From the IMG/VR virus record IMGVR_UViG_3300025767_000007: a DNA stretch of 64,000 bases. One strand, given 5' to 3'. Numbering within the stretch: position 1 is the stretch's first letter; every line of letters starts with the position of its first letter. Below are positions 1 through 64,000 of this stretch, piece by piece. This stretch comes from an uncultured virus (IMG/VR IMGVR_UViG_3300025767_000007). Lineage: Duplodnaviria; Heunggongvirae; Uroviricota; Caudoviricetes. Position numbers and translations under genes: made by a program. The notes below the pieces were generated by a model, which had not been told where the DNA came from, ran no database searches, and saw only the letters and a program-made list of their open reading frames with translations.

Positions 1-1
1 A

Positions 2-535
2 TTAGATCTCCGTGAGCTTTTTCAAATTCAGTTTAGTAGTTCGTTAAAGTCTGATTACACTTGGATGCGACCTAACAGAAAAGGTTGGCATACTGGTGCA
101 GTACTTCCGGGTAATCTTCCAGGAGAACAGTTAGATGTTGTTATTGCACTCGATGCCTCAGGTAGTATTTGGGATAGCACACTATCAGACTTCTTAGGTA
201 TTGTACAAGGATCATTGGATCAGTTTGATGCTTATAATGTTAAAGTTATTACGTTTGATACCAGTGTGTACAACGAAGATAATTTTACACAAGATGATGG
301 ACGTGATATGTCCGAGTATGCAATACAAGGTGGTGGCGGAACAGACTTTGACTGTATCTGGGAGTGGCTTAAATATAATGACGTTACACCGCATCAATTA
401 GTAGTACTTACTGATGGTTACCCTTGGGGATCTTGGGGAGATGAAAATTACTGTGATACATTATTTGTAATTCACGGTAATGAGGAAATTAAAGCACCAT
501 TTGGTATTACTGCTAATTATATGCCAAAGAAATAA
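2..535 (+). CDS. VWA-domain protein (DUF2201-type metallopeptidase/VWA), 5'-truncated
   Basis: Frame open from position 2 (LDLRELFQIQF...WMRPNRK). MIDAS motif DASGS, GGGGTDF and LTDG. Confidence 0.8.
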   Translation, partial: LDLRELFQIQFSSSLKSDYTWMRPNRKGWHTGAVLPGNLPGEQLDVVIALDASGSIWDSTLSDFLGIVQGSLDQFDAYNVKVITFDTSVYNEDNFTQDDGRDMSEYAIQGGGGTDFDCIWEWLKYNDVTPHQLVVLTDGYPWGSWGDENYCDTLFVIHGNEEIKAPFGITANYMPKK

Positions 536-552
536 TAACAGGAGAGGATTTA

Positions 553-1518
553 ATGGATCAGTTAACAGTTTGGATGGCACTCGGCTTTCTATTTGCAGGC
601 TATTCAGTTATAGCAAACGATTCAGTACAAACACTAGGTACTTGGATAGCAAGTAACAATCAAAGATTTAAATGGACAACAATGTGGGCCGCCGCTTCGG
701 CGGTTTTACTATGGTGTCTTTGGTATGGCTGGTATACTAATGGAGGAGATATTAGTTACGGTAGACTTACAAAGATACCATTCCAAGAAATAAAATGGTA
801 TCATGCAGGTGCACCATTAGTATTATTATTGTTAACAAGGATAGGTGTACCAGTTAGTACATCTTTTTTAGTTTTAAGTGCCTTTGCAAGTACATTTGTA
901 TTAGAGAAAATGCTTGTAAAGTCAATTATGGGATATGCAGTAGCAGGAGTATTTGCTTATTGTTTATGGATACTAATTGCACGTTGGCTAGATGAGAAGA
1001 ATGATCCTGTAAAGGAAGAACGTAAAAAGTATTGGCGAGCAGGACAATGGGTAACTACAGGCTTTTTATGGTTCACATGGTTAAGTCATGATGTTGCCAA
1101 CATAGCAGTATTCTTACCAAGACAAGTTCCTTGGGATATGATGATAGGTGTAAGTTTAGTATTTGTACTAGGCTTAGGATTTATGTTTCGTGAAGGCGGA
1201 GGTAGGATACAACAAATTGTATTGGAAAAGCAACATACTAGATATGTAAGAAGTGCATGTATAATTGATGGTGCATATTTCCTTTGTTTGTACTTCTTTA
1301 AAGAACTAAACAACATACCAATGTCAACTACATGGGTATTCGTTGGACTACTATGTGGTAGAGAACTAGCAATCAGTACAATGAGTAACGGATCATACAG
1401 ATTAAAGAATGTGTTTCCTATTGTAGGGAAAGACTTTATGAAAATGATGATAGGATTAGGTGCAAGTTTAGGTATTGTATTAACAATACATTACATATTA
1501 GTACCAAACGGATTCTAA
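553..1518 (+). CDS. PiT/PHO4-like inorganic phosphate transporter (multi-TM)
   Basis: Multi-pass hydrophobic protein with duplicated PiT-like signatures ANDSVQTLGT / HDVANIA and PVSTS / PMSTT. GGAGAGG RBS upstream. Confidence 0.65.
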   Translation: MDQLTVWMALGFLFAGYSVIANDSVQTLGTWIASNNQRFKWTTMWAAASAVLLWCLWYGWYTNGGDISYGRLTKIPFQEIKWYHAGAPLVLLLLTRIGVPVSTSFLVLSAFASTFVLEKMLVKSIMGYAVAGVFAYCLWILIARWLDEKNDPVKEERKKYWRAGQWVTTGFLWFTWLSHDVANIAVFLPRQVPWDMMIGVSLVFVLGLGFMFREGGGRIQQIVLEKQHTRYVRSACIIDGAYFLCLYFFKELNNIPMSTTWVFVGLLCGRELAISTMSNGSYRLKNVFPIVGKDFMKMMIGLGASLGIVLTIHYILVPNGF

Positions 1519-1553
1519 TACGGTTACACACCCTATTCAAAATGGCTATAAGT

Positions 1554-1591
1554 ATCAGTGAGCAAATAGAACTTGTTCACTGATTTAATTT
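1554..1591 (+). terminator. stem-loop followed by U-rich tract (terminator or 5' stabilising hairpin)
   Basis: atcagtgagcaa-atagaac-ttgttcactgat, then ttaatttt. Confidence 0.5.
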
Positions 1592-1607
1592 TATGGAGAA
1601 TATTAAA

Positions 1608-1916
1608 ATGGCTGAAGAAACAAATCAAGCACCCGCTTCAACAGATGAAGCACCTGCTTTACCTAAAACTGGTCTTAACTTAGAAGATCTAAAAGTGGTG
1701 TGTGGTGCGATTGAGATTGGTGCTAATAGAGGCGCTTATCGTCCAAACGAATTTAGGGTAATTGGAGAAGTATGGGAAAGAGTTACCGGCTTTATTAAAG
1801 CAACAGAACCAAAAGTTGCTGAAGCAGTAGAAAAAGCACAAGAAGGTGAAGTGAATGTTGAACCTGTTAATGCTGAGCCTGTTGCGGAAGTTACCGAAGA
1901 TAACACAGGAAGCTAG
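1608..1916 (+). CDS. small acidic hypothetical protein
   Basis: ORF. GGAG at 1595-1598 favours ATG 1608. Confidence 0.75.
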   Translation: MAEETNQAPASTDEAPALPKTGLNLEDLKVVCGAIEIGANRGAYRPNEFRVIGEVWERVTGFIKATEPKVAEAVEKAQEGEVNVEPVNAEPVAEVTEDNTGS

Positions 1917-1925
1917 GAGTATATT

Positions 1926-2582
1926 ATGGCTAGATTTATTAAACACGTTGGGCAAGATGGAAAAGGTGCTCCAGTAGTAGTTGTATTCCGTGAGGTTCCA
2001 AATGATCCTGAAAACTGTTTGATTGTTAGAACAACAGACTTACCAGAATTACATCAAGCAGATCTTATTAAAGCAGTTGAAAGTGTTTCTGGACAAGATG
2101 CTAATGACATTGGCGACTTTTTACATAGACAAAAGTTTAACGATGGCACAGACATGTTATCAACAATTCATGCTAAAGGATGGTTAACTAAAGTTCCTAC
2201 TAAGCATATTGTTATGGTACCATCACCGGGTAATAAAATTAACTTAGAAGATTTAAACAAAGAACTAAAATTAATTAATCGTCCAAAACCAGGTATCCCA
2301 GGCAAAGGTGGAGTAGCTACACGTTCAGGCGATATTGCAAATGATGCGAGCTCTGGAGGATCTCCAGGAGTGTTAGATGATAACGCTATTGCCGCTAAAC
2401 TTAGAAGTCAAGCAACAACTTTTGAAGCAGAAGCTAAACGTTTAAGAGCAGAAGCAGAAGAGTTAATTCCGTCTACTAGTACACCATCTTTATCTACAGT
2501 TGATATTGTCAACGAGGTTGCAGAAGCTAGTGCAACACCAAAGAGACGAGGCAGGCCAAAGAAGGCTTCAGTAGAGGCCTAA
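1926..2582 (+). CDS. hypothetical protein with C-terminal AT-hook-like motif
   Basis: AGGAG RBS. KRRGRPKK near the C-terminus. Confidence 0.75.
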   Translation: MARFIKHVGQDGKGAPVVVVFREVPNDPENCLIVRTTDLPELHQADLIKAVESVSGQDANDIGDFLHRQKFNDGTDMLSTIHAKGWLTKVPTKHIVMVPSPGNKINLEDLNKELKLINRPKPGIPGKGGVATRSGDIANDASSGGSPGVLDDNAIAAKLRSQATTFEAEAKRLRAEAEELIPSTSTPSLSTVDIVNEVAEASATPKRRGRPKKASVEA

Positions 2583-2611
2583 TTTAATTAGATCGATAAA
2601 GAAGAATATAG

Positions 2612-2914
2612 ATGAGTATTCGTAAGAAAGATCGTAGCTTTGAAGAAATGTTACGAGAGATACAGGTAGATAATGTGCCTGTTGAATATATAGATTACAT
2701 TCGTGTTTATCTAGATGATGGATCTCAAATTGTCTTCAGGCAAAACGAATTAACTGGAATCAAAGATAGCAGTGATATCTTAGAAATTAAACAGTTACAG
2801 GAATGTTTGGACCGTATTGTTGACTTTGAAGTTATGATGAATTCAGACTTAGTTAAAACTAAAGTAACTAGATTCGTAGGAGCTTTATTAGCCACACATT
2901 TTTCGGAGAAGTAG
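2612..2914 (+). CDS. hypothetical protein
   Basis: 100-aa ORF in a tightly packed operon. Confidence 0.7.
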   Translation: MSIRKKDRSFEEMLREIQVDNVPVEYIDYIRVYLDDGSQIVFRQNELTGIKDSSDILEIKQLQECLDRIVDFEVMMNSDLVKTKVTRFVGALLATHFSEK

Positions 2915-2917
2915 TAT

Positions 2918-3550
2918 ATGGATTTTGTTTTTATTAATCCAAGTGAAATTGCAACTAGATTCTTTCAAGTGTTTGAAAGATCACTTACTATTGGCGTAAA
3001 GCTAACAGACGAGTTTATTCCCCAATATGATCCTGCCGAAGTTGGTCAGCTACCATTACTTGACTTTGGATTTCAAGGTTCATTTGATACAATAGCATGG
3101 GATAAGCCAGGTGTTGCATTACAGAAGATGCACAAGTTTAAAGAATTTGATTTAAATGAATATCAAGATAATGAAGTCCCAGATGGTGTTATCTTAATTG
3201 ATATGATCTGCCATCAAAGAGTATATGCTGTAACTAGTCAATGGTTAAGAGAAGATAGTAGATGGATTATGCAACGTAATGCCGATATCAACAATGATAA
3301 ACATGGTTATAAGGCTTTGGCTATCGAAGAGATAGAAAAAAGAAGATTATACGGAACAATACAAACTTACATTTATCCAGATAAATCAGTTAAATTTAAA
3401 CTACACCCAATTGATATGGCATATATCACAAGTAAAGAAATAGTTAATAGACATTGGATTACTATCTACCCATCCTTAGTTGCTAATAGAAATAGACCCG
3501 AAGTTACTAATTATTTGTTTAATGCTTGGATAGATAAAACATCTATTTAG
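2918..3550 (+). CDS. hypothetical protein
   Basis: 210-aa ORF with GGAG upstream. Confidence 0.7.
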   Translation: MDFVFINPSEIATRFFQVFERSLTIGVKLTDEFIPQYDPAEVGQLPLLDFGFQGSFDTIAWDKPGVALQKMHKFKEFDLNEYQDNEVPDGVILIDMICHQRVYAVTSQWLREDSRWIMQRNADINNDKHGYKALAIEEIEKRRLYGTIQTYIYPDKSVKFKLHPIDMAYITSKEIVNRHWITIYPSLVANRNRPEVTNYLFNAWIDKTSI

Positions 3551-4004
3551 AGTATGCCCTGTAACTACCAAATAATAAATCCCAAATAGGAACAAATAAT
3601 CCATAGTTTCTATAAGGCTCTGCATGATGTACTAAATGCCATTTTCCAGATGTAATTGCTGGATACCAACTAAATTTAGGATTGTGTTCAATTACTTCTT
3701 GTAAGAAAGCGGCCCAAAAATAGTATGCAATACTAACCCACCATTCTCCGGTTATATAACTAAAGATTAAAGTAGGAACAACTTCTGTAATCCAAAGATC
3801 TAAAGTTGATAACCAGGTATCGTTAAACAGAAAACAATTATTCCAATGCCATTGTGTTCCGCCAGCGGTGTTAATATATTTGTGATGATCGTTATGAGCT
3901 TTAAAAGACACAGGAAACCATCTACGTCCGTGAACGTGAATGACCCTATGTATAATATAAAGTAATAAGGTCCATAACAAAAATGTGAGTATCATGTGTA
4001 TCAT
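3543..4004 (-). CDS. fatty acid hydroxylase / sterol desaturase family membrane enzyme
   Basis: His boxes HRVIH, HNDHH, EH and HLVHH, plus the NYG...WDLLFGS tail typical of the family. Confidence 0.8.
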   Translation of the reverse strand: MIHMILTFLLWTLLLYIIHRVIHVHGRRWFPVSFKAHNDHHKYINTAGGTQWHWNNCFLFNDTWLSTLDLWITEVVPTLIFSYITGEWWVSIAYYFWAAFLQEVIEHNPKFSWYPAITSGKWHLVHHAEPYRNYGLFVPIWDLLFGSYRAYSK

Positions 4005-4055
4005 TACTGCTATTTATTTGGTTAATTGGTTTTAGTTAATCCGATAAGTAGTAGT

Positions 4056-4637
4056 ATGGAAAAACTTTTTCAAAAAATTGACGATATTCCTAATATTGAG
4101 GACTTAGTGTTTAGAATTAATAAGTCTTTGTATGCACATAAAATTAATAAAACAGTAACAATTCAATCACCCGAATATAACTTTTATGAAATGATAGATG
4201 AATTTATAAAGGCAAATCCGCATCCAGTTTGGAATGGTTTAAGTTTGAAGTCTGGGTTAATTTTTGTGTTAGGTAAAGATAAGGCACAAGGCCTACATAT
4301 TGATGGTTTTAGAGCAGACAGATCAGGTGCATCAAATTATGCATTAAATATTCCAATTCGTAATACTGGTATTGGTAGTATGGATTGGTACGGAGAAGCT
4401 CCGTACAGATTAGAGGTTCAACAAATAGCAGATGCAACTGTAATGGGAAGAAAAACAAACTCTAACAAATATTTAAAACTTGAATGGGACGGAGAGCCAA
4501 AACTAATTGCGTCTGTAACTATTAAGGATCCTCACTTAGTTAGGATTGATGTTCCACATCAAGCAATTAACTTATGCAAGGAAAAACCTAGAGTAATGCT
4601 TTCCATTCGATTTACGCCAGATTTAAAATGGTTATAA
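4056..4637 (+). CDS. cupin / 2OG-Fe(II) oxygenase-like protein
   Basis: HID...ALNIPI...DVPHQAIN...RVMLSIRF double-stranded beta-helix pattern. ATG 4056 lies just after a TAAGTA motif. Confidence 0.65.
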   Translation: MEKLFQKIDDIPNIEDLVFRINKSLYAHKINKTVTIQSPEYNFYEMIDEFIKANPHPVWNGLSLKSGLIFVLGKDKAQGLHIDGFRADRSGASNYALNIPIRNTGIGSMDWYGEAPYRLEVQQIADATVMGRKTNSNKYLKLEWDGEPKLIASVTIKDPHLVRIDVPHQAINLCKEKPRVMLSIRFTPDLKWL

Positions 4638-4658
4638 TATAGTATAGAAGGAGTTATC

Positions 4659-5642
4659 ATGACTATATCTTTAAAATTATCAGATGCGGCAGAAGAAATA
4701 CCTGTCGCTAACTCTTTGCATAGAAGAGCCCCTTTTATGAAAAGCACGTTACAACCTCGAGAACCTTATCCTAGTTTAATTAAACTAGAATTAACAGAAA
4801 CAGATACAGACTTATTAATCAAAGATACTTTAGAGGCTTTAGATAATGTAGGTATGTTTGGGTATAGACTAAGAGGTAAAAGACCAGATGGATCATTAAA
4901 AAGTGATACTGGTTATTTAGGAATGGGCTTAACATATAATCCTTTGCATATTGACGGAATTGAAACAGACCCACATGAACAAGTGCAAGGAAATCACTTT
5001 AAGCATATTAAGCAGGAGTTTGGTGCAAAGTCTGGAGATGGTCGTGTTAGTCCTTATAGTAGAATGGATCAATCAGAGGCTAGAAAAATTGCAGTAAGAA
5101 AAAATACACATTATGATACTTATAGCATGGCTTTTCGTACAGAAGGTAGTAAGCATGGATACTTAGGAACATTCTTAGATAGTTTAAAAAGAAGTATGGT
5201 TAGATCTAGTCTTCGTGTAATTTCTTCTCATGGTTCTACACAAGCAATGGGTCAAAAGGGAGCAGAACGTGCAACACAAAGACCAGGTGTTGCGTGGCAC
5301 ACAGACGAAATGATGTTTAACAATTTAAGAATTAATATTGCTATTAAAACATCTAAAGAGTTTGTACTAGAGCAACAAACAAACGTAGGAAAACTAATTC
5401 ACTTAGAAGCACCGTATGCATATAGTTGGGACACAGGTATTCCTCATCGTGCTTATTGTTCAGAGAAACCAGAAGAGCCTTTTTTCCGTACACATATTAT
5501 GTTAGGTGTTGCTCCGTGGTTTGACTTCAATGAAGAAACCCAAACTTGGACGCAAAACGAATTCTACGAGAAAAAACATCCATGGGATATGTTATGTGAT
5601 GGAGATATTATCCCAGGTGCAAAATTGGTTAGACAAGATTAA
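4659..5642 (+). CDS. 2OG-Fe(II) oxygenase-like (Asp/Asn beta-hydroxylase-like) protein
   Basis: WHTD...RINIAI...DTGIPHRA...RTHIMLG. AGGAG RBS. Confidence 0.65.
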   Translation: MTISLKLSDAAEEIPVANSLHRRAPFMKSTLQPREPYPSLIKLELTETDTDLLIKDTLEALDNVGMFGYRLRGKRPDGSLKSDTGYLGMGLTYNPLHIDGIETDPHEQVQGNHFKHIKQEFGAKSGDGRVSPYSRMDQSEARKIAVRKNTHYDTYSMAFRTEGSKHGYLGTFLDSLKRSMVRSSLRVISSHGSTQAMGQKGAERATQRPGVAWHTDEMMFNNLRINIAIKTSKEFVLEQQTNVGKLIHLEAPYAYSWDTGIPHRAYCSEKPEEPFFRTHIMLGVAPWFDFNEETQTWTQNEFYEKKHPWDMLCDGDIIPGAKLVRQD

Positions 5643-5679
5643 ATTATTATCTTAAGTAAAGTAACAACGGAGTACATTC

Positions 5680-6309
5680 ATGGAACAACATTGGGTTGCT
5701 TTAGCCACTACTGCTGAAAACAGTATACTGGCTTGGTGTTCAGATTTAAATACATTAGAACAGGCTTGCTCTGGAGAATTTCGTGCCATATGTAGAGTGT
5801 ATGGTGTAACTGGAGAAGAACTTGCATTACTTCATTCTAATAAACTTAATTATAAATTACAATATATTGATGCTAGAACTACTAAATTTGTTGACGAAGA
5901 AGATCGAGACAATGATACTGAAATACTGAGCAAAAAACTTCTTGCTAGAGTAATGTTAACAAAAGAGCTTCATCAAAGATTAGAGCATGGATATAAACGT
6001 TTCCAAAGTCTTGTTCCTTGGCAAGAAACGGCATATCTAATAAAAGAAGAACAAGCAAGACGTGTTATTAAAGGAGATACATCTGATATAGGTTTTATAC
6101 AAGATGAAGCAGAATTTAGAAAACTTCCTTTAGAAACTATTGCTAATTTAGTTATAGCAAAAGCAGATAATTTAAAATTCCAAATAATGAAGTTAGAAAG
6201 AATTCGAATTAAAACACAAATGGCAATTAATACTATAAAAACTAAGGAGGATGTTCAGGATATTCAAGCAACGTTAGCCGAAGAATCATTTGTGAGCATG
6301 TTAATGTAA
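5680..6309 (+). CDS. hypothetical protein; C-terminal helical region reminiscent of tail-fibre-assembly (DUF4376-like) domains
   Basis: QETAY..KEEQA...EAEFR.L....IA..VIAKA...ERIR......I...KT.EDV pattern. TAATG-coupled to the next gene. Confidence 0.45.
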   Translation: MEQHWVALATTAENSILAWCSDLNTLEQACSGEFRAICRVYGVTGEELALLHSNKLNYKLQYIDARTTKFVDEEDRDNDTEILSKKLLARVMLTKELHQRLEHGYKRFQSLVPWQETAYLIKEEQARRVIKGDTSDIGFIQDEAEFRKLPLETIANLVIAKADNLKFQIMKLERIRIKTQMAINTIKTKEDVQDIQATLAEESFVSMLM

Positions 6310-7367
6310 TGAAAAATTTATTATACTATATTCCGCATAGAATACTTAACTCTGGTAAAGGAGCTAATATTAGCAATATACAACGAGACTTTTTAGGTAT
6401 GTTTAATCCTTGGATTAGTTTAAGTGACAGGACTGGTACACTTGACTTAGGAGTAGATGTTTTTAACAATAGTCCAATACCAGAAAAAAGAACTCCAGAA
6501 AGTTTTGAAAGTTGTTCTGTTAGCAGAATGACTAACATTATTAAATCTTTTCAAAACGACGAAAGTAAAGAAAAGTTAGTTATTATGTACTCAGGTGGCA
6601 TTGATAGTACATTAATTGTTTGCTTATTGATATCTAGTCCATATTGGGAGGATATTAAAGATCATATACTCTTAGCATTCAATGAAGATAGTCAAATTGA
6701 AAATCCTAAGTTTTTTAATAATGTTATATTAGATAAGTTTGGACATTGTTTAATTTCTAGTAATAACTTTTATGACATTATTACTAACCCAAGTTATAGT
6801 GTAGTTACTGGAGAATGTGCAGATAATTTATTTGGAAGTCTAACTGTTAAAAGCTATATGGATGCAACAGGGAAGTTTGATTGCTTACATAAAGATTGGG
6901 AATCTGGTTCGTTAGACTGGTTATTAAATAAGTCTGACCCAGAAACAAGAGATCAACGTGAACAAATGTTATATGACTTAGTAAATGCAAGTCCTATTGA
7001 TATTGCTACTAATCATGAATTTTTATGGTGGATTAACTATAGCATGAAATGGCAGGCTGTTAAGTATCGTATGGGTATGCATTCTCCAAATAAACAACAA
7101 GCAGAGTATATGTGTGAACATATTATTAACTTCTTTGATACAGAAGATTTCCAACTGTGGGCATTATATACAGAAGAACCAAAACTTGGAGATACTTGGG
7201 CAAGTTATAAACTTCCGGCAAAGAAACTTATCAATGAAGTAGTTGAGGATTCAACTTATCTTATACACAAAACAAAGTGGCCTAGTTTACCAACTATTAC
7301 ACGTTATAATAATTCTTGGGGTTATCTATATGAAGAAGACGGAAAACTAAGTGTTTCCAAATATTGA
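6309..7367 (+). CDS. PP-loop ATPase, asparagine-synthetase C-domain-like (no glutaminase domain)
   Basis: YSGGIDST, and VTGECADNLFG (compare AsnB SGEGADELFG). Confidence 0.75.
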   Translation: MKNLLYYIPHRILNSGKGANISNIQRDFLGMFNPWISLSDRTGTLDLGVDVFNNSPIPEKRTPESFESCSVSRMTNIIKSFQNDESKEKLVIMYSGGIDSTLIVCLLISSPYWEDIKDHILLAFNEDSQIENPKFFNNVILDKFGHCLISSNNFYDIITNPSYSVVTGECADNLFGSLTVKSYMDATGKFDCLHKDWESGSLDWLLNKSDPETRDQREQMLYDLVNASPIDIATNHEFLWWINYSMKWQAVKYRMGMHSPNKQQAEYMCEHIINFFDTEDFQLWALYTEEPKLGDTWASYKLPAKKLINEVVEDSTYLIHKTKWPSLPTITRYNNSWGYLYEEDGKLSVSKY

Positions 7368-8153
7368 TTTTTTACTTTTTAGTTTGTAGTTAATCTTTTT
7401 CTTAAACTGGTCTGTAAAGACTCCATCTACTCTAATACTGAAAGCAGAATAAGGACTTGTATCACTTCCGTGATAGTTAGCAGTATCAAACCATGCTACT
7501 TGACTCTTAATATAATGTCTTGTATCACTATCCTTATCTTCTACAAAAAATGCTTTCCTATCCATAAACATATTAATCCAAATAAACTCATCTGGGTCTG
7601 TAACCCTATTTAAAGGATTATGATCTCTATGTGTTATACATTGCTGATCCTGGTCATTATAGAATATTAAAGTTCTACCAATTTCACTAAAGATATTTTG
7701 TTCGTCTACCCAATCCATAAAAAACTTAAAGTTATCATAAAAGGGTCCTTCTTTATTATTTTTTGCTAAGTGCTTATCTGCATAGTCTTTTGTAATGGGT
7801 TGCTTTATAAACATATTATAACCAATGCCTTGTGCTTCAGTTACTAACTTTACAAATGTTAATGCATAACTAGGCTTACCTGTTGCTAGGTATTCATGCA
7901 CTTGTTCGTGTCCTGGTGCAGTATTATCTCCAGCAATACGTTTTAATGCAGTAGATAGTTCCTCTCCTGGATTCTCTTCTGGCCAATTCAATCCAGCACC
8001 AGCTACTGCAGGAAGTACTTGACAACCTACTTTTAATCCTAACCATGAATCAGCAAAAGCCTTACATAGTTTTATTTTTAATTTATTAAGCCCTTCAATA
8101 TCAATGTGATTGTCTAAGTTAACGTAAGGCTTTCCATTAATTTTGTATATCAT
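7347..8153 (-). CDS. 2OG-Fe(II) oxygenase-like protein
   Basis: HRDH...FDTANYHG...FSIRVDG. Confidence 0.6.
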   Translation of the reverse strand: MIYKINGKPYVNLDNHIDIEGLNKLKIKLCKAFADSWLGLKVGCQVLPAVAGAGLNWPEENPGEELSTALKRIAGDNTAPGHEQVHEYLATGKPSYALTFVKLVTEAQGIGYNMFIKQPITKDYADKHLAKNNKEGPFYDNFKFFMDWVDEQNIFSEIGRTLIFYNDQDQQCITHRDHNPLNRVTDPDEFIWINMFMDRKAFFVEDKDSDTRHYIKSQVAWFDTANYHGSDTSPYSAFSIRVDGVFTDQFKKKINYKLKSKKSIFGNT

Positions 8154-9006
8154 TCAACTCAAATTTTTCTACAATCTCTTGCATTTCTCGTTTACTGATA
8201 CCAAAGTTTTCGCCTATCTCGTCTATCCTATTAATATCAATTTCTCTGAACATGAGAGATTTAACAAACACAAGTTCTTGTTTACTCAGCTTTACTGATT
8301 GCTCTTGGTAATCCTCAAAGGCTTCACATGCTACAGGAAACTTTTCTTTTACCATATCATACATTGCTCTAGCATATTCTTGTATTTCCCATTGTGCATG
8401 GCTATCCATTCGTAGTCTAGCATAATGTAAAAAGTTTTTAAGATTGGATTTCCAGTAACATTCTGTATATCCGCCTACTGGAAGAACTTGCCTCGCAGTC
8501 TCTCTAGCCAAGTTAAGGTTATCGGAATGTTCTGTGTAGAGGGAGTAATCACGATCCCATGACTCGTTAATATCGTCACTGATTCGTCTTTTTGTTTCTT
8601 CGTCAAGCTCTCCTTCTCTACCTTGCTTATTGGTTGTACTTTGTGGCTTGATGTTCTCTGAGTTGGGTACATAGACTTCGTCTGTAAGTACCGAGTAGCG
8701 GGCCGAATATTCATTTAATGATGCCGTCCTATGTCTAACTAATTGCCTCATTACAAAAATAGGCAGTTTAATGTGAAACTTTACTTCGCACATCTCGAAT
8801 GGCGTAGTGTGTTCATGTCGCATTAGATAACGTATTAATGCTCTATCACTACTAGCTTTTTTAGTACCATCACCGTAACTAACACGAGCGGCTTGTACAA
8901 TAGAGTTATCTGTGCCCATATAATCAACTAGGCCAATAAATCCTTTATCTAATACTTGTTTGTAATTCGGGTCTTTATCAAAATCTATCTCCGAACATAA
9001 TGTCAT
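8137..9006 (-). CDS. thyX: FAD-dependent thymidylate synthase
   Basis: AARVSY, HTTPFE, RQLVRHRTASLNEYSARY, R...HAQWEI. Start placed at ATG 9006 (ATGA overlap with the upstream stop). Confidence 0.95.
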   Translation of the reverse strand: MTLCSEIDFDKDPNYKQVLDKGFIGLVDYMGTDNSIVQAARVSYGDGTKKASSDRALIRYLMRHEHTTPFEMCEVKFHIKLPIFVMRQLVRHRTASLNEYSARYSVLTDEVYVPNSENIKPQSTTNKQGREGELDEETKRRISDDINESWDRDYSLYTEHSDNLNLARETARQVLPVGGYTECYWKSNLKNFLHYARLRMDSHAQWEIQEYARAMYDMVKEKFPVACEAFEDYQEQSVKLSKQELVFVKSLMFREIDINRIDEIGENFGISKREMQEIVEKFELNDIQN

Positions 9007-9914
9007 ACTGTTTCCTTTGCTTCTGAGTTTCTTTCTATTATAGCATGTTTTCTGTTTCCCCACAACCTTTTTATTTCCGAAAGTGGAGCAAACGGTAACA
9101 TTATAATTAAGCAAGGATCAAACTCGTGCCATCTACCACTTACACTTGCTCCAAAATCAAAGCTACTTGCTTCTCTATGATGGTTATTATGCCAACCACT
9201 TCCAAAATGAAAATATCCTATTGGCCAACAGTTTGTACTACAGTCTTTGTTATTGAAGTTTTGGTAGCCTGCGGCTGGAACATGTCCAAATGTATTAACC
9301 ATTCCGTCCATGTGTAAACTAGATAATGCTCCCATAATCCAAAACCAAAATGTAAATTGCCATCCAAATAATAACAAACTAACTAGTAATGTTCCGTATA
9401 TAATTTTATTATAATGATTATGCAACCACACAATCTTTTTATCTCTTAATAGGTCAACAGCATAACGAAAACTTACACTATCTTGTTTAATATCAAACTG
9501 CCAACCCATGTAACTATGCCACCAGCCGTTTTCTACAGGAGTGTGAATGTCTTTGCCTGGCTGATCACTAACTTTATGATGATGTCCTCGATGTAATGAT
9601 GCCCACCATAAAGGACTTCCTTCTCCTACCATAACTGCTAACCAGTATAAGAATGGTTTCATCCATTCACGTGGCTTCCATGATTTATGGCTTAATAGTC
9701 GGTGTAATGTTAAATTATTTCCAATACCATCTAATGTAATCCATCCACATAGCATTGCAACTAAGTACCACCATTCCCAACCAGTGTAAATTAAATAAGG
9801 TATTAGTGTTACAGCAAGTAAATGATATGGTAACCAAATTGCTACTATAAAAGGTATTTGTTTTGTTTTTTTATATAGGCCTACCTGCCCTTGTATCCAA
9901 GCACTAATTGCCAT
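9003..9914 (-). CDS. delta-9-type fatty acid (acyl-lipid/acyl-CoA) desaturase
   Basis: HRLLSH, HRGHHH..SD...D.HTP, NTFGH, GWHNNHH and EFDP. Confidence 0.9.
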   Translation of the reverse strand: MAISAWIQGQVGLYKKTKQIPFIVAIWLPYHLLAVTLIPYLIYTGWEWWYLVAMLCGWITLDGIGNNLTLHRLLSHKSWKPREWMKPFLYWLAVMVGEGSPLWWASLHRGHHHKVSDQPGKDIHTPVENGWWHSYMGWQFDIKQDSVSFRYAVDLLRDKKIVWLHNHYNKIIYGTLLVSLLLFGWQFTFWFWIMGALSSLHMDGMVNTFGHVPAAGYQNFNNKDCSTNCWPIGYFHFGSGWHNNHHREASSFDFGASVSGRWHEFDPCLIIMLPFAPLSEIKRLWGNRKHAIIERNSEAKETV

Positions 9915-10557
9915 TTATTCTCCTATTATTTCTGATTGCTTTGCCGCCTTCTGAGGGTGCTTCTGTATCAGTTCTTCGTAGTATATATCTTCTAAAGTTC
10001 ATATTATGAGGATGTAGTGTTCTTCCTAGCAGTTCATTAACTAAACTATAGTGTGTTAATGTTTTTGCTGGAATTGTCATCTCAACAAAGGTATAATACT
10101 TTTCCCGTAAGAATAACATAATACGACTATACGGATCTTCTCTATCTTCCGGATAAGTTAAAAAGAATTCATTTAATCCAATAGCTTCGTGTATATCACA
10201 AAGCTCTGTAACTATTTCTCTAAACATTGGTACAAATTTAATTCCCATTGAAGGCGACAAAATCCAAGCAAAGCACCAACTAGGAGAATGAGGTAAACGT
10301 CTTACTCCTACAGCTGAAATTAGTTTATCATTTTTATATACTCCCCAACAGGCTCGCTGACTAAAGTTTTTAAACTTGTCAGGATCTAACATAAACATTC
10401 TAAAAAACTTTTCTCTTTCTTTAACCTGATCAATATCAAATCCTACTCTAAAATCTGGATACTTACTAGGATCCACTCCATCGTAGATACTATCAGCAAG
10501 TTCTAAAACTTGTTGTAGATTGGTGTGGTTAAATTGTTTTAGCTTATATGCTGACAT
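9904..10557 (-). CDS. hypothetical protein, possible GNAT-like fold
   Basis: WGVYKNDKLISAVGV beta-strand pattern. Weak call. Confidence 0.4.
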   Translation of the reverse strand: MSAYKLKQFNHTNLQQVLELADSIYDGVDPSKYPDFRVGFDIDQVKEREKFFRMFMLDPDKFKNFSQRACWGVYKNDKLISAVGVRRLPHSPSWCFAWILSPSMGIKFVPMFREIVTELCDIHEAIGLNEFFLTYPEDREDPYSRIMLFLREKYYTFVEMTIPAKTLTHYSLVNELLGRTLHPHNMNFRRYILRRTDTEAPSEGGKAIRNNRRINGN

Positions 10558-11486
10558 ACTGTTTCAATCCCTTGCTCTAAATTATGCTTTAATAGGTCTG
10601 TTGGTATAGTATACTCTACAGGAGTATAACTGTCTAATGACAGATGTCTATTTTCTTCTACATAGTCCCATAGGTGCATATAGTTTTCCATACCATGATA
10701 CTTTGGTCTCATTCTAAATTTAAATCCTGCCTCAGAGTAAATTCTCATTTTACTACTAGTCCATCCGTACTTGTATTCAAAGTTATCGTTTATTAATAAA
10801 CTTGCTGTTGGTAGATTTAAAAAGGCAAGCATTGCTTCAGGTGTATATGTGTAGAAATTATTTAATGCTACTTGTCCTGTCTTATCTTGGAATCGTCTCC
10901 ACACACCGTCTTGATCTTCCTTTTTTAAGAAAACCCAACCCCACGTTGTCTCACCTGTATTGTAATCTACAGTTGGCTTCTTTTCTAATTCTACTTCATC
11001 GACTGACATCATAGGCTCTTTAAAATCCTCAACAACCTTCATTAGTATTTGTTGATAAAAAGTATAAGATTGATATTTCTCTGCAATGTCTAAATACTCT
11101 CCACTTAAACAAAACTCTTCTGGATCAAACTCTATAACCTCAACTTTCTCATTAAATTCAGATTTCATCATTTCCATCATTGGTCCAATATCATACATGT
11201 TAGATTCATCTTTAAATTTAATGGTTACTAGTCTCGGTTTAAGACCAGCGGCTTTAAAACTACGAAATGCAATTTCGCTATCTAGACCGCCACTCATAAA
11301 AAGTGTTAAGTCTGGATACTGATCAATTATCATTTGGGCATTGCGACGCCATTCAATCTTTGCACTAAAAGTTGGTCTAGTACAACCACCAACAGACATA
11401 CTAGTAATATCTGTTTCACTAGTTCTCCAGATAGATTCTTTATCTTCGTTGTACCAGTATGTTAAATGATTGTTTAACGTGTTCAT
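10539..11486 (-). CDS. PP-loop (adenine nucleotide alpha-hydrolase) family protein
   Basis: LFMSGGLDSE. Confidence 0.7.
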   Translation of the reverse strand: MNTLNNHLTYWYNEDKESIWRTSETDITSMSVGGCTRPTFSAKIEWRRNAQMIIDQYPDLTLFMSGGLDSEIAFRSFKAAGLKPRLVTIKFKDESNMYDIGPMMEMMKSEFNEKVEVIEFDPEEFCLSGEYLDIAEKYQSYTFYQQILMKVVEDFKEPMMSVDEVELEKKPTVDYNTGETTWGWVFLKKEDQDGVWRRFQDKTGQVALNNFYTYTPEAMLAFLNLPTASLLINDNFEYKYGWTSSKMRIYSEAGFKFRMRPKYHGMENYMHLWDYVEENRHLSLDSYTPVEYTIPTDLLKHNLEQGIETVCQHIS

Positions 11487-11665
11487 TTTAGATCTAATTC
11501 CATTTGTTCTTCTTCTTCAAAGTTTTCTCCGTTTACTGCCCAGTCTAGTCCGTTAATGTCTGCATCATGTTGTGATACTCTATACTCTAGTGCTTTGATT
11601 CTAGTGTATAATTCATCAATAAGTTCTGAGGAAACATATGTATATCCATTTTTAACTGTAGTCAT
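11483..11665 (-). CDS. small hypothetical protein
   Basis: 60-aa ORF overlapping both neighbours in the operon. Confidence 0.55.
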   Translation of the reverse strand: MTTVKNGYTYVSSELIDELYTRIKALEYRVSQHDADINGLDWAVNGENFEEEEQMELDLK

Positions 11666-12299
11666 TTTGTATCCTTTTCACATCATGTTTAAGTTGATCC
11701 ATTGAAAAGCGAGTACAAGGTTTAATAACTGCCCATTGTGTAGTTGAATGAACTGTTATTGGATTCTCAATAGGAACACAATCAGTCCACCAGTTACTCC
11801 ATACACCACTAACACTAGAAGGCGTTTCGCCTGTCTTATATGCTTGAGAAATAATTTCCCATATTAACTTGTTATATTCATTAAAAGTTAGTATCATTCC
11901 GTTTTTATTATTTGCCATTGCCCAGTTTAAGTTTGCTGTTAGTAAGTGTTTTGTTATATTATGATCTAGTCTATAGTCTTTGTCCATCCATAAACGATTT
12001 CCGCCACTAGCATAATCAGGATGTAAGTTAGAATGTTCTACTGCACTAACACCTACTATTGAACCTTTTTCTAAGTCATATAATAAATCAATTTGTCCTG
12101 TATCACCTGTCCAACGTCTATGCTCGTTTCTTTCTTCTTTAATAAGATACAATAGTCCAGAAGGTTCAGAATTATCCATGTTGGGTATTACATGTGATTT
12201 TCCTTCGTCTTTAGTCATTCTTTGTAGGAATGTATTATATGCAGATTCATGTTTTTTAAAACTCTCTGCATTTGTGGTTTGTATTTCTAAAATTTGCAT
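11652..12299 (-). CDS. GNAT-like acyltransferase
   Basis: IVGVSAV...GGNRLWMDKDYR...LTFNEYN. Confidence 0.5.
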   Translation of the reverse strand: MQILEIQTTNAESFKKHESAYNTFLQRMTKDEGKSHVIPNMDNSEPSGLLYLIKEERNEHRRWTGDTGQIDLLYDLEKGSIVGVSAVEHSNLHPDYASGGNRLWMDKDYRLDHNITKHLLTANLNWAMANNKNGMILTFNEYNKLIWEIISQAYKTGETPSSVSGVWSNWWTDCVPIENPITVHSTTQWAVIKPCTRFSMDQLKHDVKRIQNDYS

Positions 12300-12314
12300 A
12301 CTAGTATGTATCTG

Positions 12315-12842
12315 TTAATCGATGTCGTTGCTGTCCAAGCTCATTAGTAGGTGCCAACGTTTTTCGTTTCCACAATTTATTGCAGTATGCAACTCTCTTG
12401 TATCTACTTTAAATACCCCACCATTGGCAGGTATTTCTACTAATTCAGGAGGATCAACAAATAAAAACCGAGCTTGTTTGTTTGTATATGTTGCTATGTG
12501 TAATCTTTGATGAGGATCTCTATGCATACTATAACAGCTACGAGGCTCCATAATCATTATTCTTGTGCGATATACTTTCCATGGAAATTCGTCAAAAAAC
12601 TTTTCCCAATATGTTCCAATTAAGTCTGGACGTAGTTGATTCCATTGATGCTCGTTGTCGCCTAAATAGGTTCCTGTACCTTCAGCATGATCTCCAATGC
12701 CGCCTGATTGTAATGCTGTTTGAGATCTAAAGTCTCCTAGTTCGTTATCCCATGCTAATTTTTTACATTCCTCATGTAACCGTTCTACATCGTTGATAAC
12801 ATAAGGCTTGTCGTTATGTCGCATACGATACTTCTTACTCAT
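12315..12842 (-). CDS. Asp/Asn beta-hydroxylase-like 2OG-Fe(II) oxygenase
   Basis: RTRIM.MEP...YSMHRD...RLHI...DTRELHTAIN.G...RWHL. Confidence 0.75.
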   Translation of the reverse strand: MSKKYRMRHNDKPYVINDVERLHEECKKLAWDNELGDFRSQTALQSGGIGDHAEGTGTYLGDNEHQWNQLRPDLIGTYWEKFFDEFPWKVYRTRIMIMEPRSCYSMHRDPHQRLHIATYTNKQARFLFVDPPELVEIPANGGVFKVDTRELHTAINCGNEKRWHLLMSLDSNDID

Positions 12843-14108
12843 TTATACCTCTCCTATAACCATAAACCTATTGCATTTTTCTAAGTTTAATTCACCTTGA
12901 TAATGTATCTTTGATACTCCACATTCTTCAACAAACTCGTCTAAATGAGAAAAGCAATTAACATGATCTGGAACATCAAACATATTATTACCTTGTAATA
13001 CAACTCTAGTTCCTTTAGGAAGAGACTCAATCCAACCTCCGTGGTCATGAAAGTGTTCTGTTATTGTATCAACTATAACAAAATTTTTCATTTTGGTAAA
13101 GTCCATAGATCTAATATCTTCATTTGATACTTGGTAACGTTCAGTTGATACACCTGCCATTGACATTTCGTTGCCATCAACATCTGTTATGTCTGGTGCT
13201 GGTACGTTTAATATACAAGATGGATCATTAACAGTCTTGTCAATATCTACATTAAGAACTTTTCCAAACTCTTGTTTACGACAGTTTGCTAAGAAAGGCA
13301 ATATTCCAAGCCAACCTCCAACTATAATTGTAGTAGTATCTTCTGTAATCCAATTCACTTCTTTTAATTTGTCTAGTAACCAAACTTTACTTTTAATTTG
13401 ATTTCTACTTAATGCATCTTGCCAGTTTAACTTTGGACTATGTGCTATTGCTTTAGACATACGTTTGAGTTCTGATTGTAATTCAGGAAAATAATTTATA
13501 CTTGCATTATTTGCAAGTACTTCAATATTATCGTCAACTAAGTTTTCTAACATAGTTGTTCTTCCTACTAATAGTCTTGCAAAGTAACATACCTCATAGA
13601 TGTTTCCTTGTTTTGCTTCTGCTAGTTTATTAGCACCCCAGGCTATGTTTTCTAATGCATCAGTTCCGTTTTCTTTTATCCAACCTGCTGTAGCCCATAC
13701 AGGTTGAGCAATATCTTCTACTACTTGGCAACCTTTCCAAATTGTATTAATTACTTCATTAGGTGCAGATGTAAACTTGATATTGTTATCTTCTCTATGA
13801 TACATTCCAAGTGCTAGTGCTAGTCTTAACTGATTCCATCTTGTTTTTTCTTTAGCAGGTTCTACACATGCTAATAAATCCTGAAAGTTTAAGAAGTTTT
13901 CAATCCCAACATTATAAAACAAATGTTCTAAGTCATCGTCTGATCCTGTTTCTAAGTTTCTTCTAAGCCAATGTAAGCTACTACGAAACCCAATAAACTC
14001 CTCCATAAAATACAAAAAGGCTATTCTATTTTTTCTAATAGTATCTTCTTTACTTCCTGGTACTAGTCTAGTATTATTCTTTTGTTTTGCTTCTTGTAGT
14101 CTTACCAT
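12843..14108 (-). CDS. class I SAM-dependent methyltransferase with N-terminal extension
   Basis: SKVWL, IVGGWLG, NVDID, TITEH, LQGNN...HVNC, RFMVIG. ATG 14108 overlaps the upstream TAA. Confidence 0.7.
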   Translation of the reverse strand: MVRLQEAKQKNNTRLVPGSKEDTIRKNRIAFLYFMEEFIGFRSSLHWLRRNLETGSDDDLEHLFYNVGIENFLNFQDLLACVEPAKEKTRWNQLRLALALGMYHREDNNIKFTSAPNEVINTIWKGCQVVEDIAQPVWATAGWIKENGTDALENIAWGANKLAEAKQGNIYEVCYFARLLVGRTTMLENLVDDNIEVLANNASINYFPELQSELKRMSKAIAHSPKLNWQDALSRNQIKSKVWLLDKLKEVNWITEDTTTIIVGGWLGILPFLANCRKQEFGKVLNVDIDKTVNDPSCILNVPAPDITDVDGNEMSMAGVSTERYQVSNEDIRSMDFTKMKNFVIVDTITEHFHDHGGWIESLPKGTRVVLQGNNMFDVPDHVNCFSHLDEFVEECGVSKIHYQGELNLEKCNRFMVIGEV

Positions 14109-15097
14109 TACTGCCACCATCCAAACAACTTTAAGTTAGTTCTCCAATGTACATCATCATATGTTAAAGGTTTTTCAGGATGTAACTGTAACTGTTTAAA
14201 GAGTAAACTAGCACTTTCGTCTAATATTGGCAAGTTAAATCCGTAAACCTCATTTACTGCATCTTGGAGTTCTTTCATGCCTCTTTCTGTTATTGTTTCA
14301 AAGCTCTTGAAGTATTCATTGAACCATTCATAATCCCTAATTAATGTGTAGTCAAAGTTATTAAAGTATAACTGTCTAATAGCAGTACGAGCACCTATAA
14401 TACTCCATATACCATTTTTAACATCAGCACCAACTGTTAGCCATGTTAGCAATCGTTGATAGTTTGCGGCATGCATTATTTCTTTAATATTGTCTTTATT
14501 AATTACTTTTCCGGCTTCAGTTGAAAGTTTAACTCCTTCTCTAAAGCCTACACGAAAAGCCTGATAAGGAGATGCATTTGTATAAACAGTTGAATAGCAA
14601 CCGGGTAGTTCCTTGTACTGTGATTCGTCCCAACAGAAATCAACTTCATCTCGTTCAGTATTTGATGCTTCGTGACTTTTCATCGACATTAGATGTTCTG
14701 TATTCCATAGTTTTAATCCGCCATTACCATACATTAATCCATTTGTAAACTGTCTACCGCCCCAAGTGTAAGACATAAATCCTATACCTTTAGGAAGACG
14801 TAATTCAAAGAAAGCAGGATCTACTATACTATCCGCATCAACTGTGATTACATATCCAGCATTAGGAAAAGCCTGAGCCGCGGCTTTATGACAAGCATCA
14901 AATCCTTTAACACCATGTACACGTTGTACTTCTTGATGTGGTGTTGTTAGTTGTAATGTTTTCCAGTTAGCGTCAGCATTTGGTTCATCAAAACTTAGAA
15001 ATACAATAGGAATATCTCTGGTAGTTCTAGCAGTATGCTTTACATTTCCTGCAAGTATCTTTGCTTTATCGTCTTTTGATAGTTTAAACATTGACAT
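14108..15097 (-). CDS. GT-A fold glycosyltransferase-like, paralog 3
   Basis: FLSFDEPNAD, HGVKGFDACH, VDAD (DxD), NGLMYGNGGLKL, FREGVKL. Confidence 0.7.
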   Translation of the reverse strand: MSMFKLSKDDKAKILAGNVKHTARTTRDIPIVFLSFDEPNADANWKTLQLTTPHQEVQRVHGVKGFDACHKAAAQAFPNAGYVITVDADSIVDPAFFELRLPKGIGFMSYTWGGRQFTNGLMYGNGGLKLWNTEHLMSMKSHEASNTERDEVDFCWDESQYKELPGCYSTVYTNASPYQAFRVGFREGVKLSTEAGKVINKDNIKEIMHAANYQRLLTWLTVGADVKNGIWSIIGARTAIRQLYFNNFDYTLIRDYEWFNEYFKSFETITERGMKELQDAVNEVYGFNLPILDESASLLFKQLQLHPEKPLTYDDVHWRTNLKLFGWWQ

Positions 15098-15950
15098 TGT
15101 TAAATTCCTTTTCTAACCATTCCCAGTTATTAATTAGATTCATTTTCTCACTATTAGCATATTTTAAACCATGCTTGACTCCAGCTTTTGCTCCTTTAAT
15201 AACCCACTCTGCATTTAATCCTTCTGATACTGTTGACCATACATGATATCTCACAGATGCTTCGAACACTTCATCAAAGTAATTATGTGTTAGCAAACTT
15301 TCTCTATATTTTTCAATTATAATACTTCTTTTGCCGCCTCTGTATGATGACTTAGATTTGCTATCCCAATCTTGTTTTTGTATATGTTCTTCCAACCTAA
15401 CAAATTCTTTTTCTCTTTGTTGTTCTCTTCTTTTAATTGCACCAAAAACTGAACCTAATGATGCTAGTTTTGCACATTCTCTAAATGCGCCTATAAACGC
15501 ACTATCTGGTGTTGCGTTAAATCTTGTTTCACAACTAACCTTAGACTTAGCAATAGTAGATGCTCCTATTGTTGTAGACAAATCAATTTCCCAACTGCGA
15601 CCTTCTAAAAATGGCTTTTTAGGAAACAACTTAACTCCGCCATATCCATATTCTAATCCATTGACTGGATTAACACTATTCCATACAATTACACACTCGT
15701 CTTCTGGATGATCCCAATGTAGTTCGTTTGGATCTGGAACAAAATTAAAATTAAAGTCATCTGCAATCCAAGCATCAGCATCAACTACATAGAAGTTGTC
15801 TGTTGCTGACTGTTCTGCACAAGTTTTATGTACTTCATAGATTCCTTTAACATCTCTTACTTCTTTGATGTTTGGAACAAATTTTGTTAGTCTCTGGTAG
15901 TTTTCTTCTGCGTTCCATTCGCCTTGGGAAATAAAAAATACATCTAACAT
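15084..15950 (-). CDS. GT-A fold glycosyltransferase-like, paralog 2
   Basis: FISQGEWNAE, VDAD, NGLEYGYGGVKL, FRECAKL. Confidence 0.7.
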   Translation of the reverse strand: MLDVFFISQGEWNAEENYQRLTKFVPNIKEVRDVKGIYEVHKTCAEQSATDNFYVVDADAWIADDFNFNFVPDPNELHWDHPEDECVIVWNSVNPVNGLEYGYGGVKLFPKKPFLEGRSWEIDLSTTIGASTIAKSKVSCETRFNATPDSAFIGAFRECAKLASLGSVFGAIKRREQQREKEFVRLEEHIQKQDWDSKSKSSYRGGKRSIIIEKYRESLLTHNYFDEVFEASVRYHVWSTVSEGLNAEWVIKGAKAGVKHGLKYANSEKMNLINNWEWLEKEFNNVNV

Positions 15951-15954
15951 CTAA

Positions 15955-16929
15955 TCAACCTACTATTAACTGATCAACATCAGCTTCTCTAACTAATGGT
16001 GCTAGTCTGATAGGATTAAAGTAACTGGCTTTATAAAACTTACTTGCTTGTTCATCTAATGTTGCAATCTCTAAACTCATATCTTGTTTTAATATTCTTC
16101 CTAGCTTTTCTACTTCATTGTATAATTTTTTTGTATTCCAAGAGAAGTTGCTTATTGCACAATGCTCATCTGTTCCGTAAAACTTTGGCATAATTTCTTC
16201 ATGCCAGTATTTGTTATGCCATTCAAAGTCTCGAACTAAAGTAAAATCAAACTCGCTTCTTTTTAAGTTTGTCATATAGCAACCTAATCTAGCACCATAC
16301 ATTGCCCATAAGCCATTTTCAACATCAGCACCAACACTCATCCAAATTAACAAACGTCTATGATTTTTGTAATTGTTTCTCTCTGCTACTTGTCGCCAAT
16401 CCATAGGCTGACCGTTATGTAATGCTAACTTAACACCTTCCCTAAATCCTGCTCTATATGCTTGATAAGGAGTCTTATTGTTATACACATCACTATAGAT
16501 ATTGTTTAACTGATGATAATGTATATCCCAACAAAAGTCAACAGCACCTGCTCCGCCACTAACTTCCTCATGTGTTCTCATTTGTTCAACTACTTTTACT
16601 GGCCATAATTTAATACCACCATTGCCGTATACTAAACCATTTATAATATTCTTCCCTGACCAACTTAGTACGTCACTTTTATCAAATGCTTCTATCTCTA
16701 GTTCAAGTTCAAAGAAGTCTTCTCTAACTTTATTATCTGCATCAATACCAATAAAACGTTCTGTTTCAGATAGTTTAGCGGCGGCTTTATGGCAAGCATC
16801 AGATCCAAATACTCCGTGACTTCTTTTAGCCCAAGGACAAATTGATTGTAAATGAGCCCAATTCTCGTCTGCATTTGGTTCATCATAACTGATAAACACA
16901 ACATCATATTCACTTATAGGCACACTCAT
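15955..16929 (-). CDS. GT-A fold glycosyltransferase-like, paralog 1
   Basis: FISYDEPNAD, HGVFGSDACH, IDAD, NGLVYGNGGIKL, FREGVKL. Confidence 0.7.
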   Translation of the reverse strand: MSVPISEYDVVFISYDEPNADENWAHLQSICPWAKRSHGVFGSDACHKAAAKLSETERFIGIDADNKVREDFFELELEIEAFDKSDVLSWSGKNIINGLVYGNGGIKLWPVKVVEQMRTHEEVSGGAGAVDFCWDIHYHQLNNIYSDVYNNKTPYQAYRAGFREGVKLALHNGQPMDWRQVAERNNYKNHRRLLIWMSVGADVENGLWAMYGARLGCYMTNLKRSEFDFTLVRDFEWHNKYWHEEIMPKFYGTDEHCAISNFSWNTKKLYNEVEKLGRILKQDMSLEIATLDEQASKFYKASYFNPIRLAPLVREADVDQLIVG

Positions 16930-17891
16930 GCTTCTACTCCTACGTCTAGATTGTTTGCTTTATATAACAAATTTATTGGGGTGTTGTTTGGCCAGTTAGT
17001 AGATATCTCAAACGGTACATTTTGTCTTAACATTAGTGCAGGTAAACTAACCCATGCTACAAAGTTATCAGGATCATCTCCTGTTATTAGAGCACCTTTT
17101 AAATCTCCAGTCAAATCGTCTATTGCACTTCCTGCTGTATAATTACTTTGTGCATAAACTTTACCATCTTTTATATATAATGTAATATGTGTTCCTGGTC
17201 CAGGATGAGATATAATTGTTTGTAGTTCTGACGTTCCGTTAAATGCATAATATTTTTCTGTCTTTACAAATACTATTCCTGTTGCTACTTGAGGTAAGTT
17301 TAAACGTACATCTTTATCATTATGTACAATGTTGTGTATAACAGAAGGATCAATTAAATCCCATAAAGAAAACTCTGCATATCCTTTTTCTATTAATTGA
17401 CCTATAGCAATATCAATATTACCAAAGTATATGTGTGGATCGCTACTATCAGTTATGTAAATTTTAAGAGGCATTGTTGCTTTATTTTCCATTGCACGAG
17501 TTGTCCAAATTCTGTTTGGTTCTACTCTCACTATTCCTTTTTCAGCAAACAATACAAATTTTATTTCAGCATTATTATTTTCTTCATGTAACGTAGTACT
17601 ATGCCAATTATAACGACTATTTGTTGCAAGTTTGTAAGAATCTAGTTTACGTTTATCAACTAAATCTAATGCTCCAATTTTTTCATTAAGTGCAACCTTA
17701 TAGTTACTTTGGCTATCACTACCTTCTAATAAACTTTTAATTTTAGCATATGTAACATTAAGTGCTTTTGGATTATCAGGTTGTCTTCCTGCAGATATTT
17801 TCTTAATAGTACCGGCACCGTCATATTCAACTGACCAAAATTCTTCTTTAACTCTTGTACGTTTTCTAACTGTAAATTGTATATCAGCCAT
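16926..17891 (-). CDS. hypothetical protein
   Basis: Long ORF in the operon. GGAG spacing favours ATG 17891. Confidence 0.7.
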   Translation of the reverse strand: MADIQFTVRKRTRVKEEFWSVEYDGAGTIKKISAGRQPDNPKALNVTYAKIKSLLEGSDSQSNYKVALNEKIGALDLVDKRKLDSYKLATNSRYNWHSTTLHEENNNAEIKFVLFAEKGIVRVEPNRIWTTRAMENKATMPLKIYITDSSDPHIYFGNIDIAIGQLIEKGYAEFSLWDLIDPSVIHNIVHNDKDVRLNLPQVATGIVFVKTEKYYAFNGTSELQTIISHPGPGTHITLYIKDGKVYAQSNYTAGSAIDDLTGDLKGALITGDDPDNFVAWVSLPALMLRQNVPFEISTNWPNNTPINLLYKANNLDVGVEA

Positions 17892-18585
17892 TGTGTACAT
17901 ACTCCAATGTTTTCTCTGATTTATCTAACCATACTGGAAATAACTGTACATGATTTTCTAATTTAAAATTACTGTTTGACGGATAATAAGAAATCCAATC
18001 ATGCCATGTATTAGTTGCATACATTACAGGAGCAGTTTCTAAGTCTCTAATACTCATATCAACTAACGGAAATGTTTCATATGCTTGCCAGGACGGAAAC
18101 AAAGAAACTATAGCACTTAGCCAATGTTGTAACTCTGCTTCTTCTGGAAAATAGTAAGTCCATAACTGTTCTTGTGTAAAGTTTATTACTAACATAAACG
18201 ACTCAACGGCACTCATTGAATCTCCTATTAGCATGACATACGGAATCCCCAAATGATTATTCTCTTCTTGTACTTTTCTTTTTAGTATTTTCTTTTTAGG
18301 AATTTCTAATAACCTGTGATCTACAAGTTTACCAGGAACTATGTTTATTTTGTGCTCTATCGCAATTTCTAATAACTTAAACGACATAGGTCTAATAGCA
18401 ACACCTGCCTGACATAATATATCTCCGTCCTCAAGTGGAATACGAGATAGTTCAAGTAATTGCTCTTCTGGGCTTGTTTCTAATAGTTCTACAAATACAG
18501 TTTCAACATCATCTTTAAAAGACTTTATATCAGCTTCAGTTACTTTATATAGTTCCATGTTGTTCCCAAATACATAACACTTCAT
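17884..18585 (-). CDS. hypothetical protein (possibly degenerate glycosyltransferase-like)
   Basis: ORF coupled to the GT gene. C-terminus loosely parallels the neighbouring GT. Confidence 0.5.
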   Translation of the reverse strand: MKCYVFGNNMELYKVTEADIKSFKDDVETVFVELLETSPEEQLLELSRIPLEDGDILCQAGVAIRPMSFKLLEIAIEHKINIVPGKLVDHRLLEIPKKKILKRKVQEENNHLGIPYVMLIGDSMSAVESFMLVINFTQEQLWTYYFPEEAELQHWLSAIVSLFPSWQAYETFPLVDMSIRDLETAPVMYATNTWHDWISYYPSNSNFKLENHVQLFPVWLDKSEKTLEYVHNG

Positions 18586-19457
18586 GACATAAAACTCATA
18601 ATTTGTCTATAGTTACGAAGTATACTCATTTTGTTCATCATATGTATATCCTCTCCTGTAACTCTTACTGCAATATTTTTATATTCCTCTTCTAAGTTAC
18701 TAAGCATAACCCAATCGTTTGCTCCTTTAACTTCTACAATATCATCACGTTGATCTTGGTAACGCATATGTAAAGGTATGCGTCCTATAAACCCTCCGTC
18801 TTGGAAGCCGTCACATAAGTGACATGCAATAGAAGCCGCATAGTCAGTACGATACAAACTTCCAGGAAACTTATATAGGAAGCGATAATATTCCCAATGA
18901 TCCTTTACATGCGACCATACATTAAAGAAATGTTGTGCTTCTTCAGACTTTCTCCAATATACTACTGTTGACCACCACATGCGTATTCCTGCATAATGTA
19001 ACCATCTTTCTGTAGTGTAAGGTTCTTGACAACGCAGATTCATTGCATCTCGATGCATAGCTACATCGCTTGGGCCGCCGAATAGCATTTCTAGATTATT
19101 ATTTCCAACAAGATAGTCTGTGTCAATCAATATAGTTTCATCAAACGGAGTTATATTGTAAATATCATGTTTATTAGTATTTGTAAATTGAGCATTAAAA
19201 CTATGATATGCTCCATCATTATGTATTCTAATATTAGTTTCATATTCTGGATCAGTCATAATGACTTGATCCCAGAGTTTTGTGGTCATCTTTTTTGTAG
19301 TATATTGTTTGGATTGAATTAAACTGCGTTCGTTGGTTACTAACACTACGGGAATATCTGGCATATATTTCTTTAGTGCTGAAGTGGCAACAATCGCTAA
19401 TTTAGTATAATCTATTTGCTCATTGTTATAAGCAAACATCATAAAACCTTTTGTCAT
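18582..19457 (-). CDS. GT-A (GT8-like) nucleotide-diphospho-sugar transferase
   Basis: TPFDETILIDTDY (DxD), WWSTVVYWRK, RTDYA, DIHMMNK. Confidence 0.7.
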   Translation of the reverse strand: MTKGFMMFAYNNEQIDYTKLAIVATSALKKYMPDIPVVLVTNERSLIQSKQYTTKKMTTKLWDQVIMTDPEYETNIRIHNDGAYHSFNAQFTNTNKHDIYNITPFDETILIDTDYLVGNNNLEMLFGGPSDVAMHRDAMNLRCQEPYTTERWLHYAGIRMWWSTVVYWRKSEEAQHFFNVWSHVKDHWEYYRFLYKFPGSLYRTDYAASIACHLCDGFQDGGFIGRIPLHMRYQDQRDDIVEVKGANDWVMLSNLEEEYKNIAVRVTGEDIHMMNKMSILRNYRQIMSFMS

Positions 19458-19807
19458 TTTGCTCCTACAACTGTCTTTGTTGCTCTAGCTTTTTTTAGTT
19501 TTTGTTGTTCGTCCCATTTTAGTTGCATTGCTTTATCATATGTTTCTAATAGTTTCTTTAGGAACTCTTTGCTTTTATCAATAGAACTAGTATTACCAAT
19601 GCTATCTGCAATGTATAATACTTTTTTAGGATTTAGACTTACCTGTGCAGACACATAACCAATTAAGTCTTGTGTTACTTTAAAGACATAATTGTTATAG
19701 TTTAGTAGTAACATTGATTCAACACGGGCATCAATGTTCTTCCTTTGTGTTTGCAGAGTCAGTCTATAATTTGCAAAATCAAGTGCTTTTTTTAGTCTAT
19801 CATCCAT
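19454..19807 (-). CDS. hypothetical protein
   Basis: 117-aa ORF with AGGA RBS. First gene after a TAAATA motif. Confidence 0.7.
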   Translation of the reverse strand: MDDRLKKALDFANYRLTLQTQRKNIDARVESMLLLNYNNYVFKVTQDLIGYVSAQVSLNPKKVLYIADSIGNTSSIDKSKEFLKKLLETYDKAMQLKWDEQQKLKKARATKTVVGAK

Positions 19808-19868
19808 ATTACTATCCTAGAGTTATGTATGCACTTATTTATTGGGAGAATGTAACGAAGTTAAACCG

Positions 19869-20876
19869 TTAAGTTTGTGTCCATACAACAGGGTTTGATA
19901 CTACTGGTGTTGGAATATCTAACGTTACGTTGTTTTCTGTAACACTATTAGGATGGACCATAGTTGCTATTACAGAAAGTTCACCTGTTGATGCAAGTGT
20001 TGTACTAGAGCTATCTAGTACTATTCTTAAGTTAAGATACTTACTATCAGTACCATAAACTCTTCCATAAACTTTTACTCGTATACTTGAATAATTACCA
20101 TAACCAGCATAGCCGCCATATCCGCCATATCCGCCATATCCGCCATATCCGCCGCCGCCACCAGCTGGGCTAGTGTAGAGTAGTTTTTCTGTTGTATTCA
20201 GTTCACTAAATCCAATGTCTTGTGTAATACCAACAGAATTTAAACTTGCTATTGTATCAACACTAAGTTTAAGAATACCCATGTCTGCAAATAATGTTTT
20301 CCATGTTGTATAACCCGAACCGCTTCCGTTAGTATATGCAAGTTCTAATCTAATATCACCACCAGCATTAAAGAAGTGTCTAGCACTTTCATAGTAAGCT
20401 GGGTCAGTACCAAACAAATAATCTAGTTGTGTTTCAAACTTATTTGTCCAGCCTGTGGTGCTACTAAAAGTGTTTAATGTAGTTAATTGTGTTAAGTTTG
20501 GATCTACTTCGTTGCGTTTAATTCTTGCTAATTCTAGTAAATCATGAGCAGTATTAAAAAAATCTGCTGTAATTTTTCCGCCTCTAGAAGTTACAACTAG
20601 CTCGTCATCTGAAGCATCTGTCCTGTATGTGCTAATATTAATTCTATTAACAAGTTCGTTAGCATAAGAAGATGTAACCTTATCTCCTCTTGCTACAGTC
20701 GGTACTTCTGTTCCACCCCAACCCCAACGAATATCATCTTGAACTGCGGCGTCATCTGTTTCTGATGGACCTTCATTTGCATGTGTATCTGCAAATAGTT
20801 CATTTACTTGATCTGAAAGATTATTAAAATAATCTTTCGTAATTTTATCGCCACGGCTATTTGGGTGCCCAGACAT
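19869..20876 (-). CDS. putative virion structural protein with Gly-Gly-Tyr repeat insert
   Basis: Repeated RGDKIT/RGDKVT/RGGKIT motif, RHFFNAGG, GGY tract. Lies in the baseplate operon. Confidence 0.6.
   Translation of the reverse strand: MSGHPNSRGDKITKDYFNNLSDQVNELFADTHANEGPSETDDAAVQDDIRWGWGGTEVPTVARGDKVTSSYANELVNRINISTYRTDASDDELVVTSRGGKITADFFNTAHDLLELARIKRNEVDPNLTQLTTLNTFSSTTGWTNKFETQLDYLFGTDPAYYESARHFFNAGGDIRLELAYTNGSGSGYTTWKTLFADMGILKLSVDTIASLNSVGITQDIGFSELNTTEKLLYTSPAGGGGGYGGYGGYGGYGGYAGYGNYSSIRVKVYGRVYGTDSKYLNLRIVLDSSSTTLASTGELSVIATMVHPNSVTENNVTLDIPTPVVSNPVVWTQT
20113..20160 (-). repeat. 9-bp tandem repeat (ccgccatat x4) encoding GGY repeats
   Basis: Four exact units at 20113-20148, followed by ccgccgccgcca. 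Confidence 0.95.
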
Positions 20877-21988
20877 TATCTGACTCCTACTGTTGCCTCA
20901 ATTAATCCAATACCTTCGCCATCATAATCTTGTAAACTACGGCCAATGATACTAAAAAGAGGATCGTTTTCTGTTGCTTTTCTTGCAACTCCTGGTGTTT
21001 CACTTGCTACTAATCTATCTCCTTTTCCAATTGGTCCTGAGACTTTAGTAGGAATACGTCCTGCTACTGCAATTGGCATTGCATGTTTCTCTCTTTTCTT
21101 TCTTGCGTTTAACAAGTAAGCTGGTCTAGTTGATACCACACCAAAGATACTTGGATCTCCGTCAAACATAGTGCTAGTTACTTCGTTAACACCGCCTAGT
21201 GCAACCAATGTGCCTGGCTCGTATGTTGCATCACCTACATAAATTTCTGCAACGTCAGCAAATTCTGCTTCAACTGCTACACCACGAATTTTAAAATCAC
21301 TACTTGAATTTAAATTTAATCCTTTTCCAATTATACCAGTTTGGTTATAATCTCCAGATCCTAAATCGGCATCTACGCCACCTGCGTCTGCTCCGCAAAA
21401 TGATTGTAAATTTTCACTTGCATGTGGTACATAATCTGCATCACTACTTAAAATAGCAACAAGTATTCCGTTGACTTTAAGTTTAATTGCAGGATGTATG
21501 TTTAAGTTAGGTGTTGCATCAACATAATTTGTATCTTTAATTGTTTCATTTATAACAACGCCTGTTTCTAATCCTGGAACTCCAAAAACATTGTTTAACT
21601 GAATAAACGCAGTTCCGTCCCACATAAACACACCTTGGTTTGCTGTATCAAACCACATATCTCCTTTAGCTCGTTTAACTAAAGAGGGTTGAGTACCAAC
21701 AAACAAGTGCCCTACTGGCTTCCAAACTCCACCGCCTTGGTAAATGTTTATTTGTTTTGGTTCTCCAACTACATCGGTATTTCTATACCAAATTTGACCA
21801 ACGATAGGGTTGGCTGGTTCGTCGTTACTATTGAAATTTTCTAATAGTTTGACAAAGTTTTCAGCAATTAATTCTCCATATCCTAAATAGTTTTTTCCTA
21901 AAAGATTTAATCCATACGTTGTATCGATTTCACCTTCTTGGATATTTAGGAGAATTGTGCCATCTGTTTTGTTTACTTCATATGCCAT
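20876..21988 (-). CDS. baseplate/short-fibre-like virion protein with C-terminal peptidase-G2/chaperone-like domain
   Basis: N-terminal L.LLGKNY.GYGE..AENFVKLLENF...P.NP..GQIWY. C-terminal ADVAEIY...GVVST.PAYLLN...AGRIP.KV...KGD.LV. Confidence 0.6.
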   Translation of the reverse strand: MAYEVNKTDGTILLNIQEGEIDTTYGLNLLGKNYLGYGELIAENFVKLLENFNSNDEPANPIVGQIWYRNTDVVGEPKQINIYQGGGVWKPVGHLFVGTQPSLVKRAKGDMWFDTANQGVFMWDGTAFIQLNNVFGVPGLETGVVINETIKDTNYVDATPNLNIHPAIKLKVNGILVAILSSDADYVPHASENLQSFCGADAGGVDADLGSGDYNQTGIIGKGLNLNSSSDFKIRGVAVEAEFADVAEIYVGDATYEPGTLVALGGVNEVTSTMFDGDPSIFGVVSTRPAYLLNARKKREKHAMPIAVAGRIPTKVSGPIGKGDRLVASETPGVARKATENDPLFSIIGRSLQDYDGEGIGLIEATVGVR

Positions 21989-22020
21989 AGTTTATATCCT
22001 TTACCTATTATTTAGTACAA

Positions 22021-22644
22021 TTAAGCTCTTATTCTAAGTGTGTAAATAATTTGTATTCTTTGTTCTGCGGTTTTCGTAACCGGATGAAACCTATAATGCG
22101 TTAATAATCTTCCGCTATTTAAGCCTGTAATTCCTTTGCTTTTCAAGCCAATTTCATCAAAAATTATCTCTCCATTACTTGCTAATCCTGAATCATATGT
22201 TGCGTCAGTTAGATTAGTTATATACCCACCAGTTTGTGAGTTAATATCTGGGTCTGCATAATCAAGTGTAGTTGTAACAACTAAATCAGTAAACTGCGAT
22301 CCTCTAATATGATCTGTTTCTACTTTATTATCATTTGGTAAAATGTTACCAAAATCTAAAGCATCTACTAATCTATAATATAAAGGATGATACAGCCCTG
22401 CATTCTCACCAAGAATATTAGCTGGCTTATATGTAATTACTCCTGAATTAATAGTACTTGCTCCGTCACCAAAATGTATTTCGCTAACAATACTGTTACC
22501 ACTACTCATTACTTCAGCTAAGGTTTGACTCATGTTTTCTTTATGAACTGAGTTCTTTCCTTCGCGAAGTATTTGTTTTGTGTCTAGATCGACAATTTTT
22601 ACGAAACCTTCGATGCTTGCATTTATATCTTGAATATGTGTCAT
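22021..22644 (-). CDS. putative baseplate/tail-associated structural protein
   Basis: FDEIGLKS...LLTH..FHPV.K...I.YTLRI. Position in the baseplate module. Confidence 0.5.
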   Translation of the reverse strand: MTHIQDINASIEGFVKIVDLDTKQILREGKNSVHKENMSQTLAEVMSSGNSIVSEIHFGDGASTINSGVITYKPANILGENAGLYHPLYYRLVDALDFGNILPNDNKVETDHIRGSQFTDLVVTTTLDYADPDINSQTGGYITNLTDATYDSGLASNGEIIFDEIGLKSKGITGLNSGRLLTHYRFHPVTKTAEQRIQIIYTLRIRA

Positions 22645-22675
22645 TAGTAATATTTAGCCTGTTTGTTATAACCCG

Positions 22676-25600
22676 TTATATCGTAGGAACTACCTCAGAT
22701 GCTCCATTTGGATCAACCTCTACTAGTGTTGATGTTGAAACATCTGGATTAAGGAAATTAATCGTATTTCCATCTTCATCAGTAAGTACTGCGTCATCTA
22801 TGCTAACTGTAAATTCTTCTGTTTCAATAGTCATTATTAATGATTCAGTAATACCAACGTTTATTGTATCGTTGCTTGATAATTTATTATTAAAGTTTGC
22901 TATTTTAGTATGATAAGGTTTTACTTCTTGTATATAAGTTGCAACTTGCTCTGCTAATTTATCATAAAATAAAGAAACGCCTCTTAAATCATCTGATGAT
23001 GTTTTAGAAATATCTAAGTAAGTAGATTTAATTGCCCAACTTGAATTTGGAATTTGATTAAGTGATTCTTTTACCATATCAAAGAAAAATAAGTTAAAGA
23101 ATCCAATGTCGTTTGTGACTAATAAATCTTCTCTTAATGCAGTTAATAAACTTTCTAATACTTCGCTACCATCTTCGTCCCATGGAAATTTATCCCACCT
23201 TGCGGTATCCCATGCATCACCTAATGAGCCATCCCATACTGTATCTAAAAATTGTATTGTTCCATCACGTTGAAAAACTAATTCAATGTCTAATCCGTTT
23301 TTATTAAATGATCTTTCTAGCTCTCCATTTGAGTCTAGTAATCCAAAAACAGTAATATTAGACGACAATGTTGTTATCTCTGATAAGTTGTCTACAAAAG
23401 CCTGTTCGCTTCCAGCAACATATCCAGTACCAAGATAATCAACAAACTCCCAGTAAGGTGTTAAATCTTTTACATAAGGTCCAAACAATGGCTGATATGT
23501 TAATAGATGTGCATCATATGTTGCTTTTGAAACAACATTTGCCTGTAATAGATATTTGTTTGCCGAATAAACAAAATTACGTCTTGCTTCTTTTATATCT
23601 TTATACCATGTTTGTGGTAGAGGAACATACTGATTTCCGTACCTACGAAGTGGATGAAGTTTAGTATCTGGCACTCGTCTTCTTGCCGGAATAACTGCTA
23701 AGTATTCTCCGTTTAATCCGCCTGCTTTTTGTACTGCGGTTGCTCCACTAACTACCATATTCCAATCACTTAGTGCATCTGCTACAAAATCACTAGTTGA
23801 CGTATAACCTGTTTTGTTTGTTATAAGCATTGGTCTATGTAACTTTTTCTTAGTTTCTAGTCTAAGATCAGTTGATAATGCAAATACATTTCCTAACGAG
23901 TCAACTAAGTTTCCAGTTCCTTCGTCAATTTGATAAATTGGTCTAAGTACTCCTTCTACTTTTTCTCTAGTATCGTTTAAGAATTTTACCACAGGAACAT
24001 CATTATCATTATAGGTACTTGTTGTAACTACTTGCGAAAGATTATAGTTTATAACAACATCTCCTTCGTTATAAAGTGTATTGGGTATCCATTCTTTTAA
24101 AGCATGTGTTCTTCTATATTGATCTCTGCCAGATATACTTGTTTTAAGTCTACGAAATAAGTATTCAGGAATAACACTTCCTGACTTTCCTTCGCTTACT
24201 AATAAACTATTAACATGTTGTTGCAGTCCGTCTGTTCTTTCGACTATTCTAAGTATTACACTTTTTCTACTTGCTAAGAATCCATTAGCATTTGAAAGTA
24301 CTAATGCGTTAGTTGCAATTGGACTTGCCCAAGTTATTCCTGCAATATCTGGACTGTTTAATGCAGATTGTATTGCAAGAGCAGAGTAAGTTCTTTTTGC
24401 TCCTGCAGGAATATTTGAAGGATTTTTACTCCAATAATAATATTTTGTTACTAATGCCCCGTTGTTATTATATTCTTGATTTTCAGTATATCTAATTATA
24501 CCGTCACCATCAGAGTAATCTATTCTTGCATCAGGATGTGTGTCTACTGCTGGTTCTTCATCTGATGAATACCATTCGTAAATTTCTACTTCACTATCTG
24601 CAAATTGCTCTCCCCAGTAGTTTGCTCTATACTCTACATTGTTTCTTTGCTCGTATTCTGCATAACGTAGTTTACTGGTATCCCACCATAGTTTTCCGAT
24701 CTGTGTGTTTTCCCAATATGTTGTTGCATCAAGTTCTTCGTTTCCAAATTCATCTATATTGTAAACTGCCGGATCTACTCCTTGCCTGTAGTTTAGATAT
24801 TGTACTACATCGTCAATAGTAAATCCCTTATAAGGATCAAACAATTCAATGTTAGCAATTTTATTTCCTGTATCACCATCTAATAATGTAATACTGTCAA
24901 TTGCAGTTGAGTCTACCATGTTGCCTTGTAACGTTGTTGCTTCTTCGTTAATGATCCAAGCAGTTCCGTTAAATTCATATACTGTATATTCTCCTTGAGC
25001 AGTACTATCTGGCTCAAGATAAAACTTAGTTCCTACAGCAATATTTGTTAGGTTTGTTGGTAAATCTGCTGTAGTTTTGCCCTTGGTATTCATCATTGTT
25101 ATAGATACTAGGTTTTCTGTTTTTGTTGAAACTCTAGTAGGAACTAAGATATTATAAGCATCAATAACTTTTGTAACTACATGAAAAGTTCTAATTGTTT
25201 CTTCAGTAGTTCCTAATATCAATAACATGTCATCAACTGCTAATCCATGTGCATTGGCAAATGTAACTTTACTTTCTTCTAATGCAGGATCACCATTAGG
25301 ACAAATTTCATTTATTAATGCTGGAACAGTACCTTGTAAAATATTCCAACTAACTTCAGTTTCACCTGTTTCTGTTGTTGTAAAATCTTTGAAGTTAAAG
25401 TCACTTAACCATACTGTAGGAGGAAGTGAAATAGCATCTTCAGTAACTACAGTCCATTGTGCTGAATCAAATGCAGTATTTTGTCCGCCAGTTACATTTT
25501 CTATTGCTTGATATAGTAAGCCATTATTGAAAACTCTATCACCTTCTTTGTATACTCCAAACTTACTAAAAGATCTTAGTTCGTCTAAACGTTCAAATTT

Positions 25601-28600
25601 ATCATCTTCAAATAATCCAATGTTAGATCCAACTAGCTCATTGACACTTCTTTTCTGTACATTGGTTTCAACTAAGTTGCCAACTCCTGCACTTGGTAAC
25701 CAATTATTTTTCTTGACATAGTCTGGTGTTATATCTGATCGAGCTATGGTTTTAAAATTAATATCTTTTGATCTTGATACCCATCTACTATCATTCTTTA
25801 GTATATCAATAATGTTATCGCTTCTAAAGTCAACATCATCTTCGCCTTCTTTAAAACGTATAATCTGTCTGGTACTTGTCATGTCTTCTGCTCTGACTTC
25901 TATTTCCCAAACACGTCTATTACCTAACTTTCCAAATTCTCCATCAGTAAATAACCACTGTTCGTTAATTTCTAAATCCTGTAATGTTCCTGGAATGTCA
26001 ATAGCTGAATTCCTAAACAAAGCGTTAATTGCTAGATTAGTTCCTGATGCTGAATTTAATCCCTGTTTGTAAGCAAACTCAACCGATTCATCTGAAATGA
26101 TTTCTTCTATAATTGATTTTTTAGAAGGTATAATATCTCCCTTACTAACGTCACTTAAGAATGTGTTAAACTGGCTCTTCTCTAAATCTCTTGACTTAAC
26201 AATATCTGTTGCTAAACTTTCTAATCCAGGTAGTAATCCTGTATTTGTTACAATCACTCCTTGTGCAAATGGCTTTCCGTCCCAACCTCTTGTTCTTCTA
26301 GCAACCATTTTTAGATTTTGTAATCTATACTGTAATTGGCTATTATTGATTACATCACCAAATCTAGTAGAGTTATTAAAGAAGAATATATGATCATAAC
26401 TTCTTAAAGAGAAGTCAATAAATGTAACTTGCTTTTTTGAAGTAATTTCTACAAGGTCTTGTTTTTCGTTATAATTTCTAGATATTAATAAGTCATTTGG
26501 TTGTGCTAATTTTCCGTCTGAAAATATAATCTTTCCTCGTCTAGTTAAATCATTGTCTAACTTGTCTAAATGTCCTAGTTGGTGTTCGTATAAAAATCCT
26601 TTAGAGTCAATTGGTCCACCTAACCAGTAAGTATCTGTTCCCCAATTTTCACCAATCCAGGTCATTGCATCTAATGCTACCTGTTCCCAATTACCAACAG
26701 TTCCTCTTGAATTTAATTTATCAAAAACTAAACCATTGCGTTCTTGTAATGCTTGCACACCTATAAAGAATTCGTACAATTCTTGTTTTGTCTCAAACTT
26801 GTGACCGTAAGGAATATTAATAACATCTGTTTCATGTTGTTTGTATAATATAAGAGTGTCAGTATCTGTTTCTACAGTTCTTTGAAATGTTCCACTTGTA
26901 CCATCTTTAATTGGTAATACAGTAGTGAAGTATCGTTGTTCTGGGTCAAAACCATAAACTCTAAAACCGTCATCTTCTCGTTCTAGTCTTACTGCACTAT
27001 ACCTTAAGTCGTTAGTACTAACTCCTGCATCTAATGTTAAGTTAAAATCCTCGTCTGGAACAAATGTTCCATCAGATACTTTTGCATGTGGCATTTTAAA
27101 TCTAGCTTCTTGATTGCTAAATCCACCCATACCAAACATTAACACAACTCCTAGATTTTCTAGTTCATTAATTACTTCTGATCCTGGGAAGTTTAACTCT
27201 TTATTACTTTCAAAAAGTAATGCTCCAATACCAACTGTTGGTCTTAGTTGTACCCAAGGAACATCTGGAAAAATACTATACTGTCCTAAGGCTTCTGTTG
27301 TATTATTATTGTTTGTTACAACATAAGGATTAATTCCTTTTTCTACAAATTCGTTTACAGTATTATTATTTCCAATTTTATCAAAGATCTGATGGTATGC
27401 TCCTGCAGAGCTTCTTGCCCATAAGTCTTCCCACACGCCATAGCTACCAATTTCCCAAGGTGCTCCGGCGGCGTCTTCTGTTACAGTTATTCCTAACCAA
27501 TCATTTGGATGTATAAGTTTAACGTCTGTTGTAACTGGAAAGCCGTTTGGATATTCTCTTCTAGAGCCATAATCATATACTGCAGGTGTTCCTGGTTCGC
27601 TTACAAGACCTGTTTCTAACGCTGATTCTAATGCAACACGCTGGGTTGGCTCTCCCCATTGATAATGATGATCCCACCAGTCTGGTTTATTGCTAAAGTT
27701 TAATATTTCCCAAGGACGGCTATCAGGCTGATAAGTTCCAAACAGTCTAATGTACATTCCTCTCCAACTTTCGCCGTTGTAATTCCATGTCCACGGATCT
27801 GCAAAATCAAAATCTTGTGAACGGTCTCTGAAGTCAATATCGTTGGATTGAAACCACCTAACTTCAGCTAACGAACGTAGGCTGGTAATATCAGGATTAC
27901 AATATAACCCTGAATTTTCTCTTAACGTGGCTCCTGGCAATTCTATACAGCTGACATAAATTCTTCTTTCTAATTCTAATATTAAGTAGTCTCTTGGATC
28001 AGGTGCCGAATAAATGTTATCTTGGTGGGCCATTACTTTACTGCCGTCATGTCTTAAAATTAAGAATCGATCAAACATTCCCCATCGTTCTCTAATAAGT
28101 TCTGGCTTGGTTAGTCCTTTCAATCCTAGCTTAGTAGGACTTGCTGGTACTCCGCTCAATAAAGGAGTTGCGGAACCTCTGTAATAAATTGCTACTATAC
28201 TTCCTTCACTAACTGGATTTGAAAATATTACATTAGGAGTAGTATCAACACTATATCCTTCAATTTGTAATATATTATCAACATAAACATATACATGATC
28301 TGGATCATATTCGTCTTGGTTTAATATACTACTACCAATGTTAACTGCAAAAGTTGTTTCGTTAGTTCCTTGAACAGTATAGTTAACTTTAAGCATATTA
28401 GTAGTAGAGAAAACCATTCCACTTTCAGCATCTGTTGAATTTGTATTAACTTCAATGTTTAATTGATCTAACATTAAATCTAATATTTCTCTTGAATTTG
28501 ATGTTGTTACTTCGTATGCATTATTAAAAGTTTCTACTAACTTAATAAAACGTCTATGCCATCTCCATGCATTCATACTTCTGTTAATAACTACTTCACC

Positions 28601-31588
28601 TAAATCAGGGTTTAATCTTTGTGTTGTCCACATTCCTCTCATTGCTGAAATGTCAGCAGTATAAGATCCATTTAGTGAAGGAATTTGAAAACTATTACTC
28701 CAGTTTTCATTTCCTCTTGAGTTGGCTAATATATTTTTCTCAAATGATTCATTTAATATTGAAGGAGTTACTCCGTTTACAAAAGAAATGTTTTGTGTTG
28801 GATTATATGCTAATCCAGGAATTGCTGTACAATGTTGACTCTTTACATCAGCATTGGTTACAAATTCTCCTTGGTGCATTATTTCAACAGATTTGTTATC
28901 TTCGTGTTCTTCTAATGTAATTGAAAAACCTGTGGCAAAATTATCTGCATCTCTACTAACAGTTGGTGTCCAGCTTGTAATAACTCCATTAACTTTTACT
29001 TTTAAAGTTCTAGGATCATTTTTTGGTTCAATTATCATTAAAGGTACAGAGTAATAGTTTGGTCCAAACTTAGCAGTATAAAATCCAACATCTAATGCTG
29101 TATCTACTTTTATAATTCCTTGAGCATCTGCTGTACCTGATAGTACTAACGTATTACTATCATCATATATGTTTACATCTGTTAACGCAGTAGTCTTTAA
29201 TATTAAAGGTTCATTAGATCCTCCAACTATCATATTGTAAACTACATTTTTAAAATTGTCTGCATGTTGTACAAGAATGTTATCACCGTGTGGCACTATT
29301 ACCCATTCATATGTTGGCCATGCACTCTTTGAAAATTCTATTCCGTTGACTATGTCTGTGCTATTAATTCTTAAACTAGCCCAACTCTTTAATCTAAACC
29401 AAGCCTTAAGAACACCAGTACTCATTCCGTCATTAACACTTTGTGGTAATCCTGTAACTACCGAATGTAATCGTCTAAAGTTAATTGGTCCTGGAACATC
29501 TGCATCTCTATCCCCAGAATTTAAAAACTTTGTAGCATCTTGTAATGTATAGTTAAACAATATATCTGCTGGTTTATTTTTAGAATTATTGTTTAATTCA
29601 ACTGAAAAGTTACTGTTATCAAACGATAATCTAAATCCACTTTCTTTATCTGCAGAACCACTTCCGTCTTTATACTCAATAATAGTTGAACTCTGTCTAG
29701 TTGGAACGTCACCAAGTTGTTCTGCCCATTTATCCAAAGGAACTTGGTTTCTATCATATAGTCTCCATAAAGGTACATGCGTTCTGCTCAATCTTGTCTG
29801 CGCCGGGTATACAACTGATCCGTCTACCTTATATTCAAAGTATGCTTTTAACCCAGCTCTGATATACATAGACTGTCCATCTTTAGGTGTATCAATAATA
29901 AAGTGTGTGCATATTCCTTGACTGTTAGCTCTAAAGACAATTATTTTATTTTTGTAAGCACCGTCTCTCAACCATAATATATTTTCACCAAATAATCTTA
30001 TACCTTGTCTTTGTCTTACTGCAATTAAGTTCAAGTCAGTGAGTGCAGTACGAGCTTTTTGATTTGTACTAAATGCTTGAGTTAGAAAATTTTCTATCGC
30101 TACTTCGTCACCATTAATTAACGCCTGATAAATTAATTCATTACGAGCTTGTTCAGCAGATCCTAAGAACATATCTACTAATATTCTTATAATATTTAAT
30201 CCAACATAATCATCTGGTTGCTGTGAAACTCCTTCTTCGTTTTCAGCTACTGCTCCAATTCTTCCTTTAAAAGTAGTTCCATGGTTAAAAGTTTCTAAAC
30301 TATTCTCAAATTCAATAATAGGTCTTAGAGCAACGTCTTTATCTGAAACAATGTCTGATTGTTTAATATTAAGAAAATTACAAGTTTCATTAATTGTGTC
30401 TTTATGAATCCAAACATTTGATCTAGAGAATGCACTTCTATTTTCTGCACCAGCTTCTTGTGTAACATAATGCTTTTGATTTATTCCTAGTATGTCGCCT
30501 TCCCATGATAGTTCGTCCCATGATAAATTAGTCTGATCCCACAATGATGTTAGTTCAGTACTATAAACTGTTTGTCTATCTTGGTGTGATTGAGATAATA
30601 ACTTAATTCCAGAAGGAGTACCAACCCCAGAAACTTGAAAAACTCTTTGAGTGTTTACTGAACCTACTTGTAAAATTTCATCAGCATTAACATAGTAATC
30701 GTTTAACGTGAGAATAACCTGAGATCCTACTGCTGGTATACTTGTTGCATTCCATATAATGCTTTCTCCTACAAAATCAAAGTCGTTGTTTTGTCCAACA
30801 GTTTTAACAACTCCGTCAACTTCTACTACTACTTTTAAGAATTTACTAAATCCCCATTCTCCAGAAACCTCATTATAGAAATCTAATTGGTTGGTTCCGT
30901 CAGCAATATGTGATTCTGAAATTGTGCCGTTAATTGATTCTCTGCCATCTACTGTCTTTTTAAAACTAACTCTCATTCCATTTTTAAGAGATAGTGTTCT
31001 TCCGTTTGCTTGTAAAGGTGTTGTATAATATTGCTTTCCAATAATATCACTGAGAATATTAATTGGAGCACTTGTATCTGAAATGATTGATCCAGTTAAA
31101 TGTATAATTGGAACCTGAGGAGCAACCCACATATAGTTACTCCAGTTAATAAATTTATCTGGGTTAATTGGAAAATCATTTACACTTACAGGAACCAAAG
31201 GTTCGTTGTCATGCTCGTCAAGAAAGCCTTGCGATAATGCAAGATTATCTGATGTTAATGTGTAAACCTTATTATCATTTCTTCTAACAACTATTCCTTC
31301 TTCTAGTTGTCGTTTTTTATTATCTGCTGTAGGTAAAAAGTCATTGTTTGAAGAAGTTAATTGCCCTGAAGCCGCAGTTGGCCTGCCAATATTATAGTTT
31401 ACATTTTCAATAACATTAGGTTGAAACATGTCTTCAACTGTTGCTGTAAATAACTTCTTATTAATATCTGTTTTAAAGATATCAGGTAAAAGATTTATTG
31501 CAAGAGGATCAACCTTCTCTACTTTCTTTTCGTTGGTATATGTATTGCTTTCAATACTTTTACCATTAAACTTTTTAGCATTTGCCAT
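22676..31588 (-). CDS. giant baseplate wedge-like structural protein (2970 aa)
   Basis: Follows the gp6-like gene. LLP.IFKT..NKK start, DKFINWSNY.W, C-terminal YIQEVKPYHTKI. Confidence 0.65.
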   Translation of the reverse strand: MANAKKFNGKSIESNTYTNEKKVEKVDPLAINLLPDIFKTDINKKLFTATVEDMFQPNVIENVNYNIGRPTAASGQLTSSNNDFLPTADNKKRQLEEGIVVRRNDNKVYTLTSDNLALSQGFLDEHDNEPLVPVSVNDFPINPDKFINWSNYMWVAPQVPIIHLTGSIISDTSAPINILSDIIGKQYYTTPLQANGRTLSLKNGMRVSFKKTVDGRESINGTISESHIADGTNQLDFYNEVSGEWGFSKFLKVVVEVDGVVKTVGQNNDFDFVGESIIWNATSIPAVGSQVILTLNDYYVNADEILQVGSVNTQRVFQVSGVGTPSGIKLLSQSHQDRQTVYSTELTSLWDQTNLSWDELSWEGDILGINQKHYVTQEAGAENRSAFSRSNVWIHKDTINETCNFLNIKQSDIVSDKDVALRPIIEFENSLETFNHGTTFKGRIGAVAENEEGVSQQPDDYVGLNIIRILVDMFLGSAEQARNELIYQALINGDEVAIENFLTQAFSTNQKARTALTDLNLIAVRQRQGIRLFGENILWLRDGAYKNKIIVFRANSQGICTHFIIDTPKDGQSMYIRAGLKAYFEYKVDGSVVYPAQTRLSRTHVPLWRLYDRNQVPLDKWAEQLGDVPTRQSSTIIEYKDGSGSADKESGFRLSFDNSNFSVELNNNSKNKPADILFNYTLQDATKFLNSGDRDADVPGPINFRRLHSVVTGLPQSVNDGMSTGVLKAWFRLKSWASLRINSTDIVNGIEFSKSAWPTYEWVIVPHGDNILVQHADNFKNVVYNMIVGGSNEPLILKTTALTDVNIYDDSNTLVLSGTADAQGIIKVDTALDVGFYTAKFGPNYYSVPLMIIEPKNDPRTLKVKVNGVITSWTPTVSRDADNFATGFSITLEEHEDNKSVEIMHQGEFVTNADVKSQHCTAIPGLAYNPTQNISFVNGVTPSILNESFEKNILANSRGNENWSNSFQIPSLNGSYTADISAMRGMWTTQRLNPDLGEVVINRSMNAWRWHRRFIKLVETFNNAYEVTTSNSREILDLMLDQLNIEVNTNSTDAESGMVFSTTNMLKVNYTVQGTNETTFAVNIGSSILNQDEYDPDHVYVYVDNILQIEGYSVDTTPNVIFSNPVSEGSIVAIYYRGSATPLLSGVPASPTKLGLKGLTKPELIRERWGMFDRFLILRHDGSKVMAHQDNIYSAPDPRDYLILELERRIYVSCIELPGATLRENSGLYCNPDITSLRSLAEVRWFQSNDIDFRDRSQDFDFADPWTWNYNGESWRGMYIRLFGTYQPDSRPWEILNFSNKPDWWDHHYQWGEPTQRVALESALETGLVSEPGTPAVYDYGSRREYPNGFPVTTDVKLIHPNDWLGITVTEDAAGAPWEIGSYGVWEDLWARSSAGAYHQIFDKIGNNNTVNEFVEKGINPYVVTNNNNTTEALGQYSIFPDVPWVQLRPTVGIGALLFESNKELNFPGSEVINELENLGVVLMFGMGGFSNQEARFKMPHAKVSDGTFVPDEDFNLTLDAGVSTNDLRYSAVRLEREDDGFRVYGFDPEQRYFTTVLPIKDGTSGTFQRTVETDTDTLILYKQHETDVINIPYGHKFETKQELYEFFIGVQALQERNGLVFDKLNSRGTVGNWEQVALDAMTWIGENWGTDTYWLGGPIDSKGFLYEHQLGHLDKLDNDLTRRGKIIFSDGKLAQPNDLLISRNYNEKQDLVEITSKKQVTFIDFSLRSYDHIFFFNNSTRFGDVINNSQLQYRLQNLKMVARRTRGWDGKPFAQGVIVTNTGLLPGLESLATDIVKSRDLEKSQFNTFLSDVSKGDIIPSKKSIIEEIISDESVEFAYKQGLNSASGTNLAINALFRNSAIDIPGTLQDLEINEQWLFTDGEFGKLGNRRVWEIEVRAEDMTSTRQIIRFKEGEDDVDFRSDNIIDILKNDSRWVSRSKDINFKTIARSDITPDYVKKNNWLPSAGVGNLVETNVQKRSVNELVGSNIGLFEDDKFERLDELRSFSKFGVYKEGDRVFNNGLLYQAIENVTGGQNTAFDSAQWTVVTEDAISLPPTVWLSDFNFKDFTTTETGETEVSWNILQGTVPALINEICPNGDPALEESKVTFANAHGLAVDDMLLILGTTEETIRTFHVVTKVIDAYNILVPTRVSTKTENLVSITMMNTKGKTTADLPTNLTNIAVGTKFYLEPDSTAQGEYTVYEFNGTAWIINEEATTLQGNMVDSTAIDSITLLDGDTGNKIANIELFDPYKGFTIDDVVQYLNYRQGVDPAVYNIDEFGNEELDATTYWENTQIGKLWWDTSKLRYAEYEQRNNVEYRANYWGEQFADSEVEIYEWYSSDEEPAVDTHPDARIDYSDGDGIIRYTENQEYNNNGALVTKYYYWSKNPSNIPAGAKRTYSALAIQSALNSPDIAGITWASPIATNALVLSNANGFLASRKSVILRIVERTDGLQQHVNSLLVSEGKSGSVIPEYLFRRLKTSISGRDQYRRTHALKEWIPNTLYNEGDVVINYNLSQVVTTSTYNDNDVPVVKFLNDTREKVEGVLRPIYQIDEGTGNLVDSLGNVFALSTDLRLETKKKLHRPMLITNKTGYTSTSDFVADALSDWNMVVSGATAVQKAGGLNGEYLAVIPARRRVPDTKLHPLRRYGNQYVPLPQTWYKDIKEARRNFVYSANKYLLQANVVSKATYDAHLLTYQPLFGPYVKDLTPYWEFVDYLGTGYVAGSEQAFVDNLSEITTLSSNITVFGLLDSNGELERSFNKNGLDIELVFQRDGTIQFLDTVWDGSLGDAWDTARWDKFPWDEDGSEVLESLLTALREDLLVTNDIGFFNLFFFDMVKESLNQIPNSSWAIKSTYLDISKTSSDDLRGVSLFYDKLAEQVATYIQEVKPYHTKIANFNNKLSSNDTINVGITESLIMTIETEEFTVSIDDAVLTDEDGNTINFLNPDVSTSTLVEVDPNGASEVVPTI

Positions 31589-31593
31589 TTATG

Positions 31594-34500
31594 TTAAGCC
31601 CTTCTTGGTAACGGAACTTGTTCGGTTGTAATAATTTCAATATTATCTGCTGTAGCACTACTAATAAACAACTCGTTTTCTTCGCATTTGATTTGAAATA
31701 TATCACTAACCGATACTGTTGCTTGTACAGGTACTAAAGCTACACTTGAGACAACTCCAGCTAATTGCTGATGTATCCATGCCGCCATATCTGTAAAATA
31801 AAATGTTTCTCCAAAATCCCAGTTTTCAACTGAGAAATAATCGTTAATTGATGCAATTACTCTACTTCTAACTTCTGCATTACTTACTTTAGTCCCGTCG
31901 CTTCTTGTTACTCTAATTGTTACTTGATCTCTAATGTTTGCATTTTCTCCAAATATAATTTTATATTTTATTGGATGATATATTATAGTATCACTTACAC
32001 TTTTATAAGGAGTAATGCTAGACATAAAGTCACTAAGTTCAGTTGACGTCATTGTAGTTGGAACCTCGTCAAATTCTGTTCCGGTTGCTAACCAATTTCT
32101 AAAATTAGAATCATATTCGTCTGTTAATACAAACATATCAATAATATTAGTAGTTGTTGCATCTACTCTGTTTTCCCTTAAAGGAACATGATTATGTTGT
32201 ATTGTTAGGCTTTGCCTTCCAGTAACTGTTTTTGAAGGAGTTGTAATATCGTTTATAGCTCTTGGTGCTAAAGTGAACTGACCTTCTGCATCATCAAATT
32301 CCTTTTCTACTAGCTCAATAGTTTGCGATACTCCTTGTACTGTAAATATTAAACTAAACAAGTTAGGATTTTTAGGAATTAAATCATCACTGATTCCTGG
32401 AAGTTGTACAATAACTCTCTTAGGATCATACCTACCATCATCAAGTGTAAAGTAATCTGATACTTCTAGTTCTGCTCTCCTTGTAACACCTGGATTGTTT
32501 GCGGCACTACTTGAAAGTACTTGTACTGTATCTTGGATAACTCTTCTAGTTACAGAATCCAATGCTTGTCCAAATTTTTGATTGTGAAAAACTATTTGTG
32601 ATTCACTACCTAGTACTACAATATCTCTTCTTGTAGTTGCTGTCCAAGTATTACTATCATTTCTATGAGTAAAACGTAGTAACCAACTTGTACCAACAGT
32701 AGATGAATCAAAATCTCCTTCAATGACTATTTCATCTGCGTTAATAATCTTCCAATCATCTAATACATGATCGTAACGTAAACCAAAGTTTCGTTGTGCT
32801 TGTAATTCATCTAAGATGTTTCTTTTTTCGCCATCTGTAAATACAACACGAAGATTAGGCATCCAGGACACTACGTCTTGGTTTGCAGAAATTCCTTCAA
32901 TAAACACAGCTCCTTCACCGTTTGCTCTTTTTCCTGTGTTAACACCGTCTGATGATGTTAATCCAAATCCATCTCTGAAAACATCTTGTATCTTGTACCA
33001 GCCTAAATCGGCTAGTCTAACTAAAGAATTTTTCTTTAATGTTCTTATATCTTGTTCTACTGAACTTCTTCCAATTCTTTTAGGATCAACATTGCCTGTA
33101 AAGTATCCATGTGTTGATCCAATTGTAGTATCTACTGTTTTCCAATAAACTGGGTTTGCAGGTGAGATAGGTGTAAATCTTCTGTAGTATAACTGATGTA
33201 AAGGACGATACTGTAGTGTATCTAATAACCATTTCATAATTTTGTTTGTTCCAACTGAGTCAGCTATTTTTGTGTCTACAGTTGATTCGTCAGTATATAA
33301 AAATGCATCATCTGCCAATGTAATAACTGGTCTATAAGATGCTGTTGGATCAGCTAAATCTGAGTACAGGCTTTGTCCTGTGTGTATTCTGTTTATAGAT
33401 TTTATTCTAGATATACCAGACACTTTACCTTGAGGATAATTATTATAATCATCTGCTGTAATCATTCTATTTTGACTAGCGGCGGTTCTGCTTGCATTAT
33501 TTTTAATGTCAGTAATAGACTCACTCTCGATGCCAGCCATGTTATTTTTAGGACTAATATTACAAACTATTTCTTGAGGCTGTCCTAAAGAATCTACATA
33601 AACTAAATTTAAATCTACATCAGTAGTTTCGCCTTTTTGTATAATAAAGTCTTCGTTAGCACTAACTCTAAACCAAATTCTAATATTACCAAATGGTACA
33701 TTACCAAATGATCCATTGCCAAATTTAATTGATATCTGGTCGTTAGTTCTAGTAATTATTTCAAAGATATTTCTATCTTCTTTATCGATATCATTAAAAG
33801 ATATGTTGTTACCAACAACACTTTCAACCTTTGTCCAATATGTTAATATTGTGCCTGTCTGGTCCACAGTTTGTACCCATACATCAGTATCATTGATATT
33901 ATTTGCATTAATATCAATTACTCTGTTTTCTACAACATTATCAATAATAATATCCTGAAACAGAAGTGTTCCTTGCTTACAACTAAAGAACCAACCATTT
34001 GATTCACTAGCAAATCCTGTTCCGTCATTATTAAAAGTAAGACTCTTTGCATTTAACGGAGATGGTGGGCTTTCAATTAATGCTCCGTCTTCTAGTGTTA
34101 CTGGAATAATATCAAACGTATATGATTGTCCTGCTCTACTATTCAATGAAACATTTTCTATCAAGCTAGAATCATCTGTTTCTTCAAACTCATAAATTTC
34201 TCTAGTCATTGCTCCTGACTGAAATGTACTAATTGGTCTTCCGATAGGATTACTTTTACTAAATGCTTCGTTTAATATTAAGTTAAATTGTTCTTGAAAA
34301 TCACTGTTTAGCGGATCTGCCCATACAATATTTTGACCTGCTAGGTTGACTCCTCTACTATCGTATATTTCTTGAGAACTTGAAATACTGTTAATTCTTA
34401 AAAAACCTTCAGCAGTTTTATTTCTATGTGACTTGTATCCTATTTGTCTAGCAATAGATAATACGTTTTCTCTTACTTCAGCAGTTTCTAAGAATGTTTC

Positions 34501-34752
34501 TCTTAAATTTAAATCTGCTCTGAATGCTATGTTTTGTCCGAGGAATGAAATTAAATCAACTAATGCAACATATTCACTGCTATTAATAAAGTCATTAAAA
34601 TCTTCTCCGTAATTAACCTGGATATGATCTAGTAGTGCTTCTCTTAATGATTCAAAATCATATGCTTTAAAATCTGCATTGACTAAATCTCTATAACTAT
34701 TAAGCCAGCTCTCTGCGGCGTTTAACTGACTTAGACGCTTTGTCTGACTCAT
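31594..34752 (-). CDS. baseplate wedge subunit (T4 gp6-like)
   Basis: DFESLR..L, ETFLETA..RENVLSIARQIGY, FGNG.FG..P, ESITDIK.NA....SQNRMITADDY. Confidence 0.85.
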   Translation of the reverse strand: MSQTKRLSQLNAAESWLNSYRDLVNADFKAYDFESLREALLDHIQVNYGEDFNDFINSSEYVALVDLISFLGQNIAFRADLNLRETFLETAEVRENVLSIARQIGYKSHRNKTAEGFLRINSISSSQEIYDSRGVNLAGQNIVWADPLNSDFQEQFNLILNEAFSKSNPIGRPISTFQSGAMTREIYEFEETDDSSLIENVSLNSRAGQSYTFDIIPVTLEDGALIESPPSPLNAKSLTFNNDGTGFASESNGWFFSCKQGTLLFQDIIIDNVVENRVIDINANNINDTDVWVQTVDQTGTILTYWTKVESVVGNNISFNDIDKEDRNIFEIITRTNDQISIKFGNGSFGNVPFGNIRIWFRVSANEDFIIQKGETTDVDLNLVYVDSLGQPQEIVCNISPKNNMAGIESESITDIKNNASRTAASQNRMITADDYNNYPQGKVSGISRIKSINRIHTGQSLYSDLADPTASYRPVITLADDAFLYTDESTVDTKIADSVGTNKIMKWLLDTLQYRPLHQLYYRRFTPISPANPVYWKTVDTTIGSTHGYFTGNVDPKRIGRSSVEQDIRTLKKNSLVRLADLGWYKIQDVFRDGFGLTSSDGVNTGKRANGEGAVFIEGISANQDVVSWMPNLRVVFTDGEKRNILDELQAQRNFGLRYDHVLDDWKIINADEIVIEGDFDSSTVGTSWLLRFTHRNDSNTWTATTRRDIVVLGSESQIVFHNQKFGQALDSVTRRVIQDTVQVLSSSAANNPGVTRRAELEVSDYFTLDDGRYDPKRVIVQLPGISDDLIPKNPNLFSLIFTVQGVSQTIELVEKEFDDAEGQFTLAPRAINDITTPSKTVTGRQSLTIQHNHVPLRENRVDATTTNIIDMFVLTDEYDSNFRNWLATGTEFDEVPTTMTSTELSDFMSSITPYKSVSDTIIYHPIKYKIIFGENANIRDQVTIRVTRSDGTKVSNAEVRSRVIASINDYFSVENWDFGETFYFTDMAAWIHQQLAGVVSSVALVPVQATVSVSDIFQIKCEENELFISSATADNIEIITTEQVPLPRRA

Positions 34753-35126
34753 TAAAATTCTCCTTTATTAAATTCCAAAGGAAGTGTAGTTACTTCATTC
34801 TCTGGACGATAAATTAGTGTTACATCAACATTAACTGAATGTTCATTTTCTATTGTCTGAACTTCAACGAATTCCCATCTAGGATCTTCTGAAATAATTC
34901 TAACAACATCATCTCTTATTAGTTGTCTTGTATTGTCATCAAGTGGATCAAAAAGCAATTCCCATATTATACTGCCATGTGACGGTAGCATAATACGTTC
35001 GCCTAGCTTTGTTCCAAACTGATTCAATAAATCTTGTTTTGCTAGAGCAAAGTTAGTCAACACTGGTTTTGTAAAACTAGTGCCTATTGTGCTGTATCCT
35101 TTGTATTTTGTTGTCAATGTAGCCAT
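34752..35126 (-). CDS. baseplate wedge subunit (T4 gp25-like)
   Basis: KQDLLNQF.TK.GER.M.P..GS.IW.LLFDP...DPR. Confidence 0.85.
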   Translation of the reverse strand: MATLTTKYKGYSTIGTSFTKPVLTNFALAKQDLLNQFGTKLGERIMLPSHGSIIWELLFDPLDDNTRQLIRDDVVRIISEDPRWEFVEVQTIENEHSVNVDVTLIYRPENEVTTLPLEFNKGEF

Positions 35127-35165
35127 AACTATATTTAGCACCCTTATTAAGCAGGGTTATTACTG

Positions 35166-37349
35166 TTATGCCCTTGTAGGTGTATTTGGCGGATTATTTT
35201 CGCCAGTATGAGGATTTCCATGTTTATTTTGTAATGATGCAACTTGTGTTATAGTAGAACCAGGAGGTATTTTTCCTGTGTTTAAAAAGTAGCTTCTTTC
35301 GTACTGTGCTCGTTGTAATTTGTTAGGAGGAAGGTACTTTGATTGTAGTCTTTTACCAGTAGATGGCCCATTGCCCAAATCAGTTTTCCATTGGTCGTTT
35401 TGTGGTTGTCTTGCTCTTTTCTTTTGTACACTTTTAAAGTCAGCAGTAACTCCTTCGTTCATAAGTTCACTTGCACTTTTCTGAGCTCCTTGTACTTCGC
35501 CTGTTATTGCATATTTTGCTTCTGAGTTACGTTGAGTAGCATTTGGTGTATAATACGCATTTGCCCATATAGTTGCAATATCTTTAGGTTGAGGTCTGCC
35601 ATCACCACTTGCTTTTCCGCTATCTACTAATTGATCTGCCATTTTATAAGCATTACCTGGATTTCCAAAAGAAGCCATACACAATGCATCAAACATTGTT
35701 TGTGTAATACAAACTATGTCCTTACCAATCCTCTTAATTAGGCGGCGCCTTAGAGGAGGAGTCATATGTCTATCAATAATTTGTCTACTTGCAATTCTTG
35801 CCTCTGCTTCACTTGGTCCATCAACTAGTGCTTGTTTTATACTTGCATCTAGTTTGCTTGCAGAGTTTTGTGGTCCCCAGATATCAACTCTAGTTCCATA
35901 TCCAATACTATATCCTTGAAAATCTGCGTACATCATTCCTCTATATGCTTCTCTACTTTTCATCATATTAAATGCTTTTTCGCTCATTACTGCTCCTTTT
36001 AAACTTAAAGGAGGCATACAAGAAACAGCATCAGCAGTTAATGGAATTCCTGTTTGTTGAGAAACTTGTTCTCCTTCAGCATTTAAAACTGGTTCCAATG
36101 ATTCATAACTTGCTGGAGCTGGAACTACTGTAGGACTACCAGGAACACTTGCTAAAACTGCTTCAGGTGAGTCTGGACTTAACGTTCCAACTGGCAATGT
36201 AATTTTTTCACCACCTTCAAACTTTCCGTGTCCTGCCCAAGGCTCATGCTCCGGTACTCTAGCAGATACACTTTCTCCTACTAGTTCATTTACAATATGA
36301 TTATGTACTTCAGGCTTGGTTGCCTTTGCCGCAACAGGTCCATTCATGTCAATTCTTTTTGCAGTTTCTTTATAAACTGCCGCTACATTGACATCCATTC
36401 CTGCTAGTGATGTTTGAAATAGCCCTTGACCAGCTGTAACATTATAACTCTGTCCTGTTTCAATTTTAGTGTTTTCTTTTGACTTCACGTTAATATCTTT
36501 GACTGCTTCTATATTAATATTTTTACCGGCATGCATATTAATATTCTCTTCTGCATGAAAAGATATGTCCTTTTGTGAGTACACATCAATGTTTCCTTCT
36601 TCGTCTAATTCTATCCAAGCAGTACCTTTTGCATTAATAATGTTAATATACCCGCCCTCTTCGTGCATCTGTATTTGGTGCCCACTAGAAGTACGAAAAC
36701 GTATTTGTCCGTCGAGTCCTTCTTCTCCGTCGTCTAACATAAGACTATGCTGATTAGGAGTTAGTATACCATATGCTAATCCAGGATGGCTTGAAGCATT
36801 TCTAAAAGGACCAGCATTAGTTTGACCTCTTCTTAAATCTTTATCAATTCCTTGTTCACTTAATCTAAAACTAGCAGGGTGTTCAGGCCTACGCATGATA
36901 TTTTTATCTGAAACATTCCATCTATTTCTATCGCCAATTGGCCTTACTAAACCTTCGTGTGTGGCTCCTGACGCAATTCCTGGCAATGCATGTGTTTTGT
37001 CGTCATGTGGTACACATGCCCACCATACACCTAAGTTTTTATCTCCATTAATGAAAGAGCATATTACAAACACATTTAAGTCTGGTGGAACATGCCATAT
37101 ACCATAGGCTCTATCTGTTTCTTCATAATCAACTGAACCTTTAATTGGCTTCTCTGCTTGGTGGTTTGTTGATCCAGCAAAAGGAGGACAATACTTTACT
37201 CTTCTCCAATGATCTGGATTATTTTCATCTCCAAGAAACTCTTTGATATAAACTTCAAGTACACCCATGCCATAGGGGTCTGCATTGTTTTTAATTTTAC
37301 CAAGATACACTCCTGTAAAACTTTCTAAATCATACGGTCCTGTTGACAT
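35166..37349 (-). CDS. baseplate hub/central spike (gp5/VgrG-like) with C-terminal lysozyme-like domain
   Basis: N-terminal OB fold (DP..MG.L.V, PPD..V...F..GD), RTSSGHQ..M beta-helix, and REAYR...D..GYSIGYG...TQ.MFDAL of GH24 type. Confidence 0.8.
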   Translation of the reverse strand: MSTGPYDLESFTGVYLGKIKNNADPYGMGVLEVYIKEFLGDENNPDHWRRVKYCPPFAGSTNHQAEKPIKGSVDYEETDRAYGIWHVPPDLNVFVICSFINGDKNLGVWWACVPHDDKTHALPGIASGATHEGLVRPIGDRNRWNVSDKNIMRRPEHPASFRLSEQGIDKDLRRGQTNAGPFRNASSHPGLAYGILTPNQHSLMLDDGEEGLDGQIRFRTSSGHQIQMHEEGGYINIINAKGTAWIELDEEGNIDVYSQKDISFHAEENINMHAGKNINIEAVKDINVKSKENTKIETGQSYNVTAGQGLFQTSLAGMDVNVAAVYKETAKRIDMNGPVAAKATKPEVHNHIVNELVGESVSARVPEHEPWAGHGKFEGGEKITLPVGTLSPDSPEAVLASVPGSPTVVPAPASYESLEPVLNAEGEQVSQQTGIPLTADAVSCMPPLSLKGAVMSEKAFNMMKSREAYRGMMYADFQGYSIGYGTRVDIWGPQNSASKLDASIKQALVDGPSEAEARIASRQIIDRHMTPPLRRRLIKRIGKDIVCITQTMFDALCMASFGNPGNAYKMADQLVDSGKASGDGRPQPKDIATIWANAYYTPNATQRNSEAKYAITGEVQGAQKSASELMNEGVTADFKSVQKKRARQPQNDQWKTDLGNGPSTGKRLQSKYLPPNKLQRAQYERSYFLNTGKIPPGSTITQVASLQNKHGNPHTGENNPPNTPTRA

Positions 37350-37358
37350 ATTATACTC

Positions 37359-39434
37359 CTAACCTTTTCCTGCTTCGTTTGCTTTTTTAAACTTTGCATC
37401 TCTTTCTTTTTTGATCTTCTTCTGCATTGCTTCTTTTGCTTTTTGTCCTAAAAGAGGATCTTTTGTTCCTTTTAACTTTGATGTAAACTTTCCACCTGTA
37501 AATGTATGTACAGTTGAAAAAATCCTATATACACCCGTAATCAAATCTTCTTTGTCTAGGTCCATAAGGTCTTTGTCGTTTCTATCTGCACTTGGTACTC
37601 CGACTTCTAAGTAGACTGAATTATCTACATTTTGCCCAGCTGTTTTTGCTAAGTGTTCTTTTAGTGCTTCCTTGTAGTTTCCTATATTTTCGATATAAAA
37701 ATTTATGTCATCTTGTACTGGTGCTTTTCCTTCTACTCCTGCTGGTGTTTGGTGTAGCCAAAACGGATCTCCTAAAACATCAAAATCTAATGTCATTAAA
37801 TCTCCATTACCTGCACTTGCACCAGCATGTAATTGTTTAAACAAATGTTTTGAAACAAACTCTGCTCTTTTGCCTTCTGATTGTGTATCTTTTGTTTTAC
37901 CTTGTGTATTAGTTGGAGTAAACATAGTCTTATAGATATTTAACTGCGAAATATCTACGTCTGCTTCTGTTAAATCTTCAGCAAATCTAAAAGGAGCAAG
38001 TTTTTCATCTTGTATTCTTTTTAGTGTTGCTTCGTCTCTTCTTTTATTTTCAGCATTTTGTTTTCTTGCAACTTCTCTTAATTCCTTAGCTGATGGTTTC
38101 TTCTTTGTAGTTTTTGCTTGTGGAACAGAAAGGTCATTGATCATTGACAGAGGAATTCTCCAAAGGTTATTAAACTTAAGATCTAAGTTTAATATTTCAG
38201 TATTTTCTCCTGAATAAATCCACTTATATGCTTTTCTAATAAGTCCGTTTTCAATATAATCATCAATCCTAGCAGATACATCATCTATAGATGAAGTCTG
38301 TTCTAATTCAGCAGGATCCATAAGATCTTTGGCTAAAGCCCTTGCACCTACGAATACTTCTACATCTACTGCTTCTTTCATTCGTTTAGCATCAAATGAA
38401 TCTTTGCCTTGTACAGTAACTCCTGTAACAACTAGTATTGACTTCTTTAACTTTTTAAGAGACTCTGGTTTTGGTTTTACACTTTCTTGGTCAAATGCAT
38501 CATTTGTTAAATATTTTACAAGCTCTGGCGAAGTGCCAAACATTTGATGTATAAACCCTTGTATTGTTTCTCCTGGTGCTAGTGCAATATTACCATCCGT
38601 AAATATACTCATAAAAAAGCCTTCGCTTTTTGTTGCAATTAATTTTGAATCAAAGTCAAACTTTTTATCTTTTATTGTTGGACAAACATAAAATTTATAA
38701 GTGTCTGCTTTTTCTTGTATTCCGTCTTTAACTAATTCTTTTTGGTACTTGTTTAATCCAGTTTCTAATCTTGTAATAAGACCTTGTATATTATTCTGTT
38801 TACTATTGTCATTGTCTTTGTCAACAGATACACCTTTTTCTATTTTCAACACTTCTGTATTACTAGAAGAACCTAAGTTTGTTACCATCAGTAAACTATA
38901 TGTTGTACCTCTTAAATCTAAACTCATTTCTAACTCAGTAATTGTAACATACCATTTATAAACCATTTCGTTACCTAATCCATCTTTGCATATAACTGGC
39001 ATGTCATTTTCGTAGCCTTTGAAGTTTACCTCTAGCAAAAATATTGCTTCTTGAGAATTAGGATAGTTAAACGATCTTGCAGACTTTGCAATCATCTCTG
39101 GTAGTCTAGCACCCAAAGGTTCAGTTATTCCCATTTTAAATGTATGATCTATTGCAGACATATAAAAGGGTTGTGGGTGTCCAGGATTAGCTGTTGTTAT
39201 TTCAAGTGATTCTAAGACAACTGAGCCAACTGATGCTGAGTCTAATATTTTAATCCCTCTTCCGTGATTAAATGATCTTTCTTTTATTTTCAGTGTTCTT
39301 TCGTCACTAGGCATCATAGTTAATACTACATTATAGGTATAACTAGGATATGCTAATAAAGGATTATCTCCTACCTCACTAGCAAGTTTTGGAGGAGCTT
39401 GAATTGACTCGGGTGCAAGTTTCGCTATGGCCAT
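37359..39434 (-). CDS. putative baseplate hub protein (gp27-like position)
   Basis: Lies between gp53-like and gp5-like genes. GDPFWL, G.YRI..TVHTF.GG.F...L. Confidence 0.55.
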   Translation of the reverse strand: MAIAKLAPESIQAPPKLASEVGDNPLLAYPSYTYNVVLTMMPSDERTLKIKERSFNHGRGIKILDSASVGSVVLESLEITTANPGHPQPFYMSAIDHTFKMGITEPLGARLPEMIAKSARSFNYPNSQEAIFLLEVNFKGYENDMPVICKDGLGNEMVYKWYVTITELEMSLDLRGTTYSLLMVTNLGSSSNTEVLKIEKGVSVDKDNDNSKQNNIQGLITRLETGLNKYQKELVKDGIQEKADTYKFYVCPTIKDKKFDFDSKLIATKSEGFFMSIFTDGNIALAPGETIQGFIHQMFGTSPELVKYLTNDAFDQESVKPKPESLKKLKKSILVVTGVTVQGKDSFDAKRMKEAVDVEVFVGARALAKDLMDPAELEQTSSIDDVSARIDDYIENGLIRKAYKWIYSGENTEILNLDLKFNNLWRIPLSMINDLSVPQAKTTKKKPSAKELREVARKQNAENKRRDEATLKRIQDEKLAPFRFAEDLTEADVDISQLNIYKTMFTPTNTQGKTKDTQSEGKRAEFVSKHLFKQLHAGASAGNGDLMTLDFDVLGDPFWLHQTPAGVEGKAPVQDDINFYIENIGNYKEALKEHLAKTAGQNVDNSVYLEVGVPSADRNDKDLMDLDKEDLITGVYRIFSTVHTFTGGKFTSKLKGTKDPLLGQKAKEAMQKKIKKERDAKFKKANEAGKG

Positions 39435-39435
39435 T

Positions 39436-39726
39436 TTAAATTCCGTCTGTGCTAGTAAGTACCTCTAGTACTGTTCCAGCTTTTAAATCTCTAATAGGAT
39501 CAACAAGTGCATTTCTATTGAGCATTGCAATAGTCCACCAATACTTACTGTTACCATATAAATCATAACTTAGTTTGTCTGGTCTATGTGCCTGAGCTGG
39601 TGTAACTATATGTTGTTGGGTTTCGGTCCCAGGTGATACTAAATCGTCGACTGTCTGTGCATTATAGATATCTAAGAAAAAGTCTTTAACTTTTGTATTT
39701 CCGTAATGTGCTTTGCCTGTTGCCAT
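39436..39726 (-). CDS. baseplate wedge gp53-like / LysM-type protein
   Basis: HRPDKLSYDLYG...YWW.IA..N...DPI.D...G. Confidence 0.8.
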   Translation of the reverse strand: MATGKAHYGNTKVKDFFLDIYNAQTVDDLVSPGTETQQHIVTPAQAHRPDKLSYDLYGNSKYWWTIAMLNRNALVDPIRDLKAGTVLEVLTSTDGI

Positions 39727-40325
39727 TAAATATATCCTTTGCCTAATAGTTTACCTGATGCAAAATCCTCTAACTTAAAGTCTTTAACTACTTCAAGTGG
39801 GCTAAGTTGAACAAGTAATGATACGGAGATATCAAATAATACAGGTACTGTCTGAAATCCATCTGCCATGCTTACTGTAATGTAATCTACGTCCTGTGGA
39901 TAATCAAAAGAAAACGATTGTACTACAACTGGTGTATTATTATAAAGCCCGTAAGCATTTAGTCTTCCAATTGGAGGAGGCGTTCCTCTTGTTTCTTTTT
40001 CTTGTTTTCTGCCATAAAACATCATAGTAGATGTTCTTAACAAATGTATTGCATTTAATGCTCTGCGTCCTTCTTTTTCATCTCTACTAACAAAAGGTCC
40101 ACTAATTGATATTGTAGGAACCTTTCTATTACCAAACGCACTTGGTTGATAATTTGTATGTTGTAATTCAATAGTATTATAGTTAACTTCAATAGATTGT
40201 GTTATTCTCGGAGTATAGTCCCATTCAATAATATTAGTGTTAAAAGCCGCATTATCCGAAGTTGGTGTAACTTCGGGCTTTAGTGCTTTAAACGATAATT
40301 TTACTTTATCCGCAACTTGAGCCAT
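39726..40325 (-). CDS. tail tube initiator / baseplate junction protein (gp48/gp54-like)
   Basis: YTP.I...Y, G.PPP...L.AYG.Y...PVVV.SF...YP.DVDY. Confidence 0.55.
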   Translation of the reverse strand: MAQVADKVKLSFKALKPEVTPTSDNAAFNTNIIEWDYTPRITQSIEVNYNTIELQHTNYQPSAFGNRKVPTISISGPFVSRDEKEGRRALNAIHLLRTSTMMFYGRKQEKETRGTPPPIGRLNAYGLYNNTPVVVQSFSFDYPQDVDYITVSMADGFQTVPVLFDISVSLLVQLSPLEVVKDFKLEDFASGKLLGKGYI

Positions 40326-40326
40326 G

Positions 40327-40977
40327 TTATGTTAGCCTCCTGCTAAAAATACTAAGGATCTTTTTCTGTAAACCTTCGTCTGCGTTTGGGTATAGATCTT
40401 TTACAATTCTTTCTTGTTCCTCTGTACTTCCGCTTGCAAACATACTTCTAATCTCTGATGCACTTCCTGCTGTTTGCCCTGCAACTGTAAACTTATAATC
40501 TTTAACAGGATATATGTACCCATGTCCAGGGCGTTCTGTTCCTTCACCTTTGTCGTTTGTAAAAGGTTTCATCTTACCACCTGTATATTTTTGAAAATAA
40601 GAAGGCGAACCATTTTTTAATGGTGTGAACTGAAATCTAGGATCTTCTTGCATATCCTTTGATCCTACTCCAAATACCATAACATCTGTGTTAGGATCAA
40701 GACCTAATGCAGTTGGTAGTACTTTTGGATTATAAGGAACCGGTTCTTCAATAACCTGGCTTGGATTAATACCCGTTGCTTGTATCATTGCTTTTTTCTC
40801 GTCAAAAGAAAAAGGACTCTTATTCGGCTCTACTTTGCCGCTAGAAGCGATATAAGTATTGTTAATGCCAAACTTAGACGCTAGTTCTTTATATGCAGAA
40901 GCATGTCCATGATGGAACGGATGAAACCTTCCACCATAAATGGCAATTACTTGGGGTTGCAAATCACTAATTTTCAT
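40327..40977 (-). CDS. HxGH nucleotidyltransferase (cytidylyltransferase-like)
   Basis: GGRFHPFHHGH, SPFSF.EK, VG.KD..RF, SASEIR. Confidence 0.8.
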   Translation of the reverse strand: MKISDLQPQVIAIYGGRFHPFHHGHASAYKELASKFGINNTYIASSGKVEPNKSPFSFDEKKAMIQATGINPSQVIEEPVPYNPKVLPTALGLDPNTDVMVFGVGSKDMQEDPRFQFTPLKNGSPSYFQKYTGGKMKPFTNDKGEGTERPGHGYIYPVKDYKFTVAGQTAGSASEIRSMFASGSTEEQERIVKDLYPNADEGLQKKILSIFSRRLT

Positions 40978-41031
40978 GTTATAATATCTCCAACTATATT
41001 TACCGTTTTTATAAAGTGGGTAGATAACCTA

Positions 41032-41060
41032 TTGACAATAAGAACAATATTTGCTATACT
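41032..41060 (+). promoter_or_regulatory. sigma70-type promoter for the late sigma gene
   Basis: TTGACA-17 nt-TATACT. Confidence 0.8.
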
Positions 41061-41080
41061 AATGAAAATAAGGAATTAAT

Positions 41081-42049
41081 ATGACAACTAATCTAAAAAA
41101 CGTATACTTAAAGAATAAAGACTTACTTCTTCAGATCCATAAAAGCAAACTTCAGTTTTGCTGGAAAGAAGATAAGAAATATAGTGATTATGATATCATT
41201 TTGCATGACCTAAAACATTTCCACAATCGCAAGACTATAGCATTTCCGGAAGGAGCTCTTAAGATTGCAAAGGCTACACGAGCCAAAAGATTTGCAGAAG
41301 CACTTCATAAAGAGGCTATTAAGCAATGGGAAGAAGAAGGAAAACGTCCTAGCAAGAAACCAAAAATGGATCAATTTATGGTACCAACAAAATCTATTTC
41401 TAACGATGAAATAGTGGTTAGGCTCATGGATTGGGATCATATTCCAGAAGAACCAGGACGTAAGACTAATCCTAAAACACCTGCAGATTACAGAGCTAAA
41501 GTTAACTTTCCTCCTTTTAAACATTATGTTAAGGAAGACGGAGAGTGGAAAGAAGTAGTTCGCAGTCATTGGAAAGGTGATTTAGAAACTGGCCACTTTA
41601 GTATTGATCATGGAAAGATTACTAATAGGCTTGGCGCAATGTTTCTAAAATTATGTGAACGTTATAGTTTACGAAGTAACTGGAGAGGATATAGTTATAT
41701 TGACGAAATGAGAGGACAGGCTCTTATACAATTAACGCAGATTGCTTTACAATTTGATGAGAGCAAGAGTCAAAACCCGTTTGCTTATTATACTGCCGCT
41801 GTAACTAATAGTTTTACTCGAGTATTAAATGTTGAAAAGAGACAACGTGATATACGTGACGATTTACTACAAGAAGCAGGGCAAACTCCAAGTTGGACCA
41901 GACAAGCAGAGCATATTGAAAAAGTAAAAGCAGAAGTTGAAAGAGCTCTTGCTTTAAAAGAAGCAGATAGAGCAGAAAAAGAAAAAGAAGAAAAAGAACC
42001 ATTATCAGAGATGATTGGACATAATAATCCACCACCAGAATTTCAGTAA
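41081..42049 (+). CDS. late transcription sigma factor (T4 gp55-like)
   Basis: YLKNKDLL, NWRGYSYIDEM, FDESKSQNPFAYYT, SF.R.LN.EKRQ. Confidence 0.85.
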   Translation: MTTNLKNVYLKNKDLLLQIHKSKLQFCWKEDKKYSDYDIILHDLKHFHNRKTIAFPEGALKIAKATRAKRFAEALHKEAIKQWEEEGKRPSKKPKMDQFMVPTKSISNDEIVVRLMDWDHIPEEPGRKTNPKTPADYRAKVNFPPFKHYVKEDGEWKEVVRSHWKGDLETGHFSIDHGKITNRLGAMFLKLCERYSLRSNWRGYSYIDEMRGQALIQLTQIALQFDESKSQNPFAYYTAAVTNSFTRVLNVEKRQRDIRDDLLQEAGQTPSWTRQAEHIEKVKAEVERALALKEADRAEKEKEEKEPLSEMIGHNNPPPEFQ

Positions 42050-42059
42050 GGAGTAATAA

Positions 42060-42443
42060 ATGACAAATCCATTTGAAGACCAGGAACGTTTTATGTTAGC
42101 ATGTGATCAAACTGTTGCAGAAGAAAACATTCCACAATACCAGCTATACCTTTCGTTAATTAACGAAGAAGCAAAGGAGTTAGTTGATGCAATTAAAGCC
42201 AGTGATAAACAGGAACAATTAGATGCCTTAATTGATATTCTTGTTGTTACAATTGGCGCAATCCATTCTATGGGAGCCGATGGTGAAGGTGCTTGGAGCG
42301 AAGTAATGTCTACAAACTTTGCCAAAATTGATGAAGTAACTGGTAAAGTTAATAAAAGAAGTGACGGTAAAATTCTTAAGCCAAAAGATTGGGAAGGCCC
42401 AAAATTGGAGCAATATTTACAAAGGAAACTCGAAGATGAATAG
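42060..42443 (+). CDS. MazG-like nucleoside triphosphate pyrophosphohydrolase
   Basis: EEAKEL...DALIDILVV...N..K...KR.DGKILKP..W. Confidence 0.8.
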   Translation: MTNPFEDQERFMLACDQTVAEENIPQYQLYLSLINEEAKELVDAIKASDKQEQLDALIDILVVTIGAIHSMGADGEGAWSEVMSTNFAKIDEVTGKVNKRSDGKILKPKDWEGPKLEQYLQRKLEDE

Positions 42444-42594
42444 AGCATTAGAACGACTCGAATATAAACACAAAGTTCTTAAGAAACTTGTTGAGGGTGC
42501 AACAGGAGACCTTGTACAAAAACTAAAGAAAGAAAAACTTTTTATAAAAGATCAGTTAGTTAGAGCTAGACAACAAGCAAAAGAAGTGTTATAA
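42436..42594 (+). CDS. small coiled-coil protein (DUF465/YdcH-like)
   Basis: H..L...LKKEKL.IKD pattern. ATG 42436. Confidence 0.5.
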   Translation: MNRALERLEYKHKVLKKLVEGATGDLVQKLKKEKLFIKDQLVRARQQAKEVL

Positions 42595-42595
42595 T
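42567..42595 (+). promoter_or_regulatory. sigma70-type promoter (extended -10) for gp47/gp46
   Basis: TAGACA-17 nt-TATAAT with TGn extension, 5 nt before ATG 42601. Confidence 0.6.
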
Positions 42596-42600
42596 ATAGA

Positions 42601-43623
42601 ATGAATCAACCTTTTAAGAAAGCCGCATATTTTACGGATATTCATTTTGGTTTAAGAAATAACAGTCGAGCTCATAATGATGACTGTGAAAACTTTATCA
42701 AGTGGTTTGTAGAAGAAGCTCACAAAGAAGGATGCGAAACTTGTATCTTTGGTGGCGATTGGCATAATAGCCGTAGTAATATTAATGTTAGTACACTTAA
42801 TTATACTACCACAAATTTAGAATACTTGAGCCAAAACTTTGAAAATGTCTATGTGATTATGGGCAATCATGACTTGGCTTATAGAGAAAAACGAGAAATT
42901 AATTCTCTGCCTTTTGGCGAATATTTGACAAATTTGCATATTATTAATGAAATTACTACTATTGGTGACATGACTATTGTTCCTTGGTTAGTTGGTGAAG
43001 AATGGACAGAAATGAGAAATATACATTCTCGTTACATATTTGGACACTTTGAACTTCCTCGTTTTAAAATGAATGCTATGGTAGAGATGCCGGACCATGG
43101 AGGGCTAAATGGGGATCATTTTCCTAATCAGGAATTTGTATTCAGCGGACACTTTCATAAGAGGCAAAGAAGAGGAAATGTAATCTACACAGGTAATGCT
43201 TTCCCTCACAATTTTGCTGATGCAGGTGATGACGAAAGAGGCATGATGATACTTCCTTATGGTGGAGAGTATGTATTTAGACAGTGGCCAGATGCTCCTA
43301 AATTTAAAACTATGTCGTTGACACATGCAATTGACAACCATACACATTTGTTTGATCATACAACTTTTGCTCGTATTACTATTGATGTTGATATTAGTTA
43401 CGAAGAAGCATCTTATATCAAAGAAAAGTGGTATAATGAATATGGAATGCGTGAATTATCTCTTATACCAAATGCTAAGGAAGAACATTCTAAAGAATGG
43501 GATGGCGGAGAAATTAAATTTGAAAGTGTTGATGCTATTGTTCTAAATCAAATTCAATCTATTGATTCTGATGTAATAGATAGAAAGTTATTAACAGAAA
43601 TATACCAAGGATTGAATAAATGA
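42601..43623 (+). CDS. recombination nuclease subunit (T4 gp47 / Mre11-SbcD-like)
   Basis: TDIHFG, GDW, GNHD, GHFE, SGHFH. Confidence 0.9.
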   Translation: MNQPFKKAAYFTDIHFGLRNNSRAHNDDCENFIKWFVEEAHKEGCETCIFGGDWHNSRSNINVSTLNYTTTNLEYLSQNFENVYVIMGNHDLAYREKREINSLPFGEYLTNLHIINEITTIGDMTIVPWLVGEEWTEMRNIHSRYIFGHFELPRFKMNAMVEMPDHGGLNGDHFPNQEFVFSGHFHKRQRRGNVIYTGNAFPHNFADAGDDERGMMILPYGGEYVFRQWPDAPKFKTMSLTHAIDNHTHLFDHTTFARITIDVDISYEEASYIKEKWYNEYGMRELSLIPNAKEEHSKEWDGGEIKFESVDAIVLNQIQSIDSDVIDRKLLTEIYQGLNK

Positions 43624-45389
43624 TTATATTCAAGAATATTACAATAAAAAACTTTATGAGTGTTGGTAATGTTACTCAGGCACTAAACTTAGACAAAGAT
43701 GGTTTGACTCTTGTACTAGGAAATAACTTAGATTTAGGTGGCGATGGAGCTCGTAATGGTGTTGGTAAAACAACTATTGTTAATGCTTTGTCTTTTGCAC
43801 TTTATGGTGATGCATTAACTACAATCCGTAAACATAACCTAATTAACAAAACTAATGGCAAGAATATGCTTGTTACATTAGAGTTTGAAAAGAACGGCGA
43901 AAAGTTTAAAATTGAACGTGGACGTAGTCCAAATGTCTTACGTTTTTATATTAACGATAGTAAGTTAGGTGATGTAACAGATGAAGGACAAGGCGAAAAT
44001 AGAGTTACACAAAAAGAAATAGATAGGCTCATTGGCATGGGCAAAGAAATGTTCAAACACCTTGTTGCATTGAACACTTATACACAACCTTTCTTATCTT
44101 TACGGGCCAATGAACAACGAGAAATTATTGAAGAACTTCTCGGTATTACACAACTTAGTGAAAAAGCTGACATACTTAAAGAAGGTATTAGAAATACTAA
44201 AGATCTGGTTAAAGATGAAGAATCAAGGCATCGTGCATTAGAAGAAAGTAATGCTAGAGTTAAGTCTACTATTGACGATTTAAAAAGACGTAGCAGGACA
44301 TGGGCTAAGAAAAAAGATGCTGACTTAACTAATTTGTTGGCTGGTATTACAGAGTTAGAATCAACAGATATTGATGCAGAACTTGCATCTCACAGGGCAT
44401 TAGAAGTTTTTAAAGAAAACGATAGTCGCCTAAAGTTAGCCAATAAAGAACTTGCTTCTAGACAGAGTAATATTAATAAACTTAAGGAATCTCTTAAATT
44501 ATCTGAAAATAATTTAGTATCTTTAAAGGATAATAAGTGCCATACTTGTGGTACTAAGTTACAAGACGAAAAGCAAAAAACTTTAATAACAGAATCTAAC
44601 AATATGCTAAATCAGATTAAAGATGCTCTTAAAGAAGAACATGGTCTTTTAGCACAAGCAGATATTGCTGTTCGAGATATTGGAGATATGGGTACAAGAC
44701 CTAGTACAAAATATTTAAATATCGAAGAAGCAATTAAACACCAGAGTAATTTAGAAAACTTAAAAAGTATTCTGGTAAACAAGGAAGGAGAGGCAGATCC
44801 TTACCAGGAGCAAATAGAAGCTCTTGAAACTACTGCCCTTGCAGAAATATCATGGGAGAACATGAATGAGTATACAAAACTGCAAGAACACCAAGAATTT
44901 TTGTTAAAATTGCTTACTAACAAGGACTCATTTGTCCGTAAACGCATTATCGAGCAGAATTTAGCATATTTGAACCACAGACTAGGTTATTACTTGGATA
45001 AGTTACAATTACCACATGAAGTGGAATTTAAAAGCGACTTAGAGGTTGACATTACTCAATTGGGTCAAACATTTGATTTTGACAACCTAAGCAGGGGAGA
45101 ACGTAACAGGTTAATCTTAGCTCTAAGTTGGAGTTTTAGAGATGTGTATGAGAGTTTCACAGAACCTATGAATTTATTGTTTATTGATGAATTAGTAGAC
45201 TCAGGCATGGACCAAGTTGGTATTGAGTTATCAATGAGTGTCTTAAAGAAAATGGGCCGTGAAATGAAACGTAATGTCTTTTTAATCAGCCACCGAGACG
45301 AACTCGCTGGTCGTGTAAACAACGTACTAATGGTTGTTAAGCAAAATGGTTTTACCGAGCTTGACAATTCTACTGAAATTATTTTATAA
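43620..45389 (+). CDS. recombination ATPase (T4 gp46 / Rad50-SbcC-like)
   Basis: KNFMSVG, NGVGKTT, CHTC hook, LSRGE, FIDE, ISH. Confidence 0.92.
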   Translation: MIIFKNITIKNFMSVGNVTQALNLDKDGLTLVLGNNLDLGGDGARNGVGKTTIVNALSFALYGDALTTIRKHNLINKTNGKNMLVTLEFEKNGEKFKIERGRSPNVLRFYINDSKLGDVTDEGQGENRVTQKEIDRLIGMGKEMFKHLVALNTYTQPFLSLRANEQREIIEELLGITQLSEKADILKEGIRNTKDLVKDEESRHRALEESNARVKSTIDDLKRRSRTWAKKKDADLTNLLAGITELESTDIDAELASHRALEVFKENDSRLKLANKELASRQSNINKLKESLKLSENNLVSLKDNKCHTCGTKLQDEKQKTLITESNNMLNQIKDALKEEHGLLAQADIAVRDIGDMGTRPSTKYLNIEEAIKHQSNLENLKSILVNKEGEADPYQEQIEALETTALAEISWENMNEYTKLQEHQEFLLKLLTNKDSFVRKRIIEQNLAYLNHRLGYYLDKLQLPHEVEFKSDLEVDITQLGQTFDFDNLSRGERNRLILALSWSFRDVYESFTEPMNLLFIDELVDSGMDQVGIELSMSVLKKMGREMKRNVFLISHRDELAGRVNNVLMVVKQNGFTELDNSTEIIL

Positions 45390-45399
45390 GGAGAATAAT

Positions 45400-45594
45400 A
45401 TGACAGACCCAAGAGATTCAGCTCACCATATAGCACTAATGGAAAATATGGATACTTATATGGCAGAGAACAGAAAGTTTGTAGAAAAGGGAGTTAAGGC
45501 TTCTGCAACTAGAGCTCGTAAAGCTCTTCAGGCTATTGCTGTTGCTGTTAAAGAAAGACGTAAAGAAATCACAGAAGAGAAAAACGCACTTTAA
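45400..45594 (+). CDS. small basic protein, histone H1-like Hc1 family-like
   Basis: KGVKASATRARKAL...K..RKEI. AGGAG RBS before ATG 45400. Confidence 0.6.
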   Translation: MTDPRDSAHHIALMENMDTYMAENRKFVEKGVKASATRARKALQAIAVAVKERRKEITEEKNAL

Positions 45595-46106
45595 TGCCAA
45601 GTAAAAGTAAAACTAAAGGATCAAGTTTTGAGAGGGAGGTTGCAACACATCTCTCAGAAATTTACAACGAAAGTTTTGTAAGAGTTCCAAACTCAGGAGC
45701 TTTTGTTGGAGGAATGAATCAGGCTCGTAAAAGCTATCTAAGTGAAGAACAAATTAGAGGCTTTAAAGGAGATATTATTCCTGGTCCTAGTTTTCCTTTA
45801 TTGGTATTTGAATGCAAATTTTATGCAGACTTTCCTTTCCATCAGTTACTTCAAAATACGGACGTACTGATATTAGATGACTGGATAAATCAAACTATAG
45901 ACTGTATGGATGATGGCGACTTGGGACTTCTTTGTATGAAGTTTAATAGAAAAGGTCGTTATGTTGCATACGAGGACAAGTTTAAATTTAAGACAACAAG
46001 ATCTATAAACTATAAAAATTGGCTCATAACAGAATACGATTCCTTTTGGGAATTGAATGTAGAACAAGTAAAAACATACTCAAAACTCACAGAGACCATC
46101 TCTTAG
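45594..46106 (+). CDS. Holliday junction resolvase (Hjc-like PD-(D/E)XK)
   Basis: SKTKGSSFEREVA, R.P.SGA, GDI, FECK. Confidence 0.8.
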   Translation: MPSKSKTKGSSFEREVATHLSEIYNESFVRVPNSGAFVGGMNQARKSYLSEEQIRGFKGDIIPGPSFPLLVFECKFYADFPFHQLLQNTDVLILDDWINQTIDCMDDGDLGLLCMKFNRKGRYVAYEDKFKFKTTRSINYKNWLITEYDSFWELNVEQVKTYSKLTETIS

Positions 46107-46109
46107 ACA

Positions 46110-46660
46110 CATTGGCAAGCTATCTACTGATAGGTTAGTGCAAGCCGGTTATATTGCACCCATAAAATCTGGATCAATTAAGGATCGCAGAGGACGGAAG
46201 TTCTGAGCAGTAGCAGAGACATATCACCACTATCCTTGACAGGACGTAGTTCAAACAGCATGAAACTGGACTGGTGTATGTATAGTATTGCTAAAATGAG
46301 TGGGCTCTGGTGAACTATTACAACCCACATAATAATAGAATTGGTTTGGTTCGGTTCTATTGTTTGCGTTATTACAGTCGAGAGTAAAAGGGTACAGCGT
46401 AACCGCCCTAACATAATATGTTTCTTTAACCAAAGTGTGGTACGAGTCTGGGTCAAGACAAACCATTTACCTTAGCCCCCAAACGGGGCTAAGTGTGGAT
46501 ACTCATCCAGCTCAAGCTAAACTTAAAAATATTAGAGTCAAACTTATATAATAAAAACTATGTGTTATCGTTTGAAATATAAAATTGAATGAGTAGAGCA
46601 ACGCGATACGATATTCATGGACGAAGTATTCGTCCTGTAACTGATTCTTAACAATGTTAA
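46110..46660 (+). ncRNA. candidate large structured non-coding RNA, family unknown
   Basis: ~550-nt gap with no credible CDS, GC-richer than its flanks, more than 10 hairpins, a multibranch domain, a possible pseudoknot and G-U pairs on the + strand. Confidence 0.55.
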
Positions 46661-46673
46661 TGAGCAACTCTGG

Positions 46674-46919
46674 CTAACGCATCTGATTAGCAATACCCTT
46701 TTTACCATACATTGTATCTATCTTCTCTTTAACTACTTCTGATAAGATTACTCTGTCAGTATATGGCATATCCCATACAACTTGTATAGGGTTGCTACTC
46801 CAAACACTTAAATTACATATATCTTGGGTTAGGGCTCTTGACTCAGATTCAAAACTTTCGATATACTTTGTAATCTTATTTGAATCAGTTCCTAGACTCA
46901 AGAGCCTTCGGAAAAAAAA
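46674..46919 (-). CDS. -1 frame extension ('T' ORF) of tail assembly chaperone; gp51-like position
   Basis: No ATG start. Frame open through the T8 run overlapping the end of the upstream gene. Confidence 0.65.
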   Translation of the reverse strand, partial: FFFRRLLSLGTDSNKITKYIESFESESRALTQDICNLSVWSSNPIQVVWDMPYTDRVILSEVVKEKIDTMYGKKGIANQMR

Positions 46920-47791
46920 CTTGTTGGATCAAAAAGCATATCTGTTTTGTATTCTTCTTGGCAAAAATCACATTTAGCTGAAACTTCTCTGATAATTCCA
47001 AATTCTTGGAATGCTTTTAATTCTGTTTCTAACCTATCAACTGAGCCTCTGTCGAGGTTACCCAACCAGTCAGCAATAAATTTTACATCAGTTATTTCTT
47101 GTGGTTCTGCTTCTCCGGTACCTGGGATAACAACTTTAAGAATTGCGCCAATCATTAAGTCATGACTTAGATCAACTAATTGAGCAAAGCCTGCATTTGC
47201 AATTTCAGTTTGTTTTTCTACTGGTTCTTCTCGTTGTTCACTTGACTGCAATGCTCTCATTGAATCAAATTGCATTCGTAGTAAACGTGATTGATCTTTT
47301 AAGTTATAAGGTCTTAGATGTACTTCTAAGTTATTTGCAAGTTTCACGATGCCTAATTTAGCTGGAATTGGCTTTAATGTACCAATTATCTGTCCTAAAC
47401 TTACATTTATTCGTTGAGACTTACCATCAGACTCGTTACAGCCATGACTGATATCCATTGGCATATCGTCTCCGTAACTTGCCATTTTAACTGCAACTAA
47501 AATCATATCAACATCTGCTGACGGAACTTCATCAACATCAGCAATGTCTGGACAAGAACTTTTGATTACACCTCTCATTGCTTCACCGTTAAATAAAGCG
47601 TCAGGGTTTTTAAGGCGTAATTCGTCTTTTGCAGTCATTGGATATATTGCAAGTTCCCCGCTTTCAGTTAACTTAGGTGGCTGTTTATAGTATCTTCCAT
47701 TAGAAGGAAGAGTAATATATGTTCCAGGTTGCCTAAAATAATCCGATAAAGGGTTAGCAGTTTGCCCGGAAAGTGGGTTTTTATTATCCAT
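46898..47791 (-). CDS. baseplate hub assembly / tail assembly chaperone (T4 gp26-like)
   Basis: NPLS.YFRQP...I.LPS.G.YY, PMTAKDE..LKNPDAL.NG, D.D.IL.A...ASYG, C..C near the end, terminal FF. Confidence 0.75.
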   Translation of the reverse strand: MDNKNPLSGQTANPLSDYFRQPGTYITLPSNGRYYKQPPKLTESGELAIYPMTAKDELRLKNPDALFNGEAMRGVIKSSCPDIADVDEVPSADVDMILVAVKMASYGDDMPMDISHGCNESDGKSQRINVSLGQIIGTLKPIPAKLGIVKLANNLEVHLRPYNLKDQSRLLRMQFDSMRALQSSEQREEPVEKQTEIANAGFAQLVDLSHDLMIGAILKVVIPGTGEAEPQEITDVKFIADWLGNLDRGSVDRLETELKAFQEFGIIREVSAKCDFCQEEYKTDMLFDPTSFFSEGS

Positions 47792-47885
47792 GTAGTTAAT
47801 CCTATCAGGTAAATAGGCTTATAGAAACCTATATTTGTAACTATACTTATATTCGGTTATAAAGCACAAAGGTCCAAAAGGTAAT

Positions 47886-50885
47886 ATGGAAGAAGAATTA
47901 AAAGAAGCAATTGGTAAATTAACTGATCAGATTGCTAATATGAATAAACAAACAGGCTCAAGACCTGGTGGAAGTCGTGGATCTACTGCACCTAAAGCTG
48001 ATGCTACTGCTTCGGCAATGGACAAACTAAAAGATGGGGTCAAAGGTACTACTTCAAGTTTAAAGAAAACTGCTGAATCAAACGAAAAACTTATACAAAC
48101 ATCTAAAAAACTTACCTGGGAGCAAAAATCACAAATAAGAGGATTGCAAAATTTTGGTAAAGGATTACTTGACGGAAGTAAAAAAGGACAAGATTCTTTA
48201 AACCAGTTATCCGGAGCTCTAACAAATAGCACAGGAAAAGTTACTAAAGTACTTGGCGCCTTTGCCGCTGGTTTAGGTTTTGCATGGGGAACATTAGAAA
48301 ACTTTGCAGATGCCGCCAGAAGTGCAAGTGGAGCATTAAACTTAGGTGCAGTTGGTGTTGGCTTAATGCAAACACAAAGTATGATGTCTGGACTTGGTAA
48401 AGAGTTTGCAACTGTTATTAATGAAAGTGGTGGTGGTTTTAAGTTATTAGGAGCAAATACAGAAGACGCAGTTAAAAACTTATCTCAAATGTCGAGAGCA
48501 GTTAGAAACGGTTCTTCTATGATGGGCAACCTTACAAAAGCACATGGAGTTTCTGCAAAGTCAGTTAACGAAACAGCTAAGTTAACTGCTCAGTTAGGAC
48601 TTACAGAAAAAGATAGTGCCAGCTTAATGGCCGCTAGTTTAGATGTTGCAAGAAGGTCTGGTGCTTCACAAGAAACAGCAATGCAGACTGCAATTAAAAG
48701 TTATGCTACTACTGCAAAGACAGCTCGAGGATTAAGCGATCAATTTGGTGTTAGTGCCAAGGTAATTATGCAGGCTTCAATGGCTTTCCAGAAATCTATT
48801 TCAGGACAAAGAGCCGCAATGCTTGGAGTAGGAACAGATGCTACTGAAATCCAAGGAGTAATGGGTCAAATGCTTGGTAATCTAAGCCAAGATCAAAGAG
48901 ATAGAGCATCAGCCGCAATAGCCTCAGGAAAAATTGGACAAGCTACTCGTATTGCAACTGAAGGTAAATCTGGAGCAGAAGCAAGTGCAACTGCTGAAAT
49001 GATAAGAATGATATCTGAAGCAAATACTGGAAAAGGTGATGGTACAGTTTTACAAGCTCTTAAAGGTATGGAAAGTGCTTCCTTGAGGCAATTTGCATTC
49101 AGTGAGAACTTTGTGGATCAAAACATGCATGCCGCGGCAGGAATTGGCGCCGCATTTAAACGATTAGGTGATGATGCAGATAAGTCCGGCAAAGATGCTA
49201 AGAAAAATGCAGAAGAAGGTCAAACTACAGAAGCAAAAAACATCCAGTCTCTTACAGAAATGCAAACAGCCGTTGATTATGCTAAAGGATCATTTTGGGG
49301 TCTAGTAGCAGGCGGAGTTGGATTATTAGGATCATTTGTATCGTTAGCGGCCGCAGGTAGTGCCGCCGCAATAGCAATGGGTGGTGGAGGCTTAACAGGA
49401 ATGTTAGGTGGACTTAGCAAAGGACTTAATAAAATAACATCTGGTGCGTTAGGATCATCAGGTAAAGTAGGCGGAGCAGTATCTGGTGCAACCGGAGGAA
49501 TGCTTAGTAAAGCAAAAGGATTGTTAGGAATTGGAGCAGGAGGAGCTTCTGCCACTCAATCTGTACCTGGAATGCCAAGTACTAAAGGAATGTCTACAGC
49601 ATTAGGAGAAACAAAGAGTCTCGGTAAAATGATTTCAGATACAATGAAAGGTATCGGAACAGGCACAGCAAAACTCTTTAAAGGAATTAGCGAAGCTATG
49701 ACATCGTTTGGTAGTGGAATAGCAAACCTTGCTAAAGGAATAGGTAAAGCAATGACATCAATCGGAGCTGGTGCCGCTAACCTCGGAAGTGGATTAGGTA
49801 AAGGAATTGGAAAACTAGTTCAGTATTCATTAGAAGGTATAGGTAAAGGATTAGCCGCAGTATCAAATCCAAAATATTTTATTGGAGCCGCAGTATTAGC
49901 CGCAGTTGGTGGAGCAATGTGGGTTGCTGGTAAAGCATTCCAACAATTTTCAAACATTAATTGGGGAGGAGTTATTGCCGGAGGTATTGCATTAGGAGTA
50001 GTTACTGCTGGTGCCGCATTAATTGGAGCATCTGGTATGGTTGCACCTATTCTACTTGGAGCAGTAGCAATTGGAGTTCTTGGAGCCGCATTAATACCAT
50101 TTGGCTTTGCCGCTAAACTTGCAGGCGAAGGAATGGTAGACTTAGGAAGAGGATTAAGAATAATAGGTGATGTTCCAATTCCAACATTACTTGCTATAGG
50201 TCCTGCATTAGCATTAATGGGAGTTGGTTTAGCCGCACTTTCAGCCGCTGGTGCAGTAAGTTCTTTATTAGGAGCATTCCAAGATGAAGGACCAATTGAT
50301 AAAATTGTAAAAATTGCCAAAGCCGCACCAGGTGTTGAACTAATGGCTAAGTCTTTAAGAACATTTGGTATTAACATAATGGTCTTTAACAAAGGACTTG
50401 AAGGTTTAAGTATGACAGCATTAGATGCTTTAGAAGACTTTAATGACGTTGCAAGTAATATATCACAATCTTCTGTAACTGCAATGGCAGATTTAGCAGT
50501 AGCAACTTCGTTACTTGGATTTAATATAAAAGATATAGATTGGAATCAATTAGTTTTACCAGTAGACATTGGTGAAAGATATCATAATTTAGCAGAAGGA
50601 ATGGTAGCAACTGCTGAAGCAATGGATAAGATGCCTAAGCCAGGTATGTGGGACACTATTGTTGCAGGTGTAGGCAACTTGTTTGGAGTAAATGGTGGAG
50701 CACAAGGTAGCTTGACTGAGTCAGTTCAGAAAGAAAGAACCACAACTACAACATACAGCGATGGATCTGTTGATACAAATATAGAGATGATTACAGTTCT
50801 TAAGTCTATTGACGGACATATGGGCAAAGTTACTCAGAATACTAAGAAAGAAGTAACTGTAACAGCACCTCGCTTTGGTAGTTAA
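47886..50885 (+). CDS. tail tape measure protein-like
   Basis: 999 aa, Ala/Gly-rich helical repeats with hydrophobic segments, adjacent to the chaperone gene. Confidence 0.7.
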   Translation: MEEELKEAIGKLTDQIANMNKQTGSRPGGSRGSTAPKADATASAMDKLKDGVKGTTSSLKKTAESNEKLIQTSKKLTWEQKSQIRGLQNFGKGLLDGSKKGQDSLNQLSGALTNSTGKVTKVLGAFAAGLGFAWGTLENFADAARSASGALNLGAVGVGLMQTQSMMSGLGKEFATVINESGGGFKLLGANTEDAVKNLSQMSRAVRNGSSMMGNLTKAHGVSAKSVNETAKLTAQLGLTEKDSASLMAASLDVARRSGASQETAMQTAIKSYATTAKTARGLSDQFGVSAKVIMQASMAFQKSISGQRAAMLGVGTDATEIQGVMGQMLGNLSQDQRDRASAAIASGKIGQATRIATEGKSGAEASATAEMIRMISEANTGKGDGTVLQALKGMESASLRQFAFSENFVDQNMHAAAGIGAAFKRLGDDADKSGKDAKKNAEEGQTTEAKNIQSLTEMQTAVDYAKGSFWGLVAGGVGLLGSFVSLAAAGSAAAIAMGGGGLTGMLGGLSKGLNKITSGALGSSGKVGGAVSGATGGMLSKAKGLLGIGAGGASATQSVPGMPSTKGMSTALGETKSLGKMISDTMKGIGTGTAKLFKGISEAMTSFGSGIANLAKGIGKAMTSIGAGAANLGSGLGKGIGKLVQYSLEGIGKGLAAVSNPKYFIGAAVLAAVGGAMWVAGKAFQQFSNINWGGVIAGGIALGVVTAGAALIGASGMVAPILLGAVAIGVLGAALIPFGFAAKLAGEGMVDLGRGLRIIGDVPIPTLLAIGPALALMGVGLAALSAAGAVSSLLGAFQDEGPIDKIVKIAKAAPGVELMAKSLRTFGINIMVFNKGLEGLSMTALDALEDFNDVASNISQSSVTAMADLAVATSLLGFNIKDIDWNQLVLPVDIGERYHNLAEGMVATAEAMDKMPKPGMWDTIVAGVGNLFGVNGGAQGSLTESVQKERTTTTTYSDGSVDTNIEMITVLKSIDGHMGKVTQNTKKEVTVTAPRFGS

Positions 50886-50902
50886 GTATTAATATAAAAA
50901 GG

Positions 50903-50908
50903 TAAGTA
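50903..50908 (+). promoter_or_regulatory. late promoter TAARTA (representative copy, before portal)
   Basis: TAAGTA 5 nt before the portal ATG. The same motif precedes many late genes and resembles T4 TATAAATA. Confidence 0.65.
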
Positions 50909-50913
50909 ATAGT

Positions 50914-52578
50914 ATGGCATCATGGAAAAAACATTTTAAGATATGGGATCCCCAAGCTGAACAGACTAATAATGGTCCAAGACATCAGGGAGGTAGTTCA
51001 TCTAAGTTCGCTAGTTGGCTACAAGACGTGTACACAGGGCAACCTAACAGAGTTGAACGTTATAGTCAGTATGATCAAATGGATCAAGACTCAGAAGTTA
51101 ATGCGGCCCTAGATACAATTACAGAATTTTGTACTCAGGAGGATCCTTTAACACATCTTCCTTTTGCTTTAAGATGGTCCTCAGACCCAACACCAAGTGA
51201 AAATACAACTATTAATGAAACACTTAAAAAATGGTGTGCTATTAACGGATTTGATCAAAAACTATTTAGAACTTTTAGAAGTGCTATTAAGTTTGGAGAT
51301 CACTTCTTTTTACGTGATCCGGAAACATTTGAATTATATTGGGTAAATCCAGGTGATGTTAAAAGAGCAGTAATTAACGAAGCTGAAGGTCGTAAAGTTG
51401 AACAGTATGTTATTAGTAACTTACACCCTAACTTAGGAGCAAAAGTAGCAACTAAGCCAATTGAAAGTGTTCAATCAATGGCCAATGCAGTACAAGCAGG
51501 ACCAAACAATCAATATAGCGTTTCAAATAGTGCTTATAAAAGTGGTAACACAGGAACCGAAGTTACAGTTGATGCAAAAGATATAATTCATATTAGTTTA
51601 AGCGAAGGATTAGATGCTAACTGGCCTTTTGGAGCAAGTATACTTGATAGTGTTTTTAAAATTTATAAACAAAAAGAATTATTAGAAGATGCGATTATCA
51701 TTTATCGTGTACAAAGAGCACCAGAACGTAGAGTGTTTTATATTGATACAGGTAATTTACCTAGTCATCAAGCAATGGGATTTCTTGAAAGAGTTAAAAA
51801 CGAAATACACCAAAGACGTATTCCTACTAGATCAGGTGGTGGTACTACTATGGATGCAAGTTACAATCCTTTGAGCATTATGGAAGACTTTTTCTTTGCT
51901 CAATCAGCTGACGGTAGAGGAAGTAAAGTTGAAGTATTACCGGGTGGAACAAACTTAGGTGAAATTGACGATTTAAAATTCTTTTCAAACAAATTAATGA
52001 GAGGTTTAAGAATTCCTAGTAGTTATATGCCTACTGGACCTGACGATAGTGCAGTTCAATTAACAGATGGTCGTGTAGGAACAGCATTAATTCAAGAATA
52101 TCGCTTTAATAGATACTGTCAGAGACTCCAAGGTTTAATTATGCCTATGCTATCTAAAGAGTTTAAAACTTTTGTAAAGCATAGGGGCATTAATGTAGAT
52201 ACATCTTCTTTTGAGATTGACATGCTAGAGCCTCAAAACTTTAGTGATTATAGACAAATTGAAGTTAACAATGCAAGGGCTAGTGTGTTTACACAATTAG
52301 CAGAAGTACCTTACATGAGTCATAGATTTAAGTTACAAAAGTTCTTAGGTTTAACTGATGCAGAGTTACTTGAAAATGAAAAACTTTGGTTAGAAGAAAA
52401 TAAAAATCCAACACCAACTGAAAGTGACGAAGAAGCTGGATTTGGTGATATTGGTGGCGGTGCCGGCGGTGGCGGACTAAGTGATGGTGATATGGACTTT
52501 GCCGATGACTTAGAAAATGCAGAACCAGCCGCAGACGATGGTGGCGGTGAATCTGCACCTACAGAACCAGAAGCATAA
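50914..52578 (+). CDS. portal protein (T4 gp20-like)
   Basis: LLEDAIIIYRVQRAPERRVFYIDTGNLP, EDFFF...GRGSKVEVLPGG.NLGEIDDL. Confidence 0.95.
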   Translation: MASWKKHFKIWDPQAEQTNNGPRHQGGSSSKFASWLQDVYTGQPNRVERYSQYDQMDQDSEVNAALDTITEFCTQEDPLTHLPFALRWSSDPTPSENTTINETLKKWCAINGFDQKLFRTFRSAIKFGDHFFLRDPETFELYWVNPGDVKRAVINEAEGRKVEQYVISNLHPNLGAKVATKPIESVQSMANAVQAGPNNQYSVSNSAYKSGNTGTEVTVDAKDIIHISLSEGLDANWPFGASILDSVFKIYKQKELLEDAIIIYRVQRAPERRVFYIDTGNLPSHQAMGFLERVKNEIHQRRIPTRSGGGTTMDASYNPLSIMEDFFFAQSADGRGSKVEVLPGGTNLGEIDDLKFFSNKLMRGLRIPSSYMPTGPDDSAVQLTDGRVGTALIQEYRFNRYCQRLQGLIMPMLSKEFKTFVKHRGINVDTSSFEIDMLEPQNFSDYRQIEVNNARASVFTQLAEVPYMSHRFKLQKFLGLTDAELLENEKLWLEENKNPTPTESDEEAGFGDIGGGAGGGGLSDGDMDFADDLENAEPAADDGGGESAPTEPEA

Positions 52579-52595
52579 AAGGAATAAGTAAAGTT

Positions 52596-52802
52596 ATGAG
52601 ATTTAATGACTTAACAAGAATACAAGATGAAATCGAAGAAGAGATCGATCCTGAGGTAGCATTCTATTCCGACATGCGTAGACACCGTATGACTTTAGAA
52701 CATGTTAACAGGTTGCGTAAACTTCGTGAACTAAGGAAATACGAGCAAAAAACAAGACTTGAAGCCATTACTAAAATGTATCAACGTCCTCCTGCAGTTT
52801 AG
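52596..52802 (+). CDS. small hypothetical protein
   Basis: 68-aa ORF after the portal, with its own TAAGTA motif. Confidence 0.7.
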   Translation: MRFNDLTRIQDEIEEEIDPEVAFYSDMRRHRMTLEHVNRLRKLRELRKYEQKTRLEAITKMYQRPPAV

Positions 52803-52963
52803 CAATATTCTTTAAAAATATTAGATTTTCATTAATAATAAGCCGGTTTGTAAAAATTGTGCCAAAAAGTACAGTTTTTACCCTATAACTACGGCTTTTT
52901 CATGCGTCATTAGTAAGTACTTATTGGTGAATACCCGCCTTTCGCGATAAGGAGAAAAAGAAT

Positions 52964-53680
52964 ATGACAACAGTACTTGAACAGGCACTTGAGCACCTCT
53001 TGAATAAAGAAGAGGACAAAGCAAGTAGCCTTTTACATGATTACTATGTTGGTATTGGTCGTAAAGTCTATGAAGACATTATGTCCGACGATACTAATTT
53101 AGAAGAAGAAATCGAAGATATTGATGCCGCAGTTGATGAAGTTGAATCTGATTTAACTGAAGAGGGTGACGATATTGAGGCAGAAATGGATGCTATTGAT
53201 GCAGACGCAGACGCCGCAGAAATTGCAACAGATATGGATGCTGATGAAGCACCTGTATCATCTGATGCCGCTGACGTTGCTGATGCAATGGTTGACGTAG
53301 AAGCCGCACTAGCTAACCTAAAAGCAGAATTTGAAGACATGCTAACAGGTGGTGACGCAGAAGCACCAGCAGAAGAAGAAATGCCAGAAGAAAGTGTACA
53401 ATTTGAAGAAAAAGAAGAAAGCCTCGATGAAGCTGATTCTGAAGAGCAAATTGACGAAGCGGCAGAACTTAAATTAGCACAGAAGCCAGATATGGCCGAC
53501 CATGCAGACAATAAAGCAAGCCCAGTCGCTAAGAAAAATGACATGGGTGGTAAAGCAGTTAACATGGCAGGTGGATCTGCAGAAGGTGTAGCATCTGGAA
53601 CAACTCCAGCTAAAGCTCCAGCTTCACAGGAACTACCACATGGAACTACTGAGCCAGCAATGAGCCAGGTAAAGGGTTAA
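52964..53680 (+). CDS. acidic prohead core/scaffold-associated protein
   Basis: Very D/E-rich, AGGAG RBS, between portal and protease. Confidence 0.6.
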   Translation: MTTVLEQALEHLLNKEEDKASSLLHDYYVGIGRKVYEDIMSDDTNLEEEIEDIDAAVDEVESDLTEEGDDIEAEMDAIDADADAAEIATDMDADEAPVSSDAADVADAMVDVEAALANLKAEFEDMLTGGDAEAPAEEEMPEESVQFEEKEESLDEADSEEQIDEAAELKLAQKPDMADHADNKASPVAKKNDMGGKAVNMAGGSAEGVASGTTPAKAPASQELPHGTTEPAMSQVKG

Positions 53681-53684
53681 TAAG

Positions 53685-54323
53685 ATGAACTTACAACCAT
53701 TAACAGAAAGACTATCATTCGACCAAGCGAATCTCGTTGTCGAAATGGCAGAGAATCAGGATGGTGGTAAGGATCTCTACATGAAAGGGATTTTCATACA
53801 AGGTGATAAAAAGAATCATAACGAAAGAGTTTATCCAGCAGATGAAATTTCTCGGGCAGTAGAGAGCATTAGTCAAAGACTAGCAGATGGCTTTTCAGTA
53901 TTAGGCGAAGCAGATCATCCAGATGATTTACAGGTTAACATCGACCGTGTCAGTCATATGGTTACAAAAATGTGGATGCAAGGTTCCGATGGATATGGAC
54001 AATTAAAAATTATTCCAACTCCAATGGGAAACATTATTAAAACATTACTAGAAAGCAAAGTAAAACTAGGAGTAAGTTCTAGAGGATCCGGGAATGTAGG
54101 CAACGGTGGAAACGTTTCAGATTTTGAAATTGTTACTGTTGATGTTGTAGCACAACCGAGTGCCCCTGATGCTTATCCAACTCCAATTTACGAAAGAGTT
54201 ATGCTAGACAGAAGACGAGCCGCTCTTATGGATGTAGCCCTAGCGACGACTTACGATAAGTCCGCACAAAAGCACCTTGAAATTGAGGTACTTAGATTCC
54301 TTGAGAATCTTAAAAAAGTCTGA
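53685..54323 (+). CDS. prohead core protease (T4 gp21-like)
   Basis: GIFIQG..KN.N.RVYP, GEADHP, SH, LGVSSRGSG, D.VAQPSAP.A. Confidence 0.93.
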   Translation: MNLQPLTERLSFDQANLVVEMAENQDGGKDLYMKGIFIQGDKKNHNERVYPADEISRAVESISQRLADGFSVLGEADHPDDLQVNIDRVSHMVTKMWMQGSDGYGQLKIIPTPMGNIIKTLLESKVKLGVSSRGSGNVGNGGNVSDFEIVTVDVVAQPSAPDAYPTPIYERVMLDRRRAALMDVALATTYDKSAQKHLEIEVLRFLENLKKV

Positions 54324-54334
54324 GGAGACAAATT

Positions 54335-55450
54335 ATGAGTAATGAAAACTTTACAGATTTGCTCGGCTCTGTAACATTGTCTGAAGAGGTGCGTGATAAT
54401 ATCAACACCGCTTGGGATCAAAAACAGATTGAAACTCGTGAAGAAGTAACAGCAGAACTCCGTGAGGAATTTGCAACACGATATGAGCACGATAAAGGTC
54501 AACTCGTTGAAGCAATGGATAAATTGATTCAAGATACCATTTCTGGTGCTAGTGACGAGTTCAAGAAACTACATGAAGATACTAAACAATCTCGTGTAAA
54601 ATATGCTACTAAGATTAGTGAAGATGCGAAACTTCTACAAAAATTTGTTATGGAAACATTAGCAAAAGAAGTTAGTGAACTTAAATCTGATCGAGCCGCA
54701 CAAAAAGAAAATTTTAAAGGCTTAGAAGAATTTGCCCTACGCAAATTAACTAATGAGCTTTCAGAGTTACACGAAGACCACAAACAATTAGTTGAAGCTC
54801 GTGTTAAACTAATTTCAGAAGGTCGTACTGCTATCGAAGAAGCAAGATCGCAATTTATTAAGAAAGCAAGTGAAAAGGTTAACAGCCTTGTAACTGAATC
54901 TTTTAAAACTGAATTGTCCTCGCTTAAAACTGATATCCGTGAAGCAAAAGAAAACAACTTTGGACGTAAAATTATGGAGGCTTTTGCCGCTGAATTTATG
55001 TCAAGTAAGTTTGCAGATGGAACAGCAGTAAGTGATCTTAATGGAAAAATTACTGAGATGGAAGTAAAATTAGCAAAAGCACATAAAGCTATTGCTGATA
55101 AAGAACATCTCATTACCGAATCAAATCGTTTACAGCGCCTAGCGGAAGATAAAATGACTAGATCTCGTATTATGCAAGAACTAAATGCTCCTTTATCAAA
55201 AGATAAAAGAGTTATTATGGATGAATTACTTGAGACAACTCCAACAAGTAAACTCAATGAAGCATTCCAAAAGTACTTGCCATCAGTTCTTAACGAAGAG
55301 GTCCGTAGAGACAAGAAAGTTATCGTTGAGGGTCAACAATCACAGAAGACTGTGGTTACCGGAAACAAACCAGCAAATAACGTAGACGAAGCACCAGTTG
55401 ATGAAGTTGATTCAACTATTGCAGATCTTCGTAAACTAGCTGGACTCTAA
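54335..55450 (+). CDS. prohead scaffolding protein (T4 gp22-like)
   Basis: Coiled coil between protease and MCP. FGRKI.EAF, C-terminal LRKLAGL. Confidence 0.8.
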   Translation: MSNENFTDLLGSVTLSEEVRDNINTAWDQKQIETREEVTAELREEFATRYEHDKGQLVEAMDKLIQDTISGASDEFKKLHEDTKQSRVKYATKISEDAKLLQKFVMETLAKEVSELKSDRAAQKENFKGLEEFALRKLTNELSELHEDHKQLVEARVKLISEGRTAIEEARSQFIKKASEKVNSLVTESFKTELSSLKTDIREAKENNFGRKIMEAFAAEFMSSKFADGTAVSDLNGKITEMEVKLAKAHKAIADKEHLITESNRLQRLAEDKMTRSRIMQELNAPLSKDKRVIMDELLETTPTSKLNEAFQKYLPSVLNEEVRRDKKVIVEGQQSQKTVVTGNKPANNVDEAPVDEVDSTIADLRKLAGL

Positions 55451-55466
55451 AGAAGGAGACATTAAA

Positions 55467-56666
55467 ATGTCACAAGCTCTTTTTGAAGCTAAAAATTGGT
55501 CCGCAACTAAAGACGCCTTAACTGAAGGTCTTAACGGACAACGTAAAACTACAATGGAAGTTTGCTTAGAAAATACTAAAAGGTATTTGGCTGAGACAGC
55601 AACCACTGGTGCAACAGCATCTGGAAACGTAGCAGTACTTAACAAAGTAATTCTACCAGTAATCAGACGTGTTATGCCAACAACCATCGCTAACGAATTA
55701 GTCGGTGTTCAACCTATGCAGGGACCTGTTTCTCAGATTCATACACTTCGTGTACGTTATGCTGAGGCAGCCGCCGCTTCTACAGCCGCAGACGGTGTAG
55801 TTGGTGCAGAGGTTGTTGCTGGTGATGAAGCATTATCACCATTTGCTATTGCTAACCAGTACTCAGGTGGTGCTGATGGTAAAGCAGACGCAACTGCTAC
55901 TAAAGAGGGAACTGGTGGAAACAAAATGTCAATCCAGATCCTTAAAGAAACTGTAGAAGCTAAATCCAGAAAGCTATCAGCTCGTTGGACATTTGAAGCC
56001 GCTCAGGACGCACAAGCCATTCATGGTGTTGACGTTGAAGCTGAAATCATGGCCGCACTTGCTCAAGAAATTACTGCTGAAATTGACCAGGAAGTTATCC
56101 AGTCATTAACAGCACTTTCCGGATCTGCATTTGGTACATATGACCAAGCCGCAGTAAGTGGTACAGCTAACTTCGTAGGTGACGAGCATGCCGCTCTTGC
56201 AGTTCTAATTAACAGAGCCGCTAACGACATTGCTTCTCGTACAAGACGTGGTGCAGGTAACTACATTGTTGTAAGCCCAACAGCTTTAACAATTCTACAA
56301 TCTGCTACAACTTCAGCATTCGCTAGAACAACTGAAGGAACTTTTGAAGCACCAACAAATACTAAGTTTGTTGGAACACTTAACAGCTCAGTAAGAGTAT
56401 ACGTTAACCACTACAGTGGTGACGCGGCTCCTGTATTGATTGGTTATAAAGGTGCAAATGAAATGGATGCTCCAGCATTCTATTGCCCATACATTCCATT
56501 GATGAGCTCAGGTGTTGTATTAGATCCTAACACATTCGAGCCAACTGTCAGCTTTATGACACGTTACGGATATGTTGAGCTTTCTAACACAGCTTCATCT
56601 CTTGGTAACGCGGCTGATTATGTTAATAACATTGCAATCACAAGCGGTAACCTTTCTTTCATCTAG
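55467..56666 (+). CDS. major capsid protein (T4 gp23-like)
   Basis: RRVMP..IA.ELVGVQPM.GP, AKSRKL.A.WT.EAAQD, FYCPYIPL, F.TRYG. Confidence 0.96.
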   Translation: MSQALFEAKNWSATKDALTEGLNGQRKTTMEVCLENTKRYLAETATTGATASGNVAVLNKVILPVIRRVMPTTIANELVGVQPMQGPVSQIHTLRVRYAEAAAASTAADGVVGAEVVAGDEALSPFAIANQYSGGADGKADATATKEGTGGNKMSIQILKETVEAKSRKLSARWTFEAAQDAQAIHGVDVEAEIMAALAQEITAEIDQEVIQSLTALSGSAFGTYDQAAVSGTANFVGDEHAALAVLINRAANDIASRTRRGAGNYIVVSPTALTILQSATTSAFARTTEGTFEAPTNTKFVGTLNSSVRVYVNHYSGDAAPVLIGYKGANEMDAPAFYCPYIPLMSSGVVLDPNTFEPTVSFMTRYGYVELSNTASSLGNAADYVNNIAITSGNLSFI

Positions 56667-56693
56667 TCCTAGACTAAGCGAAGAAAAAAAATT

Positions 56694-56729
56694 AAGCAGG
56701 GCTAGTTTTACTAGCTCTGCTTTTTCTTT
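56694..56729 (+). terminator. rho-independent terminator after MCP
   Basis: aagcagggctagt-ttt-actagctctgctt followed by a T-rich tract. Confidence 0.85.
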
Positions 56730-56742
56730 GATAAATATTTCT

Positions 56743-56949
56743 ATGTTAGCATCTATGAAAGACAGATTATCAAGAGCAAAAATTTGTCATGAGTGCGAGT
56801 TTTATACTAGATTTACAAAGCAATGCAAAGAGTGCGGTTGCTTGATCAACTTAAAAATATCATTTTCTCAAACTTCATGTCCAGTAGGTAAATGGAAATC
56901 AGTTGAAAATGGTAGTCAAACTAATTTAATTAAAAATTTTATCTCTTAA
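56743..56949 (+). CDS. small Cys-rich (probable Zn-binding) protein
   Basis: CHEC...CKECGC...CP..KW. ATG 56743 follows TAAATA. Confidence 0.65.
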   Translation: MLASMKDRLSRAKICHECEFYTRFTKQCKECGCLINLKISFSQTSCPVGKWKSVENGSQTNLIKNFIS

Positions 56950-56997
56950 AAAATTAACTCAAACGGTAAATAGCATGAAGAACATGGGAGATTTATT

Positions 56998-57483
56998 ATG
57001 CCTAAATTAAGCACATATGACGACAGTGGATTTGATACATCTATTAGTATTAAAAGCAAAAATAAACTAGCTACAAGCGATAGCCTAGCAATGGTTGCAG
57101 GCGATAACAGAAATGTTACAATAGATGTTGCCGCAAGCAGAGCGGCCACTGATAATGCCGCCGCAGTAACTACTGCCGGAGGAGCTGAAACAACTATTAA
57201 GAATACCAACGAGAATTGGGTAAACAGTAAATGGAGACCTATGATGGGTTGGGTATACATGGGAACATGTATTTTTGATTTTATATTAGCACCAATTGGT
57301 TGGGGAATACTACAAACAATGGGAGCAGGGTCCGGAGGACAAGTAGCAGTACAATGGGCTCCTCTAACATTACAAGGAGCAGGACTTTATCATGTTGCAA
57401 TGGGTGCCGTTATTGGTGTAACAGCATTTGGTAGAACTAAAGAAAAGACTACAGCAACATCTGCATTAGGAAAACTAAAGTAA
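56998..57483 (+). CDS. holin-like membrane protein (3TM/GTA-holin type)
   Basis: WRPMMGWVY...FDF, TM segments, G...GR..EK C-terminus. Confidence 0.6.
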   Translation: MPKLSTYDDSGFDTSISIKSKNKLATSDSLAMVAGDNRNVTIDVAASRAATDNAAAVTTAGGAETTIKNTNENWVNSKWRPMMGWVYMGTCIFDFILAPIGWGILQTMGAGSGGQVAVQWAPLTLQGAGLYHVAMGAVIGVTAFGRTKEKTTATSALGKLK

Positions 57484-57484
57484 T

Positions 57485-59518
57485 ATGGCAATCAAGACTA
57501 ATCAAACAACAGATACACTAACTCCAAGTACTGGTACTATAATAGTAAACTCTACTGGAGCATTAGAAGTACCTACAGGTAATACACTTCAAAGACCGGT
57601 AACACCGGGTGCAGGTGCCTTGCGTTTTGATTCTAGTTCTTCTACATTAGATATATTTGATGGATCATTATGGAATACATTAGTTTCTTTGTCTTATGTT
57701 GATACAACTGCAACAAACTTGCAAACACAGATTAATAATATTGTTAGCAACTTAGATCCTGCAACATTAGATTCTTTAACAGAAATCGTTACCGCTTTTC
57801 AAAGCGAAGATAACACATTACTTTCTTTGATTAATACTGCTAATACGAATATTAGTGCAGTACAAACAGGCTTAACACAAGAAATTAGTAATAGACAGTT
57901 TGCAGATACACTTGCAACCAACGCAAGAGCAACAGAAGTTACTAATAGGACCAATGCTGATACATTATTACAAACTAATATAACAGCAGAAGAAACTGCT
58001 CGTATAGCACAAGACAATCAATTAGCAATAGATATTCAGCAAGAAAAATCAGATAGACAAACTGCTATTTCTACAGTAAATACTTCAATTACTAACAAAG
58101 AAACTGCTCGTATTGCCGCAGATGCAATTCATACTGCTAACATTACAACACTTTCTGGAGACTTAAACACAGAAATATCTGACAGACAAACTGCAATTAC
58201 TACCGAAGCCAATGCTCGTATTGCTGGCGATGCCGCAAACGGTGCTAATATTAGCACATTAACAACAAACTTAGCAACCGAAGTAACTGACAGAACAAAC
58301 GCAGACACTACATTACAAAATAATATTGATAGTAACAGTCTAAGTATATCACAAGAAATACAAGACAGATCAGCCGCTGATACAACATTACAAACTAATC
58401 TTGATACAGAAATAATTGATAGAACAAATGCTGATACAACATTACAAACTAATATTGATACAGAAGAAACTGATAGAATAGCCGCTGATACAGCATTACA
58501 AACTAGTATTACTACTAATACAACAAATTTAGCAACTGAAGTAACTGACAGAACAAACGCAGACACTACATTACAAAATAATATTGATGCTGAAGAAACT
58601 GCTCGTATTGCCGGAGATGCTGGCTTACAAACAACCATTGATAACTTAGAACTAAGTGATCTAACAGATGTAACTAACACTTCTCCAACAGACGGGCAGA
58701 TGCTTAGTTATGATGGTACAACAGGCAACTTTAGACCACAAACAGTAGCACTTGCTCCTGTTAATAAAAACTATGTTGGTGACGGAACAACTTTACAATT
58801 TGATTTAGGACAAGATGTTCCAAGCCCAAACAATCTTGTTGTAGTAGTTGATGGAATTGCACAGAAACCTTTGTATAGTTATGTTGTTACCAACGGAGAT
58901 AAGTTAGTATTTGACGAAGCTCCTGAGAGCGGATCTATAGTTGAAGTTAGAATATTAGTAGGACAATCCACAACTGATAGACCTAGGCCTAAAATTTCAA
59001 ACATTGCATACTCAGAAACCGCCGCTCCAGTTTTTAATCTTATTACATTTAATGTTACAGAGATGACTTATGGATTTGGTGCTAAAATAGGAACGGTTCC
59101 TATTGCACATATTGAATATCCATCAGCTGGATCTATGCAATTAAAAACTGCTGAAACGTTTACTGGAAATCAATCTATTACATTAATTGATAATAGCGGA
59201 AACGAATTTGTATTCGAAGATGCGTTTGCAGAACCAGATGGGACTTCCAATCCATTATGGACCGATGCAAGAAAATTTATTGGTACTTTTAGTGCTGGAG
59301 ACAGCATTAATTACGCAATAGGTGTAAATAACACGTCAACATTGACTCTGGGTGCAACATCATCCCAGGAAACTGCTCCGACTTGGTTGTCGATTAGCGG
59401 TTTGACTCTTGTAGGAACTGCACCAACATTGAGCAGTCCTTGCAGATACGAGTTCCAAATAATTGCAACAATAGGCAGTAAGAGTATATCTCGTAATTAT
59501 TGGCTTGTTGTAATTTAA
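57485..59518 (+). CDS. fibre/whisker-like virion protein with coiled-coil repeats and Ig-like C-terminus
   Basis: LDSLTEI motif, E..DR..AD..LQ..I repeats, LSDLTDV, GDGTT..F. Confidence 0.7.
   Translation: MAIKTNQTTDTLTPSTGTIIVNSTGALEVPTGNTLQRPVTPGAGALRFDSSSSTLDIFDGSLWNTLVSLSYVDTTATNLQTQINNIVSNLDPATLDSLTEIVTAFQSEDNTLLSLINTANTNISAVQTGLTQEISNRQFADTLATNARATEVTNRTNADTLLQTNITAEETARIAQDNQLAIDIQQEKSDRQTAISTVNTSITNKETARIAADAIHTANITTLSGDLNTEISDRQTAITTEANARIAGDAANGANISTLTTNLATEVTDRTNADTTLQNNIDSNSLSISQEIQDRSAADTTLQTNLDTEIIDRTNADTTLQTNIDTEETDRIAADTALQTSITTNTTNLATEVTDRTNADTTLQNNIDAEETARIAGDAGLQTTIDNLELSDLTDVTNTSPTDGQMLSYDGTTGNFRPQTVALAPVNKNYVGDGTTLQFDLGQDVPSPNNLVVVVDGIAQKPLYSYVVTNGDKLVFDEAPESGSIVEVRILVGQSTTDRPRPKISNIAYSETAAPVFNLITFNVTEMTYGFGAKIGTVPIAHIEYPSAGSMQLKTAETFTGNQSITLIDNSGNEFVFEDAFAEPDGTSNPLWTDARKFIGTFSAGDSINYAIGVNNTSTLTLGATSSQETAPTWLSISGLTLVGTAPTLSSPCRYEFQIIATIGSKSISRNYWLVVI
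58262..58588 (+). repeat. near-perfect ~69-bp direct repeat pair within the coiled-coil gene
   Basis: 58262-58330 and 58520-58588 differ at two positions. Confidence 0.85.
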
Positions 59519-59637
59519 AAAATCATTTATATAACGGAAAATATTTTCCTAATCCCTTATTGGGTCTAACCAATTTAATTTTAGACAACTACAAATGACG
59601 CATGAGTGTCATTTCTTAATAATAAGGAAAAGAAAAC

Positions 59638-62600
59638 ATGCCTTTAATTAAAGCACGTTCGAGTTCGTTAATAAACTCAATTGATTTAAGAGGTACTCCG
59701 ACTGCCGCTACTGCCGCCGCTGGTACATCAACTACCCAGCTCGCGTCAACAGGCTTCGTAACAACAGAAATTAGCAACTTAGTTAACGCCGCACCTACTC
59801 TTCTAGATACACTAGACGAATTAGCCGCGGCAATTGGTGATGATGCCAGTTTCTCTACCACGATGACAACAGCACTATCGGAAAAAGTAGCATTAGCAGG
59901 TGGTACAATGACTGGAGCATTAGTGCTCTCAGGTGCACCAGCCAATGACCTCGAAGCATCAACAAAGAAATATGTTGATGATGGATTATTAGCTCAGCTA
60001 ATTTCTTCAACAGATGATGTTTCAGAAGGAACAAACAATCTTTATCATACAACTGCAAGAGTAAGAGCAGGAATTACTTTATCATCAGATAACACTACAG
60101 TATTAGATTACGATAGTGCCACTGGTGTTATTTCATATGCTCATCCTACTACTGCTGGTATTATAGAAGATGCATCAAACTTGTACTATACAGATGCTCG
60201 TGTTAGAGCCGCTATCTCATTAACAACAACAGATAGCACAATTTTATCTTATAGTAATACAACTGGTGCATTTACTTTCGCAGAGCAAGATACTGATAAA
60301 GTTGATGAAGGTTCATCAAATCTATACTTTACAACTGCAAGAGCGAGAACTTCTGTAAGTGCAGGTACTAACGTTACATACAACTCAGCTACTGGTGTTA
60401 TTTCAGCAGACGGTGCGGTTGTTAGTGTTAACGGTGCTGACGGTATTGTTACAATAGGAACAGATGATGTAGATGAAGGTTCAAGTAACTTATACTTTTC
60501 AGAAACTAGAGCAAGAAATGCTATTAGTTTAACAAGTACTGATACAAACACACTATCTTATAGTGCTGGAAGTGGTGTACTTACATATACAAAACCAAAT
60601 TCAGATGGTATTGCAGAAGGTACAACTAACCTTTACTTTCTTGACAGTAGAGCAAGAGCCGCAATTAGTGCCTCTGGAGATGTTGCTTACAACTCAACTA
60701 GTGGTGTAATTACATTTAACATGTCTGATCACGATACTGATGATTTAGCTGAAGGTACAACTAACCTTTACTTTCTTAACAGTAGAGCAAGAGGTGCAAT
60801 TAGTGTAACAGGATCTTTAGCATACAATTCTACAACTGGTGTTATTTCTTACACAACTCCAGATACTGACGGTGTTGCTGAAGGTAGTTTAAACCTTTAC
60901 TATCTTGATAGTAGAGCAAGAGCTTCAATTAGTGCAAGTGGTGATTTAAGTTACGTTTCTAGTACAGGTATTATGTCTTATACAACTCCAGATTCAGATG
61001 GTATTACTGAAGGTTCAACTAACCTTTACTATCTTGATAGTAGAGCAAGAGCCGCAATTTCTGTAACAGGTGATTTGACATACAATGGTACAACAGGTGC
61101 AATTGGTTTTGCATTAGCAGATCATACAACAGCCGACTTAGCTGAAGGAACTAACCTTTACTATCTTGATAGTAGAGCAAGAGCCGCTATTTCAGTTTCA
61201 GGTTCCGCATTAGCATATGATAATACAACTGGTGTTCTTTCTACAAACGCATTAGTAGCAAGTGTTAACACTAAAACTGGTGTTGTAACATTAACTACAG
61301 ATGATATTAACGAAGGTTCATCTAACTTGTACTATACAGATGCTCGTGTTAGATCTGCTGTTTCATTAACTTCAGACGATACTACTGTTCTGTCATATAG
61401 TTCAGGAACTGGTGCATTTACATACGCCAAGCCTAACACAGACAAAATCAGTGAAGGTACAAGTAACTTGTATTTCTCAGATGCTAGAGCAAGAGCCGCA
61501 TTTTCTGAAGGAACAGGTGTATCAATTACAGCTGGAGAAATTGCTATCGGTCAGGCCGTTGCTACAACAGACAATGTTACATTTAATGACCTTGTTGTTG
61601 ATGGTGACTTAACTATCAATGGTACAACAACTACCGTTAATACAGCAACATTAGATGTTGAAGATATTAACATTACAGTAGCAAAAGGTGCCGCATCAGC
61701 GGCGGCCGCTAACGGTGCTGGTTTAACAGTTGATGGTGCCGCGGCAACTATCTTGTATGTTTCTGCAACTGACACTTGGGACTTTAACAAAGACGTTAAA
61801 GGAACATTTATTGGTGATTTAACTGGTGATGTTGTTGGTGATTTAACTGGTGATGTAACTGGTACAGTTTCAGACATTAGTAATCATGACACAGCTGACT
61901 TAGCTGAAGGAACTAACCTTTACTATCTTGATAGTAGAGCAAGAGCCGCTATTAGTGTAAACTCAACCGAACTAGGTTATGACAACGCAACAGGTGTTAT
62001 AACATATACTCAAGGTAATACTGATGGTGTTGCTGAAGGTTCAACTAACCTTTACTATCTTGACAGTAGAGCAAGAGGTGCAATTAGTGTATCAGGCGAT
62101 ATGACCTACAATTCTACAACAGGCGTTATTGGTTTTGCATTAGCAGATCATACAACAACTGATCTAACAGAAGGTGATAACAAGTATTACACAGATGCAA
62201 GAGCAAGAGCTTCTATTTCCGTTACAGGTGATTTAGCTTATGTAGCAGGAACAGGTGTTATTTCTTACTCAACACCAGACACAGACGGAGTTACAGAAGG
62301 AACAAATAACCTTTACTACACAGATGCTCGTGTTAGAGCGGCTATTAGTGGTAGTGGTGACATTGTGTATGATAGTGCAACAGGTGACTTTGCATACTCA
62401 ACTCCAGATACTGACGGTGTAGACGAAGGAACAAGTAACCTTTATCATACAACTGCTAGAGCAAGAGCAACAATAAGTGCAAGTGATGACTTAACTTATG
62501 ATAGTGCAACTGGTGTCATGACATTTAAGATGTCTGATCATGATACTGATGATTTATCTGAAGGTACAGCTAACTTGTACTACACAGATGCAAGAGTACA

Positions 62601-63462
62601 TAGTGCGATTTCATTAACATCAGATGATCAGGATATTATGTCTTATGATAACGCAGGTGGATTCACATTTGCTATCGGCAACATGGATACTGATGATGTT
62701 ACTGAAGGTACATCAAGTCTATACTTTACAACTGCTAGAGCAAGAGCTTCTGTAAGTGCTGGTAGTAACATTAGCTATGATAGTGCAACTGGTGTTATTT
62801 CAACATTAGCCGCAGTTCAGAGTGTTAATGGTGCAACTGGTGTTGTTACAATAGGAACTGATGACGTAGATGAGGGATCAAGCAATCTTTACTATACAGA
62901 TGCAAGAGCCCAAGCCTCTATTACAATGGTTACTGATGATACAACAATTCTAAGTTATGCTTCAGGTACTGGAACAATAACATATGTAACTCCGGATACA
63001 GATGCTATTAATGAAGGTTCTGTTAACGAATACTTTACCAATGCAAGAGCTGATGCTCGTATTGCCGCGGCAAGCCTTGATGACTTATCAGATGTTGATA
63101 CAGGTACTCCCGCTGACGGTGCCGCTCTTGTTTGGAGTTCATCAGGTCAGAAGTATGTAACAACCGACTTATCAACTACAACTACAGCCGCTAACTTTAC
63201 AGCTAACGGTACTGATACAGACTTTGACTTAACCAATGTTGTAGTCGACTCAATCGAAAATACCACCGTGTTTATTAACGGTATTTTCCAAGCACCAACA
63301 TATTCATACACTATTTCAAATGATGGTACTGATACTACTATTTCGTTTGATGCCGCTCCAGAAGCTAACGACATTGTTACAGTTCGTTATATTTTAGGTG
63401 GAACATTGAATACTGATGGTATACTTAACGAAAGCTCAACAATTGATGGTGGTACTTACTAA
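59638..63462 (+). CDS. long repeat-rich tail fibre-like protein
   Basis: About 20 copies of TD..EG..NLY...RARAAIS..Y...TG.I units. APTLLDTLDELAAA motif. Confidence 0.75.
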   Translation: MPLIKARSSSLINSIDLRGTPTAATAAAGTSTTQLASTGFVTTEISNLVNAAPTLLDTLDELAAAIGDDASFSTTMTTALSEKVALAGGTMTGALVLSGAPANDLEASTKKYVDDGLLAQLISSTDDVSEGTNNLYHTTARVRAGITLSSDNTTVLDYDSATGVISYAHPTTAGIIEDASNLYYTDARVRAAISLTTTDSTILSYSNTTGAFTFAEQDTDKVDEGSSNLYFTTARARTSVSAGTNVTYNSATGVISADGAVVSVNGADGIVTIGTDDVDEGSSNLYFSETRARNAISLTSTDTNTLSYSAGSGVLTYTKPNSDGIAEGTTNLYFLDSRARAAISASGDVAYNSTSGVITFNMSDHDTDDLAEGTTNLYFLNSRARGAISVTGSLAYNSTTGVISYTTPDTDGVAEGSLNLYYLDSRARASISASGDLSYVSSTGIMSYTTPDSDGITEGSTNLYYLDSRARAAISVTGDLTYNGTTGAIGFALADHTTADLAEGTNLYYLDSRARAAISVSGSALAYDNTTGVLSTNALVASVNTKTGVVTLTTDDINEGSSNLYYTDARVRSAVSLTSDDTTVLSYSSGTGAFTYAKPNTDKISEGTSNLYFSDARARAAFSEGTGVSITAGEIAIGQAVATTDNVTFNDLVVDGDLTINGTTTTVNTATLDVEDINITVAKGAASAAAANGAGLTVDGAAATILYVSATDTWDFNKDVKGTFIGDLTGDVVGDLTGDVTGTVSDISNHDTADLAEGTNLYYLDSRARAAISVNSTELGYDNATGVITYTQGNTDGVAEGSTNLYYLDSRARGAISVSGDMTYNSTTGVIGFALADHTTTDLTEGDNKYYTDARARASISVTGDLAYVAGTGVISYSTPDTDGVTEGTNNLYYTDARVRAAISGSGDIVYDSATGDFAYSTPDTDGVDEGTSNLYHTTARARATISASDDLTYDSATGVMTFKMSDHDTDDLSEGTANLYYTDARVHSAISLTSDDQDIMSYDNAGGFTFAIGNMDTDDVTEGTSSLYFTTARARASVSAGSNISYDSATGVISTLAAVQSVNGATGVVTIGTDDVDEGSSNLYYTDARAQASITMVTDDTTILSYASGTGTITYVTPDTDAINEGSVNEYFTNARADARIAAASLDDLSDVDTGTPADGAALVWSSSGQKYVTTDLSTTTTAANFTANGTDTDFDLTNVVVDSIENTTVFINGIFQAPTYSYTISNDGTDTTISFDAAPEANDIVTVRYILGGTLNTDGILNESSTIDGGTY

Positions 63463-63486
63463 TCATTAATTAGAGTTAGATTTACT

Positions 63487-63516
63487 GAATAAGGGGCTTT
63501 ATGCCCCTTATTCTTT
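63487..63516 (+). terminator. rho-independent terminator
   Basis: gaataaggggc-tttat-gccccttattc-ttt. Confidence 0.85.
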
Positions 63517-63576
63517 GACACAATTATATAGAAAAGACATAAATACCTTGTATACTATTACTCAAAGGATAAATGC

Positions 63577-64000
63577 ATGCCACTTTTTAGAGGTCAACTA
63601 AAGCACATTAGGGGTTTAACAGACTATAAAGACAGCGTTCTTGTAGCCTCAACAAATAATGTTGGAGTAACATCAACTATATCTTCTGTTGATGGAGTTA
63701 CTTTATCTGAAGGAGATAGAATACTTCTAGTAGGACAAACTACTACAACAGAAAATGGCATCTATGCAAGTCAATCTAACGGAACAATAGCAAGAGCATT
63801 TGATGCAGATAGTACTGAAGAGTTTTCTTCTGGTATGACTGTTTATGTTGAACAAGGAACTAGTAATGGCAAGAGCACTTGGCTCTTGATAACAACTGGA
63901 GAGATTGTATTAGGTACTACTTCGCTTCAATTCCAAAAGCAATCACAGATATATGATTCTCTTGAAGGAACATATGGCGGAGCATCAAAATCTTTAACTT
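63577..64000 (+). CDS. virion structural/fibre protein, 3'-truncated
   Basis: MPLFRG...DYKDSV..VDGVTLSEGDRILL.GQ....ENGIY. Open to the window end, with AAGGA RBS. Confidence 0.75.
   Translation, partial: MPLFRGQLKHIRGLTDYKDSVLVASTNNVGVTSTISSVDGVTLSEGDRILLVGQTTTTENGIYASQSNGTIARAFDADSTEEFSSGMTVYVEQGTSNGKSTWLLITTGEIVLGTTSLQFQKQSQIYDSLEGTYGGASKSLT

Follow-up and report, generated by a model that had tools for sequence, protein, structure and literature searches.

The Polynucleobacter-1 RNA motif is a fragment of a ~400-nt multi-pseudoknot RNA found in T4-like phages and Polynucleobacter islands

Introduction

What occupies a stretch of phage DNA in which no gene is found? In 64,000 nt of an uncultured Caudoviricetes virus (IMG/VR record IMGVR_UViG_3300025767_000007; hereafter the window), an ORF-free gap of 567 nt (46107–46673) lies between ORF ends at 46106 (+ strand) and 46674 (− strand). 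A first-pass annotation called it the largest gap of the window, and it does top all gaps between ORFs of at least 80 aa, the runner-up (52579–52963) measuring 385 nt. The same annotation saw dense folding and proposed a novel large phage non-coding or ribozyme-like RNA or, alternatively, a structured replication origin. Here, we ask which of these the gap holds, how far the element extends and what it might do. The features to which we refer are collected in Table 1.

Table 1. Features of the gap and its surroundings (window coordinates).
Feature	Position	Strand	Remark
Upstream gene, 170-aa PD-(D/E)XK endonuclease	45594–46106	+	called Holliday junction resolvase in the first-pass annotation
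Conserved structured RNA core, ~393 nt	46124–46516	+	homology and covariation
PK0, 5' leader strand CUACUG	46124–46129	+	pairs with CAGUAG (46208–46213, P3 loop); 5' of the Rfam match
Part catalogued as RF01718 (P1, P2, P3, P4, P4a, P4b)	46133–46281	+	cmscan
PK1, AGCA 46257–46260 (P4b loop) with UGCU 46289–46292	46257–46292	+	3' strand beyond the Rfam match
Hairpin P5, gtggg/cccac and inner UG/CA	46300–46328	+	100% paired
Hairpin P6, 12 bp	46331–46364	+	covariation; loop 46345–46351 forms PK2
Highly conserved core, P7 crossing P8	46366–46409	+	both stems 100% paired
Hairpin P9	46410–46422	+	82% paired in majority register
PK2 3' strand, aaccaaa	46428–46434	+	pairs with P6 loop; covariation
Twin module A, AAGUGUGG ... 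UCAAGA	46433–46458	+	changes in parallel with module B
Hairpin P12, between twin modules	46471–46493	+	96.9% paired in majority register
Twin module B, AAGUGUGG ... UCAAG	46491–46516	+	3' end of conservation
AT-rich spacer	46521–46584	.	GC 0.26; variable in sequence and length
Hairpin H1	46587–46616	.	conserved; present in most phage clades
Hairpin H2, ggacgaa/ttcgtcc	46619–46635	.	conserved in most phage clades; outside the RNA core
75-aa ORF, convergent downstream	46674–46901	−	
Baseplate hub gene, convergent downstream	46898–47791	−	PF12322 T4_baseplate, E 1.6e-09

Results

A catalogued motif covers one third of the element

Part of the gap is already in Rfam. Positions 46133–46281 of the + strand match RF01718, Polynucleobacter-1, with 90.7 bits (cmscan, E 4.5e-18), where the gathering score is 37 bits and model positions 1–141 of 141 are covered. 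The strand agrees with the first-pass annotation, which had chosen + because of G-U pairs; the window model has 5 G-U pairs among 103, and relatives show many G-U intermediates. Between 45900 and 47000 at E ≤10, cmscan returned besides RF01718 only two sub-threshold CRISPR-repeat matches, both within the nuclease gene, and none to RNase P, group I/II introns, 6S RNA, riboswitches, GOLLD, ROOL, OLE, HEARO or self-cleaving ribozymes, families of which divergent members may escape. ARAGORN found 0 tRNA or tmRNA genes in the window. The initial judgement that the element is neither tRNA, tmRNA, RNase P nor group I/II intron is in line with both searches. Nor did we find signs of coding: the longest stop-free frame spans 36–106 codons (median 64) in 67 copies, none of these frames is kept, and the internal ORFs of the gap have no Pfam or PHROG match.

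The likeness to 66 phage loci extends well beyond the Rfam match. A profile of 45 distinct phage copies matches the window at 46115–46525 (nhmmer), and in distant copies similarity runs from about 46108 or 46124 to 46407–46497 and further. Conservation stops at 46516 in phage and bacterial copies alike. All 22 bacterial loci match the phage profile, starting at position 6–10 (one at 51) and ending at 311–409 of 416, and 115 of 118 metagenome pattern matches are homologs, 89 of which span nearly the full profile. Homology and base-pair covariation over ~400 nt come from 45 distinct phage copies, 22 bacterial loci and 89 of the 115 metagenome copies, and the catalogued 141-position model spans only about one third of the element. 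A blastn search (word 11) of 46100–46680 against 50,697 GenBank phage records gave no match, so at that sensitivity the element was not detected in any cultured phage.

The Rfam motif is a fragment of a ~400-nt RNA with several pseudoknots. The proposal of a large phage non-coding RNA is borne out, the element being conserved, pseudoknotted, non-coding and on the + strand. Its novelty is removed only in part, because the Rfam match covers 46133–46281 and the conserved, covarying unit reaches from ~46124 to 46516. We regard it as very probable that ~46124–46516 (+) is a real full-length structured RNA of the Polynucleobacter-1 family.

Comparative data carry the structure

Folding energy gives a modest signal. 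The 567 nt fold only somewhat beyond shuffled sequences on the + strand (z −2.71, 1 of 100 shuffles as good) and on the − strand (z −2.26, 3 of 100). Energy alone is insufficient for the claim of a structured RNA, and it is the comparative data that carry what the first-pass annotation had described as dense folding. We scored 99 pairs on a sequence-only MAFFT alignment of the 45 distinct phage copies against 500 shuffles, statistics that ignore relatedness among the sequences. The proportion of paired cells is 89.0%, compared with 77.8% in shuffles, and 528 cells are changed on both sides, compared with 193 (0/500 shuffles reach the native value in either case). Pairs with a double change number 43 versus 38.6 (2/500), and the covariation score is 0.326 versus 0.144 in shuffles and 0.056–0.069 with slid partners. 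One measure of the same test runs the other way, with 97 further pair types versus 110.8 in shuffles. In the register of the window itself, 77.1% of cells are paired versus 68.2% in shuffles.

A swap test favours native partners for P1, P3, P4, P5, P6, PK2 and P12, and is less clear for P2, P4b, P7 and P9. RNAalifold found little on blocks of the MAFFT alignment because P9, PK2 and P12 of the window clade are displaced by one column, an offset that was resolved once pairs were counted in the majority register. On the whole alignment, RNAalifold suggested a closing stem UACU/AGUG, which we rejected, as the covarying P12 occupies part of its 3' strand and the P3 loop is the partner of its 5' strand. 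Four loop-to-strand or crossing pairings are supported by covariation, and a fifth has one covarying pair in each stem.

In the 5' domain, the RF01718 helices show changes on both sides in 3 of 5 pairs (P1), 4 of 7 (P2), 1 of 4 (P3), 5 of 6 (P4) and 3 of 5 (P4b). Two stems read earlier from the window, gtgcaa/ttgcac and acata.cacca/tggtg.tatgt, are P1 and P4 and covary across relatives; a third, tcct/agga, is P4a, which is invariant and 100% paired. Three others lack support beyond the window clade. For ctatc/gatag, changes in the 5' arm go uncompensated, and the stem overlaps the conserved 5' strand whose partner is the P3 loop. The outer agcagta/tattgct part of a proposed long stem includes GCAGUAGC, which is the invariant P3 loop, and UGCU, which pairs with the P4b loop. 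The cag/ctg hairpin falls within the P4b loop.

Two pairings that are absent from the Rfam model, PK0 and PK1, lock the domain P1–P4b. Among 78 distinct copies, PK0 reads CUACUG/CAGUAG in 63, CUACCG/CGGUAG, a compensatory change, in 6 and contains U-G in 2; 7 are unreadable, and there are 0 mismatches. All four pairs of PK1 change on both sides, and the central two are intact in every one of 45 copies (GC 44/AU 1; CG 28/UA 17).

The 3' domain lies outside the Rfam model. Several of its hairpins had been noticed in the window, and covariation across relatives now backs gtggg/cccac (P5), aataatagaatt/ggttctattgtt (P6) and cttagcccc/ggggctaag (P12). In P5, 2 of 5 pairs are compensatory (UA 34/CG 11; AU 43/GC 2; swap test −6.7 vs −2.6 kcal/mol), and in P6, 10 of 12 pairs change on both sides (−12.0 vs −4.9). 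P12 has compensatory AU/CG and CG/GC pairs (−12.5 vs −8.1). The suspected pseudoknot between tttggtt and aaccaaa, PK2, proved well founded: 93.6% of cells are paired in the majority register, 5 of 7 pairs are compensatory and the swap test gives −8.4 vs −3.8. The loop-closing pair of P9 occurs as five standard pair types (AU 15, GC 9, UA 9, UG 4, GU 2; swap test −3.5 vs −1.7); the window clade has a 3-nt loop there and is one column off. There is less evidence for the crossing of P7 and P8, with one covarying pair per stem. P7 pairs GCGUUA (46366–71) with UAA.CGC (46400–06), one pair varying as UA 23/CG 22 and the others invariant; P8 pairs AGG (46389–91) with CCU (46407–09), varying as GC 26/AU 19. 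The stems gtct/agac, tggt/acca and tggat/atcca, also read from the window, lack support beyond the window clade (40–56% or no compensatory change, and no separation in the swap test).

Twin modules at the 3' end

P12 is flanked by two similar modules. Their local alignment score is 14.7 within one RNA versus 10.0 across RNAs, and 8.6% of cross pairs attain the native value. In 18 of 22 bacterial copies, both boxes carry an identical variable tetranucleotide. Hairpins within the modules (P10, P11 and P13) are unsupported by covariation counts and swap test, and a search for a common internal pairing partner gave scattered, inconsistent RNAduplex sites. We also considered a mini-CRISPR, in which module, hairpin and module (26 + 32 + 26 nt) would be repeat, spacer and repeat. 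We rejected this idea, since what would be the spacer is a hairpin that is conserved and covaries, and the resemblance of the two modules is only ~60%. The concerted change of the modules could hint at the recognition target of the RNA.

Downstream of the core

An AT-rich tract at ~46520–46590 had been pointed out and is indeed present (Table 1). It is the least conserved part of the locus, with indels and low identity even where copies are otherwise ~90% identical. GC content is 0.37–0.45 within the RNA and 0.31–0.39 in the flanks. H2 is another stem of the first-pass annotation whose arms covary across relatives (GAGCGAA/UUCGCUC, GGGCGAA/UUCGCCC, GUGCGAA/UUCGCAC and GAACGAA/UUCGUUC). H1 and H2 may act on the convergent transcripts as a stop signal in both directions or as a stability element. 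A scan of 45500–47000 for a GC-rich stem followed by a U run returned 0 terminator-like sites; H2 was not called because it has no U run.

Transcription

In three of four metatranscriptome runs, contigs join the end of the nuclease gene to the RNA (45951–46291, 45768–46198 and 45847–46440), although the depth is 2–9, strands and ends cannot be told, coverage is similar for flanking genes on either strand, and DNA carry-over is possible. Contigs of the four runs leave 46441–46683 uncovered, and by their nature they cannot show RNA ends. A promoter scan gave 6 promoter-like sites versus 4.7 expected, none of which stands out. T4 late promoters were considered and rejected: TATAAATA occurs 0 times in the window versus 10.1 expected and CTAAATAA twice versus 8.2, neither near the RNA. 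Upstream of bacterial copies, TATAAATA or CTAAATAA is found.

Two kinds of mobile DNA carry the RNA

One lineage of T4-like phages carries the RNA, conserved as a whole unit, and so do Polynucleobacter islands that bear integrases. In every phage copy it follows a small nuclease gene (GIY-YIG or PD-(D/E)XK) after 9–125 nt. The 170-aa protein of the window matches Pfam PF24608 PDDEXK_15 (E 6.9e-24) and PHROG 244, RusA-like resolvase (E 3.6e-18); in 57 of 67 phage copies the slot is filled by an unrelated SegE-type GIY-YIG nuclease of 141–142 aa. Downstream lie the 75-aa ORF in 41 and the baseplate hub gene in 53 phage copies. We treat the PD-(D/E)XK gene of the window as context only.

RF01718 scores above its cut-off in 17 of 151 Polynucleobacter genomes, with 1–2 copies each, always within an island that bears two tyrosine recombinases and a clamp-loader-like AAA ATPase. 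The RNA sits between a DUF6641 gene and the gene of a small (188-aa) tyrosine recombinase. All 22 genome loci have DUF6641 next to the RNA, and so do 44 of the 82 metagenome copies that include the upstream side. As a hidden nuclease or a relative of the GIY-YIG, PD-(D/E)XK, 75-aa or Hc1-like families, DUF6641 was rejected (hhalign probabilities ≤0.3%). Its AlphaFold model (pLDDT 83.7) has no Foldseek match at E ≤0.001, VIA-align gives helical matches only (Z ≤5.5), and a protein atlas search returned its own family only.

Discussion

What the RNA might do

Our main reading is that the element is the full-length RNA of the Polynucleobacter-1 family and that it acts in trans; we put the probability of both together at about 0.7. 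Taken separately, action in trans, not as a leader, is probable. In the phage, the RNA would arise either from a promoter that we did not recognise or as the tail of the message for the upstream recombination nuclease. Once folded, it would most likely be the RNA component of a ribonucleoprotein or serve as a scaffold for binding. The twin 3' modules may then be two equivalent docking sites for one partner, as their concerted change suggests. We offer this docking scaffold tentatively, as one possible mechanism.

One could also argue that the RNA is a decoy or antidote in the conflict between phage and host, with the phage RNA neutralising or hijacking an RNA-protein system of the island (e.g., one including DUF6641), or the reverse. 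Phage-borne mimics of type III antitoxin RNA (phage ToxI) provide a precedent. The RNA occurs only on mobile DNA, of two opposing kinds. DUF6641 stands beside it in the islands with the regularity described above, and in the nearest phage record, which is ~74% complete, the RNA is present and DUF6641 and the tyrosine recombinase were not found. However, the position of the RNA is the same in every phage copy and its divergence is similar to that of its neighbours (67–100% identity), a pattern that looks like old vertical inheritance and not like recent capture. Furthermore, the island proteins match no defence family in PADLOC apart from weak AAA matches, and DUF6641 has no recognisable fold match. 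A decoy is unlikely.

A ribozyme is quite unlikely. It would either release itself, by self-cleavage or self-processing, from the transcript of the nuclease operon, at whose 3' end it would lie, or act on another RNA. Size, pseudoknots and the invariant unpaired GCAGUAGC, CACUAUCC and GUAAAAGG..ACAGCG are typical of catalytic cores. In addition, the RNA closely follows a coding gene with no promoter found, and the same box occurs internally and at the 3' end, like two processing sites. Against this stands that no Rfam ribozyme family matches at E ≤10. The metatranscriptome contigs contain no joints, ends or loose ends, which such contigs are in any case unable to show.

Could the RNA instead be a cis-regulatory leader or riboswitch that senses a signal and controls downstream genes on its strand? 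This is how the motif was rated in the table of its original description (RNA "y", cis-regulatory "y", switch "?"; Weinberg et al. 2010, Genome Biol 11:R31, PMC2864571). That rating is the authors' interpretation, outside the Rfam definition, and a leader position is not what we see here. A variable gene and the 188-aa recombinase gene do lie downstream on the RNA strand in 19 of 22 island loci, and conserved, largely unpaired junction nucleotides resemble the ligand-pocket type. In all 67 phage copies, however, the RNA faces convergent genes. In the window, it is not a 5' leader because its neighbours are convergent and the next + strand gene begins at 47886, 1.3 kb off. The island gene that follows the RNA varies by locus, lies on either strand and is 0.45–1.4 kb from the RNA start. 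Finally, ~400 nt with five long-range pairings far exceed the needs of known leaders. Overall, a leader seems very unlikely.

Still more speculatively, the variable boxes of the twin modules might be programmable target readers, and the RNA the specificity subunit of the adjacent nuclease in phages and of the tyrosine recombinase in islands. We consider this highly improbable; if true, enzyme families without known guide use would here be part of an RNA-guided system.

The first-pass annotation's alternative, an origin of replication, or else a structured RNA primer serving the AT-rich tract, is scarcely tenable. The tract 3' of the RNA, the adjoining recombination genes and the clamp-loader-like AAA ATPase of the islands would fit an origin. 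Yet there are no iterons, and direct-repeat families of at least 9 nt and tandem repeats are absent within the element. The AT tract changes in length and conserves least, a GC content of 0.26 is found elsewhere in the profiled stretch as well, and selection acts on RNA base pairs, including G-U. A skew turn at the locus is accounted for by the convergent genes.

If the gap held no RNA gene, it might be a spacer with many hairpins by chance or a region of convergent termination. This reading would agree with the modest fold z-scores and with the likeness of H2 to a two-way stop signal, but it is refuted by the Rfam match, the PK0 changes, the covariation test and hundreds of homologs with compensatory changes.

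These results matter in two respects. First, Rfam has listed RF01718 since 2010 as a small "probable leader" known from one bacterium; our data argue for revising both the model and the "cis-regulatory" label. Second, a lineage of T4-like water phages carries the RNA as a fixed component and shares it with mobile islands of the culturable Polynucleobacter, which makes an orphan RNA experimentally testable.

Comparison with known systems

Large, intricately folded RNAs of unknown function are, to our knowledge, rare, and earlier large RNAs such as RNase P, tmRNA and the HEARO/omega RNAs proved to be catalysts or guides. The RNA described here resembles ColE1 RNA II in being a folded RNA of a few hundred nucleotides followed by DNA that could open; in contrast to ColE1, origin features were not found and the AT tract is unconserved. 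With omega RNA (HEARO, IscB/TnpB) and the IS110 bridge RNA it shares its place on mobile DNA, as a long structured RNA beside a nuclease or recombinase gene, and the short variable segments (here the twin boxes) within a conserved fold. It differs from them in that its neighbouring enzymes belong to other families (GIY-YIG, PD-(D/E)XK or tyrosine recombinase) and stand in for one another, and there is no match to these RNAs in Rfam; a target complementary to the twin boxes was looked for and none was found.

GOLLD, ROOL, OLE and raiA are several hundred nucleotides long, have many conserved helices and pseudoknots and no known biochemical function, and some of them reside on prophages. Our RNA is like them in size and pseudoknots, whereas its architecture differs, with no Rfam match to them at E ≤10, and it is tied to T4-like phages and Polynucleobacter islands.

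The closest comparison remains the Polynucleobacter-1 motif itself, which was described from 16 examples in Burkholderiales and in fresh water and estuary samples (Weinberg et al. 2010, PMC2864571). A full-text literature search for "Polynucleobacter-1" returned only that paper, and none on the full-length form in T4-like phages. The original RefSeq example (2130772–2130906 of a Polynucleobacter chromosome) was found again among our bacterial loci, and its alignment to the phage RNA spans profile positions 8–382. Helices P1–P4b are shared with the window RNA, which matches every position of the model. In contrast to the motif as described, the RNA is ~400 nt long, with an extra 5' strand, a 260-nt 3' domain and added pairings.

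A compact RNA that extends far beyond the catalogued motif

The RNA is a compact, pseudoknot-locked molecule of about 400 nt that is conserved as a single unit on mobile DNA, both in phages and on islands of the phages' probable hosts. The window belongs to a T4-like phage, and its longest stretch free of ORFs, 567 nt between convergent stop codons (46107–46673), holds the RNA. Over 67 copies the RNA region has a longest open frame of 36 to 106 codons and none is kept, so the region is non-coding. No tRNA or tmRNA was found in the window.

Compared with Rfam 15, the whole window yields a single above-threshold match, RF01718 (Polynucleobacter-1 RNA) at 46133–46281 (+), scoring 90.7 bits (gathering score 37) and covering 141/141 model positions. 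The first-pass annotation had proposed a novel large phage ncRNA, with the proviso that a known Rfam family would remove the novelty; this match removes it in part. A permissive scan of 45900–47000 (E up to 10) matched the RNA to no other family; its only additions were two CRISPR-repeat look-alikes below threshold, both within the nuclease gene. The look-alike of RF01376 (46023–46059, single, 30.1 bits against 37) is probably due to chance.

Our literature search found one paper that names the motif (Weinberg et al. 2010, PMC2864571). There it is rated 'y' as an RNA, 'y' as cis-regulatory and '?' as a switch, and assigned to Burkholderiales from fresh water or estuary; the supplement gives 16 representatives, one of them in RefSeq. 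The RNA is unlikely to be described in PMC10690425, because the main text of that paper deals with candidates of 29–151 bases and discards those overlapping Rfam.

In eight close relatives (nuclease 94–100% identical) the sequence is near-invariant over about 46110–46520 and is followed by AT-rich DNA that carries indels. A search with a pattern based on the conserved core of the motif gave 67 viral contigs, L023 being a chance match. By blastn, the other 66 are 67–75% similar to the window element; the similarity starts at 46108–46124 and extends to 46407–46428 in nearly all of them, and to 46497 or beyond in many. The 45 distinct phage sequences can be aligned over about 410 nt, and a profile built from them (416 positions) finds one copy in the window, at 46115–46525. 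Of 120 matches to the pattern in contigs of bacterial genomes, the same profile identifies 19 as true homologs. All 22 bacterial loci examined match it from positions 6–10 (one from 51) to 311–409, including the original RefSeq example of 2010 (G041, 2130772–2130906). Metagenome contigs contribute 115 homologs among 118 pattern matches, 89 of which span the profile almost end to end. In phage and bacterial copies alike, conservation ends directly 3' of the second of two similar modules. Since homology in phages, bacteria and metagenomes reaches far past the Rfam match, the RF01718 model is a fragment of the real unit.

Features of the RNA and its surroundings in the window
Feature	Position	Remarks
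Late sigma factor gp55	41081–42049	
SbcD-like and SbcC-like nucleases	42601–45389	
Small basic Hc1-like protein	45334–45594	chlamydial histone-like Hc1 family PF07432, E 8.7e-11
PD-(D/E)XK endonuclease	45594–46106	170 aa
PK0, 5' strand	46124–46129	CUACUG, outside Rfam match; pairs with CAGUAG in P3 loop
PK1, 3' strand	46289–46292	UGCU, beyond Rfam match; pairs with AGCA in P4b loop
P7 and P8	46366–46409	short stems crossing around most conserved stretch
PK2, 3' strand	46428–46434	pairs with P6 loop
Twin modules	46433–46458 and 46491–46516	in the window, both start with AAGUGUGG and end with UCAAG
Two hairpins	46587–46635	some 70 nt beyond the RNA; most phage clades conserve them
75-aa ORF	46674–46901	strand opposite to RNA
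Baseplate hub protein	46898–47791	strand opposite to RNA
Portal protein	at 50914	

Structure and covariation

Helices of the 5' domain were taken from Rfam and the remaining ones derived from compensatory changes in the alignments. These were built from sequence, and the register of some helices differs by one column between clades; in P9, PK2 and P12 the window's clade is shifted by one column from the majority. In the window register (MAFFT, 45 copies), 77.1% of the cells of 103 pairs are paired versus 68.2% in shuffles (0/500), and the covariation score is 0.257 versus 0.117. When pairs are laid by column number in the majority register (99 pairs, the same number of copies), 89.0% are paired versus 77.8% (0/500), with 528 doubly changed cells versus 193 (0/500), 43 pairs with a double change versus 38.6 (2/500) and a covariation score of 0.326 versus 0.144; sliding the partners by 1–3 columns lowers the score to 0.056–0.069. 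One measure is contrary: further pair types number 97, against 110.8 in shuffles, a control that leaves the shared ancestry of the sequences uncorrected.

An alignment-free check paired the 5' strand of every copy with the 3' strand of that copy or of another lineage. The native partner is favoured in P1 (−7.7 versus −3.1 kcal/mol), P6 (−12.0 versus −4.9), PK2 (−8.4 versus −3.8), P3, P4, P5 and P12, and less clearly in P2, P4b, P7 and P9. The check gives no separation for PK0, which is nearly invariant, PK1 (4 bp, wide slice), P11 and P13. G-U pairs make up 5 of the 103 pairs of the window's model and are frequent intermediates in relatives, which fits a + strand RNA. Bacterial RNAs have an extra hairpin of 10–25 nt after PK1 that phage RNAs lack (columns ~200–228 of the alignment including bacterial copies).

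Five pairings are long-range or crossing, among them PK0, PK1, PK2 and P7 with P8. Over 78 distinct copies PK0 has U-A in 63, a double change to C-G in 6 and U-G in 2, with no mismatch and 7 unreadable. All four pairs of PK1 change on both sides, and its two central pairs are paired in 45/45. PK2 is the pseudoknot suspected in the first-pass annotation; it is 93.6% paired with compensatory changes in 5 of 7 pairs (majority register). P7 and P8 have one covarying pair each (UA 23/CG 22; GC 26/AU 19) and are otherwise invariant.

The two 3' modules flank hairpin P12 and have variable parts that change together. Of 22 bacterial copies, 18 carry an identical tetranucleotide, one of six kinds, in both boxes. 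Among 33 haplotypes, the two modules of an RNA resemble each other more closely than modules taken from different RNAs do (score 14.7 versus 10.0), and 8.6% of cross-RNA pairs attain the native score. We found neither a hairpin inside the modules that holds across the family nor a common pairing partner.

Genomic contexts

In 66 of 67 phage copies, the window included, the order is SbcC, Hc1-like protein, small nuclease and RNA, followed by the 75-aa and baseplate-hub genes in convergent orientation; in the remaining copy a contig end interrupts it. The Hc1-like ORF sits before the nuclease gene in 43 copies. The nuclease is a SegE-type GIY-YIG enzyme of 141–142 aa in 57 copies (PF19835, E 2.4e-32) and a 170-aa PD-(D/E)XK enzyme in 9, the window's clade; profile comparison detects no relatedness between them. 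Two unrelated nucleases thus share the slot upstream of the RNA, and hence the RNA is not associated with a single enzyme. Free-standing homing endonucleases could explain the exchange (loci L010–L076). The nearest phage record (~74% complete, 96% identical over the element) carries one RNA copy, and neither DUF6641 nor a tyrosine recombinase was found in it.

On the bacterial islands a divergent DUF6641 gene lies upstream of the RNA in 22/22 loci and 0.45–1.4 kb of variable DNA downstream. Beyond this follow a 188-aa FimB-sized tyrosine recombinase (19 loci), which may swap or invert the variable segment, two unknown proteins and, further on, a clamp-loader-like AAA ATPase and a 424-aa integrase. 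The gene between RNA and recombinase differs among islands (L197–L209, L098, L140, L202), and one family can occur on opposite strands (c9 on + in L197 and L204, on − in L140; c17 on − in L098, on + in L202). RF01718 is above cut-off in 17 of the 151 Polynucleobacter genomes searched, with 1–2 copies each; the RNA is accessory there, not housekeeping. Genome G002 has two copies on contig 1 (401229–401366 and 419563–419698, same strand, 18 kb apart), and three further genomes also carry two copies.

Phage and island contexts recur among the 115 metagenome copies, and no third recurrent context appears. Upstream neighbours are DUF6641 (44), GIY-YIG (18), PD-(D/E)XK (5), short unlabelled ORFs (15) or a contig end (33).

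Possible functions

We infer that the folded RNA works in trans, most probably as part of a ribonucleoprotein or as a scaffold for binding, and that the twin modules provide a pair of equivalent docking sites. We give this docking mechanism a probability of about 0.3. A decoy or antidote RNA in a conflict between phage and island is a weaker candidate, at perhaps half those odds, and a ribozyme is less likely again. A leader or riboswitch is slightly less probable still; in the phage the RNA does not lie in the position of a 5' leader. That the twin boxes act like guides for the nuclease or recombinase encoded next to them seems very improbable. Least credible is a replication origin or primer RNA, the first-pass alternative: no iterons or tandem repeats were found, conservation is lowest in the AT-rich tract, and the orientation of the genes accounts for the skew turn.

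Expression and promoter signals

Public runs containing 45600–47000 carry the labels marine, seawater, estuary or viral metagenome. Six metatranscriptome runs contain part of the stretch, and we examined contigs of four. In three of these, contigs bridge the nuclease gene end into the RNA (45951–46291, 45768–46198, 45847–46440) at a depth of 3–6, like the flanking genes. Such contigs would agree with read-through out of the operon upstream, but they carry no strand, end or abundance information, and DNA carry-over is possible. Promoter-like sites number 6 versus 4.7 expected and none stands out; a scan called no intrinsic terminator. The two hairpins past the RNA, of which the second (ggacgaa/ttcgtcc, listed in the first-pass annotation) has arms that covary across phage clades, may end or stabilise convergent transcripts.

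The motif TATAAATA, which we take to be the T4 late-promoter consensus, has no occurrence on either strand of the window (1–64000), against 10.1 ± 2.9 expected. CTAAATAA occurs twice against 8.2 expected; one of the two sites lies 20 nt ahead of the start of a gene at 20876–21988 (−). The phage may avoid the TATAAATA motif or use another late signal. A TATAAATA or GCTAAATAAC box is conserved 10–55 nt upstream of island RNAs (L143, L198, L208, L103, L180 and other bacterial loci), and resembles a T4-type late promoter. Should it act as such a promoter, infection would turn on the island RNA.
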